DNA of 48,771 bases from Bacilli bacterium. GTDB lineage: Bacteria > Bacillota_I > Bacilli_A > RFN20 > CAG-826. The notes below the pieces were generated by a model. The model had not been told where the DNA came from. It saw only the letters and a list, made by a program, of their open reading frames with translations, and ran no database searches. The position numbers and the translations under genes are program-made. Shown in pieces: positions 1 to 48,771 of the stretch. Where the stretch lies: NCBI GenBank assembly GCA_045597865.1, contig JAZLKX010000021.1, forward strand, positions 1 through 48,771. The letters are read 5' to 3'. Position 1 is the stretch's first letter; the number at the start of each line of letters is the position of its first letter.

Positions 1-1
1 C

Positions 2-595
2 TTTGAAAAATACATTGGCAAAGAAATTGATGAATACGTCAGCTGTATCAATGCTCCAACTAAATCAAAACCATTTATGAAGAGCTACACAGTTAAGTAT
101 TTAGGCAATGTTGCTGATGGCAAAATCGTCAAACACTTAAATCTTCCTATGGAAAGACTTAAAGAACTCATTTTATGCCAACTCAAAGACAATCAAAACG
201 TTTGGTTTGGTAGTGATGTTGCAAGTTATGGTGATAGAATGCGTGGTGTTTGGAACGATCAAGAATTTGATTTTAAATCCTTATTGGATTTAGATATTAA
301 GATGGAAAAGGGTGAATCCCTTGACTTCCGCGCAAGCGCAATGAATCACGCAATGTGTATCACAGGCGTTGGGTTTGATGCAAACGGCGTTCCATCAAAA
401 TGGAAAATTGAAAACTCCTGGGGTGATGACAGAGGTTATAAAGGTTACTTTATTATGTCAGCAAGCTGGTTTGATCTATACACATACCAAGCAGTTGTTA
501 ACAAAAAGTATTTAACCAAAGAAGAACTTGCTGCATAAGAAGCAGAACCATTTGTTTTACAACCATGGGATCCAATGGGATCATTAGCAGACTAA
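2..595 (+). CDS. pepC: Aminopeptidase C / bleomycin hydrolase family (peptidase C1B), 5'-truncated by window; interrupted by an in-frame TAA at 536-538
   Basis: Frame is open from base 2. Motifs VWFGSDV, MNHAMCITGV (catalytic His) and WKIENSWG (catalytic Asn). After TAA 536-538 the same frame reads EAEPFVLQPWDPMGSLAD* (stop 593-595), the conserved PepC C-terminus. Confidence 0.9.
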
Positions 596-610
596 ATAAG
601 GAGAAAAACA

Positions 611-1360
611 ATGACAAAATTAGTTTTAATTAGACACGGCGAATCAGAATGGAATAAGTTAAACTTATTTACAGGCTGGACAGTCGTCGAATTATCTGAA
701 AAAGGTGTTATGGAAGCTCATAGAGCTGGTAAAACACTTAAAGAAGAAGGATATGATTTCGATATCGTTTATACTTCTTTACTTAAGAGAGCTATTCATA
801 CAATGAATAACGTCTTATTTGAACTCGATAGAGAATGGCTTCCAGTTGTTAAGACTTGGAGACTTAATGAACGTCACTATGGCGCTCTTCAAGGCTTAAA
901 TAAGGCTGAAACAGCAGAAAAGTACGGTGAAGAACAAGTTAAGGTTTGGAGAAGAAGCTATGACTGCCCACCTCCAGCACTTGATGCAAAAGATGAAAGA
1001 TATCCAGGCAACCAAGCTCAATTTAGAGATGTTCCAAAATCAGATCTTCCATTTACTGAATCACTTGAACTTACAGTTGCTCGTGCAGTTCCATTCTTTG
1101 AAGATGTTATCAAACCAGAAATGGAAAAAGGCAAACGTTGCTTAATCGTTGCTCACGGTAACTCAATCCGTGCTTTATACAAATATTTCACAGATTGTCC
1201 AGAAGAAGAAATTGTTGGTGTTAACATCCCAACCGGTGTTCCACTAGTCTTCGAATTTGATGACAACATGAAAGCCGTTAAACATTTTTATTTAATGGAC
1301 GAGGCTGCTTTAAAAGCTGAAATGGAAGCAGTCGCAAATCAAGGAAAAGCCAAGAAATAA
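611..1360 (+). CDS. gpmA: 2,3-bisphosphoglycerate-dependent phosphoglycerate mutase
   Basis: [25 protein letters not shown] and IPTGVP motifs; SD AAGGAG upstream. Confidence 0.97.
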
Positions 1361-1382
1361 TAGGGTTTTCCCGGTAATTTTG

Positions 1383-2222
1383 ATGAAAAAATTGTTATTT
1401 ATATTACCACTTTGTGTTGTTGGTTTAGCTTCTTGTGGAAAAAATGATGAAGTCAGTCTTGATGAAGCAATGTTATTTATTAAGGAACACGTTCCACAAA
1501 AGAAGACAGCTGAACTTACAAATGCATCAGGAAAAGATGTTTCGTTTGATTATTATGATATGACATCTTTAGGCAAAAAGGGTTTTATTACTTGCAGATC
1601 ATGTGGTTTTAGGTATCAAAGCGTTTTTCATGAACCAGATTACGAATTTAATTTGAATTATGATTTCAATAATAAAGTTGTTTATTATCAAAAGAAAAAT
1701 TTAATGACTGGCGATTCAGATTATTCTAGGTTTAGAGAAACGGAGCCTAATGTTATTGAAACAAGAAATATTTTTTATAACCAGGTTGGTTTTCCTGTTG
1801 CCGAAACAAACAAAAATGAATTTGATGTTGTTTCGTGTTCAATAACAAATCAATTTCAAGCAGAATTAGTTGATGCCACATTGTTAAGAGAAAGCATTTT
1901 TGCTTACAAAGATAGAAAAAGTCTTTATAAGAAGACATACGAATATTCTTTTCAAATAGTAAATTCAGAGCTCCACGCTAAACAATCAAGAAAAGTTTAT
2001 GCAAAAACTGATGGAGTTGTGAATGTGGGTGGTTTAAAAGGAAGCGACAGTGATATACAAATTGCAGTTAATGTTGAATATATCGTAAACAGTAGTGGAC
2101 TAATAACTTATGGGAAATTCTACTACACCTATAACAACGTTAATTATGTTGCAACCGAATATAAGATAATTGAATACAATCAAAATTTGACTGATTATAT
2201 GGAAGAAGCTTTCAATGAATAG
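1383..2222 (+). CDS. Hypothetical lipoprotein
   Basis: MKKLLFILPLCVVGLAS-C signal peptide with lipobox; no recognisable family; start could be TTG at 1380. Confidence 0.75.
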   Translation: MKKLLFILPLCVVGLASCGKNDEVSLDEAMLFIKEHVPQKKTAELTNASGKDVSFDYYDMTSLGKKGFITCRSCGFRYQSVFHEPDYEFNLNYDFNNKVVYYQKKNLMTGDSDYSRFRETEPNVIETRNIFYNQVGFPVAETNKNEFDVVSCSITNQFQAELVDATLLRESIFAYKDRKSLYKKTYEYSFQIVNSELHAKQSRKVYAKTDGVVNVGGLKGSDSDIQIAVNVEYIVNSSGLITYGKFYYTYNNVNYVATEYKIIEYNQNLTDYMEEAFNE

Positions 2223-2565
2223 CAAAATTAAAAAAGAAACATACGATAGATTAATGAAATTTAGAGATGACCGCGATTGGTCTCAATTTCATACTGGAGA
2301 AAATCTTGCAAAATCTATAATGATTGAAGCAGGTGAACTCCTTGAAGTTTTCCAATGGTCAGATAAAGAAAAATCAATCGTTAAAGTCAAAGAGGAATTA
2401 GCTGACGTTTTTATGTACGCAATACTTATGGCAGACCGTTACAATCTCGACATTGATGAAATTATTAATGAAAAGATGGATCAAAACGAAAGAAAATATC
2501 CTGCTGAAATGGTTAAAGGTTCATCGAAAAAATATAACGAGTACAAAACATCATGGAAAAAATAA
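2215..2565 (+). CDS. MazG-like nucleotide pyrophosphohydrolase
   Basis: FRDDRDWSQFH, EAGELLEVFQW, EELADV and KMDQNERKYP motifs. Confidence 0.9.
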   Translation: MNSKIKKETYDRLMKFRDDRDWSQFHTGENLAKSIMIEAGELLEVFQWSDKEKSIVKVKEELADVFMYAILMADRYNLDIDEIINEKMDQNERKYPAEMVKGSSKKYNEYKTSWKK

Positions 2566-3440
2566 TTTTCTCATTAACATCAAGTTATAAACTTGCTAAA
2601 GAAATTGCCTCAGCTTCAAAAATTGAACTCGGAAAGAGTGAAGTTGTGAAGTTTTCTGATGGCGAAATAATGGCAAGATGTTTAAGCAATGTTAAAGGAA
2701 AAGAATGCTTTATTGTGCAGTCCACAATTGCGCCTTCGAGCGACACAATTTTTGAGATTTTGATATTCGTTGATGCGCTTAAAAACGCTGGAGCAAAAGA
2801 GATAGTTTTAATTGCTCCTTATTATGGTTATTCTAGACAAGACAGAGTCGCAAGACCAGGAGAACCAATCACTGCTAAATTAGTGGCAAAAATGCTAGAA
2901 AACAGCGGGATTTCCCGCGTAATTTCCATAGATTTGCACACTCAACAGATCCAAGGTTTCTTCTCAATTCCAGTTGAAAATCTTGAGACTTCAGTCTTGT
3001 TTGGAAGATACTTTGCAAAGCGTTTTGATGAGTTAAAAATTGCTCACAAAAACGTTGTTGTAGTTTCACCAGATCACGGTTCTGCAAATAGAGGTAGAGA
3101 TGTCTCATCTGAACTCAATGGAGCAGGCCTTGCAGTTATCGATAAAAGACGTCCAGCACCAAACCAATCTGAGGTTGTTAATGTTGTTGGAGACGTTGAG
3201 GGCAAAGTTTGCCTCATTGTCGATGACATTTGTGATACTTGTGGAACAATTAATAATGCTGTAGAAGCACTTTTCCAAAAAGGTGCAAAAGAAGTTTTTG
3301 TTGCAGTTACTCATGCAGTTATTTCAAAGAACAGCATCGATTCAAGAGTAAAAGAATTTGTTACAACTGACACAGTTGAAAAAGAATATAAAGGAGCTAA
3401 AGTTTTATCAGTAGCTGAGCTCATTGCTCAGAACCTTTAA
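2553..3440 (+). CDS. prs: Ribose-phosphate pyrophosphokinase
   Basis: FSDGE, PYYGYSRQDR, DLHTQQIQGFF, VVVSPDHG and IVDDICDTCGT motifs. Confidence 0.95.
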   Translation: MEKIIFSLTSSYKLAKEIASASKIELGKSEVVKFSDGEIMARCLSNVKGKECFIVQSTIAPSSDTIFEILIFVDALKNAGAKEIVLIAPYYGYSRQDRVARPGEPITAKLVAKMLENSGISRVISIDLHTQQIQGFFSIPVENLETSVLFGRYFAKRFDELKIAHKNVVVVSPDHGSANRGRDVSSELNGAGLAVIDKRRPAPNQSEVVNVVGDVEGKVCLIVDDICDTCGTINNAVEALFQKGAKEVFVAVTHAVISKNSIDSRVKEFVTTDTVEKEYKGAKVLSVAELIAQNL

Positions 3441-3446
3441 TATACA

Positions 3447-3483
3447 AAGTGTTACCTTGATAAACCACTTAGAAAAACAAGGG
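3447..3483 (+). promoter_or_regulatory. Putative preQ1 class I-like riboswitch (H-type pseudoknot)
   Basis: P1 AAGTG(3447-51)/CACTT(3466-70); loop CCTTG(3455-59) pairs with CAAGG(3478-82) after the A-rich linker AGAAAAA; lies directly 5' of queT. Confidence 0.65.
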
Positions 3484-3484
3484 T

Positions 3485-3988
3485 ATGAAAAAAGATATCG
3501 TTAAAGCAATTACAAGAAACGCGGTTGTGGCAGCGATATATTTTTTATTGACTTTTGCATCCACTCCAATCGCATTTGGACAGGTCCAATTTAGAATTGC
3601 TGAAGCATTAATTTTGTTATGCTTCTTTAGAAGAGATTTTGCAATTGGACTAACCTTGGGATGCTTATGTGCTAACTGTTTCTCAACTTTAGGGCCTTGG
3701 GACATATTGATAGGAACACTTGCTACTTTATTAAGTTGCATAGGCGTGTCATTCTGTAAACATTTATTCATCGCTTCTTTGATTCCGGTAATAATAAATG
3801 GATTTGCGATTGGCGCAGAACTATATTTCATCCTACAAATTAACCTTTGGTTAGGCGTTGGATTTGTAGCTTTAGGTGAACTTATTTGCGTAAGTATGTT
3901 AGGATATTTATTGTTCCTACTGTTAAGAAGGAACAAACCATTCATGGAAGTGATTGGTGCAAATAGAAATTTAGAAGTTAAATGGTGA
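3485..3988 (+). CDS. queT: QueT family queuosine-precursor transporter (ECF S component)
   Basis: AVVAAIY, FGQVQFRIAEAL, GLTLGCLCAN and DILIGTLATL motifs; hydrophobic; in tgt/queA cluster. Confidence 0.9.
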   Translation: MKKDIVKAITRNAVVAAIYFLLTFASTPIAFGQVQFRIAEALILLCFFRRDFAIGLTLGCLCANCFSTLGPWDILIGTLATLLSCIGVSFCKHLFIASLIPVIINGFAIGAELYFILQINLWLGVGFVALGELICVSMLGYLLFLLLRRNKPFMEVIGANRNLEVKW

Positions 3989-3999
3989 GAGGTTAAATT

Positions 4000-5572
<1,573 letters not shown>

Positions 5573-5573
<1 letters not shown>

Positions 5574-6601
5574 TGGACATAGAATTATTTAATTACGATT
5601 TACCAGAAGAACTAATTGCACAAACTCCTGCAAAAGTCAGAGATGAGTGCAGACTTTTGTGCATAAATAAATCCGAAAAAACATACGAAGACAAGATCTT
5701 TAGAGACATAATTGATTACCTCAAACCAGGTGACGTAATTGTTCGCAATAATACCAAAGTTTTGCCAGCTAGAATTTTCGGTACAAAAGAGGGTACTGGA
5801 GCCCATGTAGAAATACTACTTTTGAAGCAACTTGAAGGCGACACTTGGGAGTGTTTAGCAGGTAATGCAAAACCAATAAAAGTTGGCTCAGTAATTGACT
5901 TTAATAATGGCAAATTAAAAGCCGAATGTTTAGAGGTTCGTGACGAAGGAATTAGGGTCATGAATTTCAAATATAATGGGATTTTCCTGGAGATTTTGAA
6001 CGAAATCGGCGCTATGCCGCTTCCTCCATACATTAAGAAAAAGTGTGAAGACAACTCACAATATCAAACAGTTTTTGCTAAAGTTTATGGTAGTGCAGCA
6101 GCACCTACTGCAGGCTTCCATTTTACTGAAGAATTAATCAAAAAATGTGAAGAAAAAGGTGTTGAATTTTTAGATGTTACTTTAAACATTGGATTAGGCA
6201 CTTTTAAACCGGTAAAAGAGAGGACTGTTGAAGCTCACAAAATGCATACTGAACACTATGAAATTTCTCAAGAAGTTGCGGACCGTTTGAACCTTGCCAA
6301 GAAGGAAGGAAGACGCATCATTGCTTTAGGAACAACTTCAACCAGAACTTTGGAAGCAAACATGCAAAAATTTGGTGAATTTAGAGCAGATAAAGACGAT
6401 ACTTCTATCTTTATTATGCCTGGTTATAAATACAAAGCTATTGATGCTCTCATTACAAACTTCCATTTACCTAAATCTACATTAATTATGCTTGTATCCG
6501 CTCTTATGGGCAGAGAATTTACTTTAGACTGCTATAAACATGCAGTTGAAGAAAGATACAGATTCTTCTCCTTTGGAGATGCAATGTTTATTCATGACTA
6601 A
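5573..6601 (+). CDS. queA: S-adenosylmethionine:tRNA ribosyltransferase-isomerase
   Basis: YDLPEELIAQTP, NNTKVLPAR, PLPPYI, AAPTAGFHF, TNFHLPKSTL and YRFFSFGDAM. Confidence 0.98.
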
Positions 6602-7250
6602 CAAAATAAATTATTACAAACGTTCAATTGAAGAGCTTGAAAAGTTACCAAAAACAGGTAAAAAACCAAGCCTACTTTTGCATGCTTGTTGCGGTCCTTG
6701 TTCGACATTTCCGCTCACATTTTTATGCCCTCATTTTGATGTTACAATCTTCTTCAACAACTCAAATATCTATCCTTCAGAAGAGTACTATAGACGCCTA
6801 AATGAGCTCAAAAAATTCCTTGAATTCTTTAAAAGAGACTATGGTTTTGATGCAAAAATTATCGAAACTTTATACAAAAATGATGAATATAATTTAGATC
6901 TCGAAAAGTATGCTGATCAACCAGAAGGGCAAACTCGCTGTTTTTTGTGCTACGAAAAGCGTATGAATGAGGCCTTTAAATTTGCTAACGAAAATGGCTT
7001 TGATTACTTCACTACAGTAATGACAATTTCACGTCAAAAAGACTCTCAAAAACTCAATGAAATTGGCGAAAAATTGCAAAAATCCTATGGAAAAACCCGA
7101 TATTTTCACTCTGACTTCAAGAAGAACAAAGGCATCGATATTGCTCGTGAAATGCGCATTCATTATGACCTTTATCAACAGCTGTATTGTGGGTGCAAAT
7201 ACACATATGAAAAAGGCCTAAAAAAGGCAGCAGAAAAAGGGCAAAAATAA
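6594..7250 (+). CDS. queH: Epoxyqueuosine reductase QueH (DUF208)
   Basis: LLLHACCGPCS, NSNIYP, RCFLCYEKRM and YQQLYCGC motifs; ATG at 6594 overlaps the end of queA. Confidence 0.93.
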   Translation: MTNKINYYKRSIEELEKLPKTGKKPSLLLHACCGPCSTFPLTFLCPHFDVTIFFNNSNIYPSEEYYRRLNELKKFLEFFKRDYGFDAKIIETLYKNDEYNLDLEKYADQPEGQTRCFLCYEKRMNEAFKFANENGFDYFTTVMTISRQKDSQKLNEIGEKLQKSYGKTRYFHSDFKKNKGIDIAREMRIHYDLYQQLYCGCKYTYEKGLKKAAEKGQK

Positions 7251-7282
7251 GTAAAAATTTCACAAAAAAATGATAGAAAAAT

Positions 7283-7304
7283 AGGGGTTTGGAGCCCCTT
7301 TTTT
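7283..7304 (+). terminator. Intrinsic terminator after queH
   Basis: AGGGGTT-TGG-AGCCCCT stem followed by a T run. Confidence 0.75.
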
Positions 7305-7339
7305 CGTATACATTATCTATTAAATTAATAAATTTTCGC

Positions 7340-7367
7340 TTGCATATATTATATATAGGCGTATCAT
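7340..7367 (+). promoter_or_regulatory. Putative sigmaA promoter of the S10 operon
   Basis: TTGCAT-16 nt-TATCAT. Confidence 0.5.
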
Positions 7368-7384
7368 ATAACACGTTAACGTTT

Positions 7385-7462
7385 GCGTTGACATGCGAGG
7401 TTGCCGACACACCGTCAGGCGTTGTCATGAGAAAGGTTGCCGGGGAATTCGCATCGAGCAGT
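7385..7462 (+). promoter_or_regulatory. Firmicutes-type rpsJ (S10) operon leader RNA
   Basis: GC-rich island with GAGGTTGCCGACACACC...TTGTCATG, resembling the Bacillus S10 leader; closing stem ATGCGA(7393-98)/TCGCAT(7449-54). Confidence 0.7.
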
Positions 7463-7501
7463 TCGTTAAAAAGCCTGAAAGAAAAATTAGGAGGAAAATT
7501 C

Positions 7502-7813
7502 ATGGCAAAAGTAAAAACCATTAGGGTTCGCTTACAAGCTTATGATCACAAGATTCTTGACTTAGCAGTTGAGAAGATCATTGCAGCAGCGAAAAAGACT
7601 GGGGCTGGTGTTGTTGGTCCTATTCCACTCCCTACAGAGAAGCAAGTTTACACCATCTTACGTGCTGTCCATAAGTACAAAGATGCTCGTGAACAATTCG
7701 AAATCAGAACACACAAGAGATTGATCGATATCACCAATCCAACTAAGGAGACCGTTGAAACATTACGTAAACTCGACTTAGCATCAGGTGTTGATATTGA
7801 CATCAAGCTATAA
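7502..7813 (+). CDS. rpsJ: 30S ribosomal protein S10
   Basis: [31 protein letters not shown]; SD AGGAGG places the start at 7502. Confidence 0.98.
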
Positions 7814-7827
7814 GGAGGTAAGACAAG

Positions 7828-8733
7828 ATGAAACAAATCATTGGTCGTAAAATGGGCATGACAGAAGTCTTCGCCAAAGACGGAACAATGTACGCAGTTA
7901 CAGTTGTCGAAGTACTTCCTAATGTCGTTACACAAGTAAAGACAGTTGAAAAGGACGGCTATGCAGCAGTCCAAGTCGGATTCGAAGAAAAGAAAGAATC
8001 CAAAGTTAACAAAGCCGAAAAGGGCCGTGCAGCAAAAGCAGGTGTTCCAGTATTCAAAGTACTCGGCGAAGTTAAAGGTGATGAAATGGCTAACTACAAA
8101 GTTGGCGATAAAATCACAGCAGACATCTTCAAAGCTGGTGATGTCGTTGACGTAATCGGTACCTCAAAAGGACGTGGTTACTTAGGCGCTATCCAACGTT
8201 ACAACCAACACATTGGTCCAAAAGGCCACGGTCACGGTTGGCACAGATTCGCTGGTTCAATGGCAAACTTAGGTCGTATCCAAAGAGTCACACCAGGAAA
8301 ACACATGTCTGGTCACCATGGTAACAAATCAGCAACCATCCTCAACCAATTAGTCGTTGAAGCAAATGCTGAAAAGAATTACATCTTAGTTAAGGGTTCA
8401 ATCCCAGGCGCAAAGAAATCACTCGTTGTTATTCGTAGCGCAATTAAGGCACAACTTGGTAAAAAACCATCAGTTGGTGAATTAGTTGATATTGAAGCCG
8501 AATTAAGAGCAGCAGAAGAAGCAAGACTTGCCGAAGAAGCAGCAAAGAAAGCAGCTGAAGAAGCCGCTAAGAAAGCCGCTGAAGAAGCAAAAGCTGCAGA
8601 AGAAGCTGCAAAGAAGGCCGCTGAAGAAGCAGCCAAAGCAGAAGCTGAAGCCGCAAAGGCAGCAGCAGAAGCTCCTAAAGCCGAAGAAGCTCCAGCAGCC
8701 GAACCAGTTGCTGAAGAAAAGAAAGGAGAATAG
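7828..8733 (+). CDS. rplC: 50S ribosomal protein L3 with ~93 aa C-terminal EEAAKKAA extension
   Basis: GRKMGMT, KDGYAAVQVG, VDVIGTSKGRG and VKGSIPG; position after rpsJ. Confidence 0.97.
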   Translation: MKQIIGRKMGMTEVFAKDGTMYAVTVVEVLPNVVTQVKTVEKDGYAAVQVGFEEKKESKVNKAEKGRAAKAGVPVFKVLGEVKGDEMANYKVGDKITADIFKAGDVVDVIGTSKGRGYLGAIQRYNQHIGPKGHGHGWHRFAGSMANLGRIQRVTPGKHMSGHHGNKSATILNQLVVEANAEKNYILVKGSIPGAKKSLVVIRSAIKAQLGKKPSVGELVDIEAELRAAEEARLAEEAAKKAAEEAAKKAAEEAKAAEEAAKKAAEEAAKAEAEAAKAAAEAPKAEEAPAAEPVAEEKKGE

Positions 8734-8736
8734 TTT

Positions 8737-9381
8737 ATGGCAGACAAGAAAATCTCATTAGACGTTCTCTCAATGGCAGGTGAAAAGGTTGGTACCGTTT
8801 CAGTCTCCGGATACGTCTTTGGTCAAAAAGAAGCTACTCAAGCAATGCATGATGCCGTTGTCGTGTATCAAGCAAACATGAGACAAGCTACTGCAAAAAC
8901 CAAAAAACGTGACGAAGTCTCAGGCGGTGGTAAGAAACCATGGAGACAAAAAGGCACAGGTAGAGCCCGTGCTGGTTCATCCCGTTCCCCAATTTGGGTC
9001 GGTGGTGGCGTTGTATTTGGTCCAACAGGTGATCAAAACTACACACTTAAACAAAACCGCAAGGAACATAACTTAGCATTACGCTCAGCATGGTCCATGA
9101 AGGTTAAGGCTCTTAAGATTGTTGACAAACTCGAAGTCGGTAAAAAGACAAAAGAAATGGTCGCAGTCCTCAAAGCCCTTAAAGCTGAAGGAAAAGTTCT
9201 CGTTGTTACTACATGTGATGCAGATAATGACAACTTATTCTTAGCAACAAAGAACATCGCAAACGCTGTATTAACATGCGCATGCAATGTCTCAGTCTAT
9301 GACTTAATGTACTTCGATACAATCGTTATGGACAAAGCAACCTTAAAGGTTGTTGAAGAAAGATTAGAGGAGGCAAAGTAA
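8737..9381 (+). CDS. rplD: 50S ribosomal protein L4
   Basis: EVSGGGKKPWRQKGTGRARAGS. Confidence 0.98.
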   Translation: MADKKISLDVLSMAGEKVGTVSVSGYVFGQKEATQAMHDAVVVYQANMRQATAKTKKRDEVSGGGKKPWRQKGTGRARAGSSRSPIWVGGGVVFGPTGDQNYTLKQNRKEHNLALRSAWSMKVKALKIVDKLEVGKKTKEMVAVLKALKAEGKVLVVTTCDADNDNLFLATKNIANAVLTCACNVSVYDLMYFDTIVMDKATLKVVEERLEEAK

Positions 9382-9382
9382 G

Positions 9383-9709
9383 ATGGCTGAAAAGAAAGCA
9401 AAAGTTGCATCAAAAGCAACAATCCATGACTTCGATGTTATCATCGAACCAGTCATTACAGAAAAAACTATGTCCCTCATGCAGGAACAAAATAAGGTAA
9501 CACTTAAAGTTTCACCAAAAGCAAACCGTGCTGACGTTAAGAAAGCATTCGAAAAGGTCTTCGGTGTTAAAGTTACCGGCGTTAACATTGTTAATGCTCC
9601 TGCCAAAGAAACCACAAGAGGTGGCCGTTATAAAGGCGTCATCTCCGGTTTCAAGAAAGCAGTCGTTACTGTCGCTGACGGACAAGCAATCGACTTATTC
9701 AAAGAGTAG
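9383..9709 (+). CDS. rplW: 50S ribosomal protein L23
   Basis: PVITEKT, FGVKVTGVN, KKAVVT. Confidence 0.96.
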   Translation: MAEKKAKVASKATIHDFDVIIEPVITEKTMSLMQEQNKVTLKVSPKANRADVKKAFEKVFGVKVTGVNIVNAPAKETTRGGRYKGVISGFKKAVVTVADGQAIDLFKE

Positions 9710-9746
9710 TCTGAAATAGGACTTACACATTATAGGAGGAAAAAAT

Positions 9747-10580
9747 ATGTCAATCAGAACATATAGTCCAACTTCCGCATCTCGCAGAAATATGACTAAT
9801 TTGACCTTTGACGAAATCACCAAATCAACTCCTGAAAAAAGTTTAACAGTTAAACTTAGCAAGACTGGCGGTCGTAATAACCAAGGTGTTATCACAACAC
9901 GTCATATCGGTGGTGGTCATAAGCGTCGTTACAGAGTTATTGATTTCAAGAGAAACAAAGATGGAATCGTTGGCACTATCAAAGCGGTGGAATATGATCC
10001 AAACCGTAACGCAAATATCCTTCTCGTTGTCTACGCAGATGGCGAAAAGAGATACATTCTTGCCCCACAAGGCTTAAAAGTTGGAGACAAAGTCGTCTCT
10101 GGCGAAAATGTTGATATTAAACCAGGCAATGCTCTTCCATTGAAGAATATCCCAGAAGGTACATTCATTCACAACGTTGAGCTCAGCCCAAAGAAAGGCG
10201 GACAAATGTGTCGTGCCGCAGGAACAAGCGCACAAGTACTTGGTTCTGAAGGAAAACACGTCATCTTACGTCTCGCATCCGGTGAAGTTAGAAAAGTTCT
10301 TGCTGAATGCCGTGCAACAATCGGTGTTGTAGGAAACGAAGACTTCATCTTAGTGAACAAAGGTAAAGCCGGAAAGAACCGCTGGTTAGGTATGAGACCA
10401 ACCGTACGTGGTTCTGTTATGAACCCTAACGATCACCCACACGGTGGTGGTGAAGGTAAATGTCCTGTCGGACGTGATGCACCAAGAACCCCATGGGGTA
10501 AACGTGCACTTGGCGTTAAGACAAGACGCAACAAACAACCTTCTACAAAATTAATCATTCGTAGAATCAATGACAAATAA
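9747..10580 (+). CDS. rplB: 50S ribosomal protein L2
   Basis: [30 protein letters not shown]. Confidence 0.99.
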
Positions 10581-10599
10581 TGAAAGGAGAATTTAGAAT

Positions 10600-10890
10600 A
10601 TGTCACGTTCAATTAAAAAAGGCCCATTCTGTGATGCATACCTTCTTAAGAAAGTAGACGCACTCAATGCAGCTAATAAAAAAGAAGTCATTAAGACTTG
10701 GTCACGTCGTTCAACAATTTTCCCATCATTTGTCGAACACACATTCGCAGTCTACAATGGCCGCGAACACATTACCGTCTATGTTACAGAAGATATGGTC
10801 GGACACAAGCTCGGTGAGTTTGCACCAACCAGAACCTTCAAAGGACACCACGGTAACAATGCGGAAGATAAGGCCGCAGCAGCTAAATAG
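10600..10890 (+). CDS. rpsS: 30S ribosomal protein S19
   Basis: [30 protein letters not shown]. Confidence 0.99.
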
Positions 10891-10901
10891 GAGGTAAGGT
10901 T

Positions 10902-11447
10902 ATGGCAGAAGAAAAGAAAACTGTAGCCAAAGCTCCAGCAGCAAAGAAAGCTCCAGCAAAGAAGCCAGTAGCAGCAAAAGCAGCCGCTCCTAAGAAAGTT
11001 GAAGCTCCAAAAGCTGAAGAAGTAAAAGCTGAACCAGCAAAAGAAGTAAAACCTGCAAAAGCAGAAAAGAAATCAGCCAAAAAGGTTGAAGAAAAACCTG
11101 CTAAACCAGTTGTTACCTCAGCAAAAGCAATCGCATACGATGTCCGCGTTACTCCACGTAAGGCACGCCTCGTTGTCGATTTAGTTAGAGGAAAAGATGT
11201 TAATGAAGCACTTGGAATTCTCTCCAATGTTAATAAAGCAGCTTCTCCAATTGTTGCAAAAGTTATTAAGTCAGCAGCATCAAATGCTATCAATAACTTC
11301 GGAATGCATGAAGATAAGCTCTATGTAGCAGAAATCTATGCTAATGAAGGCATTAAGATGAAACGTTTCCTTCCAAGAGCAAAAGGATCCGCATCAGGCT
11401 TAGTAAAAAGAACATCCCACATTACAGTTGTGGTTAAAGAAAGATAG
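10902..11447 (+). CDS. rplV: 50S ribosomal protein L22 with ~70 aa N-terminal Ala/Lys/Pro-rich extension
   Basis: Core VRVTPRKARLVVDLVRG...PRAKG...KRTSHITVVV; SD AGGAGGT precedes ATG 10902 and there is no Met near the core start. Confidence 0.97.
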   Translation: MAEEKKTVAKAPAAKKAPAKKPVAAKAAAPKKVEAPKAEEVKAEPAKEVKPAKAEKKSAKKVEEKPAKPVVTSAKAIAYDVRVTPRKARLVVDLVRGKDVNEALGILSNVNKAASPIVAKVIKSAASNAINNFGMHEDKLYVAEIYANEGIKMKRFLPRAKGSASGLVKRTSHITVVVKER

Positions 11448-11461
11448 GAGGAATTACTACA

Positions 11462-12136
11462 ATGGGTCAAAAAGTTAGTCCAGTAGGAATGCGTGTTGGT
11501 ATCAACCGCGATTGGCATTCAAGATGGTTTGCAAACGATCAAGAATTCGCAAAATTCCTTCACGAAGATATTAAAGTCCGTAAATATCTCACAAAAGAAT
11601 TAAAAGATGCTCTCGTCTCACATATTGAAATTGAAAGACGTAAAAATGACAAAGGACACGAAGTCGTCGTTATGATGTTCGTCGCTCGTCCAGGTGTCGT
11701 TATCGGACAAGACGGAGCAAAGATCAACGCTTTAAAGAAAGAAGTTGGTAAGATGCTCAAAGGTTCAACCGTTAGACTTGATGTCGTCGAAGTCAAACAA
11801 CCAGACTTAGATGCACAACTCGTCGCACAATGGATTGCTACCGAACTCGAAAACCGTGCATCATTCAGAACTGCTCAAAAGAAAGCTATTCAACGCGTTC
11901 GTAAAGCAGGTGCTAAAGGATGTAAGACCTTAATCTCTGGTAGATTAGGCGGTGCTGATATCGCACGTAGCGAAGGTTATAAAGAAGGAACAATTGCTCT
12001 TTCCACACTTCGTACCAACGTCGACTTCGCAATCGCAGAAGCTGTCACAGCATATGGTCGTTTAGGTGTTAAAGTTTGGATTTCCAAACCAGAACCAAAA
12101 CCAGAAGCAGAAGATGTCGTAAAGGAGGGCAGATAA
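11462..12136 (+). CDS. rpsC: 30S ribosomal protein S3
   Basis: [33 protein letters not shown]. Confidence 0.98.
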
Positions 12137-12137
12137 T

Positions 12138-12554
12138 ATGTTACAACCAAAACGTGTTAAATACCGCCGTCCACATGGCATTAAATATGAAGGCTTATCA
12201 AAAGGCGGTAACGAAGTTTCATTTGGTGAATTCGGATTACAAGCTGTTACAGGCGCATGGATCACAGATAGACAAATTGAAGCTGCTCGTATTGTCTTAA
12301 GCCGTTATACCAAAAAGGAAGGTAAAGTTTACATTCGTATCTTCCCACACTTAGCAAAAACTAAAAAACCAGCCGAAGTCCGTATGGGTTCCGGTAAAGG
12401 TAATCCAGAGCAATGGGTAGCCGTCGTTAAAAAGAACAGAGTTATGTTCGAAATGGGCGGTGTTCCAGAAGCAGACGCACGCGAAGCACTCCGTTTAGCA
12501 GCTTACAAGCTCCCAAATAAGTGCCGTGTCGTCGCAAGAAAGGAGAGTAAGTAA
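12138..12554 (+). CDS. rplP: 50S ribosomal protein L16
   Basis: [29 protein letters not shown]. Confidence 0.99.
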
Positions 12555-12556
12555 TC

Positions 12557-12754
12557 ATGAAAGTCGCAGAATTAAGAGAATTAACTGATGCAGAGTTAAA
12601 TGAAAAGATTTACTCCCTCAAAGAAGAATTATTTAATCTCCGTCGTAGAAAAGCCGTTGGCCAACTCGAACACGGTGAAGAAGTAAGAAGAGTTCGTAAA
12701 GATATCGCAAGAGCCTATATGGTTCAACGCGAAAGAGAACTCGGTGTCAAATAA
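12557..12754 (+). CDS. rpmC: 50S ribosomal protein L29
   Basis: [22 protein letters not shown]. Confidence 0.96.
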
Positions 12755-12767
12755 GGAGGATTAGACC

Positions 12768-13307
12768 ATGGAAAGAAATTTCAGAACATCACTTCAAGGC
12801 GTTGTAGTCTCTGACAAGATGGATAAGACAATTGTTGTCGAAGTCGAAACTCACAAAAGACACGCCAAATATCTCAAGCGTATTAAATATTCTAATAAGT
12901 ATTACGCGCACGATGAGAAAAACGAAGCCCACGTTGGTGACGTTGTTACCATTATGGGTTGTAGACCACTCTCAGCAACTAAACGTTTCCGCTTAGTCTC
13001 CATTGATCAAAAAGCAGCAGCATCCATTAAAGAAGCTGTCGAAGCAGAAAAGGCAATGGAAGCACAAGTAGAAGAAGTTAAAGCTGAAGTTAAGGTTGAA
13101 GAAAAAGTTGAAGCTCCAGTAGTTGAAGCTCCTAAAGCTGAAGAAGTAGCACCAGTTGCTAAAGAACCAGCCAAGAAGCCAGCAGCAAAGAAAGCTCCAG
13201 CTAAGAAAGCAGCTGCACCAAAAGCTGATGCAGAAGAAAAACCAGCAGCAAAGAAAGCTCCAGCCAAAAAGGCTCCAGCAAAGAAAGCTGCCGCTAAAGC
13301 TGAATAA
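12768..13307 (+). CDS. rpsQ: 30S ribosomal protein S17 with ~95 aa C-terminal extension
   Basis: [29 protein letters not shown] core, then [10 protein letters not shown] repeats. Confidence 0.97.
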
Positions 13308-13321
13308 GGAGGCACTAAATT

Positions 13322-13696
13322 ATGATTCAAAGAGAAACTAACTTAGTCGTCGCCGACAATTCAGGCGCACGTTCAGTAAGAGTCTTCAATATTAAAGGAG
13401 GCTCATTCAGAAAATCCTGTGGCATTGGTGACATCGTTACCTGTGCAGTAAAGGAAGCCATTCCAAACGGCCGTGTCCACAAATCTGATATTGTTAAAGG
13501 CATTATTGTTCGTACAAAACATGCTATCAACAGACCAGATGGTTCCCAAATCGCATTCGATGATAACGCAGTTGTCATTGTCGATAACGATGGAAACCCA
13601 GTAGGTACACGTGTCTTCGGACCAGTGGCAAGAGAACTTCGTGAAAAGGGCGAAGGCGCAATGAAAATTGTCTCCCTTGCTCCAGAAGTTTTATAA
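13322..13696 (+). CDS. rplN: 50S ribosomal protein L14
   Basis: [34 protein letters not shown]. Confidence 0.99.
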
Positions 13697-13710
13697 GGAG
13701 GACCTACATC

Positions 13711-14022
13711 ATGAAGATTTTAAAAGGTGATAAAGTCGTCGTTATTGCTGGTAAAGACAAAGGCAAAGAAGGCATTGTCCAAGCAGTTTATCCAAAAGTA
13801 AACAAAGTCGTTGTCGAAGGCGTTAACACACACAAGAAACACAAAAAACCAACTCAACAAAACCCAGAAGGTTCAGTTGTTGAAATGTATGTCCCAATCG
13901 ATGCAAGCAATGTTGCTATCGTCGATCCAAAAACTAAAAAAGCATCAAGAGTCGGTTATGGCGTTGACAAAGATGGTAAAAAAGTCAGAGTCAGCAAAGC
14001 ATCAGGCTCCAAGCTTAACTAG
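13711..14022 (+). CDS. rplX: 50S ribosomal protein L24
   Basis: [24 protein letters not shown]. Confidence 0.98.
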
Positions 14023-14033
14023 GAGGAAGCAAA

Positions 14034-14750
14034 ATGGCAGAAACCAAGAAACCTGCAGCAAAGTCTGCAGCAGTCAAGAAAACTACTGCTGCTTCTAAAC
14101 CTGCTACAACAAAAGCAGCTCCAGCAAAGGCAGCCGCACCAAAAGCAGTACCTGCTGAAGCAAAACCAGCTGTAAAGAAAGTTTCAAAAGGAAACAAGAA
14201 ACCAGCTCAAACAACTCGTTTACAAGAAAAGTACAATAACGAAATTAAGCCAGCATTAATTGAAAAGTTCCATTACGAATCAGTTATGCAAGCTCCAAAA
14301 CTCGAAAAGATCGTTATTAACATTGGTGTTGGCGACGCTCTTCAAGACAACAAAGCTCTTGATAACGCTGTTAGAGAATTAGCTCAAATCACTGGTCAAC
14401 AACCAGTTACAACAAAAGCTAAGAAATCAATCGCTACATTCAAATTACGTGAAGGCCAAGCAATCGGCTGTAAAGTTACATTACGTGGCTTACGTATGTA
14501 CGAATTCTTAGACCGTTTAGTCTCAATCGCGCTTCCACGTGTTAGAGACTTCCGTGGTGTAAGTAAGAACTCCTTTGATGGTCATGGTAACTATACCTTA
14601 GGCGTCAAGGAACAACTTATCTTCCCAGAAATTGACTACGATAAGGTCAGCAAAATCAGAGGAATGGACATTGTCATTGTTACAACAGCTAAGAAAGACG
14701 ATGAAGCCTATGCATTACTTGAAGCATTAGGAATGCCATTCCATAAATAA
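14034..14750 (+). CDS. rplE: 50S ribosomal protein L5 with ~60 aa N-terminal extension
   Basis: Core from RLQEKY; [30 protein letters not shown]; SD AGGAGG before ATG 14034. Confidence 0.98.
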
Positions 14751-14764
14751 GGAGGACGAATCAA

Positions 14765-14950
14765 ATGGCAAAAACCAGTATGAAGGTCAAATGTGCAAGA
14801 CCTAAAAAATTCAAAGTTCGTGAATATACTCGTTGTGAACGTTGTGGACGTCCTCACTCAGTTTATTCTAAATTCCATTTATGCCGTGTTTGCTTACGTG
14901 AACTCGCTTATAAAGGCGAAATCCCAGGCATGAAGAAATCAAGTTGGTAA
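14765..14950 (+). CDS. rpsN: 30S ribosomal protein S14, zinc-binding type
   Basis: RCERCGRP...[10 protein letters not shown]. Confidence 0.98.
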
Positions 14951-14971
14951 TCGATAGGAGGAAATATACAT

Positions 14972-15364
14972 ATGATGACAGATCCAATTGCAGATATGCT
15001 CACACGTATTCGTAACGCTAATGCTTTACGTTATGCCTCCGTCAGCATGCCATCTAGCAAAATGAAAGTTGAAATCGCAAAGATCTTACTCGAAGAAGGA
15101 TTTATTTCTGACTTCAAAGTCTCAGGCGATGTCAAAAAAGAATTAAACATTACTCTTAAATACGGAGCAAATGGCCAAAGAGTCATCTCCGGACTTAAGA
15201 AAATTTCAAAACCAGGCTTACGTGTTAACGCAGGCGCAAATAAACTTCCAAAAGTTTTAAATGGTCTTGGAATTGCAATTATCTCTACAAGCAAAGGAGT
15301 CGTAAGCGACAAAACCGCACGCACATTAGGTGTTGGTGGTGAAGTTCTTGCTTACGTTTGGTAA
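14972..15364 (+). CDS. rpsH: 30S ribosomal protein S8
   Basis: [29 protein letters not shown]. Confidence 0.99.
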
Positions 15365-15369
15365 TTATT

Positions 15370-15924
15370 ATGTCAAGAATTGGTTTAAAAGTTATCAATC
15401 TCCCAGCTGGAGTCACCATTAATCAAGCAAATGGTGTTGCAACCGTTACTGGTCCAAAAGGATCATTAACAGTCGCTGTTCCTGAAGTTATTACTGTTAA
15501 GGTTGAAGGAACAGAAGTTCATTGCTCACGCGCAAATGAATTAAAACACACAAAACAATTACACGGTACAGTTCGCGCTAACTTAGCAGATGCTGTTACA
15601 GGTGTTACAAGTGGATTCAAGAAAGAACTCACAATTGTCGGTATTGGTTATAGAGCACAAATGAGAGGAAACGACATCGTTATGAACGTTGGCTACTCCC
15701 ATGAAATCGTAATCAAACCAGAACCAACTGTTAAAATCTCATGCACAGACGCAAACAATATTGTCGTTGAAGGTATGTCAAAACAAGCAGTTGGACAAAC
15801 AGCCGCTTTAATTCGTGGTACTAGAGAACCAGAACCATACAATGGTAAAGGTGTTATGTACAAAGATGAACACATCATCCGTAAAGAAGGTAAGCGTGCT
15901 GCAGCTTCAGGCTCAAAAGCATAA
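15370..15924 (+). CDS. rplF: 50S ribosomal protein L6
   Basis: MSRIG, GPKGSL, GIGYRA, PEPYNGKG. Confidence 0.98.
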   Translation: MSRIGLKVINLPAGVTINQANGVATVTGPKGSLTVAVPEVITVKVEGTEVHCSRANELKHTKQLHGTVRANLADAVTGVTSGFKKELTIVGIGYRAQMRGNDIVMNVGYSHEIVIKPEPTVKISCTDANNIVVEGMSKQAVGQTAALIRGTREPEPYNGKGVMYKDEHIIRKEGKRAAASGSKA

Positions 15925-15942
15925 TAAAGGAGAAATTAGTTT

Positions 15943-16299
15943 ATGATAGTTAAAGAATCAAAGAACGTTGTCCGTGTTAGAAAACACGCACGTGTCAGAG
16001 CTAAAATCTCTGGAACAGCTAAATGCCCAAGACTTGTTGTCTTCCGTAGCAACAAGCACATTGAAGCTCAAATCATTGATGATGTTAAGGGTGTTACACT
16101 CTGTGCAGCATCATCAGTTGCATTAAAGCTTGAAAATGGTTCAAACGTTGAAGCTGCAAAGAAAGTCGGCGCCGCAATCGCAGAAGCCGCAAAAGCAAAG
16201 AAAATCTCTGCTGTTGTATTCGATCGTGGTGGTTATGTCTACCATGGCCGCGTTGCAGCATTAGCAGATGCCGCCCGTGAAGGCGGACTTAAGTTCTAA
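15943..16299 (+). CDS. rplR: 50S ribosomal protein L18
   Basis: [26 protein letters not shown]. Confidence 0.98.
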
Positions 16300-16310
16300 G
16301 GAGAAAAACA

Positions 16311-16976
16311 ATGGAAGAAGAAAAGAAATTAGAAGCTGCAGCAACTCCTGCAGAAAAAGCTCCTGAAGTTGCTCCTAAAGAACAACCTCATGGAGATCGC
16401 CCACACGGCGACCGTCCACACGGTGATAGACCACATGGTAAAGGTGATCGCCCACACGGAAAAGGCGACCGTAAAGGCCATGGTGATCGTAGAAACCGCG
16501 AAGAAGAACCAAAAGAATTCGAAGAAACCGTTGTCGAGATTAACAGAATTGCTAAGACCGTCAAAGGTGGTCGTAGAATGAGATTCTCCGCATTAGTCGT
16601 TATCGGAAACAAAAAGGGCAAATATGGATTTGGTACAGGCAAAGCTGCTGAAGTTCCAGATGCAATTAAAAAAGCTCTTGAAGCCGCAAAACGCAATACA
16701 TTTGAGATTCACATTGTCAAAGGTGGCACACTTGCTCACGAAATCGTTGGTAAGTTTGGCGCATGCAGTGTCTTCTTAAAACCAGCACCAGAAGGTACAG
16801 GTATTATTGCTGGCGGTCCAGTCCGTGCTATTCTTGAATTAGCAGGTATCCGTAACGTCACATCAAAGGTTTATGGTTCCCGTGCACCAATTAATATTAT
16901 TCGTGCAACACAAAATGGATTAACAAACCTTAAATCATATAAACAAGTCCAAGCATTACGTGCTAAAGCTGAATAA
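16311..16976 (+). CDS. rpsE: 30S ribosomal protein S5 with N-terminal PHGDR-repeat extension
   Basis: [38 protein letters not shown]. Confidence 0.98.
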
Positions 16977-16990
16977 GGAGGAAAAGGCGT

Positions 16991-17431
16991 ATGAAATTAA
17001 ACGAACTCAAAAACGTTAAAGGTGCTAAAACCGAGTCTTTCCGTAAAGGTAGAGGAATGGGATCAGGAAACGGCAAAAACTGTGGTACTGGTAACAAAGG
17101 TCAAAAATCAAGATCAGGCGGCTTAAAAGCTCCTGGATTTGAAGGCGGACAAACTCCTTTATACCGTAGACTTCCAAAATTTGGTTTTACAAATGGTGCT
17201 CATAAGGAATATGCAATTGTTAATGTAGGTTCCTTAAACAAATTCAAAGAAGGTACAGTTGTCACACCAGCAATGATGATTGATGCTGGACTCGTTAAGA
17301 AAGAATTTGATGGAGTTAAAGTACTCGGCAATGGCGAATTAACAGTTAAGTTAACCGTCAAAGCTTCCAAATTCTCAAAATCAGCAAAGGCTGCAATTGA
17401 AAAAGTCGGTGGCGTAGCCGAGGAGATCTAA
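16991..17431 (+). CDS. rplO: 50S ribosomal protein L15
   Basis: [31 protein letters not shown]. Confidence 0.98.
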
Positions 17432-17433
17432 GC

Positions 17434-18789
17434 ATGAAAAAAATCGCCTCAATCTTTAAAAACAAGGAAATCATGGGTCGTATAATGTTTACGATCATGA
17501 TTTTGCTTGTCATCCGAATTGGCGCGGCGATTACAGTTCCAGGAGTCACTGTTAGTGAAGACTTGAGCAATGCTATGAATAGCGCCAGTGCGGTCGCCCT
17601 CATGGATATGCTTGGCGGTGGAGCGTTACAAAACTTCTCCATATTCGCGTTAGGCGTATCCCCATACATTACTGCCCAAATTATCATCCAACTCTTACAG
17701 AAGGATGTTCTTCCAGCATTAACCGAGTTATCTAAACAAGGTCAATATGGTCGTAAAAAGACAGAGATGGCTACACGTTATCTCACGCTCTTACTTGGTG
17801 CAGTTCAAGCATATGGTATTATCAAGACCATGGAATCGCAACAATACGTTACGATTAACATGGATCTCAATTTCTGGACCTATGCTTACATAGTTACAAT
17901 TATGTTAGCAGGTGCCATGACAGTTATGTGGCTTGGTGACCAAATCACCGAGAAAGGTCTTGGTAATGGTATTTCTATGGTTATCTTCGCAGGTATCGTT
18001 AGAAGCCTTCCAATTCAAATTTCCACAGCATTCAAGACATGGATTGGCTCAGAAGGTATTTATAAAGAACCAACTTTACTTGTTAAAGGCTGGATTCAAT
18101 TTATCCTTTACCTCCTCTGCTTCGTCTTAATTCTTGCATTCGTTGTCTTCATCGAACTTGCAAAGAGAAAAATTCCAGTACAACATACAGGAAAATCTGG
18201 TGGCCAAACAGCCTCTATGGCGCGTGCGTCATTTTTACCTATTAAGGTTAATAGCGCAGGCGTTATCCCAGTCATCTTTGCTTCTTCAATCATGATGACC
18301 CCAACTGTTATCGCATCATTTATTACCACTGACACACCTGAATGGTTAAAAATCTTCTCTTACTCAGAGATGGTCGACATGGGTGGTGGAGTTAAGTTCC
18401 CATGGGGTTTAATTATTTACATTACCCTCATCGTCTTATTCTCCTTCTTCTATGCAACAATTCAGATCGATCCAGAAAACCTTGCAGAGAACTTCCGTAA
18501 AAACGGTAGTTATATCCCAGGTATTAGACCTGGTAACGAAACAGAAAGATACGTTAAGAAGGTTGTTAACCGCGTTACATGTATCGGTGCTATTGCACTT
18601 ACATTCATCGCAGCCTTACCAGTTATTCTTACCTTATCTGGAATCTTCGGCTCTAATACATCCTTAGCCATTGGTGGTACAGGACTTATCATTGCCGTTG
18701 GTGTCTCGTTAGAAGTTAATGATCAAATTAATGGCTTGCTTGCTGGTAAAACATTTGATGAAGTCCAGGCAACAGCCGGAAGGGAATAG
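17434..18789 (+). CDS. secY: Preprotein translocase subunit SecY
   Basis: SIFALGVSPYITAQII, ITEKGLGNGIS, AGVIPVIFA, IPGIRPG. Confidence 0.98.
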   Translation: MKKIASIFKNKEIMGRIMFTIMILLVIRIGAAITVPGVTVSEDLSNAMNSASAVALMDMLGGGALQNFSIFALGVSPYITAQIIIQLLQKDVLPALTELSKQGQYGRKKTEMATRYLTLLLGAVQAYGIIKTMESQQYVTINMDLNFWTYAYIVTIMLAGAMTVMWLGDQITEKGLGNGISMVIFAGIVRSLPIQISTAFKTWIGSEGIYKEPTLLVKGWIQFILYLLCFVLILAFVVFIELAKRKIPVQHTGKSGGQTASMARASFLPIKVNSAGVIPVIFASSIMMTPTVIASFITTDTPEWLKIFSYSEMVDMGGGVKFPWGLIIYITLIVLFSFFYATIQIDPENLAENFRKNGSYIPGIRPGNETERYVKKVVNRVTCIGAIALTFIAALPVILTLSGIFGSNTSLAIGGTGLIIAVGVSLEVNDQINGLLAGKTFDEVQATAGRE

Positions 18790-18792
18790 TAG

Positions 18793-19443
<651 letters not shown>

Positions 19444-19447
19444 AGTC

Positions 19448-20197
19448 TTGATTATTATAAAATCACCACGCGAAATTGAGTTGATGAAGAATGCCGGACG
19501 TGTTGTCGCCTTGGTCTTCGAAGGCATTAAAGACAAAATTGTTCCAGGCATTTCAACTCAAGACGTCGCGGACATGTGCGAAGACATCATTAGAAGTAAT
19601 GGTGCCTATCCAACATTCTTGCATTACTATGATTACCCAGGGGCAGTCTGTGTCTCAGTAAATGATGAAATCGTCCATGGTATTCCTTCTAAAAAGAGAA
19701 TACTTCAGGACGGAGACATTGTTTCTGTTGATGTGGGCGCTACATTAAAAGGTTACATAGGAGATGCTTGCAGAACCTACCCAGTAGGAATCTGTAAAGA
19801 AAATGCATTACGCCTTGTTAAAGTTACAGAAGAATCATTCTGGGAAGGCGTTAAATATGCTCGTCCAGGCGCTCATCTAGGCGATATTAGCCACGCAATA
19901 CAAGAGTACTGCGAGTCTCATGGCTATAGTATTGTTAGAGAATACACTGGACACGGGGTGGGTGCATCCTTACATGAGGACCCATACATCCCAAATTACG
20001 GTTCGGCAGGTACCGGGCCGGTACTAAAAGAAGGTATGTGCCTTGCAATTGAACCCATGGTTTGCGAGGGACACTTCACTGTTCGAGTCTTAAAAGATGG
20101 TTGGACAGCAAAAACAAGAGATGGCAAATTATCTAGCCATTATGAAAACTCAATAGTCATCACTAAAGATGGTTATGAGATTCTAACAAAAATTTAG
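19448..20197 (+). CDS. map: Type I methionine aminopeptidase
   Basis: [31 protein letters not shown]; TTG start at 19448 after GGAGAG. Confidence 0.97.
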
Positions 20198-20210
20198 GAG
20201 GACAAACTTA

Positions 20211-20432
20211 ATGGCAAAAGATGGAGTCATCGAGGTGGAAGCAACAGTCGTTGAAACTCTCCCTAACACTATGTTTAGGGTAAAACTAGAAAACGGCATT
20301 GTTATTCTTGCCCACGTTTCTGGTAAAATCCGCATGCATTACATTCGCATCTTACCAGGCGATAGAGTAACTGTTGAAATGTCACCTTATGATTTAACAC
20401 GTGGGCGTATCACTTATAGATACAAAAACTAG
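20211..20432 (+). CDS. infA: Translation initiation factor IF-1
   Basis: [33 protein letters not shown]. Confidence 0.99.
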
Positions 20433-20465
20433 TAGCATAGGGCTACAGAAGGAGAATTACTTAAA

Positions 20466-20579
20466 ATGAAAGTAAGACCATCAGTTAAACCTATGTGCGA
20501 TAAGTGCAGAGTTATCAAAAGACATGGCAAGGTCATGGTCATTTGTGAAAACCCAAAGCACAAACAACGCCAAGGTTAA
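20466..20579 (+). CDS. rpmJ: 50S ribosomal protein L36 (not in ORF track)
   Basis: Manual translation [37 protein letters not shown]; SD AAGGAG. Confidence 0.98.
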
Positions 20580-20600
20580 TCATAGGAGGAAAATCATTCT

Positions 20601-20978
20601 ATGGCACGTATAGTCGGGGTTGATATCCCAAATGAAAAGCGTGTTGTTATCTCACTTCAATACATTTACGGTATTGGTGAAACAACAGCTCACAAGATTT
20701 GCGCAGGTGCAAAAGTTAGCGAAGATATCCGCGTTAAAGATTTAACAGAAGAACAACTCGCTGCAATCCGCGCTGAAATTTCAAAATTCAAAGTTGAAGG
20801 TGATCTTCGTAGAGAAGTCGCTCTCAATATCAAACGTTTAGGCGAAATCGGTTGCTACCGCGGTATGAGACACCGTCATGGCTTACCAGTCCGTGGTCAA
20901 AGAACCAGAACAAACGCCCGTACCCGTAAAGGTAAACGTAAAACAATTGCGAATAAGAAAGTCGCATCACAAGGTTAA
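20601..20978 (+). CDS. rpsM: 30S ribosomal protein S13
   Basis: [33 protein letters not shown]. Confidence 0.99.
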
Positions 20979-20996
20979 TGAAAGGAGCAATGAACA

Positions 20997-21386
20997 ATGG
21001 CTACTAAAACAACAGCTCGTAAAAGAAAAATCAAAAGATCTTTTACTAAAGGTGTCGCACATATTCATAGCACCTTTAATAACACAATCGTCACAATTGC
21101 TGACGAACAAGGCAACGTCATTTCTTGGTCCAGTGCTGGCGCATTAGGCTTCAAAGGTGCTAAAAAATCAACACCATTTGCAGCTCAATTAGCTGGCGAA
21201 GCAGCAGCAAAAGTTGCTTTCGATCAAGGTTTACGTTCAGTTGATGTTGATGTCAAAGGTCCTGGATCAGGACGTGAAGGTGCAGTTCGTGCACTTGCAA
21301 ACGCTGGTTTAACCGTTACATCCATCACAGATTCTACACCAATTCCACACAACGGATGCCGTCCACCAAAGCGTCCACGTGGTTAA
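20997..21386 (+). CDS. rpsK: 30S ribosomal protein S11
   Basis: [27 protein letters not shown]. Confidence 0.99.
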
Positions 21387-21404
21387 TTATAGGAGGAAGT
21401 CAAA

Positions 21405-22388
21405 ATGGCAAATCTTGCAAAACCATTCGAACGTGTTTCGTTTAAGGTTGCACAAATTGATGCATCCGATAATTATGGTAAATTCGTCATTGAACCTCTT
21501 GAAAGAGGCTATGGCTTAACCATTGGTAACTCTCTTCGTAGAATTCTTCTCGCTTCTCTTCCAGGCGCTGCAGTCTGTGGCGTTGAAATTGAAGGTGCAG
21601 AACACGAATTCTCAGCTTTAAAAGGTATCGAAGAAGATGTTACATCAATCATCCTTAACTTAAGAGATATCATCTGGGTTGTTGATGATGAAGAAAAAGA
21701 AGACAAAAAATGTACAGTTTCCGTCAAGGGACCAAAAGTTGTCAAAGCTAGTGATTTAGAATTACCAGCATTTGTCAAAATTGTTAACCCAGACGTCGAA
21801 ATTGCTCACGTAGTTGAAGGTGGAAGCCTCAATATGAACGTCTATCTCCGTAGAGGTAGAGGTTATATGACCGCTGATAACAATAAACAATTACGTGGTA
21901 AAGTCGAAGTTTCACAACTTGGCTACATTGTTACTGACTCAAACTACTCACCAGTCACAAGAGCTTCCTACACAGTAGAACCAGCTCGTGTTGGCCACGA
22001 TTCTAGATTTGACAAGTTAACACTTGAAGTTTGGACAAATGGATCTATTCTTCCACAATCAGCAGTTGCTCTTGCAGCAGAAATGCTCGTCACAAACTTA
22101 ATGCCATTCGTCGACCTTGAAAAGACAGTTGAAGAAATCAACATGATCAAGGAAGAAGAAAAGGTTGAAGAAAACAAATTTGAAGTTATGCCAATTGAAG
22201 AACTTGATCTCTCTGTCCGTAGCTATAACTGCTTAAAGAGAGCTGCAATTTCAACAGTTGCTGAATTAACTCAAAAAACAGAAGAAGAAATGATGAAAGT
22301 TCGTAACCTCGGTAAGAAATCCCTTAAAGAAGTTAAGGAAAAACTTGCTGAAAACGGATTATCATTCCGTGAATACCAAGGAGAATAA
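21405..22388 (+). CDS. rpoA: RNA polymerase subunit alpha
   Basis: EPLERGYGLTIGNSLRRILL, LDLSVRSYNCLKRA, RNLGKKSL. Confidence 0.99.
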   Translation: MANLAKPFERVSFKVAQIDASDNYGKFVIEPLERGYGLTIGNSLRRILLASLPGAAVCGVEIEGAEHEFSALKGIEEDVTSIILNLRDIIWVVDDEEKEDKKCTVSVKGPKVVKASDLELPAFVKIVNPDVEIAHVVEGGSLNMNVYLRRGRGYMTADNNKQLRGKVEVSQLGYIVTDSNYSPVTRASYTVEPARVGHDSRFDKLTLEVWTNGSILPQSAVALAAEMLVTNLMPFVDLEKTVEEINMIKEEEKVEENKFEVMPIEELDLSVRSYNCLKRAAISTVAELTQKTEEEMMKVRNLGKKSLKEVKEKLAENGLSFREYQGE

Positions 22389-22390
22389 TT

Positions 22391-22771
22391 ATGGCAGCAC
22401 AAGGTAGAAAAAACGTACATGGTAAGACCGGTGTCAGATTTAAAGCCGCTTATACCAAACAAAAACACGAAAATAAACTCCGTACTTTAGTCACAGACTT
22501 AATCGTCCATGACAGAGTTACCGTAACTTCTGGTATGGTTAAAGAATTAAAATCATTAGCAGATCACATGGTTACACTCGGTAAACGTGGAGATTTACAT
22601 GCCCGTAGACAAGCCGCTGCAGTTCTTCGTAGTGAAGAAGCACTCGCCAAATTATTTGGTGATTTAGCAAAATCATTCGAAAAACGTAATGGTGGTTACA
22701 CCAGAGCAATTAAAGCTGGTGTCCGCTTAGGCGACAATGCTCAAAAGGTTATCGTTGAATTTGTTAAGTAA
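22391..22771 (+). CDS. rplQ: 50S ribosomal protein L17 (divergent N-terminus)
   Basis: TLGKRGDLHARRQA, RNGGYTR, RLGDNA; position after rpoA. Confidence 0.93.
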   Translation: MAAQGRKNVHGKTGVRFKAAYTKQKHENKLRTLVTDLIVHDRVTVTSGMVKELKSLADHMVTLGKRGDLHARRQAAAVLRSEEALAKLFGDLAKSFEKRNGGYTRAIKAGVRLGDNAQKVIVEFVK

Positions 22772-22791
22772 TTAACGTTTCAAAACAATTT

Positions 22792-22815
22792 AAGGGGAAC
22801 TTCGGTTCCTCTTTT
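22792..22815 (+). terminator. Terminator of the ribosomal superoperon
   Basis: AGGGGAAC-TTCG-GTTCCTCT followed by a T run. Confidence 0.9.
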
Positions 22816-22829
22816 ATTATATTTTCTCA

Positions 22830-22859
22830 AGTGGGAATAAAAATAAATCTATTCCCACT
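22830..22859. repeat. Perfect 10-bp inverted repeat AGTGGGAATA-N10-TATTCCCACT
   Basis: Read directly; a 12-nt copy of one arm (AGTGGGAATAGA) recurs at 42196-42207. Confidence 0.8.
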
Positions 22860-22925
22860 CAACTTTTTCAAAAATCATTTGTAATTTATTAAAAGATAAT
22901 TTATCTTTATGTTTAGAGGTAGATT

Positions 22926-24602
22926 ATGCCGACACAAGAGTTATTAGAACCAGAACATTTATATGAAGCAGAATTAAAAAGCAAACATCATGACAATGCG
23001 GTTAATTTTTTTGAAGAATTAACTAAGAAAAGTCATGTTGATATTGGTGCGAATAATTTAACATGTAAAGAATATTATAAAGAAAAAGCTGTTTTAGACA
23101 ATTTGAACAAGAAAGCTCGTAAGTTACACGCCTTAAAGGTTTTCTTTATTATTTTATGTTTTGTCTTAGTTGGTATTTTTCTATTGTTTTTATACTATAA
23201 ACCAAAGAAAAAAGAATTGGACAAATTAGTTAATAAGCAACAAATTATTGTAGAAAATTTGTTAAATGAAGCTACTAAACAAATGGCGCCACTTAATAGA
23301 CTTTTTGAATCATCAATTCCTTGCAAGATTATGCAAAAGACAACTCCATTAATCCAAATGGATCGCATTTTTGATGTTAAGAAGTATGAATTAATGCATG
23401 AAAAATATGGTTTATGGGATAACTCAGATCAAGATTCTTCTACATTAGATATTCAATCAGGCTCTATCTTAGGTAATCCATTTGTCATTTTTAAAGATTT
23501 GAAAAAAACAATGATTCAACAAAGATATGAAGGCTCAACTGTAATTACCTACTCAGTTGGTTCAGGCCAAAATAGACATGTTGTTACCCAAACATTACAC
23601 GCTCATGTTGATAAACCAAAACCAATTTATTCAAAAGAAACATATCTTGTATTTGCTTCTGAAGCTGCAGATAGACTTTCATTTAGTAGAACTCCATCCA
23701 AAATTAACTCTATGGATGAAAAAGAAATTAGCAAGTATGTTCGAAAACATGAAGATGATTTGCAAAAGATGGCCGAGAAAGCTACTAAACAAGGCAAAGA
23801 TTTCGCACCACTAGGTAATTCTGAATTTGAATTATTCTTTGGTGGATTAGATAGAGACAATGAAGTTCAATATCGTTTACTCTTTACACCGCTTGCTCAA
23901 AAATCAATGCTTCAATTATTAAAATCTAAAGCAGGTTTTGGAGATGACTTCTCCTTTAGAAAATGTAAATGCTTAAACGTAATTCAATCAGCTCACTCGC
24001 AAGGAACAGCATTATTCGTGGATGCAAATGCATTTAAGGGCTTCGATTACGAGGCAATGAAGAATTTCTTTGTAGATTACAATGATGCTTATTTTAAGGC
24101 CTTATTCTTCGATTTTGCACCATTGCTTTCAATTCCTTTATATCAACAATTCAAATCGCACGAATACATTTATAAAAACAACGTTGGTTCTAACTTCAAC
24201 TGTTTCGAACATGAAGTGGTGGCAAATAGATTTAAGATTTCTAGATTTGCTCACAAAGAAACAAAAACAGATGTTATCCTAAAAACACTTTTTCAAACTA
24301 AAGTCCAAAATCAAGATGTTGTTGCAGTTACAGCACATTCATTTGATACTATACAAAGAATAGAAAATGTTGCCGTTATGGGTGGAGACGGTCATTTCCA
24401 TACAGTTCCAGTTCGTTGGACTGAATATATTCCACTTGAAAATACCGACACATTTGCGGTCGGTGATCTAGAAAGCGACGATGAAGTTTCATTTAGAAGT
24501 CTAGGTCATGATGGTATTATTTACGCTAGAGGTCTCGTCTCAGGAGATGTAGGCGTCAACGTAGATATAAATAAAATTAAGTCCCAATTAAAGAAGGACT
24601 AG
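22926..24602 (+). CDS. Membrane-anchored hypothetical protein upstream of lemA (recalls Mollicutes lemA-associated MAG1210-like proteins)
   Basis: 558 aa ORF with one hydrophobic segment (aa ~70-90) flanked by coiled-coil-like sequence; SGSILGNPF, FELFFGGLDRDNEVQYRLLFTPLAQ; family name from recall only. Confidence 0.7.
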   Translation: MPTQELLEPEHLYEAELKSKHHDNAVNFFEELTKKSHVDIGANNLTCKEYYKEKAVLDNLNKKARKLHALKVFFIILCFVLVGIFLLFLYYKPKKKELDKLVNKQQIIVENLLNEATKQMAPLNRLFESSIPCKIMQKTTPLIQMDRIFDVKKYELMHEKYGLWDNSDQDSSTLDIQSGSILGNPFVIFKDLKKTMIQQRYEGSTVITYSVGSGQNRHVVTQTLHAHVDKPKPIYSKETYLVFASEAADRLSFSRTPSKINSMDEKEISKYVRKHEDDLQKMAEKATKQGKDFAPLGNSEFELFFGGLDRDNEVQYRLLFTPLAQKSMLQLLKSKAGFGDDFSFRKCKCLNVIQSAHSQGTALFVDANAFKGFDYEAMKNFFVDYNDAYFKALFFDFAPLLSIPLYQQFKSHEYIYKNNVGSNFNCFEHEVVANRFKISRFAHKETKTDVILKTLFQTKVQNQDVVAVTAHSFDTIQRIENVAVMGGDGHFHTVPVRWTEYIPLENTDTFAVGDLESDDEVSFRSLGHDGIIYARGLVSGDVGVNVDINKIKSQLKKD

Positions 24603-24617
24603 AAGGAGTTTACTTAT

Positions 24618-25280
24618 ATGGCAAACGAATTAGATGAAATGACAGGCCCAATTAATGAAGAAGGCAAAGATGTCAATGTCATCAACAAACAAATCCCAAT
24701 TAAAGTTGGTGTAGGTTCAAAAGTATTTAACATTGTTCTTTGGATTGTACCAATTCCAATTATTTCTGGATTAATTTGGGCTCTTGTTAAAGTTAATGCA
24801 GGAAAATATCTTTCACAAGTTCAACAAAAGATTCAACAAGCTGCATCTCAAATTGATAACTACATGGAACAAAGAGTTATCATTCTTCAAAATGCTGCTA
24901 AGTTAGTCGAAAAAGGCATCGATCTTGATAAGTCAACATTTACTGAAATTGCTAAGTTAAGAGCAGGTGGTTCTGAAAACTTTACCGAACAAAACCAAGC
25001 AATTGAAGAAGTATCCAAAAAGATTAATGTTGCTTTAGAAAATTATCCTGATCTTAAAGCACATCAAGAATTAGCTGATGCAATGCAACAAAACAGCTAC
25101 ACTCAACGTGAAATTACAGCAGCCAGAGAACATTACAATGATGTTGTTATGGAATGGAATGCTGCAGTTTATGAGTGGCCAGCAAAACAAATCGTTGCAG
25201 CAAAACGTGGTTATACAACACGTGTTCCATTTATTGCTTCTAAAGAAACTAAAGAACAAGCAAGAGGAACATTCTTCTAA
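24618..25280 (+). CDS. lemA: LemA family protein
   Basis: N-terminal TM segment, SQIDNYMEQR, ENYPDLKA, EITAAREHYND. Confidence 0.9.
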   Translation: MANELDEMTGPINEEGKDVNVINKQIPIKVGVGSKVFNIVLWIVPIPIISGLIWALVKVNAGKYLSQVQQKIQQAASQIDNYMEQRVIILQNAAKLVEKGIDLDKSTFTEIAKLRAGGSENFTEQNQAIEEVSKKINVALENYPDLKAHQELADAMQQNSYTQREITAAREHYNDVVMEWNAAVYEWPAKQIVAAKRGYTTRVPFIASKETKEQARGTFF

Positions 25281-25282
25281 TA

Positions 25283-26185
25283 ATGCAACTTGTTATTCTT
25301 GCTGCCGGAATGGGTTCTCGTTTCGGTGGTTTAAAGCAGATTGAACCAATGGATCAAGCTGGCAACTTCCTTTTAGACTATTCCGTCTATGATGCAAAGC
25401 GTGCTGGTTTTGATTCCATAGTATTCATCATCAAGAAGGAATTCTATGATGTTTTCCGTAACAGCATTGGTAAACGCGTTGAAAAGTTAATTAAGGTTGA
25501 TTATGCTTTCCAAGACATTAATGATTTGCCAAAGCCGTTTAAATGTCCAGAAGGAAGAGAAAAACCTTGGGGAACTGCGCACGCTATCTATGCTGCACGC
25601 GATTTAATCAAAGAAGACTTTATTATTATCAATGGTGATGACTTTTATGGCAAAGACACATACCAGGTAGCATTTAATTACCTTAAATCACTCCCAAGCG
25701 GTAGTAGAGGTAAGTATGCAAATGTTGCTTTTAAAGTATGCAATACCATGACTGAAAATGGTTCAGTTAAACGCGGTGTTTGTTTTGAAGACAAAGACCA
25801 CAACCTAGAGAAACTAGTTGAATCTGTCGTTCAAAGAAATAACAAAGGCGAAATTGTGTGTGAACCTCTTGAAGGCGGTGAAGCGTTCAAAGTTGGTGAA
25901 AATCAACCAGTTTCTATGAACTTATTCGTATTTAATAAAGATCTTATTGATCATTTAATAGAAAAGTTCCCTCTTTGGTTAAAAGAACATGGTTCAGAAC
26001 TTAAGTCAGAATTTTTGATACCGTCAGTAGTGGATGAACTTGTTCATGAAGGTAAGGCAACACTTAAATTACTCGCCACAGATTCTGTTTGGTTTGGAGT
26101 CACTTATAAGGAAGACAAACCAGGTGTTGTTAAAGCCCTTAAAGGTTTAGTGGATAAAGGTGAGTATAAAGAAGGTTTATATTAA
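25283..26185 (+). CDS. Sugar-phosphate nucleotidyltransferase family protein
   Basis: LVILAAGMGSRFGGLKQ, REKPWGTAHA, INGDDFYG, WFGVTYKED. Confidence 0.9.
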   Translation: MQLVILAAGMGSRFGGLKQIEPMDQAGNFLLDYSVYDAKRAGFDSIVFIIKKEFYDVFRNSIGKRVEKLIKVDYAFQDINDLPKPFKCPEGREKPWGTAHAIYAARDLIKEDFIIINGDDFYGKDTYQVAFNYLKSLPSGSRGKYANVAFKVCNTMTENGSVKRGVCFEDKDHNLEKLVESVVQRNNKGEIVCEPLEGGEAFKVGENQPVSMNLFVFNKDLIDHLIEKFPLWLKEHGSELKSEFLIPSVVDELVHEGKATLKLLATDSVWFGVTYKEDKPGVVKALKGLVDKGEYKEGLY

Positions 26186-26206
26186 TACTTTGTATTTAAT
26201 ATCCGG

Positions 26207-26236
26207 AAGGACTCGAAAATAGGTTCGAGTCCTTTT
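26207..26236 (+). terminator. Intrinsic terminator
   Basis: AAGGACTCGAA-aatagg-TTCGAGTCCTT followed by TT. Confidence 0.8.
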
Positions 26237-26309
26237 AATTTTGTAATCTTAAAGAAATACTTTTCTTTTACGATTACTTTAATTAGAATATTTATGAAAG
26301 GGTTTTCAT

Positions 26310-27539
26310 ATGGAATCAAAATATTTAAAAGAAGAATGTGGATTTTCGTCATTAACAGTGACTGAAGAAGCATCACGTTGCTTACTTTGTCATGACGCTC
26401 CATGTTCAAAAGCTTGTCCTGCAGGTACTAACCCAGACAAGTTCATTCGTTCAGTAAGATTCCGTAACTACAAGGGTGCAGCAGAAACCATTCGTTTAAA
26501 TAACGCTTTAGGTGCAATCTGTGCTCGTGTTTGTCCAACGGAAAAATACTGTCAAAATGCATGTTCACGTACAGGCATTGATCGTCCAATCGATATTGGC
26601 CGTATTCAAAGATTTGTTACAGACTTTGAAGAAGCAGCAAAGATGGATATTTGGGAAAAGGCACCAGCCAAAGGTAAATCTGTTGGCGTTGTTGGTTCTG
26701 GTCCATCCGCATTACAAGCTGCTGCAAGCTTAGCTCAAATGGGCTATGCAGTCGAAGTATACGAAAAAGAAAAAGTATTAGGCGGTATGCTTAGATTCAT
26801 TCCAGAATATCGTTTACCAAATCACATCGTTGATACTGAAATTAAACGTATCGAAGGTTTAGGAGTTAAATTCCACATCGGTGTTGAAGTTGGTAAAAAG
26901 GTATCAATGGAAGATTTAAAAGCTAAACATGATGCAGTTTTACTCGCACCGGGTTATAGCTATGGTAAAAACTTACCAATGTTTGAAGGAAACAAAAACG
27001 TTGTCTTAGCAGTTGACTTCCTCAAAGAAGTTAAAGCAAAAGCTGGCAAGGTTAAAGTTCCTGCAAACGTATTAGTTGTTGGTGGTGGTGACGTCGCTAT
27101 GGACGTTGTTACAACACTTAAACTCTTAGGTGTTGCAAACGTTACAGATGTTGTCTACGAACAATTTGCAGAATTTAAAGCATCCAAGAAGGAACTCGAT
27201 GGAGCTCAAAAACTTGGTGTCACAATTATGGATGGTTATGTTCCAGTAGCATGCGAAGGTAAGAAAGTCAGCTTTAAACACCGCGTTATTAACGCTGAAG
27301 TTTCAGTTGAAGCAGACCTTATCATTATGGCTGTTGGCCAAAAACCATGTGTTGAAGGTTTAGGCATTGAACTCGTCAAAGGCGAAGTTGATGCTGGTAA
27401 ACCATATGTCACAGCAGATCCAAAAGTTTGGGTTTGTGGTGATATTGCACACTCTAAATTCGATAAGACAGTTGTTGGCGGTGTCCGCACTGGTAAAGAA
27501 GTTGCCCTCTACATTGATATGGCATTAGGAGGTAAATAA
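26310..27539 (+). CDS. preT: Dihydropyrimidine dehydrogenase FAD/Fe-S subunit
   Basis: [46 protein letters not shown]; upstream of preA. Confidence 0.9.
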
Positions 27540-27540
27540 G

Positions 27541-28788
27541 ATGGTTAAGAAAGATTTATCAATAACATTCTTAGGAGTTAAGTTCCCAAACCCATTCTGT
27601 TTATCCTCATCACCAGTTGGTAACTGCTATGACATGTGTAAGAAAGCTTACGAAGTTGGTTGGGGTGGTGTTGTATTTAAAACAATCGGACCAAAATCAT
27701 ACTTTATTGATGAAGTCTCCCCACGTTTCGATAAGTTAAACAAAGAAAATACTCCATTTGTTGGTTTCAAAAATATGGAGCAAATCGCTGAGCACTCACT
27801 TGAAGAAAACCTCAGAGATTTACGTAGATTAAAAGAAGAATTCCCAAATCAAGTTCTTATTGCATCAATTATGGGTAATGACGAACAAACATGGGAAGAT
27901 TTAGCACGTATGGTCACTGAATGCGGTGCAGATATGATTGAAATGAACTTATCATGCCCACAAATGACTTCACACGCAATGGGTAGTGACGTTGGTTCAA
28001 ATCCAGAACTTTGTAAGAAGTACTGCCAAGCTGTCAAACGTGGATCAAAACTCCCAATGATGGCAAAGATGACACCAAACATTACCGATATGGTTCCAGT
28101 CGCAAAAGCCTGTTTAGAAGGCGGTGCAGATGGTATTGCAGCCATTAACACCATTAAATCAATTTGTAATATCGACTTAGATAAGAAGGTCGGCCTTCCA
28201 ATTGTCGATGGTAAATCCGCAATTTCCGGTTATTCAGGAAAAGCAGTTAAACCAGTTGCATTACGTTTCATTCAACAAATGAGACAAGCCGATGGTTTAC
28301 ATGATCTTGAAATCTCTGGTATTGGTGGTATTGAAACTTGGGAAGATGCAGCAGAGTTTATTCTCGTTGGTGCAAAGACACTTCAAGTTACAACCGCAAT
28401 TATGCAATACGGTTACCGTGTTGTAGAAGATATGAAGAACGGTTTACAACATTACATGGAAGAACAAGGTGTTGATCATCTTGAAGATCTTGTTGGCTTA
28501 GCCAATAAGAACATCATTCCAGCAGAAAACCTTAACCGTGATTATATCTGCCGTCCAAACATTGACTTAGATAAATGTATCAAGTGTGGACGTTGCTACA
28601 TTTCTTGCTATGATGGTGGTCACCAAGCAATTGAATGGGATGAAGAAAAACGTGAGCCACATTGCAACACCGATAAATGTGTCGGATGTTTACTTTGTGG
28701 ACATGTATGTCCAGTCCATGCAATTACTCCAGGTAAGATTACAATCAAACCAGGCAGAAAATGCAAAGCAAGCGACATCAAACTTTAA
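27541..28788 (+). CDS. preA: Dihydropyrimidine dehydrogenase FMN subunit
   Basis: [33 protein letters not shown]; C-terminal 2x[4Fe-4S] motifs CIKCGRC and CVGCLLC. Confidence 0.95.
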
Positions 28789-28807
28789 TTGTTTGAATTA
28801 GCAATCT

Positions 28808-28836
28808 AAAGAGTCGGATTTTATCTGACTCTTTTT
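28808..28836 (+). terminator. Terminator after preA
   Basis: AAAGAGTCGGA-tttta-TCTGACTCTTT followed by TT. Confidence 0.85.
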
Positions 28837-28856
28837 ATTATTTTTGATAGCGTATA

Positions 28857-28906
28857 TATAAGCGCTTACATTTTCTTGTTGAAAATAAGCGCGCAAGTGC
28901 TATTAT
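28857..28906 (+). promoter_or_regulatory. gdhA promoter with upstream LacI/CcpA (cre)-like operator
   Basis: TATAAGCGCTTACA (28857-70) is one mismatch from the palindrome TGTAAGCGCTTACA; TTGAAA(28879-84)-16 nt-TATTAT(28901-06) with extended -10 TG. Confidence 0.55.
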
Positions 28907-29007
28907 ATATACGTTCACATATGTCATTATTACATATTCTCATGTGTTAAAAATTGTCCCTTTTAGGGGCATTTTTTAGTTTTTTGGGAAAGAAAGGATG
29001 GTAAATA

Positions 29008-30357
29008 ATGTACAAAAGTAAATATTTAAACAAGTGTCTTCGTGAGATTAAAGCGAAGAACAAAGGTCAAGTAGAATTCATTGGCGCAGTTGAAGAATTC
29101 TTTGACTCTATGGACTTTGTCGTTGATAAAGATCCACGTATCGAAAAATTCTCCATCATTGAGAGAATTACAGTCCCAGAGAGAATTGTCTCATTCAGAG
29201 TTCCTTGGGTTGATGACAAAGGCAAAATTCAAGTTAACACTGGTTACCGTGTCCAATTCAACTCAGCAATTGGTCCTTACAAAGGCGGTATGAGATTTGA
29301 TAAGAGCGTTAACTTATCAATTCTTAAATTCTTAGGATTTGAACAAACATTTAAAAACTCTTTAACCGGACTTCCAATGGGTGGTGGTAAAGGTGGTGCT
29401 GACTTTGACCCACGTGGTAAATCAGATGCAGAAGTTATGAGATTCTGCCAATCCCTTATGACTGAACTCTTCCGTCACATTGGTCCTAACACAGACGTCC
29501 CAGCAGGCGACTTAGGTGTAGGCGCACGTGAAATTGGTTATATGTTCGGCTATTACAAAAAGCTTAGAGATGAATGGTCAGGTACATTTACTGGCAAAAA
29601 CTTCTCATATGGTGGCTCATTAGGCCGTCCAGAAGCTACAGGCTATGGCTTATTATACTTCGTTGAAGAAATGCTTCACGAATTCAAAAAATGTGATATT
29701 AAAGGCAAGAAGGTTATGATCTCCGGTTCCGGTAAGGTCGGTGGTATGGCTGCTGCAAAAGCTCATGAACTTGGTGCTGTCCTTGTCGCAATGTCAGATA
29801 TTGAAGGTTACGTTTATGATCCAAACGGATTAGACGTTCCATACATTTGCAAGAAAGCAAAAGAAAAAGGCATGTTCTCCAAAGACTATGCTGCAGATCA
29901 CAAAGGCGTCAAATTTGTTGCTGGCCCACGCAACATGTGGCATGATGTCCCATGTGAAATTGCACTCCCGTGTGCTACACAAGGCGAAATCCACATTGCA
30001 GAAGCTGAAGCACTTAAGAAGAATGGTTGCTTTATGTTAGTTGAAGGCGCAAATATGCCATGTGATGTCGACGCAATTAGATTCTTTAATACAAATGGTG
30101 TCTTATTCGCACCAGGTAAAGCATCCAATGCTGGTGGTGTTGCAGTTTCAGGCTTAGAAATGTCTCAAAACGCATTACACCTCTCATGGTCATTTGAAGA
30201 AGTTGATGGCAGATTAAAACAAATCATGAAGGACATCTTCAAGAAATGTCACGATACAGCAGTCAAATATGGTCAACCAACCAACATTGCCTTAGGTGCT
30301 AACATCGCAGGCTTTGAAAAGGTCATGGATGCCATGATTGCACAAGGAGTTTGCTAA
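29008..30357 (+). CDS. gdhA: Glutamate dehydrogenase (NADP-type family)
   Basis: GPYKGGMRF, LPMGGGKGG, DVPAGD, RPEATGYG, EGANMP, KASNAGGVA. Confidence 0.97.
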   Translation: MYKSKYLNKCLREIKAKNKGQVEFIGAVEEFFDSMDFVVDKDPRIEKFSIIERITVPERIVSFRVPWVDDKGKIQVNTGYRVQFNSAIGPYKGGMRFDKSVNLSILKFLGFEQTFKNSLTGLPMGGGKGGADFDPRGKSDAEVMRFCQSLMTELFRHIGPNTDVPAGDLGVGAREIGYMFGYYKKLRDEWSGTFTGKNFSYGGSLGRPEATGYGLLYFVEEMLHEFKKCDIKGKKVMISGSGKVGGMAAAKAHELGAVLVAMSDIEGYVYDPNGLDVPYICKKAKEKGMFSKDYAADHKGVKFVAGPRNMWHDVPCEIALPCATQGEIHIAEAEALKKNGCFMLVEGANMPCDVDAIRFFNTNGVLFAPGKASNAGGVAVSGLEMSQNALHLSWSFEEVDGRLKQIMKDIFKKCHDTAVKYGQPTNIALGANIAGFEKVMDAMIAQGVC

Positions 30358-31574
30358 TGGCTTTCAAAACCATTAAAGCTCCGCATATACTTCTTCCAAG
30401 CTTAGATGTCGATATGACCGCTTGGGCTGTTATAGCTTGCGACCAATTCACATCTCAAATGGATTACTGGGAAGACGTTGAAAAGTTAGTTGGTGATAAA
30501 CCATCTACTTTAAGAATGATGTTCCCAGAAGCCTATTTAGGTAAGGTTAATGATGAAGAATACATTAATAAGGTAAACTCAACTATTCAAACTTACTTAG
30601 ATAAAAACGTCTTAGTTGATCAAGGTGAATGCTTCATCTTGGTCGACAGAAAGACCAGTGTTGTAGAACGCCGTTTAGGCTTAATGATTGCCATTGATTT
30701 AGAAGATTACACGTACCAGAGGGGGGTTAAATCCCTTATACGTGCTTCTGAAGCTACAATTGTTGAACGTATTCCTCCAAGACTTAAAATTAGAGAAAAC
30801 GCTCCAGTTGAACTTCCTCACATTTTGTTCTTATTTGATGATAAGGATAGAGAAATCATTGAGAACCTTTATGAGTCACGTAACGAATTAGAAAAAGTTT
30901 ATGACTTCGATTTAAATAAAGATGGTGGCCATATTACTGGCTATAAAGTTACTGAGACAAATAAAGTTATTAAGCAATTTAAGAGATTACTCAAGAAGAA
31001 TAAAAACGGCTTATTGTTTATTGTAGGAGATGGCAACCATTCTCTTGCAACCGCAAAAGCACATTGGGATAAGATCAAGGTTAACTTATCCGATAAAGAA
31101 AGAAAAACTCATCCAGCAAGATATGCTCTTGTTGAAGCATTAAATATATATGATGAAGGTTTGATTTTCGAACCAATCCATCGTGTCGTATTTGATGTTG
31201 AAGATGATTTTATACCTGGACTTAATGAGGCCTTAGGTGGCGAATATTCGTCATATACCTATACTAAAGAGGGTGGAAAGGCCGAATTAAAGATGCCAAA
31301 GAAGGGACCAGAAGCATGCGAAAAGGTTCAAGCCTATGTTGATGGTTATCTTGCATCACATTCTAAAACAACAGTCGACTACATTCATGATGAAGATCAA
31401 ACAATCGAAGTTGCTAAGAAACATCCAGGAAGTGTTGCCATCATTATGCCAGCACTCACAAAGGGCGATATCTTTGATTATATTGCCTTAGACAAAGTCC
31501 TTCCGAGAAAAGCATTCTCGATGGGACACGCTACTGAAAAGCGTTATTATCTCGAATCACAGAGAATTAAATAA
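30357..31574 (+). CDS. DUF1015 family protein
   Basis: WAVIACDQFTS, IRASEATIVERIPPR, VGDGNHSLATAK, FEPIHR, LPRKAFSMG; ATG overlaps the gdhA stop. Confidence 0.85.
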   Translation: MAFKTIKAPHILLPSLDVDMTAWAVIACDQFTSQMDYWEDVEKLVGDKPSTLRMMFPEAYLGKVNDEEYINKVNSTIQTYLDKNVLVDQGECFILVDRKTSVVERRLGLMIAIDLEDYTYQRGVKSLIRASEATIVERIPPRLKIRENAPVELPHILFLFDDKDREIIENLYESRNELEKVYDFDLNKDGGHITGYKVTETNKVIKQFKRLLKKNKNGLLFIVGDGNHSLATAKAHWDKIKVNLSDKERKTHPARYALVEALNIYDEGLIFEPIHRVVFDVEDDFIPGLNEALGGEYSSYTYTKEGGKAELKMPKKGPEACEKVQAYVDGYLASHSKTTVDYIHDEDQTIEVAKKHPGSVAIIMPALTKGDIFDYIALDKVLPRKAFSMGHATEKRYYLESQRIK

Positions 31575-31594
31575 CCAGAAAGGAAGTAAATTAA

Positions 31595-32677
31595 ATGAGT
31601 AGAATTTACAACTTCTCCGCAGGACCAGCTATGTTACCAGAGGAAGTCCTCAAGACAGCAGCTGCGGAAATGCTTGATTGTCACGATTCAGGCATGTCGG
31701 TCATGGAAATGTCACACCGTTCCAAAACATACCAAGCTATTATTGATGAAGCTGAAGCTGATTTAAGAAAACTTATTGGTATTCCAGAGAATTACAAAGT
31801 CTTATTCTTACAAGGCGGTGCTACACTTCAATTTGCTATGATTCCAATGAACTTCATGGTTCATGGTAAGGCAGACTACATTAATACAGGTGTTTGGACC
31901 AAGAAAGCTATTAAAGACGCAAAGCTTTATGGCGAAGTCAATGTTGTCGCTTCTGGTGAAGAAGGCGGCTTTAAGAAAATCCCAGATTTAAAGGGTGTCA
32001 AATTCGATAAGGATGCAGACTACGTTTACATCTGTGACAACAACACAATCTTTGGTTCAAAATATAAAGAATACCCAGACACTGGTGATATTCCATTAAT
32101 TGCAGATATGTCATCATGTTTCTTATCCGAACCAATCGATGTTAAGAAATTCGGTATGATTTACGCTGGTGCACAAAAGAACGTCGGTCCAGCCGGTGTT
32201 ACAATTTGTATCATTAGAGACGACTTACTTGCACGTACTCCAGCACATCCACTTCCAGCATATTTGGACTACAGAATCCATGTTGAAAATGGCTCAATGT
32301 ACAACACTCCACCTACATACGGTATTTATATTTGCGGTTTAGTCTTCAAATGGTTACTTAAGACTGGCGGTCTTGAAGCAAGAGAAAAACTCAATGAAGA
32401 AAAGGCTGCTTTACTCTACGATTATTTAGATCATTCAAAACTCTTCACACCTTATGTTGATAAAGCATCACGTTCCCTTATGAACGTTACATTTAGAACA
32501 CCATCCGATGAAATGGATGCTGAATTCTTAGAAGGTGCAAAGAAATACAGATTCACCAACCTCAAAGGTCATAGACTTACTGGTGGCTTACGTGCTTCCA
32601 TTTATAACGCTATGCCAATCGAGGGTGTTAAAGCCTTAATTAAATATATGGCTGAATTCGAAGAGGCACACAAATAA
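31595..32677 (+). CDS. serC: Phosphoserine aminotransferase
   Basis: YNFSAGPA, MEMSHRS, ADMSS, YAGAQKNVGPAG, NTPPT, RASIYNA. Confidence 0.98.
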   Translation: MSRIYNFSAGPAMLPEEVLKTAAAEMLDCHDSGMSVMEMSHRSKTYQAIIDEAEADLRKLIGIPENYKVLFLQGGATLQFAMIPMNFMVHGKADYINTGVWTKKAIKDAKLYGEVNVVASGEEGGFKKIPDLKGVKFDKDADYVYICDNNTIFGSKYKEYPDTGDIPLIADMSSCFLSEPIDVKKFGMIYAGAQKNVGPAGVTICIIRDDLLARTPAHPLPAYLDYRIHVENGSMYNTPPTYGIYICGLVFKWLLKTGGLEAREKLNEEKAALLYDYLDHSKLFTPYVDKASRSLMNVTFRTPSDEMDAEFLEGAKKYRFTNLKGHRLTGGLRASIYNAMPIEGVKALIKYMAEFEEAHK

Positions 32678-33804
32678 TGAAGGTACTTTGCTTAAATAAA
32701 ATCTCACCAGTAGGCATGAAAGTTCTTCCTTCAAGTTATTCTGTAACTGAAGATATGAACGAAGCTGGTGCAATTCTTGTTAGAAGTGCAAACATGCTTG
32801 AAACTGTCCTTCCAGCAAATGTTGTTGCAGTCGCAAGAGCGGGGGCCGGTGTTAATAACATCCCACTTGAGCCATACGCAAAGGCTGGTGTTGTTGTTTT
32901 CAATACACCAGGCGCAAACGCTAATGCTGTTAAGGAATTAACCATCGCTGCTATGCTTTTAGCCGCCAGAGACATTCGTGGCTCAATGGAATGGGTAAAA
33001 GAAAACAAAGGCGATGAACTCATTAACAAATCAATGGAAAAAGCCAAAGGCGCATTTGCCGGAACAGAAATCATGGGTAAGACCCTTGGTATCGTGGGCT
33101 TAGGCGCAATTGGTGCTCTCGTTGCGGGTGCAGCAGGCGCATTAGGCATGCACGTAATCGCTGTTGAACCATCCGCAGCAACCGTTGAAAGAAACAAACA
33201 TCTTTGTCCAAATGACTTAGAAGTGGTCACATATGACGAATTATATGCACGCGCCGACTACATTTCTGTCCACGTTCCACTTCTTGATGCAACAAAGGGA
33301 ATGATCAATAAAGATGCATTCGCTAAGATGAAAGATGGCGTCATTCTTGTTAACTGTGCACGTGATGCAATTGTTAATGATGATGACTTAAAAGAAGCCA
33401 TAGCAGCAGGCAAAGTCCGTAGATACGTTACAGACTTCCCTAACTACAAGACAGCAAATATGGATGGCGTTGTTGCTATTTCACACCTTGGTGCTTCAAC
33501 TGAAGAAGCTGAAGACAACTGTGCAGCCATGGCAGCAAAACAAATCGTCGACTACGTTGAAAATGGTAACATTATCAACTCAGTCAACTATCCAAGAATC
33601 GACCTTGGTCCAAAAACTGGAACACGTGTCGTTGTCTTGTTTGAAGGTGATCATGTTGCAGAAGTTACTGGATTACTCAAAGCAACTAAACTTGCTTCAG
33701 GTATGAAGGGCAACTTTGGGGCCGTTGTTGCTGAAGTCGCTTCAGTTGATGAAGCAGCACTCAAAGCAGTCGCTGGCGTCACAAGAGTTGTTGTTATTAA
33801 ATAA
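32677..33804 (+). CDS. serA: 3-phosphoglycerate dehydrogenase
   Basis: ARAGAGVNNI, FNTPGANANAV, GLGAIG, HLGASTEEAE, NSVNYP; follows serC. Confidence 0.93.
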   Translation: MKVLCLNKISPVGMKVLPSSYSVTEDMNEAGAILVRSANMLETVLPANVVAVARAGAGVNNIPLEPYAKAGVVVFNTPGANANAVKELTIAAMLLAARDIRGSMEWVKENKGDELINKSMEKAKGAFAGTEIMGKTLGIVGLGAIGALVAGAAGALGMHVIAVEPSAATVERNKHLCPNDLEVVTYDELYARADYISVHVPLLDATKGMINKDAFAKMKDGVILVNCARDAIVNDDDLKEAIAAGKVRRYVTDFPNYKTANMDGVVAISHLGASTEEAEDNCAAMAAKQIVDYVENGNIINSVNYPRIDLGPKTGTRVVVLFEGDHVAEVTGLLKATKLASGMKGNFGAVVAEVASVDEAALKAVAGVTRVVVIK

Positions 33805-33820
33805 CAAAACTGAACAAAAT

Positions 33821-33856
33821 AAAAGAGTTTGGGGTTTCAGTTCCAAACTCTTTTTT
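33821..33856. terminator. Bidirectional terminator between serA and arcC
   Basis: AAAAGAGTTTGGGG...TTCCAAACTCTTTTTT. Confidence 0.85.
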
Positions 33857-33873
33857 ATTTTGTTTATAATCAA

Positions 33874-34791
33874 CTATTTGATTATTGTGCCGCTTTTGAG
33901 TTCAAAGGCTTCTGGAGCTTTTGCAAGTGATGAAATAATTGCTGTTTTTCCAGGTGCTTTATTTAAGAACTTAACGCAAGCGTTAACTTTCGGATACATT
34001 GAACCTTTTGCGAAGTAGTCAGTTTTGAGATATTCTTCCATCTCAGCTTTGCTAACATTTTCAAGTTTCTTTTGATCTGGTTTATTGAAGTTAATGTAGA
34101 CGTTATCAACTGCGGTTAAGATTACTAAGTAATCTGCATCGACAAGTTCTGCGACTTTTGCAGATGCATAGTCCTTATCAATAACTGCTGCTACGCCCTC
34201 GAGTTTTCCGTTATTTTCAATAACTGGAATTCCTCCGCCGCCAGCACAGATAACAATATCGCCTGCTTTGACGAGCCTTGAGATTGATTCTTTTTCGATG
34301 ACGTCAATTGGAAGTGGTGAAGCAACAACTCTTCTCCAGCCTCTGCCTGCGTCTTCTTTAATTGAATAGCCTTTTTCTGCTGCTAATTTCTTAGCGTCAG
34401 CTTCGCTGTAGAAGGCACCAACTGGTTTGGTTGGGTTCTGGAACATTGGGTCATTTTTATCAACGAGAACTTGTGAAACAACGGTTGCAACGTTTCTCTT
34501 TAATCCTTCTTCCTTAAGTGCGTTATAAATTGCATTTTGGATGTGGAAGCCAATGTAGCCTTGACTCATTGCGCCACATTCTGGAAATGGCATATCTGGG
34601 GCTGATGTTGATTCAGTAAAAGCAAGATTAATCATACCAACTTGTGGTCCGTTACCATGAACGATGATTACTTCATTGCCAAGTTTGATTAAGTGGACGA
34701 TTGATTTTGCAACTCCAACTAAAAGTTGTTTTTGCTCTTCAGCGTTATTTCCGAGAGCATTTCCACCTAATGAAACGACATATCTTGACAT
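33874..34791 (-). CDS. arcC: Carbamate kinase
   Basis: SLGGNAL, HGNGPQVG, PTKPVG, WRRVVASP, GGGGIPV, AVIDKD, GSMYPK. Confidence 0.97.
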   Translation of the reverse strand: MSRYVVSLGGNALGNNAEEQKQLLVGVAKSIVHLIKLGNEVIIVHGNGPQVGMINLAFTESTSAPDMPFPECGAMSQGYIGFHIQNAIYNALKEEGLKRNVATVVSQVLVDKNDPMFQNPTKPVGAFYSEADAKKLAAEKGYSIKEDAGRGWRRVVASPLPIDVIEKESISRLVKAGDIVICAGGGGIPVIENNGKLEGVAAVIDKDYASAKVAELVDADYLVILTAVDNVYINFNKPDQKKLENVSKAEMEEYLKTDYFAKGSMYPKVNACVKFLNKAPGKTAIISSLAKAPEAFELKSGTIIK

Positions 34792-34908
34792 AGTATTTTC
34801 TCCTTAAAATCAACTATAATTATATTCCTTTTAGGAAAAATCACACACATTTTACGTAAATATTTTGAAATATTGTGATACAATACTAGACAATATTGGA
34901 GACTTACT

Positions 34909-35385
34909 ATGGAAAAAGCTAAAAATATTTCTTGGGAAGAGTACTTTATGTCTATGGCTGTTTTATCCAGCCAAAGAAGTAAAGACCCAAATACAAAAGT
35001 TGGTGCTTGTATTGTTGATTCTGATCACAAAATTGTTTCAAATGGCTACAACGGAATGCCATGCGGATGCGATGAAGACGAACTTTCATGGAACAAAGGT
35101 GAAGGACTTGATTCCAAATACCTTTACGTTTGTCACGCAGAATTTAACGCAATTTTAAATACACGCGATGGTGCAGCCTTAAAAGGCTGTACACTTTACG
35201 TTACATTATTCCCGTGTAATGAATGTACAAAAGCAATCATTCAAAAGGGAATTAAAGAAGTTGTCTATTTAGACAATAAATATGCTGATACAACTGAAAC
35301 TAAAGCTTCCGCAAAGATGCTTAAGTTAGCAGGTGTTAAGACTCGTAAGTACGAAGGAAGAATTATTAAATTCGATTTTGAATAA
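34909..35385 (+). CDS. dCMP deaminase family protein
   Basis: RSKDPNTKVGACIV, GYNG, CHAEFNAI, TLFPCNEC. Confidence 0.95.
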   Translation: MEKAKNISWEEYFMSMAVLSSQRSKDPNTKVGACIVDSDHKIVSNGYNGMPCGCDEDELSWNKGEGLDSKYLYVCHAEFNAILNTRDGAALKGCTLYVTLFPCNECTKAIIQKGIKEVVYLDNKYADTTETKASAKMLKLAGVKTRKYEGRIIKFDFE

Positions 35386-35386
35386 A

Positions 35387-36202
35387 ATGAAATTAATCGA
35401 AGTAAACAATCTTGTTTTCAGCTACGATAAGAAAATAAACGTCGTCGATGGCGTTTCTTTTTCTGTTGAATCAGGAAAATATATTTCGATTATTGGACAT
35501 AATGGTTCTGGTAAATCCACAATTGCAAAACTTTTGATTGGACTTCTTGAACCAAGTAATGACTCAATTAAAGCATTCGGTTTAGATCTTAATGCCAAAA
35601 ATCTTGGAGCAATCCGTTCTCGTATAGGAATTGTTTTTCAAAATCCAGATAACCAATTTGTAGGTTCAACAGTTAGAGATGATATTGCATTCGGTTTAGA
35701 GAATAGAAGAGTTCCTCACGATCAAATGGATGAAATCATAAATAAGTTTGCTGAAAAGGTTCGTATGTCAGAGTTTTTAGACAAGGAACCAGAGAACCTT
35801 TCTGGTGGTCAAAAACAGCGTGTAGCAATCGCTGGAATTTTAGCAATGAATCCAGATGTAATTATCTTTGACGAAGCAACTTCAATGCTTGATCCAAAGG
35901 GCAAAAGAGAAGTTCGCGAAACCATCGATTTAATGAGAAAAGAAAATCCAAATCTTTCCATCATTTCCATTACTCATGACCTTGAAGAAGCGTTCTCCTC
36001 AGACGAAGTAATTGTTCTTAAGAAGGGTAAGATTGTCGGACACGATAAACCTGAAAATATCCTGGAAAACCCGGGTATTTTCGTGGAATCTGGCGTAGAT
36101 TTGCCGTTTAAATCAAAATTTGTAAAGTTACTTTCTGAAGTGGGAATAGAAATTAAAAACGATGAAAGTCTAGAAAGGATTGTTGAGGAATTATGCCAAT
36201 AA
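35387..36202 (+). CDS. ecfA1: ECF transporter ATPase A1
   Basis: GHNGSGKST, FQNPDNQF, LSGGQKQR, DEATSMLD. Confidence 0.95.
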   Translation: MKLIEVNNLVFSYDKKINVVDGVSFSVESGKYISIIGHNGSGKSTIAKLLIGLLEPSNDSIKAFGLDLNAKNLGAIRSRIGIVFQNPDNQFVGSTVRDDIAFGLENRRVPHDQMDEIINKFAEKVRMSEFLDKEPENLSGGQKQRVAIAGILAMNPDVIIFDEATSMLDPKGKREVRETIDLMRKENPNLSIISITHDLEEAFSSDEVIVLKKGKIVGHDKPENILENPGIFVESGVDLPFKSKFVKLLSEVGIEIKNDESLERIVEELCQ

Positions 36203-37041
36203 ACTTCAAGAATGTTTTCTACACTTATTCTGAAAAAACACCATTTAGACATGAGGCATTGAAAGGTGTCTCTTTAACAATCAATGATGGTTCTTTCACA
36301 TGTGTTGTTGGACATACTGGTTGCGGTAAATCTACACTCATTCAACAACTTAACGGATTGCTTATTCCAACGTCAGGTTCAGTTGATGTAAATGAGTACC
36401 ACATTGAAAAGAAAAATAAGTCTCTTAAAAAGCTCCATGATTTAAGAAAAGAAGTTGGAGTTGTATTCCAATTTTCAGAATATCAATTATTTGAAGAAAC
36501 AATTGAAGAAGACGTTGCTTTTGGACCAATGAATTTTGGCGTTAAAAAAGAAGATGCTCTTAAGATTGCTCATGAATGTTTAAAGACAGTTGGTATTCCA
36601 GAAGACTACTATAAAAAATCTCCATTTGAAATTAGTGGTGGAGAAAAACGTAGAGTTGCAATTGCTGGTATTTTAGCATTACAGCCAAAAACACTAGTTT
36701 TAGACGAACCTACAGCAGGTTTAGACCCTCGTGGTACAAAGTACATTCTTGATTTATTCAAGAAGCTTAACGAGCAAGGCACAACAATCGTTTTTGTTAC
36801 TCATGATATAAACATAGTTTATGAATATGCAACAGACGTAATTGTTATGAATGAAGGAAAAGTTGTTTTACAAACGGTTCCAGAAAAACTATTTGCTGAG
36901 GATGTTGAACAATATTCTTTAGAAACTCCATTAATTCAAAAAACAGTTAACCTTTTGTTATCAAAAGGCATGAAATTAAATGTTAGCAAGATTCGTTCGC
37001 TTGAAGATCTTGTTAAGGAAATAGCGGAGGCAAGAAAATGA
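36193..37041 (+). CDS. ecfA2: ECF transporter ATPase A2
   Basis: GHTGCGKST, FQFSEYQLFEE, SPFEISGG, LDEPTAGLD. Confidence 0.95.
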   Translation: MPINFKNVFYTYSEKTPFRHEALKGVSLTINDGSFTCVVGHTGCGKSTLIQQLNGLLIPTSGSVDVNEYHIEKKNKSLKKLHDLRKEVGVVFQFSEYQLFEETIEEDVAFGPMNFGVKKEDALKIAHECLKTVGIPEDYYKKSPFEISGGEKRRVAIAGILALQPKTLVLDEPTAGLDPRGTKYILDLFKKLNEQGTTIVFVTHDINIVYEYATDVIVMNEGKVVLQTVPEKLFAEDVEQYSLETPLIQKTVNLLLSKGMKLNVSKIRSLEDLVKEIAEARK

Positions 37042-37967
37042 CAAATGTTGCTCTAGGCCGCTATGTTCCATATAATTCATTCATTCATAGAATGGATGCA
37101 AGAAATAAGATTTTCTGTCTTATAGCTTTAATGGTGGCAGTTTTTATTTCTTATCCGACATATGAAATTACATTTATTGTTGGTGGTGCTTTAGCAGTAT
37201 TCATTTTCGCATTGCTTTTAATCTCACATGTATCTGTGAAAGACATTTTTAAGTCTCTCAGAGTTTTGTGGTTTTTTATTATATTACTTCTAGTAATTAA
37301 TATGTTTATTCCTCCAAAAGGCGCTGAAAATATTGCTTTTTCTATGGGAAACATAAATGTTTATTGGGAAGCTATTTTCCAAAGCTTAAAGATTATTTTA
37401 AGACTAGTCTTAATGATTGAACTTACAATGATATTAACTGCAACAACTAAGCCATTAGATTTAACATACGGTTTAGAATGGTACTTAACTCCATTGAAGC
37501 TTGTTAAATTCCCAGCACACGAAGTTGCTATGACAATTTCAATTGCTCTTCGTTTTATTCCAACTTTGTTGGATGAAACAGACAGAATCATGAAAGCACA
37601 ATCTTCTAGAGGCGTTGATTTTAAGCACGGAAAACTATCTGCAAGATTAAAAGCAATTGTCTCTTTAATAATTCCATTATTTATTTCTGCTTTCCAACGT
37701 TCAGAAGAATTAGCAGACTCGATGGAAGCTCGCGGTTATGATCCAAAAGCAAAAAGAACCAGATATCATGTTTTGAGATTCTCTCTTAACGATTTATTTA
37801 CATTTATTTTGGTTGGCGCTTTAATGTCAGGAACAATCGTTTTATCCCATTACCAATGGAATTTGCAAACAGCAAGTTTTGTTCCATGGTATTCACTAAT
37901 TTTGATATGCATTTTTATCTACATTATTCTTGTCGGAATCATTGATGCAGCAAGGAGAAAAGCATGA
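37038..37967 (+). CDS. ecfT: ECF transporter transmembrane component T
   Basis: GRYVP, ALRFIPTL, AQSSRG, MEARGY. Confidence 0.95.
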   Translation: MTNVALGRYVPYNSFIHRMDARNKIFCLIALMVAVFISYPTYEITFIVGGALAVFIFALLLISHVSVKDIFKSLRVLWFFIILLLVINMFIPPKGAENIAFSMGNINVYWEAIFQSLKIILRLVLMIELTMILTATTKPLDLTYGLEWYLTPLKLVKFPAHEVAMTISIALRFIPTLLDETDRIMKAQSSRGVDFKHGKLSARLKAIVSLIIPLFISAFQRSEELADSMEARGYDPKAKRTRYHVLRFSLNDLFTFILVGALMSGTIVLSHYQWNLQTASFVPWYSLILICIFIYIILVGIIDAARRKA

Positions 37968-38704
37968 GATATTTAGCAACAGTTCAATATAAAGGAACAG
38001 CCTATTGTGGATGGCAAAAACAAACTGTTTCAAAGTTACCTTCTGTGCAGGAAGAAATTGAAAAAGTTTTGTCGAAAATTTTGAATGAAGATATAAAGAT
38101 TTTTGGCTCCGGAAGAACAGATGCTGGCGTTCATGCTTTAGGCCAGACTTTTCATTTTAATACGGGAAAACATATAGATTTTTACAAATTTTCCCATGGT
38201 TTTAACGAATTAATTGTAAACGATATAGTGCTTGTTGATATGAAGGAAGTTGATGAAAATTTCCATGCAAGATTCTCTGCAACAGGCAAGACTTATTTAT
38301 ACAAAATTGAGAACAAAAATCACTTTGACCCATTCAATGAAAATCTTGCTTATCAGCTTAAAACGAAACTTGATATTGAGGCCATGAAAAAAGCATCAAA
38401 AATCTTTATTGGAGAGCACAATTTTCAGAACTTTACATCAAAGGAAGAAGACGACAAAAACTTTGTTCGTAACATTACAAAAATTTCAATTTCTGAAGAC
38501 GAAAAATTCATAAATATTGAACTAACCGGAAATGGATTTATGCGTTATATGGTTAGGATGATTGTGGGTAATTTAGTTCAGATTGGTTTAGGCAAATTAT
38601 CAAAGGAAGAAATTGAGAAAAATCTCGTTTCAAACGAGAGAAAACCAAGTTCATATAAGGCTCCTGCAGAAGGTCTTTATTTGAAGGAAGTTTTATATAA
38701 TTAG
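37964..38704 (+). CDS. truA: tRNA pseudouridine(38-40) synthase
   Basis: GWQKQ, SGRTDAGVHA, FHARF, GFMRYMVR. Confidence 0.97.
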   Translation: MRYLATVQYKGTAYCGWQKQTVSKLPSVQEEIEKVLSKILNEDIKIFGSGRTDAGVHALGQTFHFNTGKHIDFYKFSHGFNELIVNDIVLVDMKEVDENFHARFSATGKTYLYKIENKNHFDPFNENLAYQLKTKLDIEAMKKASKIFIGEHNFQNFTSKEEDDKNFVRNITKISISEDEKFINIELTGNGFMRYMVRMIVGNLVQIGLGKLSKEEIEKNLVSNERKPSSYKAPAEGLYLKEVLYN

Positions 38705-38715
38705 ACAATTAGGGT

Positions 38716-38743
38716 TTGTCTTATTAAATAAGAAGTGTATAAT
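38716..38743 (+). promoter_or_regulatory. Putative promoter of yebC
   Basis: TTGTCT-16 nt-TATAAT. Confidence 0.55.
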
Positions 38744-38770
38744 TAAACACGTCCAAAAGGAGATATTACA

Positions 38771-39475
38771 ATGGGAAGACATCATGAAGTTCGTGCCGCA
38801 GCTATGGCTAAGACCGGCGCAATGAAATCAGCATTATATGCTCGTGCTTCTAAAGAAGCATATATGGCAGCTCGTACTGGCGATCCAGATCCAAAGACCA
38901 ACTTAGCTTTAAGAGCTGTTTATGATAAATATCGTGGAAAATCAGTTCCAAGAGATGTTTTTGATAGAGCTATTAAAAAAGCTCAAGGCGGAGATGCAGT
39001 CGCATTTGTCGAAGGACGTTACGAAGCATTTGGCCCAGGAAATTCATTATTAATTGTTGATACATTGACAGACAACCCAAATAGAGCACTTGTCGAAGTC
39101 AGAACTCAAATCGTTCGTAAAGGTGGTCATTTAGGTTCAGTTATGTTCAATTTTACCCAAATGGGTATTCTCTCATTCAAGGGTGACAACAGAGATGCAG
39201 TTGAAGAAGCATTAATTCTTGGCGATGTTGATGTTCAATCCGTTGAAGCAGAAGATGGTTACATTTACGTTCAAGTTTCTCCAGAAGCTTTTGCTAAAGC
39301 AAAAGATGTTCTTGCAGAAATGAACATTACAGAATTTGATGAAGCAGAAGTTCGTATGGAACCAAATGAATGGGTTACATTAGATGATGAATCCAAACAA
39401 AAATTCCAAGAACTTATTGATGCTCTTGAAGAATGTGAAGATGTCCAAAACGTCGCACATAACGTCGAGCTCTAA
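38771..39475 (+). CDS. YebC/PmpR family protein
   Basis: DPKTNLALR, RYEAFGPG, LTDNPNR, LEECEDVQNVAHN. Confidence 0.93.
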   Translation: MGRHHEVRAAAMAKTGAMKSALYARASKEAYMAARTGDPDPKTNLALRAVYDKYRGKSVPRDVFDRAIKKAQGGDAVAFVEGRYEAFGPGNSLLIVDTLTDNPNRALVEVRTQIVRKGGHLGSVMFNFTQMGILSFKGDNRDAVEEALILGDVDVQSVEAEDGYIYVQVSPEAFAKAKDVLAEMNITEFDEAEVRMEPNEWVTLDDESKQKFQELIDALEECEDVQNVAHNVEL

Positions 39476-39491
39476 TTCTTATTAAAAACTG

Positions 39492-39522
39492 AAAAATATG
39501 CGCGAAACTGCGCATATTTTTT
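39492..39522 (+). terminator. Terminator after yebC
   Basis: AAAAATATGCGC-gaaact-GCGCATATTTTTT. Confidence 0.9.
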
Positions 39523-39575
39523 ATTTATTTGGATGGTTTCAAAACCTCTTACTTTGTAACTATATAAAAAAGTCT

Positions 39576-39604
39576 TTGACTAGATTAATACGTTTTAGTA
39601 TAAT
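39576..39604 (+). promoter_or_regulatory. sigmaA promoter of rplM-rpsI
   Basis: TTGACT-17 nt-TATAAT. Confidence 0.85.
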
Positions 39605-39609
39605 CTAAC

Positions 39610-39660
39610 TCGCACAATGAAAAATCAATAGTCCCGGTAAGATTATTGCTTGAGTAAGGA
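39610..39660 (+). promoter_or_regulatory. L13 leader-like RNA element
   Basis: Hairpin CAATAGTC-CCGGTAA-GATTATTG containing CCCGG, between promoter and rplM SD, as in Firmicutes L13 leaders. Confidence 0.6.
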
Positions 39661-39670
39661 GGAAACAAAA

Positions 39671-40114
39671 ATGCAACGTCAAACAACGATCGCAAAACCA
39701 GAAAAGATCGAACGTAAGTGGTATGTCATTGATGCAACCGGCATTCCTTATGGTCGTCTTGCTTCCTTTGTTGCAGTTAAATTAATGGGTAAGGACAAAT
39801 CAATCTACACTCCAAATGTTGATTGCGGAGACTACGTCATTGTTATTAACTGTGAAAAAGTAGCTTTATCTGGAACAAACAAACTTAAAAACAAAAAATA
39901 TTACAACGATTCTCAATATCTTGGCGGCTTAAGAGTCAGAACAGCTGGCGAAATGGTCGAAAGATATCCAGAAGAAATGGTCACCCGTTCAATCTGGGGT
40001 ATGCTTCCAAAAGGTCCATTAGGACGTCAAATTGTGAAGAAACTCTTCGTTTACAAGGGACCAGAACACAAACACGAAGCTCAGAAACCTGAAGTCCTCG
40101 TGTGGAAGAAATAA
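39671..40114 (+). CDS. rplM: 50S ribosomal protein L13
   Basis: [27 protein letters not shown]; SD AAGGAGG. Confidence 0.98.
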
Positions 40115-40125
40115 GGAGAAGAACC

Positions 40126-40518
40126 ATGGCAGAAGTTAAGAAATTCTACGGAACTGGAAGACGCAAATCTTCCATTGCTCGTGTCTATGTCACTCCAGGA
40201 AAAGGCAAAATTGTCGTTAATGGACAAGATGTCAAATCCTATATGCCATATGCCACATTAGTTATGGATTTATCACAACCTCTTGAGGTTGTTGGTAAAG
40301 CTGACAAGTACGATGTTGAAGCATTCGTACAAGGTGGTGGATTCACTGGCCAAGCTGGCGCAATTAGACTTGGTATCGCACGTGCTTTACTTGAAGCAGG
40401 TGAAGACAGAAAAGCATTAAAGGTTGCTGGCTTAGTTAAAAGAGATGCCCGTGCTAAAGAACGTAAAAAATACGGTCTCAAAGCTGCACGTCGTGCTCCA
40501 CAATTCTCCAAACGTTAA
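40126..40518 (+). CDS. rpsI: 30S ribosomal protein S9
   Basis: [35 protein letters not shown]. Confidence 0.99.
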
Positions 40519-40535
40519 TATTTGTTTCTATTGCA

Positions 40536-40562
40536 GGGGCCTCGTCTATGGCGGGGCCTCTT
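40536..40562 (+). terminator. GC-rich hairpin after rpsI (weak U-tract)
   Basis: GGGGCCTCGTC-TAT-GGCGGGGCCTC followed by TT. Confidence 0.55.
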
Positions 40563-40577
40563 ATCCCCAAATTTATA

Positions 40578-40606
40578 TTGATAATATATAAACATTGTTG
40601 TATATT
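40578..40606 (+). promoter_or_regulatory. Putative promoter of the tRNA cluster
   Basis: TTGATA-17 nt-TATATT. Confidence 0.6.
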
Positions 40607-40629
40607 ATTAAGGCGCGAAAGCGCAAAAT

Positions 40630-40706
<77 letters not shown>

Positions 40707-40760
40707 TTTGTTAATTTCAGCCCTTAGGGGCTGTTATTATAAGGGGAACAAACCCCCGAA

Positions 40761-40836
40761 GGGCACTTAGCTCAGTTGGGAGAGCGTTTCCTTCACACGG
40801 AAGAGGTCACAAGTTCGAACCTTGTAGCGCCCACCA
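40761..40836 (+). tRNA. tRNA-Val(CAC)
   Basis: GGGCACT/AGCGCCC acceptor stem (A5.C68 mismatch), TTTCC-TTCACAC-GGAAG anticodon arm, encoded CCA. Confidence 0.92.
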
Positions 40837-40839
40837 GAT

Positions 40840-40915
40840 GCCTTCTTAGCTCAATTGGCAGAGCAACCGCCTTGTAAGCGGTAGGTTATTGGTTCAAGTC
40901 CGATAGAAGGCACCA
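40840..40915 (+). tRNA. tRNA-Thr(TGT)
   Basis: GCCTTCT/AGAAGGC acceptor stem, ACCGC-CTTGTAA-GCGGT anticodon arm, encoded CCA. Confidence 0.96.
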
Positions 40916-40922
40916 TTTCCTT

Positions 40923-41007
40923 GGAGATGTGGCGAAACTGGCAGACGCGCTAGACTTAGGATCTAGTGGGGCAACCCGTGCAGGTTCAAGTCCTGTTATC
41001 TCCACCA
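40923..41007 (+). tRNA. tRNA-Leu(TAG)
   Basis: GGAGATG/TATCTCC acceptor stem, CTAGA-CTTAGGA-TCTAG anticodon arm, long variable arm GGG-GCAA-CCC, encoded CCA. Confidence 0.96.
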
Positions 41008-41020
41008 ATTAGAAAAAAAT

Positions 41021-41043
41021 GATTCTCTTAGAGAATCTTTTTT
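41021..41043 (+). terminator. Terminator after the tRNA cluster
   Basis: GATTCTC-TTA-GAGAATC-TTTTTT. Confidence 0.75.
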
Positions 41044-41135
41044 ATTTTTGTTTTGTGTACGTAAGCGCGTATTATATATTGAAAAATAAAATACAATGTA
41101 TTAACTTATAGGTAATCCGTTAGGAGGGCAAAATT

Positions 41136-42140
41136 ATGAAAAAGAATTTGATGAGTATATTAGTTGCAACCTTCTCCATGACTCTTTTATCAGGCTGTAC
41201 TTATGGTTCAGTTGATCCAGGAAAAATGGAAGATATTGTTGGAACTTACAAACTTACAGAAATAAAAAAGAAAGATGAAGAAGGCAACGATTACGATTAT
41301 AAGAAACAAATCGGTGCTGAAGCTTATTTCTCTATAAGAGAAGATGGCTATACCTATTATGCCTATAAAGATAATGATCATGGTTGGAAAGCGACAGAAA
41401 TGTTTGCATTATTCGAACCAAATGATGAAAAAGAAGGCTATTACGACACTATTACTATTACTGATGGAACAGGTTCTGTTAAAGAAAAGGATCGCGAAGC
41501 TGGATGTGGATTTGAAAAACTATTTATTAAAAATAGAAAAAAATCATTCTTCTGGCGTGTAACTTCTGATGTTTTTAATAAAGATGTTCCATATAAGTAT
41601 GTTGCTTACAAAAAAGTTTCTAAAGAAATTGGTGTAAGTGGACTCAATAATGCTTCAAAGCAATCATTCTCATTTGATAAACCATTTGAACTTGCAACAA
41701 TCTCAGGTTTATATGTCTTTAATGCTCAACAAGCATTTGAAGGAAGAACTGAAAATCCTGATTTAAATACATTTGATTATTGTATTTTAAATGCAGATAC
41801 ATATAGCTCAGGCAAAATGGAAATTACTTACGCTCTTCAATCTGATCACGTTAAAAAGACAACCCAAGCAACAATTTCTCCTGTTGCAGGTGCAAAAAGC
41901 GTTAAAAATGTTGAATTAAGTTTCTCAGTTGAAGTAGAAGGCCAAGCAAGACAATTTAGCTTACTAGCTAATAATGAGTTTATTGATGTATACAATCCTG
42001 TATTAGCCAATAACTTTATGTACACCTATTCAGATGTCGAAGGCGATGTTGAATTCCAAGCATACATTAATTCTTTCAATAAATATTTTGGTGAAGCAAA
42101 AACAGTTGATGAATTAATTGCTGAATTAACTGCAAAATAA
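41136..42140 (+). CDS. Hypothetical lipoprotein
   Basis: MKKNLMSILVATFSMTLLSG-C lipobox; SD AGGAGG; IVGTYKL near the N-terminus recalls lipocalin-like beta domains. Confidence 0.8.
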   Translation: MKKNLMSILVATFSMTLLSGCTYGSVDPGKMEDIVGTYKLTEIKKKDEEGNDYDYKKQIGAEAYFSIREDGYTYYAYKDNDHGWKATEMFALFEPNDEKEGYYDTITITDGTGSVKEKDREAGCGFEKLFIKNRKKSFFWRVTSDVFNKDVPYKYVAYKKVSKEIGVSGLNNASKQSFSFDKPFELATISGLYVFNAQQAFEGRTENPDLNTFDYCILNADTYSSGKMEITYALQSDHVKKTTQATISPVAGAKSVKNVELSFSVEVEGQARQFSLLANNEFIDVYNPVLANNFMYTYSDVEGDVEFQAYINSFNKYFGEAKTVDELIAELTAK

Positions 42141-42161
42141 TCAAAATCATTAAAACCTAAG

Positions 42162-42187
42162 AAGGAGACACTTTGTGTCTCTTTTTT
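42162..42187 (+). terminator. Intrinsic terminator
   Basis: GAGACAC-TTT-GTGTCTC-TTTTTT. Confidence 0.85.
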
Positions 42188-42289
42188 ATACAAAAAGTGG
42201 GAATAGACTTTAAATATTGATGGTATAATAGTAATGAAGAAGGTTTAGTTTTGGGGTAATTTACCCATTTTTATTCATAGGAGAAAAAT

Positions 42290-43057
42290 ATGAAAATTTT
42301 GAAAATTAAAAAAACTAAATCAAAAGTAATTCTAACTATAGATAACGAGAAAATAGAAATTTATCCCGCAACCTACGCTTCCTTTAATCTTTATTTAAAT
42401 AAAGTAATAGAAGAAGATGAATTAAGTAAAATTAAAGAAGAAAATAAAATCGAAGGTTATTTTATTTATGCCACTAAAAGATTAATGCTTGCTGCCTATT
42501 CTCCTAACAAAATAAAAGAATTTCTTTATAAGAAAGGCGCTAAAAAAGCAGAAATTAAAAAGGTTATAGAAAAAATAAGAAAATACGATTTTATTAATGA
42601 AGAAAAAATGGTTGAAGAAATTATCTCTTTTTGTGATTCAAAACATTATGGCTATCACAGAATTATAAAGATGCTGAATGAGAAGAAAATTTCTCCTAAA
42701 GTAATCTCTAAAGTTGAATACAATGCAAAAAGAGAAGAAAAACACTGTGTTTTTCAGATTAAATTACTAGAAATTCGTTATAAAAATAAAAACGCATTTA
42801 GCCGTAAAAAAGCTATGTTTTCTTCACTTGTTCGATATGGATTTGATGAGTCACTTTCGTTAGAGTTAGTTAACAAATGTTCTAACTCTAATCACACACA
42901 TGAGATAAATGTGTTAAAATTAGATTACGACAAATGCTTTTTGAAATACTCCAGAAAGTACGTCGGATTTGAGTTAAACCAGAAGATAACTAACTGTTTA
43001 CTTAGTAAAGGTTATCGAATTAACGACATTAATTACGTAAAGGAGAATAGAAAATGA
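42290..43057 (+). CDS. recX: RecX family regulatory protein (long Firmicutes type, divergent)
   Basis: MKILKIKK start; repeated helical units FLYKKG, YGYHRIIKMLNEKKI, LVRYGF, LLSKGY. Confidence 0.7.
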   Translation: MKILKIKKTKSKVILTIDNEKIEIYPATYASFNLYLNKVIEEDELSKIKEENKIEGYFIYATKRLMLAAYSPNKIKEFLYKKGAKKAEIKKVIEKIRKYDFINEEKMVEEIISFCDSKHYGYHRIIKMLNEKKISPKVISKVEYNAKREEKHCVFQIKLLEIRYKNKNAFSRKKAMFSSLVRYGFDESLSLELVNKCSNSNHTHEINVLKLDYDKCFLKYSRKYVGFELNQKITNCLLSKGYRINDINYVKENRK

Positions 43058-43998
43058 AATGGATAAAAGATTTAGCAGATGGTGATCATATTGTTGGTCA
43101 ACTTTTAGTCTGTAGCTCAGCTAAAGGAACAACTGATAAAGGTCTCAACTACATAAATGTAACATTCCAAGATAAAACAGGCACAATCGAAGGTAAAAAG
43201 TGGGATGCAAGCGACAATGATCTTCGCATAATGGCACCAGGATGTGTTGTCATGGTTGATGGAATTGTAAATTTATATAAAGGACAACCTCAATTAAAAG
43301 TTGTTGCTGCAGGTAGAATCGATGACCCAGAGGAAATTGATATGTCTAACTTTGCAAGAGTTTCGCCTATTCCTTTAGAAGAAATGAAGGCTAAATTAGA
43401 TAAATATCTAAATAGTTTCACTGATAAAGATGTTGAAAAGATTACTAAAGCTGTAATTGCTCACTTCTACGACAAATACATTACTTATCCAGGGGCTGTA
43501 AAGGTTCACCATGAATTTGGTTCAGGAATCTTACATCACTCATTATTTATGGCTGATGTTGCAGATGCAGTTGCTCATATTTACACCCAAGTAGATAGAG
43601 ACATCCTTGTCGCAGGAGCATTAATGCACGACATTGGTAAAACAATTGAATACGAAAATCCAATTGCACCTGTGCAAACTACCGAAGGTAAGCTTGTTGG
43701 TCACATTGCCGCAGGTTATGCTGAAGTAAAAAGAGTTATTGATGAACTAGGAATCACATCAGAAGTCCCATTACTTCTCGAACATATGATTCTTGCTCAC
43801 CATGGAACACTTGAATTTGGTTCACCAGTCATGCCTTCTACAAGAGAAGCTTTGCTTCTTGCAGAAATTGATATGATGGATTCACGTCAAATGATTTTAG
43901 ATAAAGCTCTAGCAACTGTAAATGAAGGTGAATTTACTCCAAGACTTTGGATGATGGATGATACTTCATTCTATAAACCAAAAAATAGAAATAAATAA
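43054..43998 (+). CDS. yhaM: 3'-5' exoribonuclease YhaM family (OB fold + HD domain)
   Basis: QDKTGTIEGKKWD, HHEFGSGILHHS, MHDIGK, GKLVGHI, HMILAHHGTLEFGSP. Confidence 0.93.
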   Translation: MKWIKDLADGDHIVGQLLVCSSAKGTTDKGLNYINVTFQDKTGTIEGKKWDASDNDLRIMAPGCVVMVDGIVNLYKGQPQLKVVAAGRIDDPEEIDMSNFARVSPIPLEEMKAKLDKYLNSFTDKDVEKITKAVIAHFYDKYITYPGAVKVHHEFGSGILHHSLFMADVADAVAHIYTQVDRDILVAGALMHDIGKTIEYENPIAPVQTTEGKLVGHIAAGYAEVKRVIDELGITSEVPLLLEHMILAHHGTLEFGSPVMPSTREALLLAEIDMMDSRQMILDKALATVNEGEFTPRLWMMDDTSFYKPKNRNK

Positions 43999-44000
43999 GT

Positions 44001-44034
44001 AAAAAAAGCGAAGATTGTTAAGGTCTTCGCTTTT
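44001..44034. terminator. Bidirectional terminator between yhaM and hinT
   Basis: AAAAAAAGCGAAGATT...GGTCTTCGCTTTT. Confidence 0.85.
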
Positions 44035-44042
44035 ATTATGCT

Positions 44043-44465
44043 TTAGATAGCTTTTTTAATTTTGTCTGCAAGCACTGGAAGAGATAATTCTTCAAGCTTG
44101 TCGTTTTCTTTCATCTCAATTTTGAATCCGTCATCTGCGATATAACGTGGAATAACGTGCACGTGGAAGTGATAAACGCTTTGGCCTGCTTCTTTATTAA
44201 CATTTGTTAATATGTTGACTCCTTTGGCCCCTAAAATGCTAATTTGGGCCTGTCCTATACGTTGAGCAACATCCATAACCTTATGCATTATGTCTTTTTC
44301 TGCAGTTAGGAAGTTTTGAGTATGTTTTTTAGGAATTACTAAAGTATGTCCTTGAGTTACTTGTGAGATGTCTAGGAATGCTATAACATCATCATCTTCA
44401 TAGACAACATTGCTTGGAACAATTCCTTGAGCTATTTTACAAAATATACAATCTTTGTCGTACAT
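44043..44465 (-). CDS. hinT: HIT family nucleotide hydrolase
   Basis: DCIFCKI, GHTLVIPKKH, AGQSVYHFHVHVIPR; ATG 44465 after GGAGA. Confidence 0.95.
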   Translation of the reverse strand: MYDKDCIFCKIAQGIVPSNVVYEDDDVIAFLDISQVTQGHTLVIPKKHTQNFLTAEKDIMHKVMDVAQRIGQAQISILGAKGVNILTNVNKEAGQSVYHFHVHVIPRYIADDGFKIEMKENDKLEELSLPVLADKIKKAI

Positions 44466-44475
44466 ATATTTCTCC

Positions 44476-44505
44476 AAAAATAAAGGGAGACCGGAAAGCC
44501 CCCCT
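44476..44505 (-). terminator. Terminator-like hairpin between the lipoprotein pair and hinT
   Basis: Minus strand AGGGGGGC-TTTCCG-GTCTCCCT-TTATTTTT, immediately before the hinT SD. Confidence 0.6.
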
Positions 44506-44515
44506 AAAAGTTTAA

Positions 44516-46429
44516 TTATTCTTCGTCTTCAAATAAATCTGGATATTCACTCTTGAAGTGTTCATAGAGTGATGTTTCATAGAATACGAATTCATATTTC
44601 TTAAGAATTTCTGTGTAAGCATCCTTAATGTATGAGTCCTTAGTTCCTAAGACTTTAGCAACTGCTCTTGAGACGTCTTCGGTTTTGAAGACATCGTCTT
44701 TAGTTTCTGCAAGCTTACTGTATGAAGATTCAGAACTTAAAGTTAATTTAGCAGTTGATGGAGCTTCTTCAACTAAGACAATGTAGAATGCGTGTCCGCT
44801 AGTATCATTGTAAATGAAGTTGTATTCATTGTCTTTGAATGCGAGTGATTTTGCTGGAATAACGAATTTGTTTCCATTGATGTTTCTCATGTATGGAATT
44901 CTCTTCACAGCTTTTCCATCATCGTCTTTTTCGTATGCACCTAATGAATAGTGTTTAACACCATCAACTTCGACTGGATCTGCTCCAGGAGCAAGAGTAC
45001 CATCTTCATATTTTAATGAACCATTGTCGAGAGTGTTTGCAACGTTAATGTTGAATAAACGATCTCTGATTCCTGATGGAAGTTCACTTAATCCGCCATT
45101 TTTGACATACCAACCATCGGTTGTGTAGTCTTCTTTGGCAAGAGAAATAAGTTTGTCTCTTAAGCCATGAACTTTGGATTTTGCACTTGAAGTGAACTTG
45201 TCTAATTCAGCTTTTTCTTCTGGAAGTGGGAATCTACCAGATAATTCAGCTCTAATAGCTTTCTCATAGGAAACAAGAAGTTCACCTAATTTAGTGTCTT
45301 TATAGTATTTGCCTGGTCTAACAAGTGTAACGCCATCGAGTTTATAGTGTGATTCATGTGAAGCATCAATAGTAATTGAGTTTTTATCGTTGTAATCACC
45401 TAATGTTGCTTTAAGAAGATCAAGAGCGGCCTTGCCATCTTCTTCACAAGCATCATCTGCAAAGTCAATGATGCCTTTGCCTTCTGAAGCGAATGTACCA
45501 ACAGTGTCATAACCTTTAATTGCTTTTGAAATAATGTCAAAATGAACTTTTCCATCAGAAGTAACACTTGTGATCTGCGAATCAGCAAAGCTCTTTAAAA
45601 GTGACCATTCTTTTGTGTCATCATTCTCATCATAAGCAACTTTGATGTAGTTGACTTTACGTGCATAAGCACGACCGAGTGATTCGGAATTGTTATTGAA
45701 AACATATTCTTCAACGAGTTTGTCCTTAAGAATTTGTGGATAAACTTTTTCTTCGATGTAACCACGTTTTTCAGTATCTGGGTTGCTATAGAGATCATTT
45801 AACATGTCTAAAGCATTTTCTTTTGTGACTTTGTCAGTTACAAAGAATTTTGCCCATTTACCACCATCTGGTAAATCAAGGACATCATAGAATTCATAGT
45901 AGTGAGCCCACCAAAGTTTTGATTCATCGAATCTTCCTTCGTCGTCATTATATGAACCAGATGTAATTTCGTTATAGAAGAATTCACTAATTCTATTTTT
46001 GATATCTTTGTAGAATTCTTCGAAACGGTGAAGTCTTACTTCATTTTCTGTCTTGCCTTCAATGTCAGCATCGCCATCACGATAGAAAACATCTTGATGT
46101 TCTGACATAAGAGCAAGAGCTAAGGTGTCGTCTCCGCCAATATGTGCTTCATAAGCTTCTTTAACTTTGCTATATGAACCAAATTTGCCGTTAGCGACTT
46201 CTTCTAGAAGGTTGGAAACAATTGTTGTGTTTCTGTCTGTTGCGACAGCATCATAAATCTTTCCAACTTTGTTTTCATCATCAACAATGCCGTTGCCATC
46301 TTTGTCTAAAACAATTGGGTCGTCATAGTTACTTGGAACAGCTGAGATAGGATCACATGCTGCGAGGATGAATGCGGCTGAGAGTGCGCAAACACCTGCA
46401 AATAATCTTTTAGATATGTTCTTTTCCAT
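44516..46429 (-). CDS. Large lipoprotein (637 aa), possible degenerate PrsA/parvulin-like protein
   Basis: MEKNISKRLFAGVCALSAAFILAA-C lipobox; SD GGAAGGAG; weak parvulin-like segments RKVNYIKV, LSELPSGIRDRLF and GHAFYIVLVEE. Confidence 0.8.
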   Translation of the reverse strand: MEKNISKRLFAGVCALSAAFILAACDPISAVPSNYDDPIVLDKDGNGIVDDENKVGKIYDAVATDRNTTIVSNLLEEVANGKFGSYSKVKEAYEAHIGGDDTLALALMSEHQDVFYRDGDADIEGKTENEVRLHRFEEFYKDIKNRISEFFYNEITSGSYNDDEGRFDESKLWWAHYYEFYDVLDLPDGGKWAKFFVTDKVTKENALDMLNDLYSNPDTEKRGYIEEKVYPQILKDKLVEEYVFNNNSESLGRAYARKVNYIKVAYDENDDTKEWSLLKSFADSQITSVTSDGKVHFDIISKAIKGYDTVGTFASEGKGIIDFADDACEEDGKAALDLLKATLGDYNDKNSITIDASHESHYKLDGVTLVRPGKYYKDTKLGELLVSYEKAIRAELSGRFPLPEEKAELDKFTSSAKSKVHGLRDKLISLAKEDYTTDGWYVKNGGLSELPSGIRDRLFNINVANTLDNGSLKYEDGTLAPGADPVEVDGVKHYSLGAYEKDDDGKAVKRIPYMRNINGNKFVIPAKSLAFKDNEYNFIYNDTSGHAFYIVLVEEAPSTAKLTLSSESSYSKLAETKDDVFKTEDVSRAVAKVLGTKDSYIKDAYTEILKKYEFVFYETSLYEHFKSEYPDLFEDEE

Positions 46430-48500
46430 CGTTGCAAAGTGCTCCTTCCTTTTTAAATAAGACTGAGAGTAAATCAGTGTCTTTAATTGCATCTTCTTTG
46501 GTTAACGAACCAATTCTAATGCTCTTAATGTATGCTTTAGCAGCTTCTTTTTCAAATTTAACACCAGTATTTGGATCAATTTCGTTTGCATCAACCATTG
46601 CTTGTGCTAATTTATCAAGCATTGCACCAACTCTAACATCATCTCTCTTATCGTCTAATCCGTTACCGTTAATAAATGCGATACGGCAAGCATCAGAGAC
46701 TAATTTACCACGCTCTTCGTTTTGTTTTTCAAGAGTGTTGATATATTCGTTCCATGTCTTGACCCAGTTTTCTTCTTTTTCTTGTTCTTTCTTTTCAAGG
46801 CCTCTGCCAATCCACATATCGAGAACGTCTTTGAGAGAATCGTTTTCGATTTTGATGCCTTCTTTTTCAAAGAATAACTTGAAGATGTATCTATTAAGTC
46901 TTTCTGTATCGTAAGATTTGAACTTGCTGATTAAGCTGTCAGCTCTGTCTTTTTGATCTTTGGTTTGAGTATTTGTATTAAAGTTAACGTATGTTGCTTT
47001 AGGATTTCCGCTTGCATCAAGTGGATATGCAGCTTGTACTGGATAATAAGTTGTATAGTATTCATCTAATGAAACATTTTCGTTTTCTTCGAAAGCTGAA
47101 CGATTAACAACGATAAAGTGAATACCTTGATAATCTGAACCAGCACGAACACAAAGTATTGGTGTCCATTCTCCAGAATCTGTTTTAACGCTTAATACAT
47201 TCTTTGATTCACCAGCGATATCCATTTTAATAAAGCCAGTACTTTTTGTTGCCTTTTCGGCATCAGTTAAGACAAGCTCGTCTTTCTTTGGATCTGTTTC
47301 TTTAACTGTAATAAGTGCGATTGAGTGTCTGTTTAAGAACTTGTTATAAATAATATTTCTTGGGAAGAAATTAGCCGAACCATCAATAACAGGTTTACCG
47401 TTTGCGTCTTTGTCGACGTCTTTTACATCATATAAATCTTGGAACACATTGTAATCAATTTCAGGAATTGTTTCGCCGAATGCTTTTTTAGAAGCATTTA
47501 AGAAATTTTCTGAAATAGAACCTACTTCAGGTGTGAGTGTACCGTCGTTTCCTGGAATACCAATGTTAGATTCACGAACTGCATCTTTGTTTGCGCTAAA
47601 GAAGTTTTCATAGGCATAAACACCTAATTTAAATTCGTTAACATAACCTGTTGTGTATTCAAGAATATCAAGGTTACCGTAATCTGCGCCTGAACCAGTA
47701 TCTCCAGAGAAACGTTGTGCAATAGTATAAAAACTATCTTTATTGTCTTTTCTAGATAATTCGTTAACTAAATTGTAAAGTTTTTCTGCGTTTTGTTCAG
47801 AAATAGTTCCGTTTGAATAGTTTGTACCTGAACCATCTTCTACATTAATAAGAATATGTGATACATGGTAAGGAACCATATCTTTGAAATAGCCGTTCCA
47901 AAGTTGTTTATCACCATCATATTTGACTTCAGAATTACCATTCTTAATGTCATTCATGTGATAAGTATAGAAATTGTCATCAAAGAATTCTTTTTTAATC
48001 TCTTCAATGTATTTCTCTCTTAATTCTTTTTCATTTTCAACGCCTTTGCTTGAGAGAATTGAGTTGAATTCATCTGCATACTTAGTATTGTTGTTTTCTG
48101 CAGCTTCTTGTGCATCTTCCTTATCGGAACTTACACGAAAATTAGCTTCTTTCTCAATTTCTGGCATTTGATCTTTGCCAAGATTTTTTGGTGTCTTTTT
48201 AATATTTCCATATTTGTCCTTTGAAATAACATCAACTGTTTCAATATTAGTTTCGAAATAGTTGCGGACAACGATGGAGTTGATTGCATCAAAAATTGAT
48301 TGGAATTTTGATGAATCTTTGTAATAATCTTCCAACAAATCATCGGCTTTGATTACTGTTGGGTCATTATCACTTTCTTTAATTTTATAGGTAATGATTT
48401 TGCCATCGCTTGCATACTTAACGGTGTTGTCACAACCAGCAAGAGCGCCAGTAGTAAGTATTGCAGTCATCAAGCCAATGGCTAATTTAGATTTCTTCAT
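46410..48500 (-). CDS. Large lipoprotein (696 aa) with a PrsA-like parvulin PPIase domain
   Basis: MKKSKLAIGLMTAILTTGALAG-C lipobox; SD AAGGAGG; YHVSHILI, FYTIAQRFSGDTGSGADYGNL, YVNEF and YQGIHFIVV parvulin motifs. Confidence 0.85.
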   Translation of the reverse strand: MKKSKLAIGLMTAILTTGALAGCDNTVKYASDGKIITYKIKESDNDPTVIKADDLLEDYYKDSSKFQSIFDAINSIVVRNYFETNIETVDVISKDKYGNIKKTPKNLGKDQMPEIEKEANFRVSSDKEDAQEAAENNNTKYADEFNSILSSKGVENEKELREKYIEEIKKEFFDDNFYTYHMNDIKNGNSEVKYDGDKQLWNGYFKDMVPYHVSHILINVEDGSGTNYSNGTISEQNAEKLYNLVNELSRKDNKDSFYTIAQRFSGDTGSGADYGNLDILEYTTGYVNEFKLGVYAYENFFSANKDAVRESNIGIPGNDGTLTPEVGSISENFLNASKKAFGETIPEIDYNVFQDLYDVKDVDKDANGKPVIDGSANFFPRNIIYNKFLNRHSIALITVKETDPKKDELVLTDAEKATKSTGFIKMDIAGESKNVLSVKTDSGEWTPILCVRAGSDYQGIHFIVVNRSAFEENENVSLDEYYTTYYPVQAAYPLDASGNPKATYVNFNTNTQTKDQKDRADSLISKFKSYDTERLNRYIFKLFFEKEGIKIENDSLKDVLDMWIGRGLEKKEQEKEENWVKTWNEYINTLEKQNEERGKLVSDACRIAFINGNGLDDKRDDVRVGAMLDKLAQAMVDANEIDPNTGVKFEKEAAKAYIKSIRIGSLTKEDAIKDTDLLSVLFKKEGALCNDGKEHI

Positions 48501-48537
48501 ATGACCTACATGCCTCCTTTTCGAACATAGCGAGGGT

Positions 48538-48566
48538 ATTATATACATTTAATTGTATAAATACAA
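48538..48566 (-). promoter_or_regulatory. Promoter of the lipoprotein-lipoprotein-hinT unit
   Basis: Minus strand TTGTAT-17 nt-TATAAT. Confidence 0.7.
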
Positions 48567-48725
48567 CAAACTTTTTTATGAAAGTTAATAAACAAGTTTA
48601 TTTTTTAAATATTTTCGAATTTACAGCAAAAATCATAGATTTTTGAAATATTTTTTATCATTTCATTTGCTAACCTATTTTTTCTTATATAAAATATTTG
48701 CGGTTTAAAAGGGAGAAAAGTACCT

Positions 48726-48771
48726 ATGTCAAAGCTTAAAATTGAAAACTTACATGTAGCAGTAAAAGATA
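48726..48771 (+). CDS. Start of a probable ABC ATPase, possibly Fe-S cluster assembly ATPase SufC (3'-truncated)
   Basis: MSKLKIENLHVAVKD matches SufC-type N-termini; SD GGGAG; only 15 codons visible. Confidence 0.5.
   Translation, partial: MSKLKIENLHVAVKD

Follow-up and report, generated by a model that had tools for sequence, protein, structure and literature searches.

We observed that five ribosomal proteins encoded in one operon of an uncultured, small-genome gut bacterium of the Bacilli carry long terminal tails, which are probably genuine low-complexity extensions, translated and specific to the lineage, at free r-protein termini; we propose electrostatic roles for them. The window (the whole 48,771-nt stretch of DNA analysed) contains an S10-spc operon in the order S10, L3, L4, L23, L2, S19, L22, S3, L16, L29, S17, L14, L24, L5, S14, S8, L6, L18, S5, L15. 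Gene-to-gene gaps are 1-37 nt, a Shine-Dalgarno site lies ahead of nearly every gene, and the operon contains no L30 gene, whose usual site is between S5 and L15. Each extended protein has a bona fide Pfam core encoded within this r-protein operon, and the extra residues lie outside it. Using solved Bacillus/Staphylococcus-type chains as the length reference, we found excesses near the figures given in a preliminary description of this DNA (Table 1). All five tails run more than 20 residues beyond the reference termini (E. coli or Bacillus type); three are N-terminal (uL22, uL5 and uS5) and two C-terminal (uL3 and uS17). As that description had noted, they fall on both subunits, with uL3, uL22 and uL5 on the large and uS17 and uS5 on the small one. 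The short tails that it also listed are not noteworthy, since uL23 (108 aa), uS19 (96 aa), uS3 (224 aa) and uL6 (184 aa) fall in the low or usual part of the length range among 72 related operons.

Table 1 Coordinates of the operon, its long ribosomal proteins and their tails. Excess is approximate and relative to typical Bacillus-type lengths.
Feature	Position	Strand	Length or residues	Pfam match (residues)	Residues matched by solved chains	Solved Bacillus/Staphylococcus-type chains (aa)	Typical Bacillus-type length (aa)	Excess (aa)
S10-spc ribosomal protein operon	7502-17431	+		ORFs and Pfam matches for 20/20 proteins				
uL3	7828-8733	+	301 aa	PF00297	2-208	206-220	~209	+92
uL3 C-terminal tail	8464-8730	+	residues 213-301					
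uL22	10902-11447	+	181 aa	PF00237 (76-179)	73-181	109-118	~113	+68
uL22 N-terminal tail	10902-11117	+	residues 1-72					
uS17	12768-13307	+	179 aa	PF00366 (11-77)	2-85	80-88	~87	+92
uS17 proximal tail (acidic, net -7)	13020-13160	+	residues 85-131					
uS17 distal tail (basic PAKKA-type repeats)	13161-13304	+	residues 132-179					
uL5	14034-14750	+	238 aa	PF00281 and PF00673 (83-236)	61-238	173-180	~179	+59
uL5 N-terminal tail	14034-14210	+	residues 1-59					
uS5	16311-16976	+	221 aa	PF00333 and PF03719 (70-217)	62-220	154-168	~166	+55
uS5 N-terminal extension	16311-16493	+	residues 1-61					
SecY (directly after the operon)	17434-18789							

The tails differ in charge and predicted structure. 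Lys/Ala/Pro repeats with strong positive charge make up the tails of uL22 (K 21, A 20, E 10, P 9; net +11) and uL5 (A 19, K 15, P 7, T 5; net +13) and the distal tail of uS17 (net +11, 7 Pro, predicted disordered). Such charge is not found in uL3, in proximal uS17 or in the uS5 extension, in which HGDRP-type repeats (26-61, net +4) come after an acidic part (1-25, net -3) and whose overall charge is +1. The uL3 tail (A 35, E 24 and K 14 of 90 residues counted; net charge about -9 to -10) was modelled by AlphaFold2 as one 57-residue helix (222-278), with block pLDDT of 73-82 over most of its length, and then a disordered tip with pLDDT <50, low pLDDT being only a proxy for disorder. In comparison to single alpha-helix (ER/K-type) domains, it is Ala-rich and not of the classic E/R/K make-up, and the tail alone had no match in the PDB at E <= 0.01. 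The first part of the proximal uS17 tail is likewise a predicted helix (87-111), with pLDDT <50 beyond. Disorder was assigned by predicted structure for uL3 and uS17 and was judged from proline-rich composition for uL22, uL5 and uS5. The proposal of disordered or helical arms is supported at the level of prediction, helices falling in uL3 and proximal uS17 and disorder in other parts. The likeness to H1-type nucleic-acid-binding tails would fit uL22, uL5 and distal uS17 and would not extend to uL3 and proximal uS17, which are net acidic.

To assess whether the tails are part of the proteins, we turned to gene anatomy and to patterns of substitution. The extended uL22 start is the sole in-frame ATG, GTG or TTG as far as 15 codons past the start of the core, and that of uL5 is also the only in-frame start; both have AGGAGG upstream. 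Every extended ATG, that of uS5 too, has an AGGAGG-type site ahead of it and lies 11 nt past the preceding stop, which for uL22 is that of S19. This bears out the strong Shine-Dalgarno sites reported earlier. No alternative in-frame ATG, GTG or TTG precedes the core in uL22, uL5 or uS5. The C-terminal tails stop exactly at the ribosome-binding site of the following gene; in uL3 the Shine-Dalgarno site of rplD lies within the final codons (KKGE), and the KGE tip is retained in the uL3 tails of relatives. Two starts, 'MAEEKK' and '[16 protein letters not shown]', are kept throughout the genus. Ala/Lys-rich DNA is open in other frames too, with minus-strand ORFs over the tails, and an open frame alone therefore proves little; this is the one point in favour of mis-called starts or spacer read-through. 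Against that reading stand the start codons, Shine-Dalgarno sites, end points and conserved starts just described, together with a tail dN/dS below 0.35 and a frame that stays open through tails of varied length. We regard untranslated tails as extremely improbable, a reading that the sequences already disfavour, and infer that the tails are translated.

In five close pairs of genomes, tail dN/dS was 0.12-0.32 versus 0.03-0.14 for the cores at equal dS, and protein alignments had 11-50 gap columns in the tails versus 0-1 in the cores, the indels being in-frame at the protein level. An in-frame variant of +3 nt behind position 14143, in the uL5 tail, occurs in contigs from 4/4 runs. All 20 tandem-repeat rows between 7500 and 17500 have a period that is a multiple of 3, with matches of 66-91%, which would fit diverged repeat units. 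Both results support the protein-level selection proposed in the preliminary description, cross-species dN/dS being better evidence for it than repeat divergence. The tails are under purifying selection that holds composition and charge rather than exact sequence. Near-identical contigs across all 30 bins, tails included, were found in RNA libraries of three studies, which does not in itself prove transcription.

Next to the host, the relatives point to a trait of the lineage and not of a single genome. Of 37 genomes of the host genus that were searched, 30 gave a uL22 match, and in 29 of these the open frame is at least 153 aa long. Across the family, tails of at least 20 aa are present on uL22 in 39/43, on uL5 in 39/43 and on uS17 in 37/43 operons. 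Median tails in the basal genera g23 and g34 are 4 aa for uL22, 0 aa for uL5 and 2 aa for uS17. The uS5 extension is order-wide: it measures at least 30 aa in all 65 operons with data (range 32-68 aa) and has the same two-part make-up. Family charge per residue is +0.14 for uL22, +0.18 for uL5, -0.20 for uS17 and -0.09 for uL3, and the sign for each protein is constant over about 25-39 family operons. The median fraction of A+K+E+P+T+V is 0.79-0.95 for these four tails and 0.52 for uS5. Tabulated over the clade, the tails are conserved in composition and not sporadic; since they are also translated and selected, the argument that they are sporadic or unconserved additions fails.

Length and state change more freely. 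The uS17 tail spans 19-97 aa inside one genus, and on a 67-row tree uL22 and uS17 changed state at least 4 times each, uL5 at least 7 times and the long uL3 tails at least 8 times. Tails were lost in the single genera g22 and g36, and the same uL3 site has different compositions by genus (an EAAKK helix versus acidic PVVEE repeats). Such rapid turnover would argue for weak constraint. On this tree, the uL22, uS17 and uL5 tails appear to arise together above the basal genera of the family, itself made up of uncultured gut Bacilli with small genomes, and then to lengthen further. This joint gain rests on essentially one branch, and tests of tail co-gain with independent pairs had 2-4 pairs only and no power. 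The acidic 'xxVKEAEAELKEE...' segment of uS17 is common to the whole family. The distal PAKKA module is widespread in the host genus, though some members lack it, and is shorter in two other genera. The host subclade gained this basic module on uS17 and the 57-residue predicted helix on uL3.

Comparable tails were found on uS2, sigma-70, FtsH, FtsY, DnaX and a DUF2188 protein of the genome, and the PAKKA-type module recurs on sigma-70, FtsH, the DUF2188 protein and uS2. The sigma-70 N-tail measures 10-20 aa in 4 genomes of tail-less genera versus about 40-68 aa in 6 tailed genomes. Not all tails vary together, as uS2 is still long in tail-less genera. The assembly yielded no L1, L10, L11, L7/L12, L27, L31 or L32, and the tailed set is counted without them.

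In known ribosome structures the termini that bear the tails lie at the surface. Short in-frame repeat units build the tails, whose length shifts fast through in-frame indels. The termini that carry them are probably solvent-exposed. The Lys/Ala/Pro-rich, net basic tails of uL22 and uL5 may rest on RNA or other polyanions, or extend towards them, without specificity; the Glu/Ala-rich, net acidic tails of uS17 and uL3, with their predicted helices, could act as outward-projecting spacers. With the acidic-then-basic uS5 extension, all tails would jointly alter the surface electrostatics of both subunits. Since uS2, sigma-70, FtsH and FtsY bear like tails, a change in whole-cell protein make-up may be involved rather than a ribosome-specific device. 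FtsH and FtsY tails of the host genome are similar to those of the r-proteins.

A possible, though clearly less probable, explanation than such electrostatic extensions is near-neutral accretion, in which slippage of GCN/AAR/GAR/CCN codon repeats lengthens free termini and selection only purges harmful compositions, with no specific role. The triplet repeat periods, the span of uS17 lengths within one genus, the 4-8 state changes per trait, the varying composition at the uL3 site, the losses in g22 and g36 and the same tail type on unrelated proteins would all follow from it. However, tail dN/dS is well under 1, the charge sign of each protein is constant, and the tails are retained in 37-39 of 43 family operons. 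Moreover, r-proteins belong to the most abundant proteins and so to the costliest to lengthen, according to the available part of a survey by Ntountoumi et al. (2019, NAR, PMC6821194). We think it unlikely that the basic tails instead tether ribosomes, sigma-70, FtsH and FtsY to the nucleoid, membranes or each other in a histone-H1-like manner. The PAKKA-type repeats on uL22, uL5 and distal uS17 (net +11 to +13), the same module on other proteins and the short sigma-70 tail in genera without ribosomal tails speak for tethering, but the tails of uL3, like most of those on uS17, are acidic, the co-variation depends on one tree branch and uS2 is long in tail-less genera too. Slightly more doubtful still is a broader reading, in which one shift at the base of the clade put Lys/Ala/Pro tails at once on r-proteins of both subunits (uL22, uL5, later uS17) and on sigma-70 as a polycationic label that brings the machineries of transcription, translation and membrane insertion together on RNA or the nucleoid, with acidic, helical uL3 and uS17 arms setting the spacing. 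If true, such a shared label would serve the machinery of a very small cell.

The tails might also compensate for rRNA helices or r-proteins lost in genome reduction, as had been suggested. The small genome sizes (0.8-2 Mb) and the missing L30 gene are in keeping with this. However, the host 16S rRNA, 1522 nt long, spans model positions 1-1533, and the part of its 23S rRNA present covers model positions 712-2912 in about 2180 nt. Aligned 16S sequences from two tailed and two tail-less genomes differ by indels of only 1-10 nt, present in both classes, and full 23S sequences measure 2898 and 2862 nt in tailed versus 2842 and 2897 nt in tail-less genomes. Tailed and tail-less relatives both have 16S and 23S rRNAs of full length, so the idea that the tails make up for lost rRNA finds no support. 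Nor is compensation for a lost protein supported: the L30 gene is absent from its usual place in 64/64 of the order's operons, those with tails and those without. Compensation is already disfavoured, and we consider it highly unlikely.

Extensions of r-proteins as such have been described before, in mycoplasmas and in other bacteria, and the host family adds a further case. The preliminary description had mentioned single extensions in mycoplasmas, which is incomplete: the available text of Xue et al. (2022, Nature, PMC9534751) gives 11 of 52 r-proteins as extended in Mycoplasma pneumoniae and such extensions as common in bacteria. Like the host, M. pneumoniae is a small-genome, Bacilli-related organism in which many r-proteins are >20 aa longer than in E. 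coli at a terminus, and its extensions, on both subunits, are there described as mostly predicted disordered and in few cases helical (PMC9534751). Its uL3, at 287 aa, and its uS5, at 219 aa, reach into the host tails when aligned. Unlike in the host, its uS17 (85 aa) and uL5 (180 aa) are unextended, its uL22 (159 aa) aligns from residue 6, with the extra part C-terminal where that of the host is N-terminal, and the Lys/Ala/Pro repeats of the host uL22, uL5 and distal uS17 tails set the two apart.

Low-complexity regions are frequent in r-proteins, where the available part of the survey by Ntountoumi et al. describes them as A/E/K-rich and on the ribosome surface (PMC6821194). In prokaryotes they are, as in the host, A/E/K-dominated, terminal, surface-located and conserved, and those of uL3 are mostly Ala/Glu (PMC6821194). 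The surveyed regions are mostly C-terminal, whereas 3/5 host tails are N-terminal, and the available passages of the survey give no special mention to uL22, uL5 or uS17, which are tailed in the host (PMC6821194). Extensions that are Lys/Ala-rich, low in complexity and H1-like are also carried on the r-protein cores of mosquito RpS6 and RpL23a; in the part of that source available, they arose independently in different proteins, like the host tails, and as these proteins are eukaryotic, shared ancestry is not implied (PMC11764897).

Solved ribosomes of Actinobacteria (mycobacterial and Cutibacterium), which are GC-rich and unrelated to the host, also have extended chains of uS5 (213-220 aa), uL22 (152-197 aa) and, at 135 aa, uS17. 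In the actinobacterial uL22 the alignment begins at chain residues 8-20, which places the extra part at the C-terminus, and the uS17 aligns at chain residues 56-134, with an N-terminal extra part, both opposite to the host. For uS5, the M. pneumoniae and actinobacterial chains of 213-220 aa align into the host extension.

We observed that five ribosomal proteins of the S10-spc operon in the window, contig C21 of a 58-contig, 1.74-Mb assembly (GC 35%), carry low-complexity tails, C-terminal in uL3 and uS17 and N-terminal in uL22, uL5 and uS5. The excess over solved chains is ~92 residues for uL3, ~68 for uL22, ~92 for uS17, ~59 for uL5 and ~55 for uS5, which matches the figures of the preliminary description, and its observation of tailed ribosomal proteins is real. 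The short tails that it also listed on uL23, uS19, uS3 and uL6 are not counted here, as the lengths of these proteins are ordinary when set against 72 related operons.

The tailed operon of the window and tailed genes elsewhere in the same assembly (C + number, contig). Solved chains are of Bacillus/Staphylococcus type.
Feature	Location	Strand	Length (aa)	Core (residues)	Solved chains (aa)	Aligning at (residues)	Remarks
S10-spc operon	window 7502-17431	+					compact; secY next; 20 of 20 genes with Pfam ribosomal protein cores
uL3			301	alignable up to ~208	206-220	2-208	
uL22			181	76-179 (Pfam)	109-118	73-181	
uS17			179	11-77 (Pfam)	80-88	2-85	
uL5			238	83-236 (Pfam)	173-180	61-238	
uS5			221	70-217 (Pfam)	154-168	62-220	
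uS2	C57:21459-22559	+	366	40-254 (Pfam)			C-terminal tail ends in PAKKA repeats
sigma-70	C25:308218-309561	-					N-terminal 58 aa Lys/Ala/Pro(/Glu) low-complexity
FtsH	C40:65506-67680	+					C-terminal Lys/Ala/Pro(/Glu) low-complexity tail
FtsY	C57:7551-8756	+					N-terminal Lys/Ala/Pro(/Glu) low-complexity tail
DUF2188 protein	C39:2495-2902	-					N-terminal Lys/Ala/Pro(/Glu) low-complexity tail

The tails differ in composition and charge. Those of uL22 (residues 1-72; 21 Lys, 20 Ala, 10 Glu and 9 Pro; net +11) and uL5 (1-59; net +13) are basic and rich in Lys, Ala and Pro. The uS17 tail has two parts, an acidic segment (85-131; net -7) followed by PAKKA-type repeats (132-179; net +11), and AlphaFold2 with an 18-row alignment gave high confidence to the OB core and predicted a helix at 87-111 (block pLDDT 55-71), with pLDDT below 50 beyond it. 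For uL3, whose tail (213-301) is rich in Ala, Glu and Lys and net acidic, a 16-row alignment gave a single predicted helix at 222-278 (block pLDDT mostly 73-82) with a low-confidence tip; this tail alone had no PDB match at E ≤ 0.01. The uS5 extension opens with an acidic stretch (1-25), after which come HGDRP-type repeats (26-61). The earlier label of histone H1-like tails therefore suits the basic tails and fails for the acidic uL3 tail and uS17 85-131. A MAE(E/T/K)KK-type start is common to uL22 (10902), uL5 (14034), uS5 (16311), uL23 (9383) and uS2 (locus L142), and the first three of these starts are 72-75% identical over 53 nt. An exact 23-nt word recurs in the tails of uL22 and uS17, which are 81% identical over 54 nt. 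Since third-position GC is just 0.16-0.20, like peptide repeats are often written in like codons, and the DNA likeness of these two tails may reflect either gene conversion (copying between tails) or codon bias.

The arrangement of the genes bears on whether the tails are made. In uL22, uL5 and uS5 the extended ATG lies 11 nt downstream of the preceding stop and follows an AGGAGG/AAGGAG site, in agreement with the strong Shine-Dalgarno sites described earlier. No second in-frame ATG, GTG or TTG occurs between residue 1 and 15 codons past the core start of these three proteins; because the extended start is the only one in frame, without the tail there would be no protein. In uL3 and uS17, the C-terminal tail reaches the ribosome-binding site of the downstream gene. 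The final uL3 codons (KKGE; window 8715-8736) double as the Shine-Dalgarno site of rplD, so that the KGE tip is kept in relatives while the insert before it varies. The conserved end residues AKAE of uS17 and uS5 coincide with the Shine-Dalgarno site of the gene that follows, and the same 20-mer closes both genes (13293-13312 and 16962-16981). This overlap probably fixes the tail tip, with inserts growing upstream of it.

Tandem repeats of the operon region have a period that is a multiple of three in 20 of 20 rows. Among five close genome pairs (not fully independent, as one genome serves twice), dN/dS was 0.12-0.32 in the tails and 0.03-0.14 in the cores, with dS equal in the two, which bears out the proposed selection at the protein level. 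Protein alignments of these pairs have 11-50 gap columns in the tails and 0-1 in the cores. Contigs from public runs (Logan contigs; three studies with RNA libraries, plus one DNA run) span 30 of 30 bins, tails included, where coverage by RNA libraries is a measure of presence and of neither transcription nor translation. All four runs carry an in-frame +3-nt AGC insertion in the uL5 tail (window 14143), which is a strain-level length variant. Joints between different tails in these contigs had sides of <30 nt and were taken as repeat mis-joins. Taken together, the sequence data indicate that the extended reading frames are translated and under selection, and annotators would do well to treat the long N-terminal starts of tailed ribosomal proteins as the true starts.

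To place the window among its relatives, whose closest named records come from gut and rumen MAGs under the labels Bacilli, Bacillales, Mollicutes or Erysipelotrichaceae, we fetched 72 further operons and built a tree of 67 rows from ten concatenated core ribosomal proteins (quick search under LG+G4), leaving out 7 of 74 loci with <8 of the 10 markers. Some N-terminal lengths are inflated by upstream TTG, GTG or ATG starts, and we manually corrected five that were obvious (uL5 of loci L167 and L177, uS5 of L038 and L166, uL22 of L044). Genome sizes in the order are 0.6-2.4 Mb. In the basal genera g23 and g34 of the window's family (3 rows), the median number of extra residues is 4 for uL22, 2 for uS17 and 0 for uL5. 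Their 40-row sister clade (SH-aLRT 99) has all three tails throughout except in genera g22, which is without the uL22 and uS17 tails, and g36, which is without the uL5 tail. The tabulation of lengths suggested in the preliminary description thus finds the tails common to relatives: tails of at least 20 aa occur in 39 of 43 family rows for uL22, 39 of 43 for uL5 and 37 of 43 for uS17, and tails of at least 15 aa outside the family in 3, 10 and 1 of 24 rows, respectively. Within the window's genus, uL22 was matched in 30 of 37 genomes, and in 29 of the 30 the frame is open for 153 aa or more. The sole short copy, 48% identical, lies on a 3.6-kb contig (L062, G022:C85) that is probably foreign to its genome; the ribosomal protein genes of this contig are 48-55% identical to those of the window and have no tails.

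The individual tails differ in their spread. Every row with uS5 data (65 of 65) has an extension of at least 30 aa on this protein, an old and order-wide trait in which only the HGDRP repeats are local. Tails of at least 45 aa on uL3 occur in 13 of 63 rows, requiring at least 8 changes on the tree, and are of the EAAKK-type helix in the window's subclade and genus g27 and of acidic PVVEE repeats in genera g29, g35 and g38 and family f5. Most members of the window's genus, though not every one, have the basic uS17 module, and g21 and g32 have a shorter form of it; in the rest of the family the uS17 tail consists of an acidic 'xxVKEAEAELKEE...' segment. Independent-pair tests of joint gain lacked power, with only 2-4 pairs to use (7 in the test of uL3 against long uS17), and we do not claim co-evolution. 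These comparisons show the tails to be a family-wide, fast-changing habit that forms a stepwise series, with the window at its long end.

The tails belong to an already known type of ribosomal protein extension and are not a new kind of system. Xue et al. 2022 (PMC9534751) report that 11 of 52 ribosomal proteins of M. pneumoniae are extended by >20 aa, mostly in predicted disorder, that such extensions are common across bacteria and that their disruption alters fitness. In M. pneumoniae, uL3 is 287 aa and uS5 219 aa long, and both align into the corresponding tails of the window. Its uS17 and uL5, at 85 and 180 aa, are short, and the extra part of its uL22 lies at the C-terminus, unlike the N-terminal tail described here. 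According to Ntountoumi et al. 2019 (PMC6821194), low-complexity regions are frequent in ribosomal proteins, have Ala, Glu and Lys as their dominant residues and lie mostly at C-termini and on the ribosome surface; those of uL3 are mostly Ala/Glu. Among the solved bacterial chains listed, long tails are absent from the N-terminus of uL22 and uL5 and from the C-terminus of uS17, and the N-terminal extensions among the listed chains are organellar only. A limited literature search returned no description of tails in this lineage.

We infer that the tails most likely alter the electrostatics of the ribosome surface, where basic tails might act on RNA or other polyanions and the predicted acidic helical arms might serve as spacers. 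The sign of the charge per residue is constant for each protein across the family (uL22 +0.14, uL5 +0.18, uS17 -0.20, uL3 -0.09). The main rival is near-neutral accretion. Compensation for lost rRNA helices or proteins, an earlier suggestion, is unsupported, since the rRNAs are alike in tailed and tail-less relatives, as is the lack of an L30 gene between S5 and L15. The 16S of the assembly (C28, 1522 nt) spans model positions 1-1533 and its partial 23S positions 712-2912. In a 16S alignment of two genomes with tails and two without, the sole differences are indels of 1-10 nt, found in both classes, and complete 23S lengths overlap (tailed genomes, 2898 and 2862 nt; tail-less genomes, 2842 and 2897 nt). 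Likewise, none of 64 operons examined in the order, tailed or not, has rpmD (L30) between S5 and L15 (window 16976-16991), and the S5-L15 gap never exceeds 48 nt. One family offers a well-resolved natural series in the same ribosomal proteins, from tail-less to ~100 extra residues, and with charge sign fixed per protein and modules joined stepwise, this series could make the purpose of bacterial ribosomal protein extensions easier to approach.

Similar tails occur on other proteins of the window's assembly, in which 16 of 1901 non-overlapping ORFs have a 30-residue stretch of at least 80% A/K/E/P. Five of the 16 encode ribosomal proteins (uL3, uL22, uS17, uL5 and uS2), and sigma-70, FtsH, FtsY, DnaX and the DUF2188 protein are among the rest. 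The uS2 protein is long even in the tail-less genera (open frames of 329-365 aa). Ordinary lengths were confirmed with Pfam for S4, S6, S7, S12, L9, L19, L20, L13, S9, S13, S11, L17 and S10, and L35, L21, S15, S20, L28, S21, S18 and S16, named by eye, look ordinary; L1, L10, L11, L7/L12, L27, L31 and L32 were not located in the assembly with short motifs as queries. In ten family genomes (loci L215-L224), the basic N-tail of sigma-70, taken as the residues before the conserved ESLDxIKKRL motif, measures 10-20 aa in four tail-less g23/g34 genomes versus ~40-68 aa in six tailed genomes. As this parallel with the ribosomal tails amounts to one tree branch, it may hint at a shared cause. The assembly also contains foreign pieces (contigs C14, C31, C45, C54 and C58), among them GC-rich ORFs, an additional partial S5/L15 pair (C31) and an additional partial 16S (C54), consistent with the stated contamination of 5.4%.
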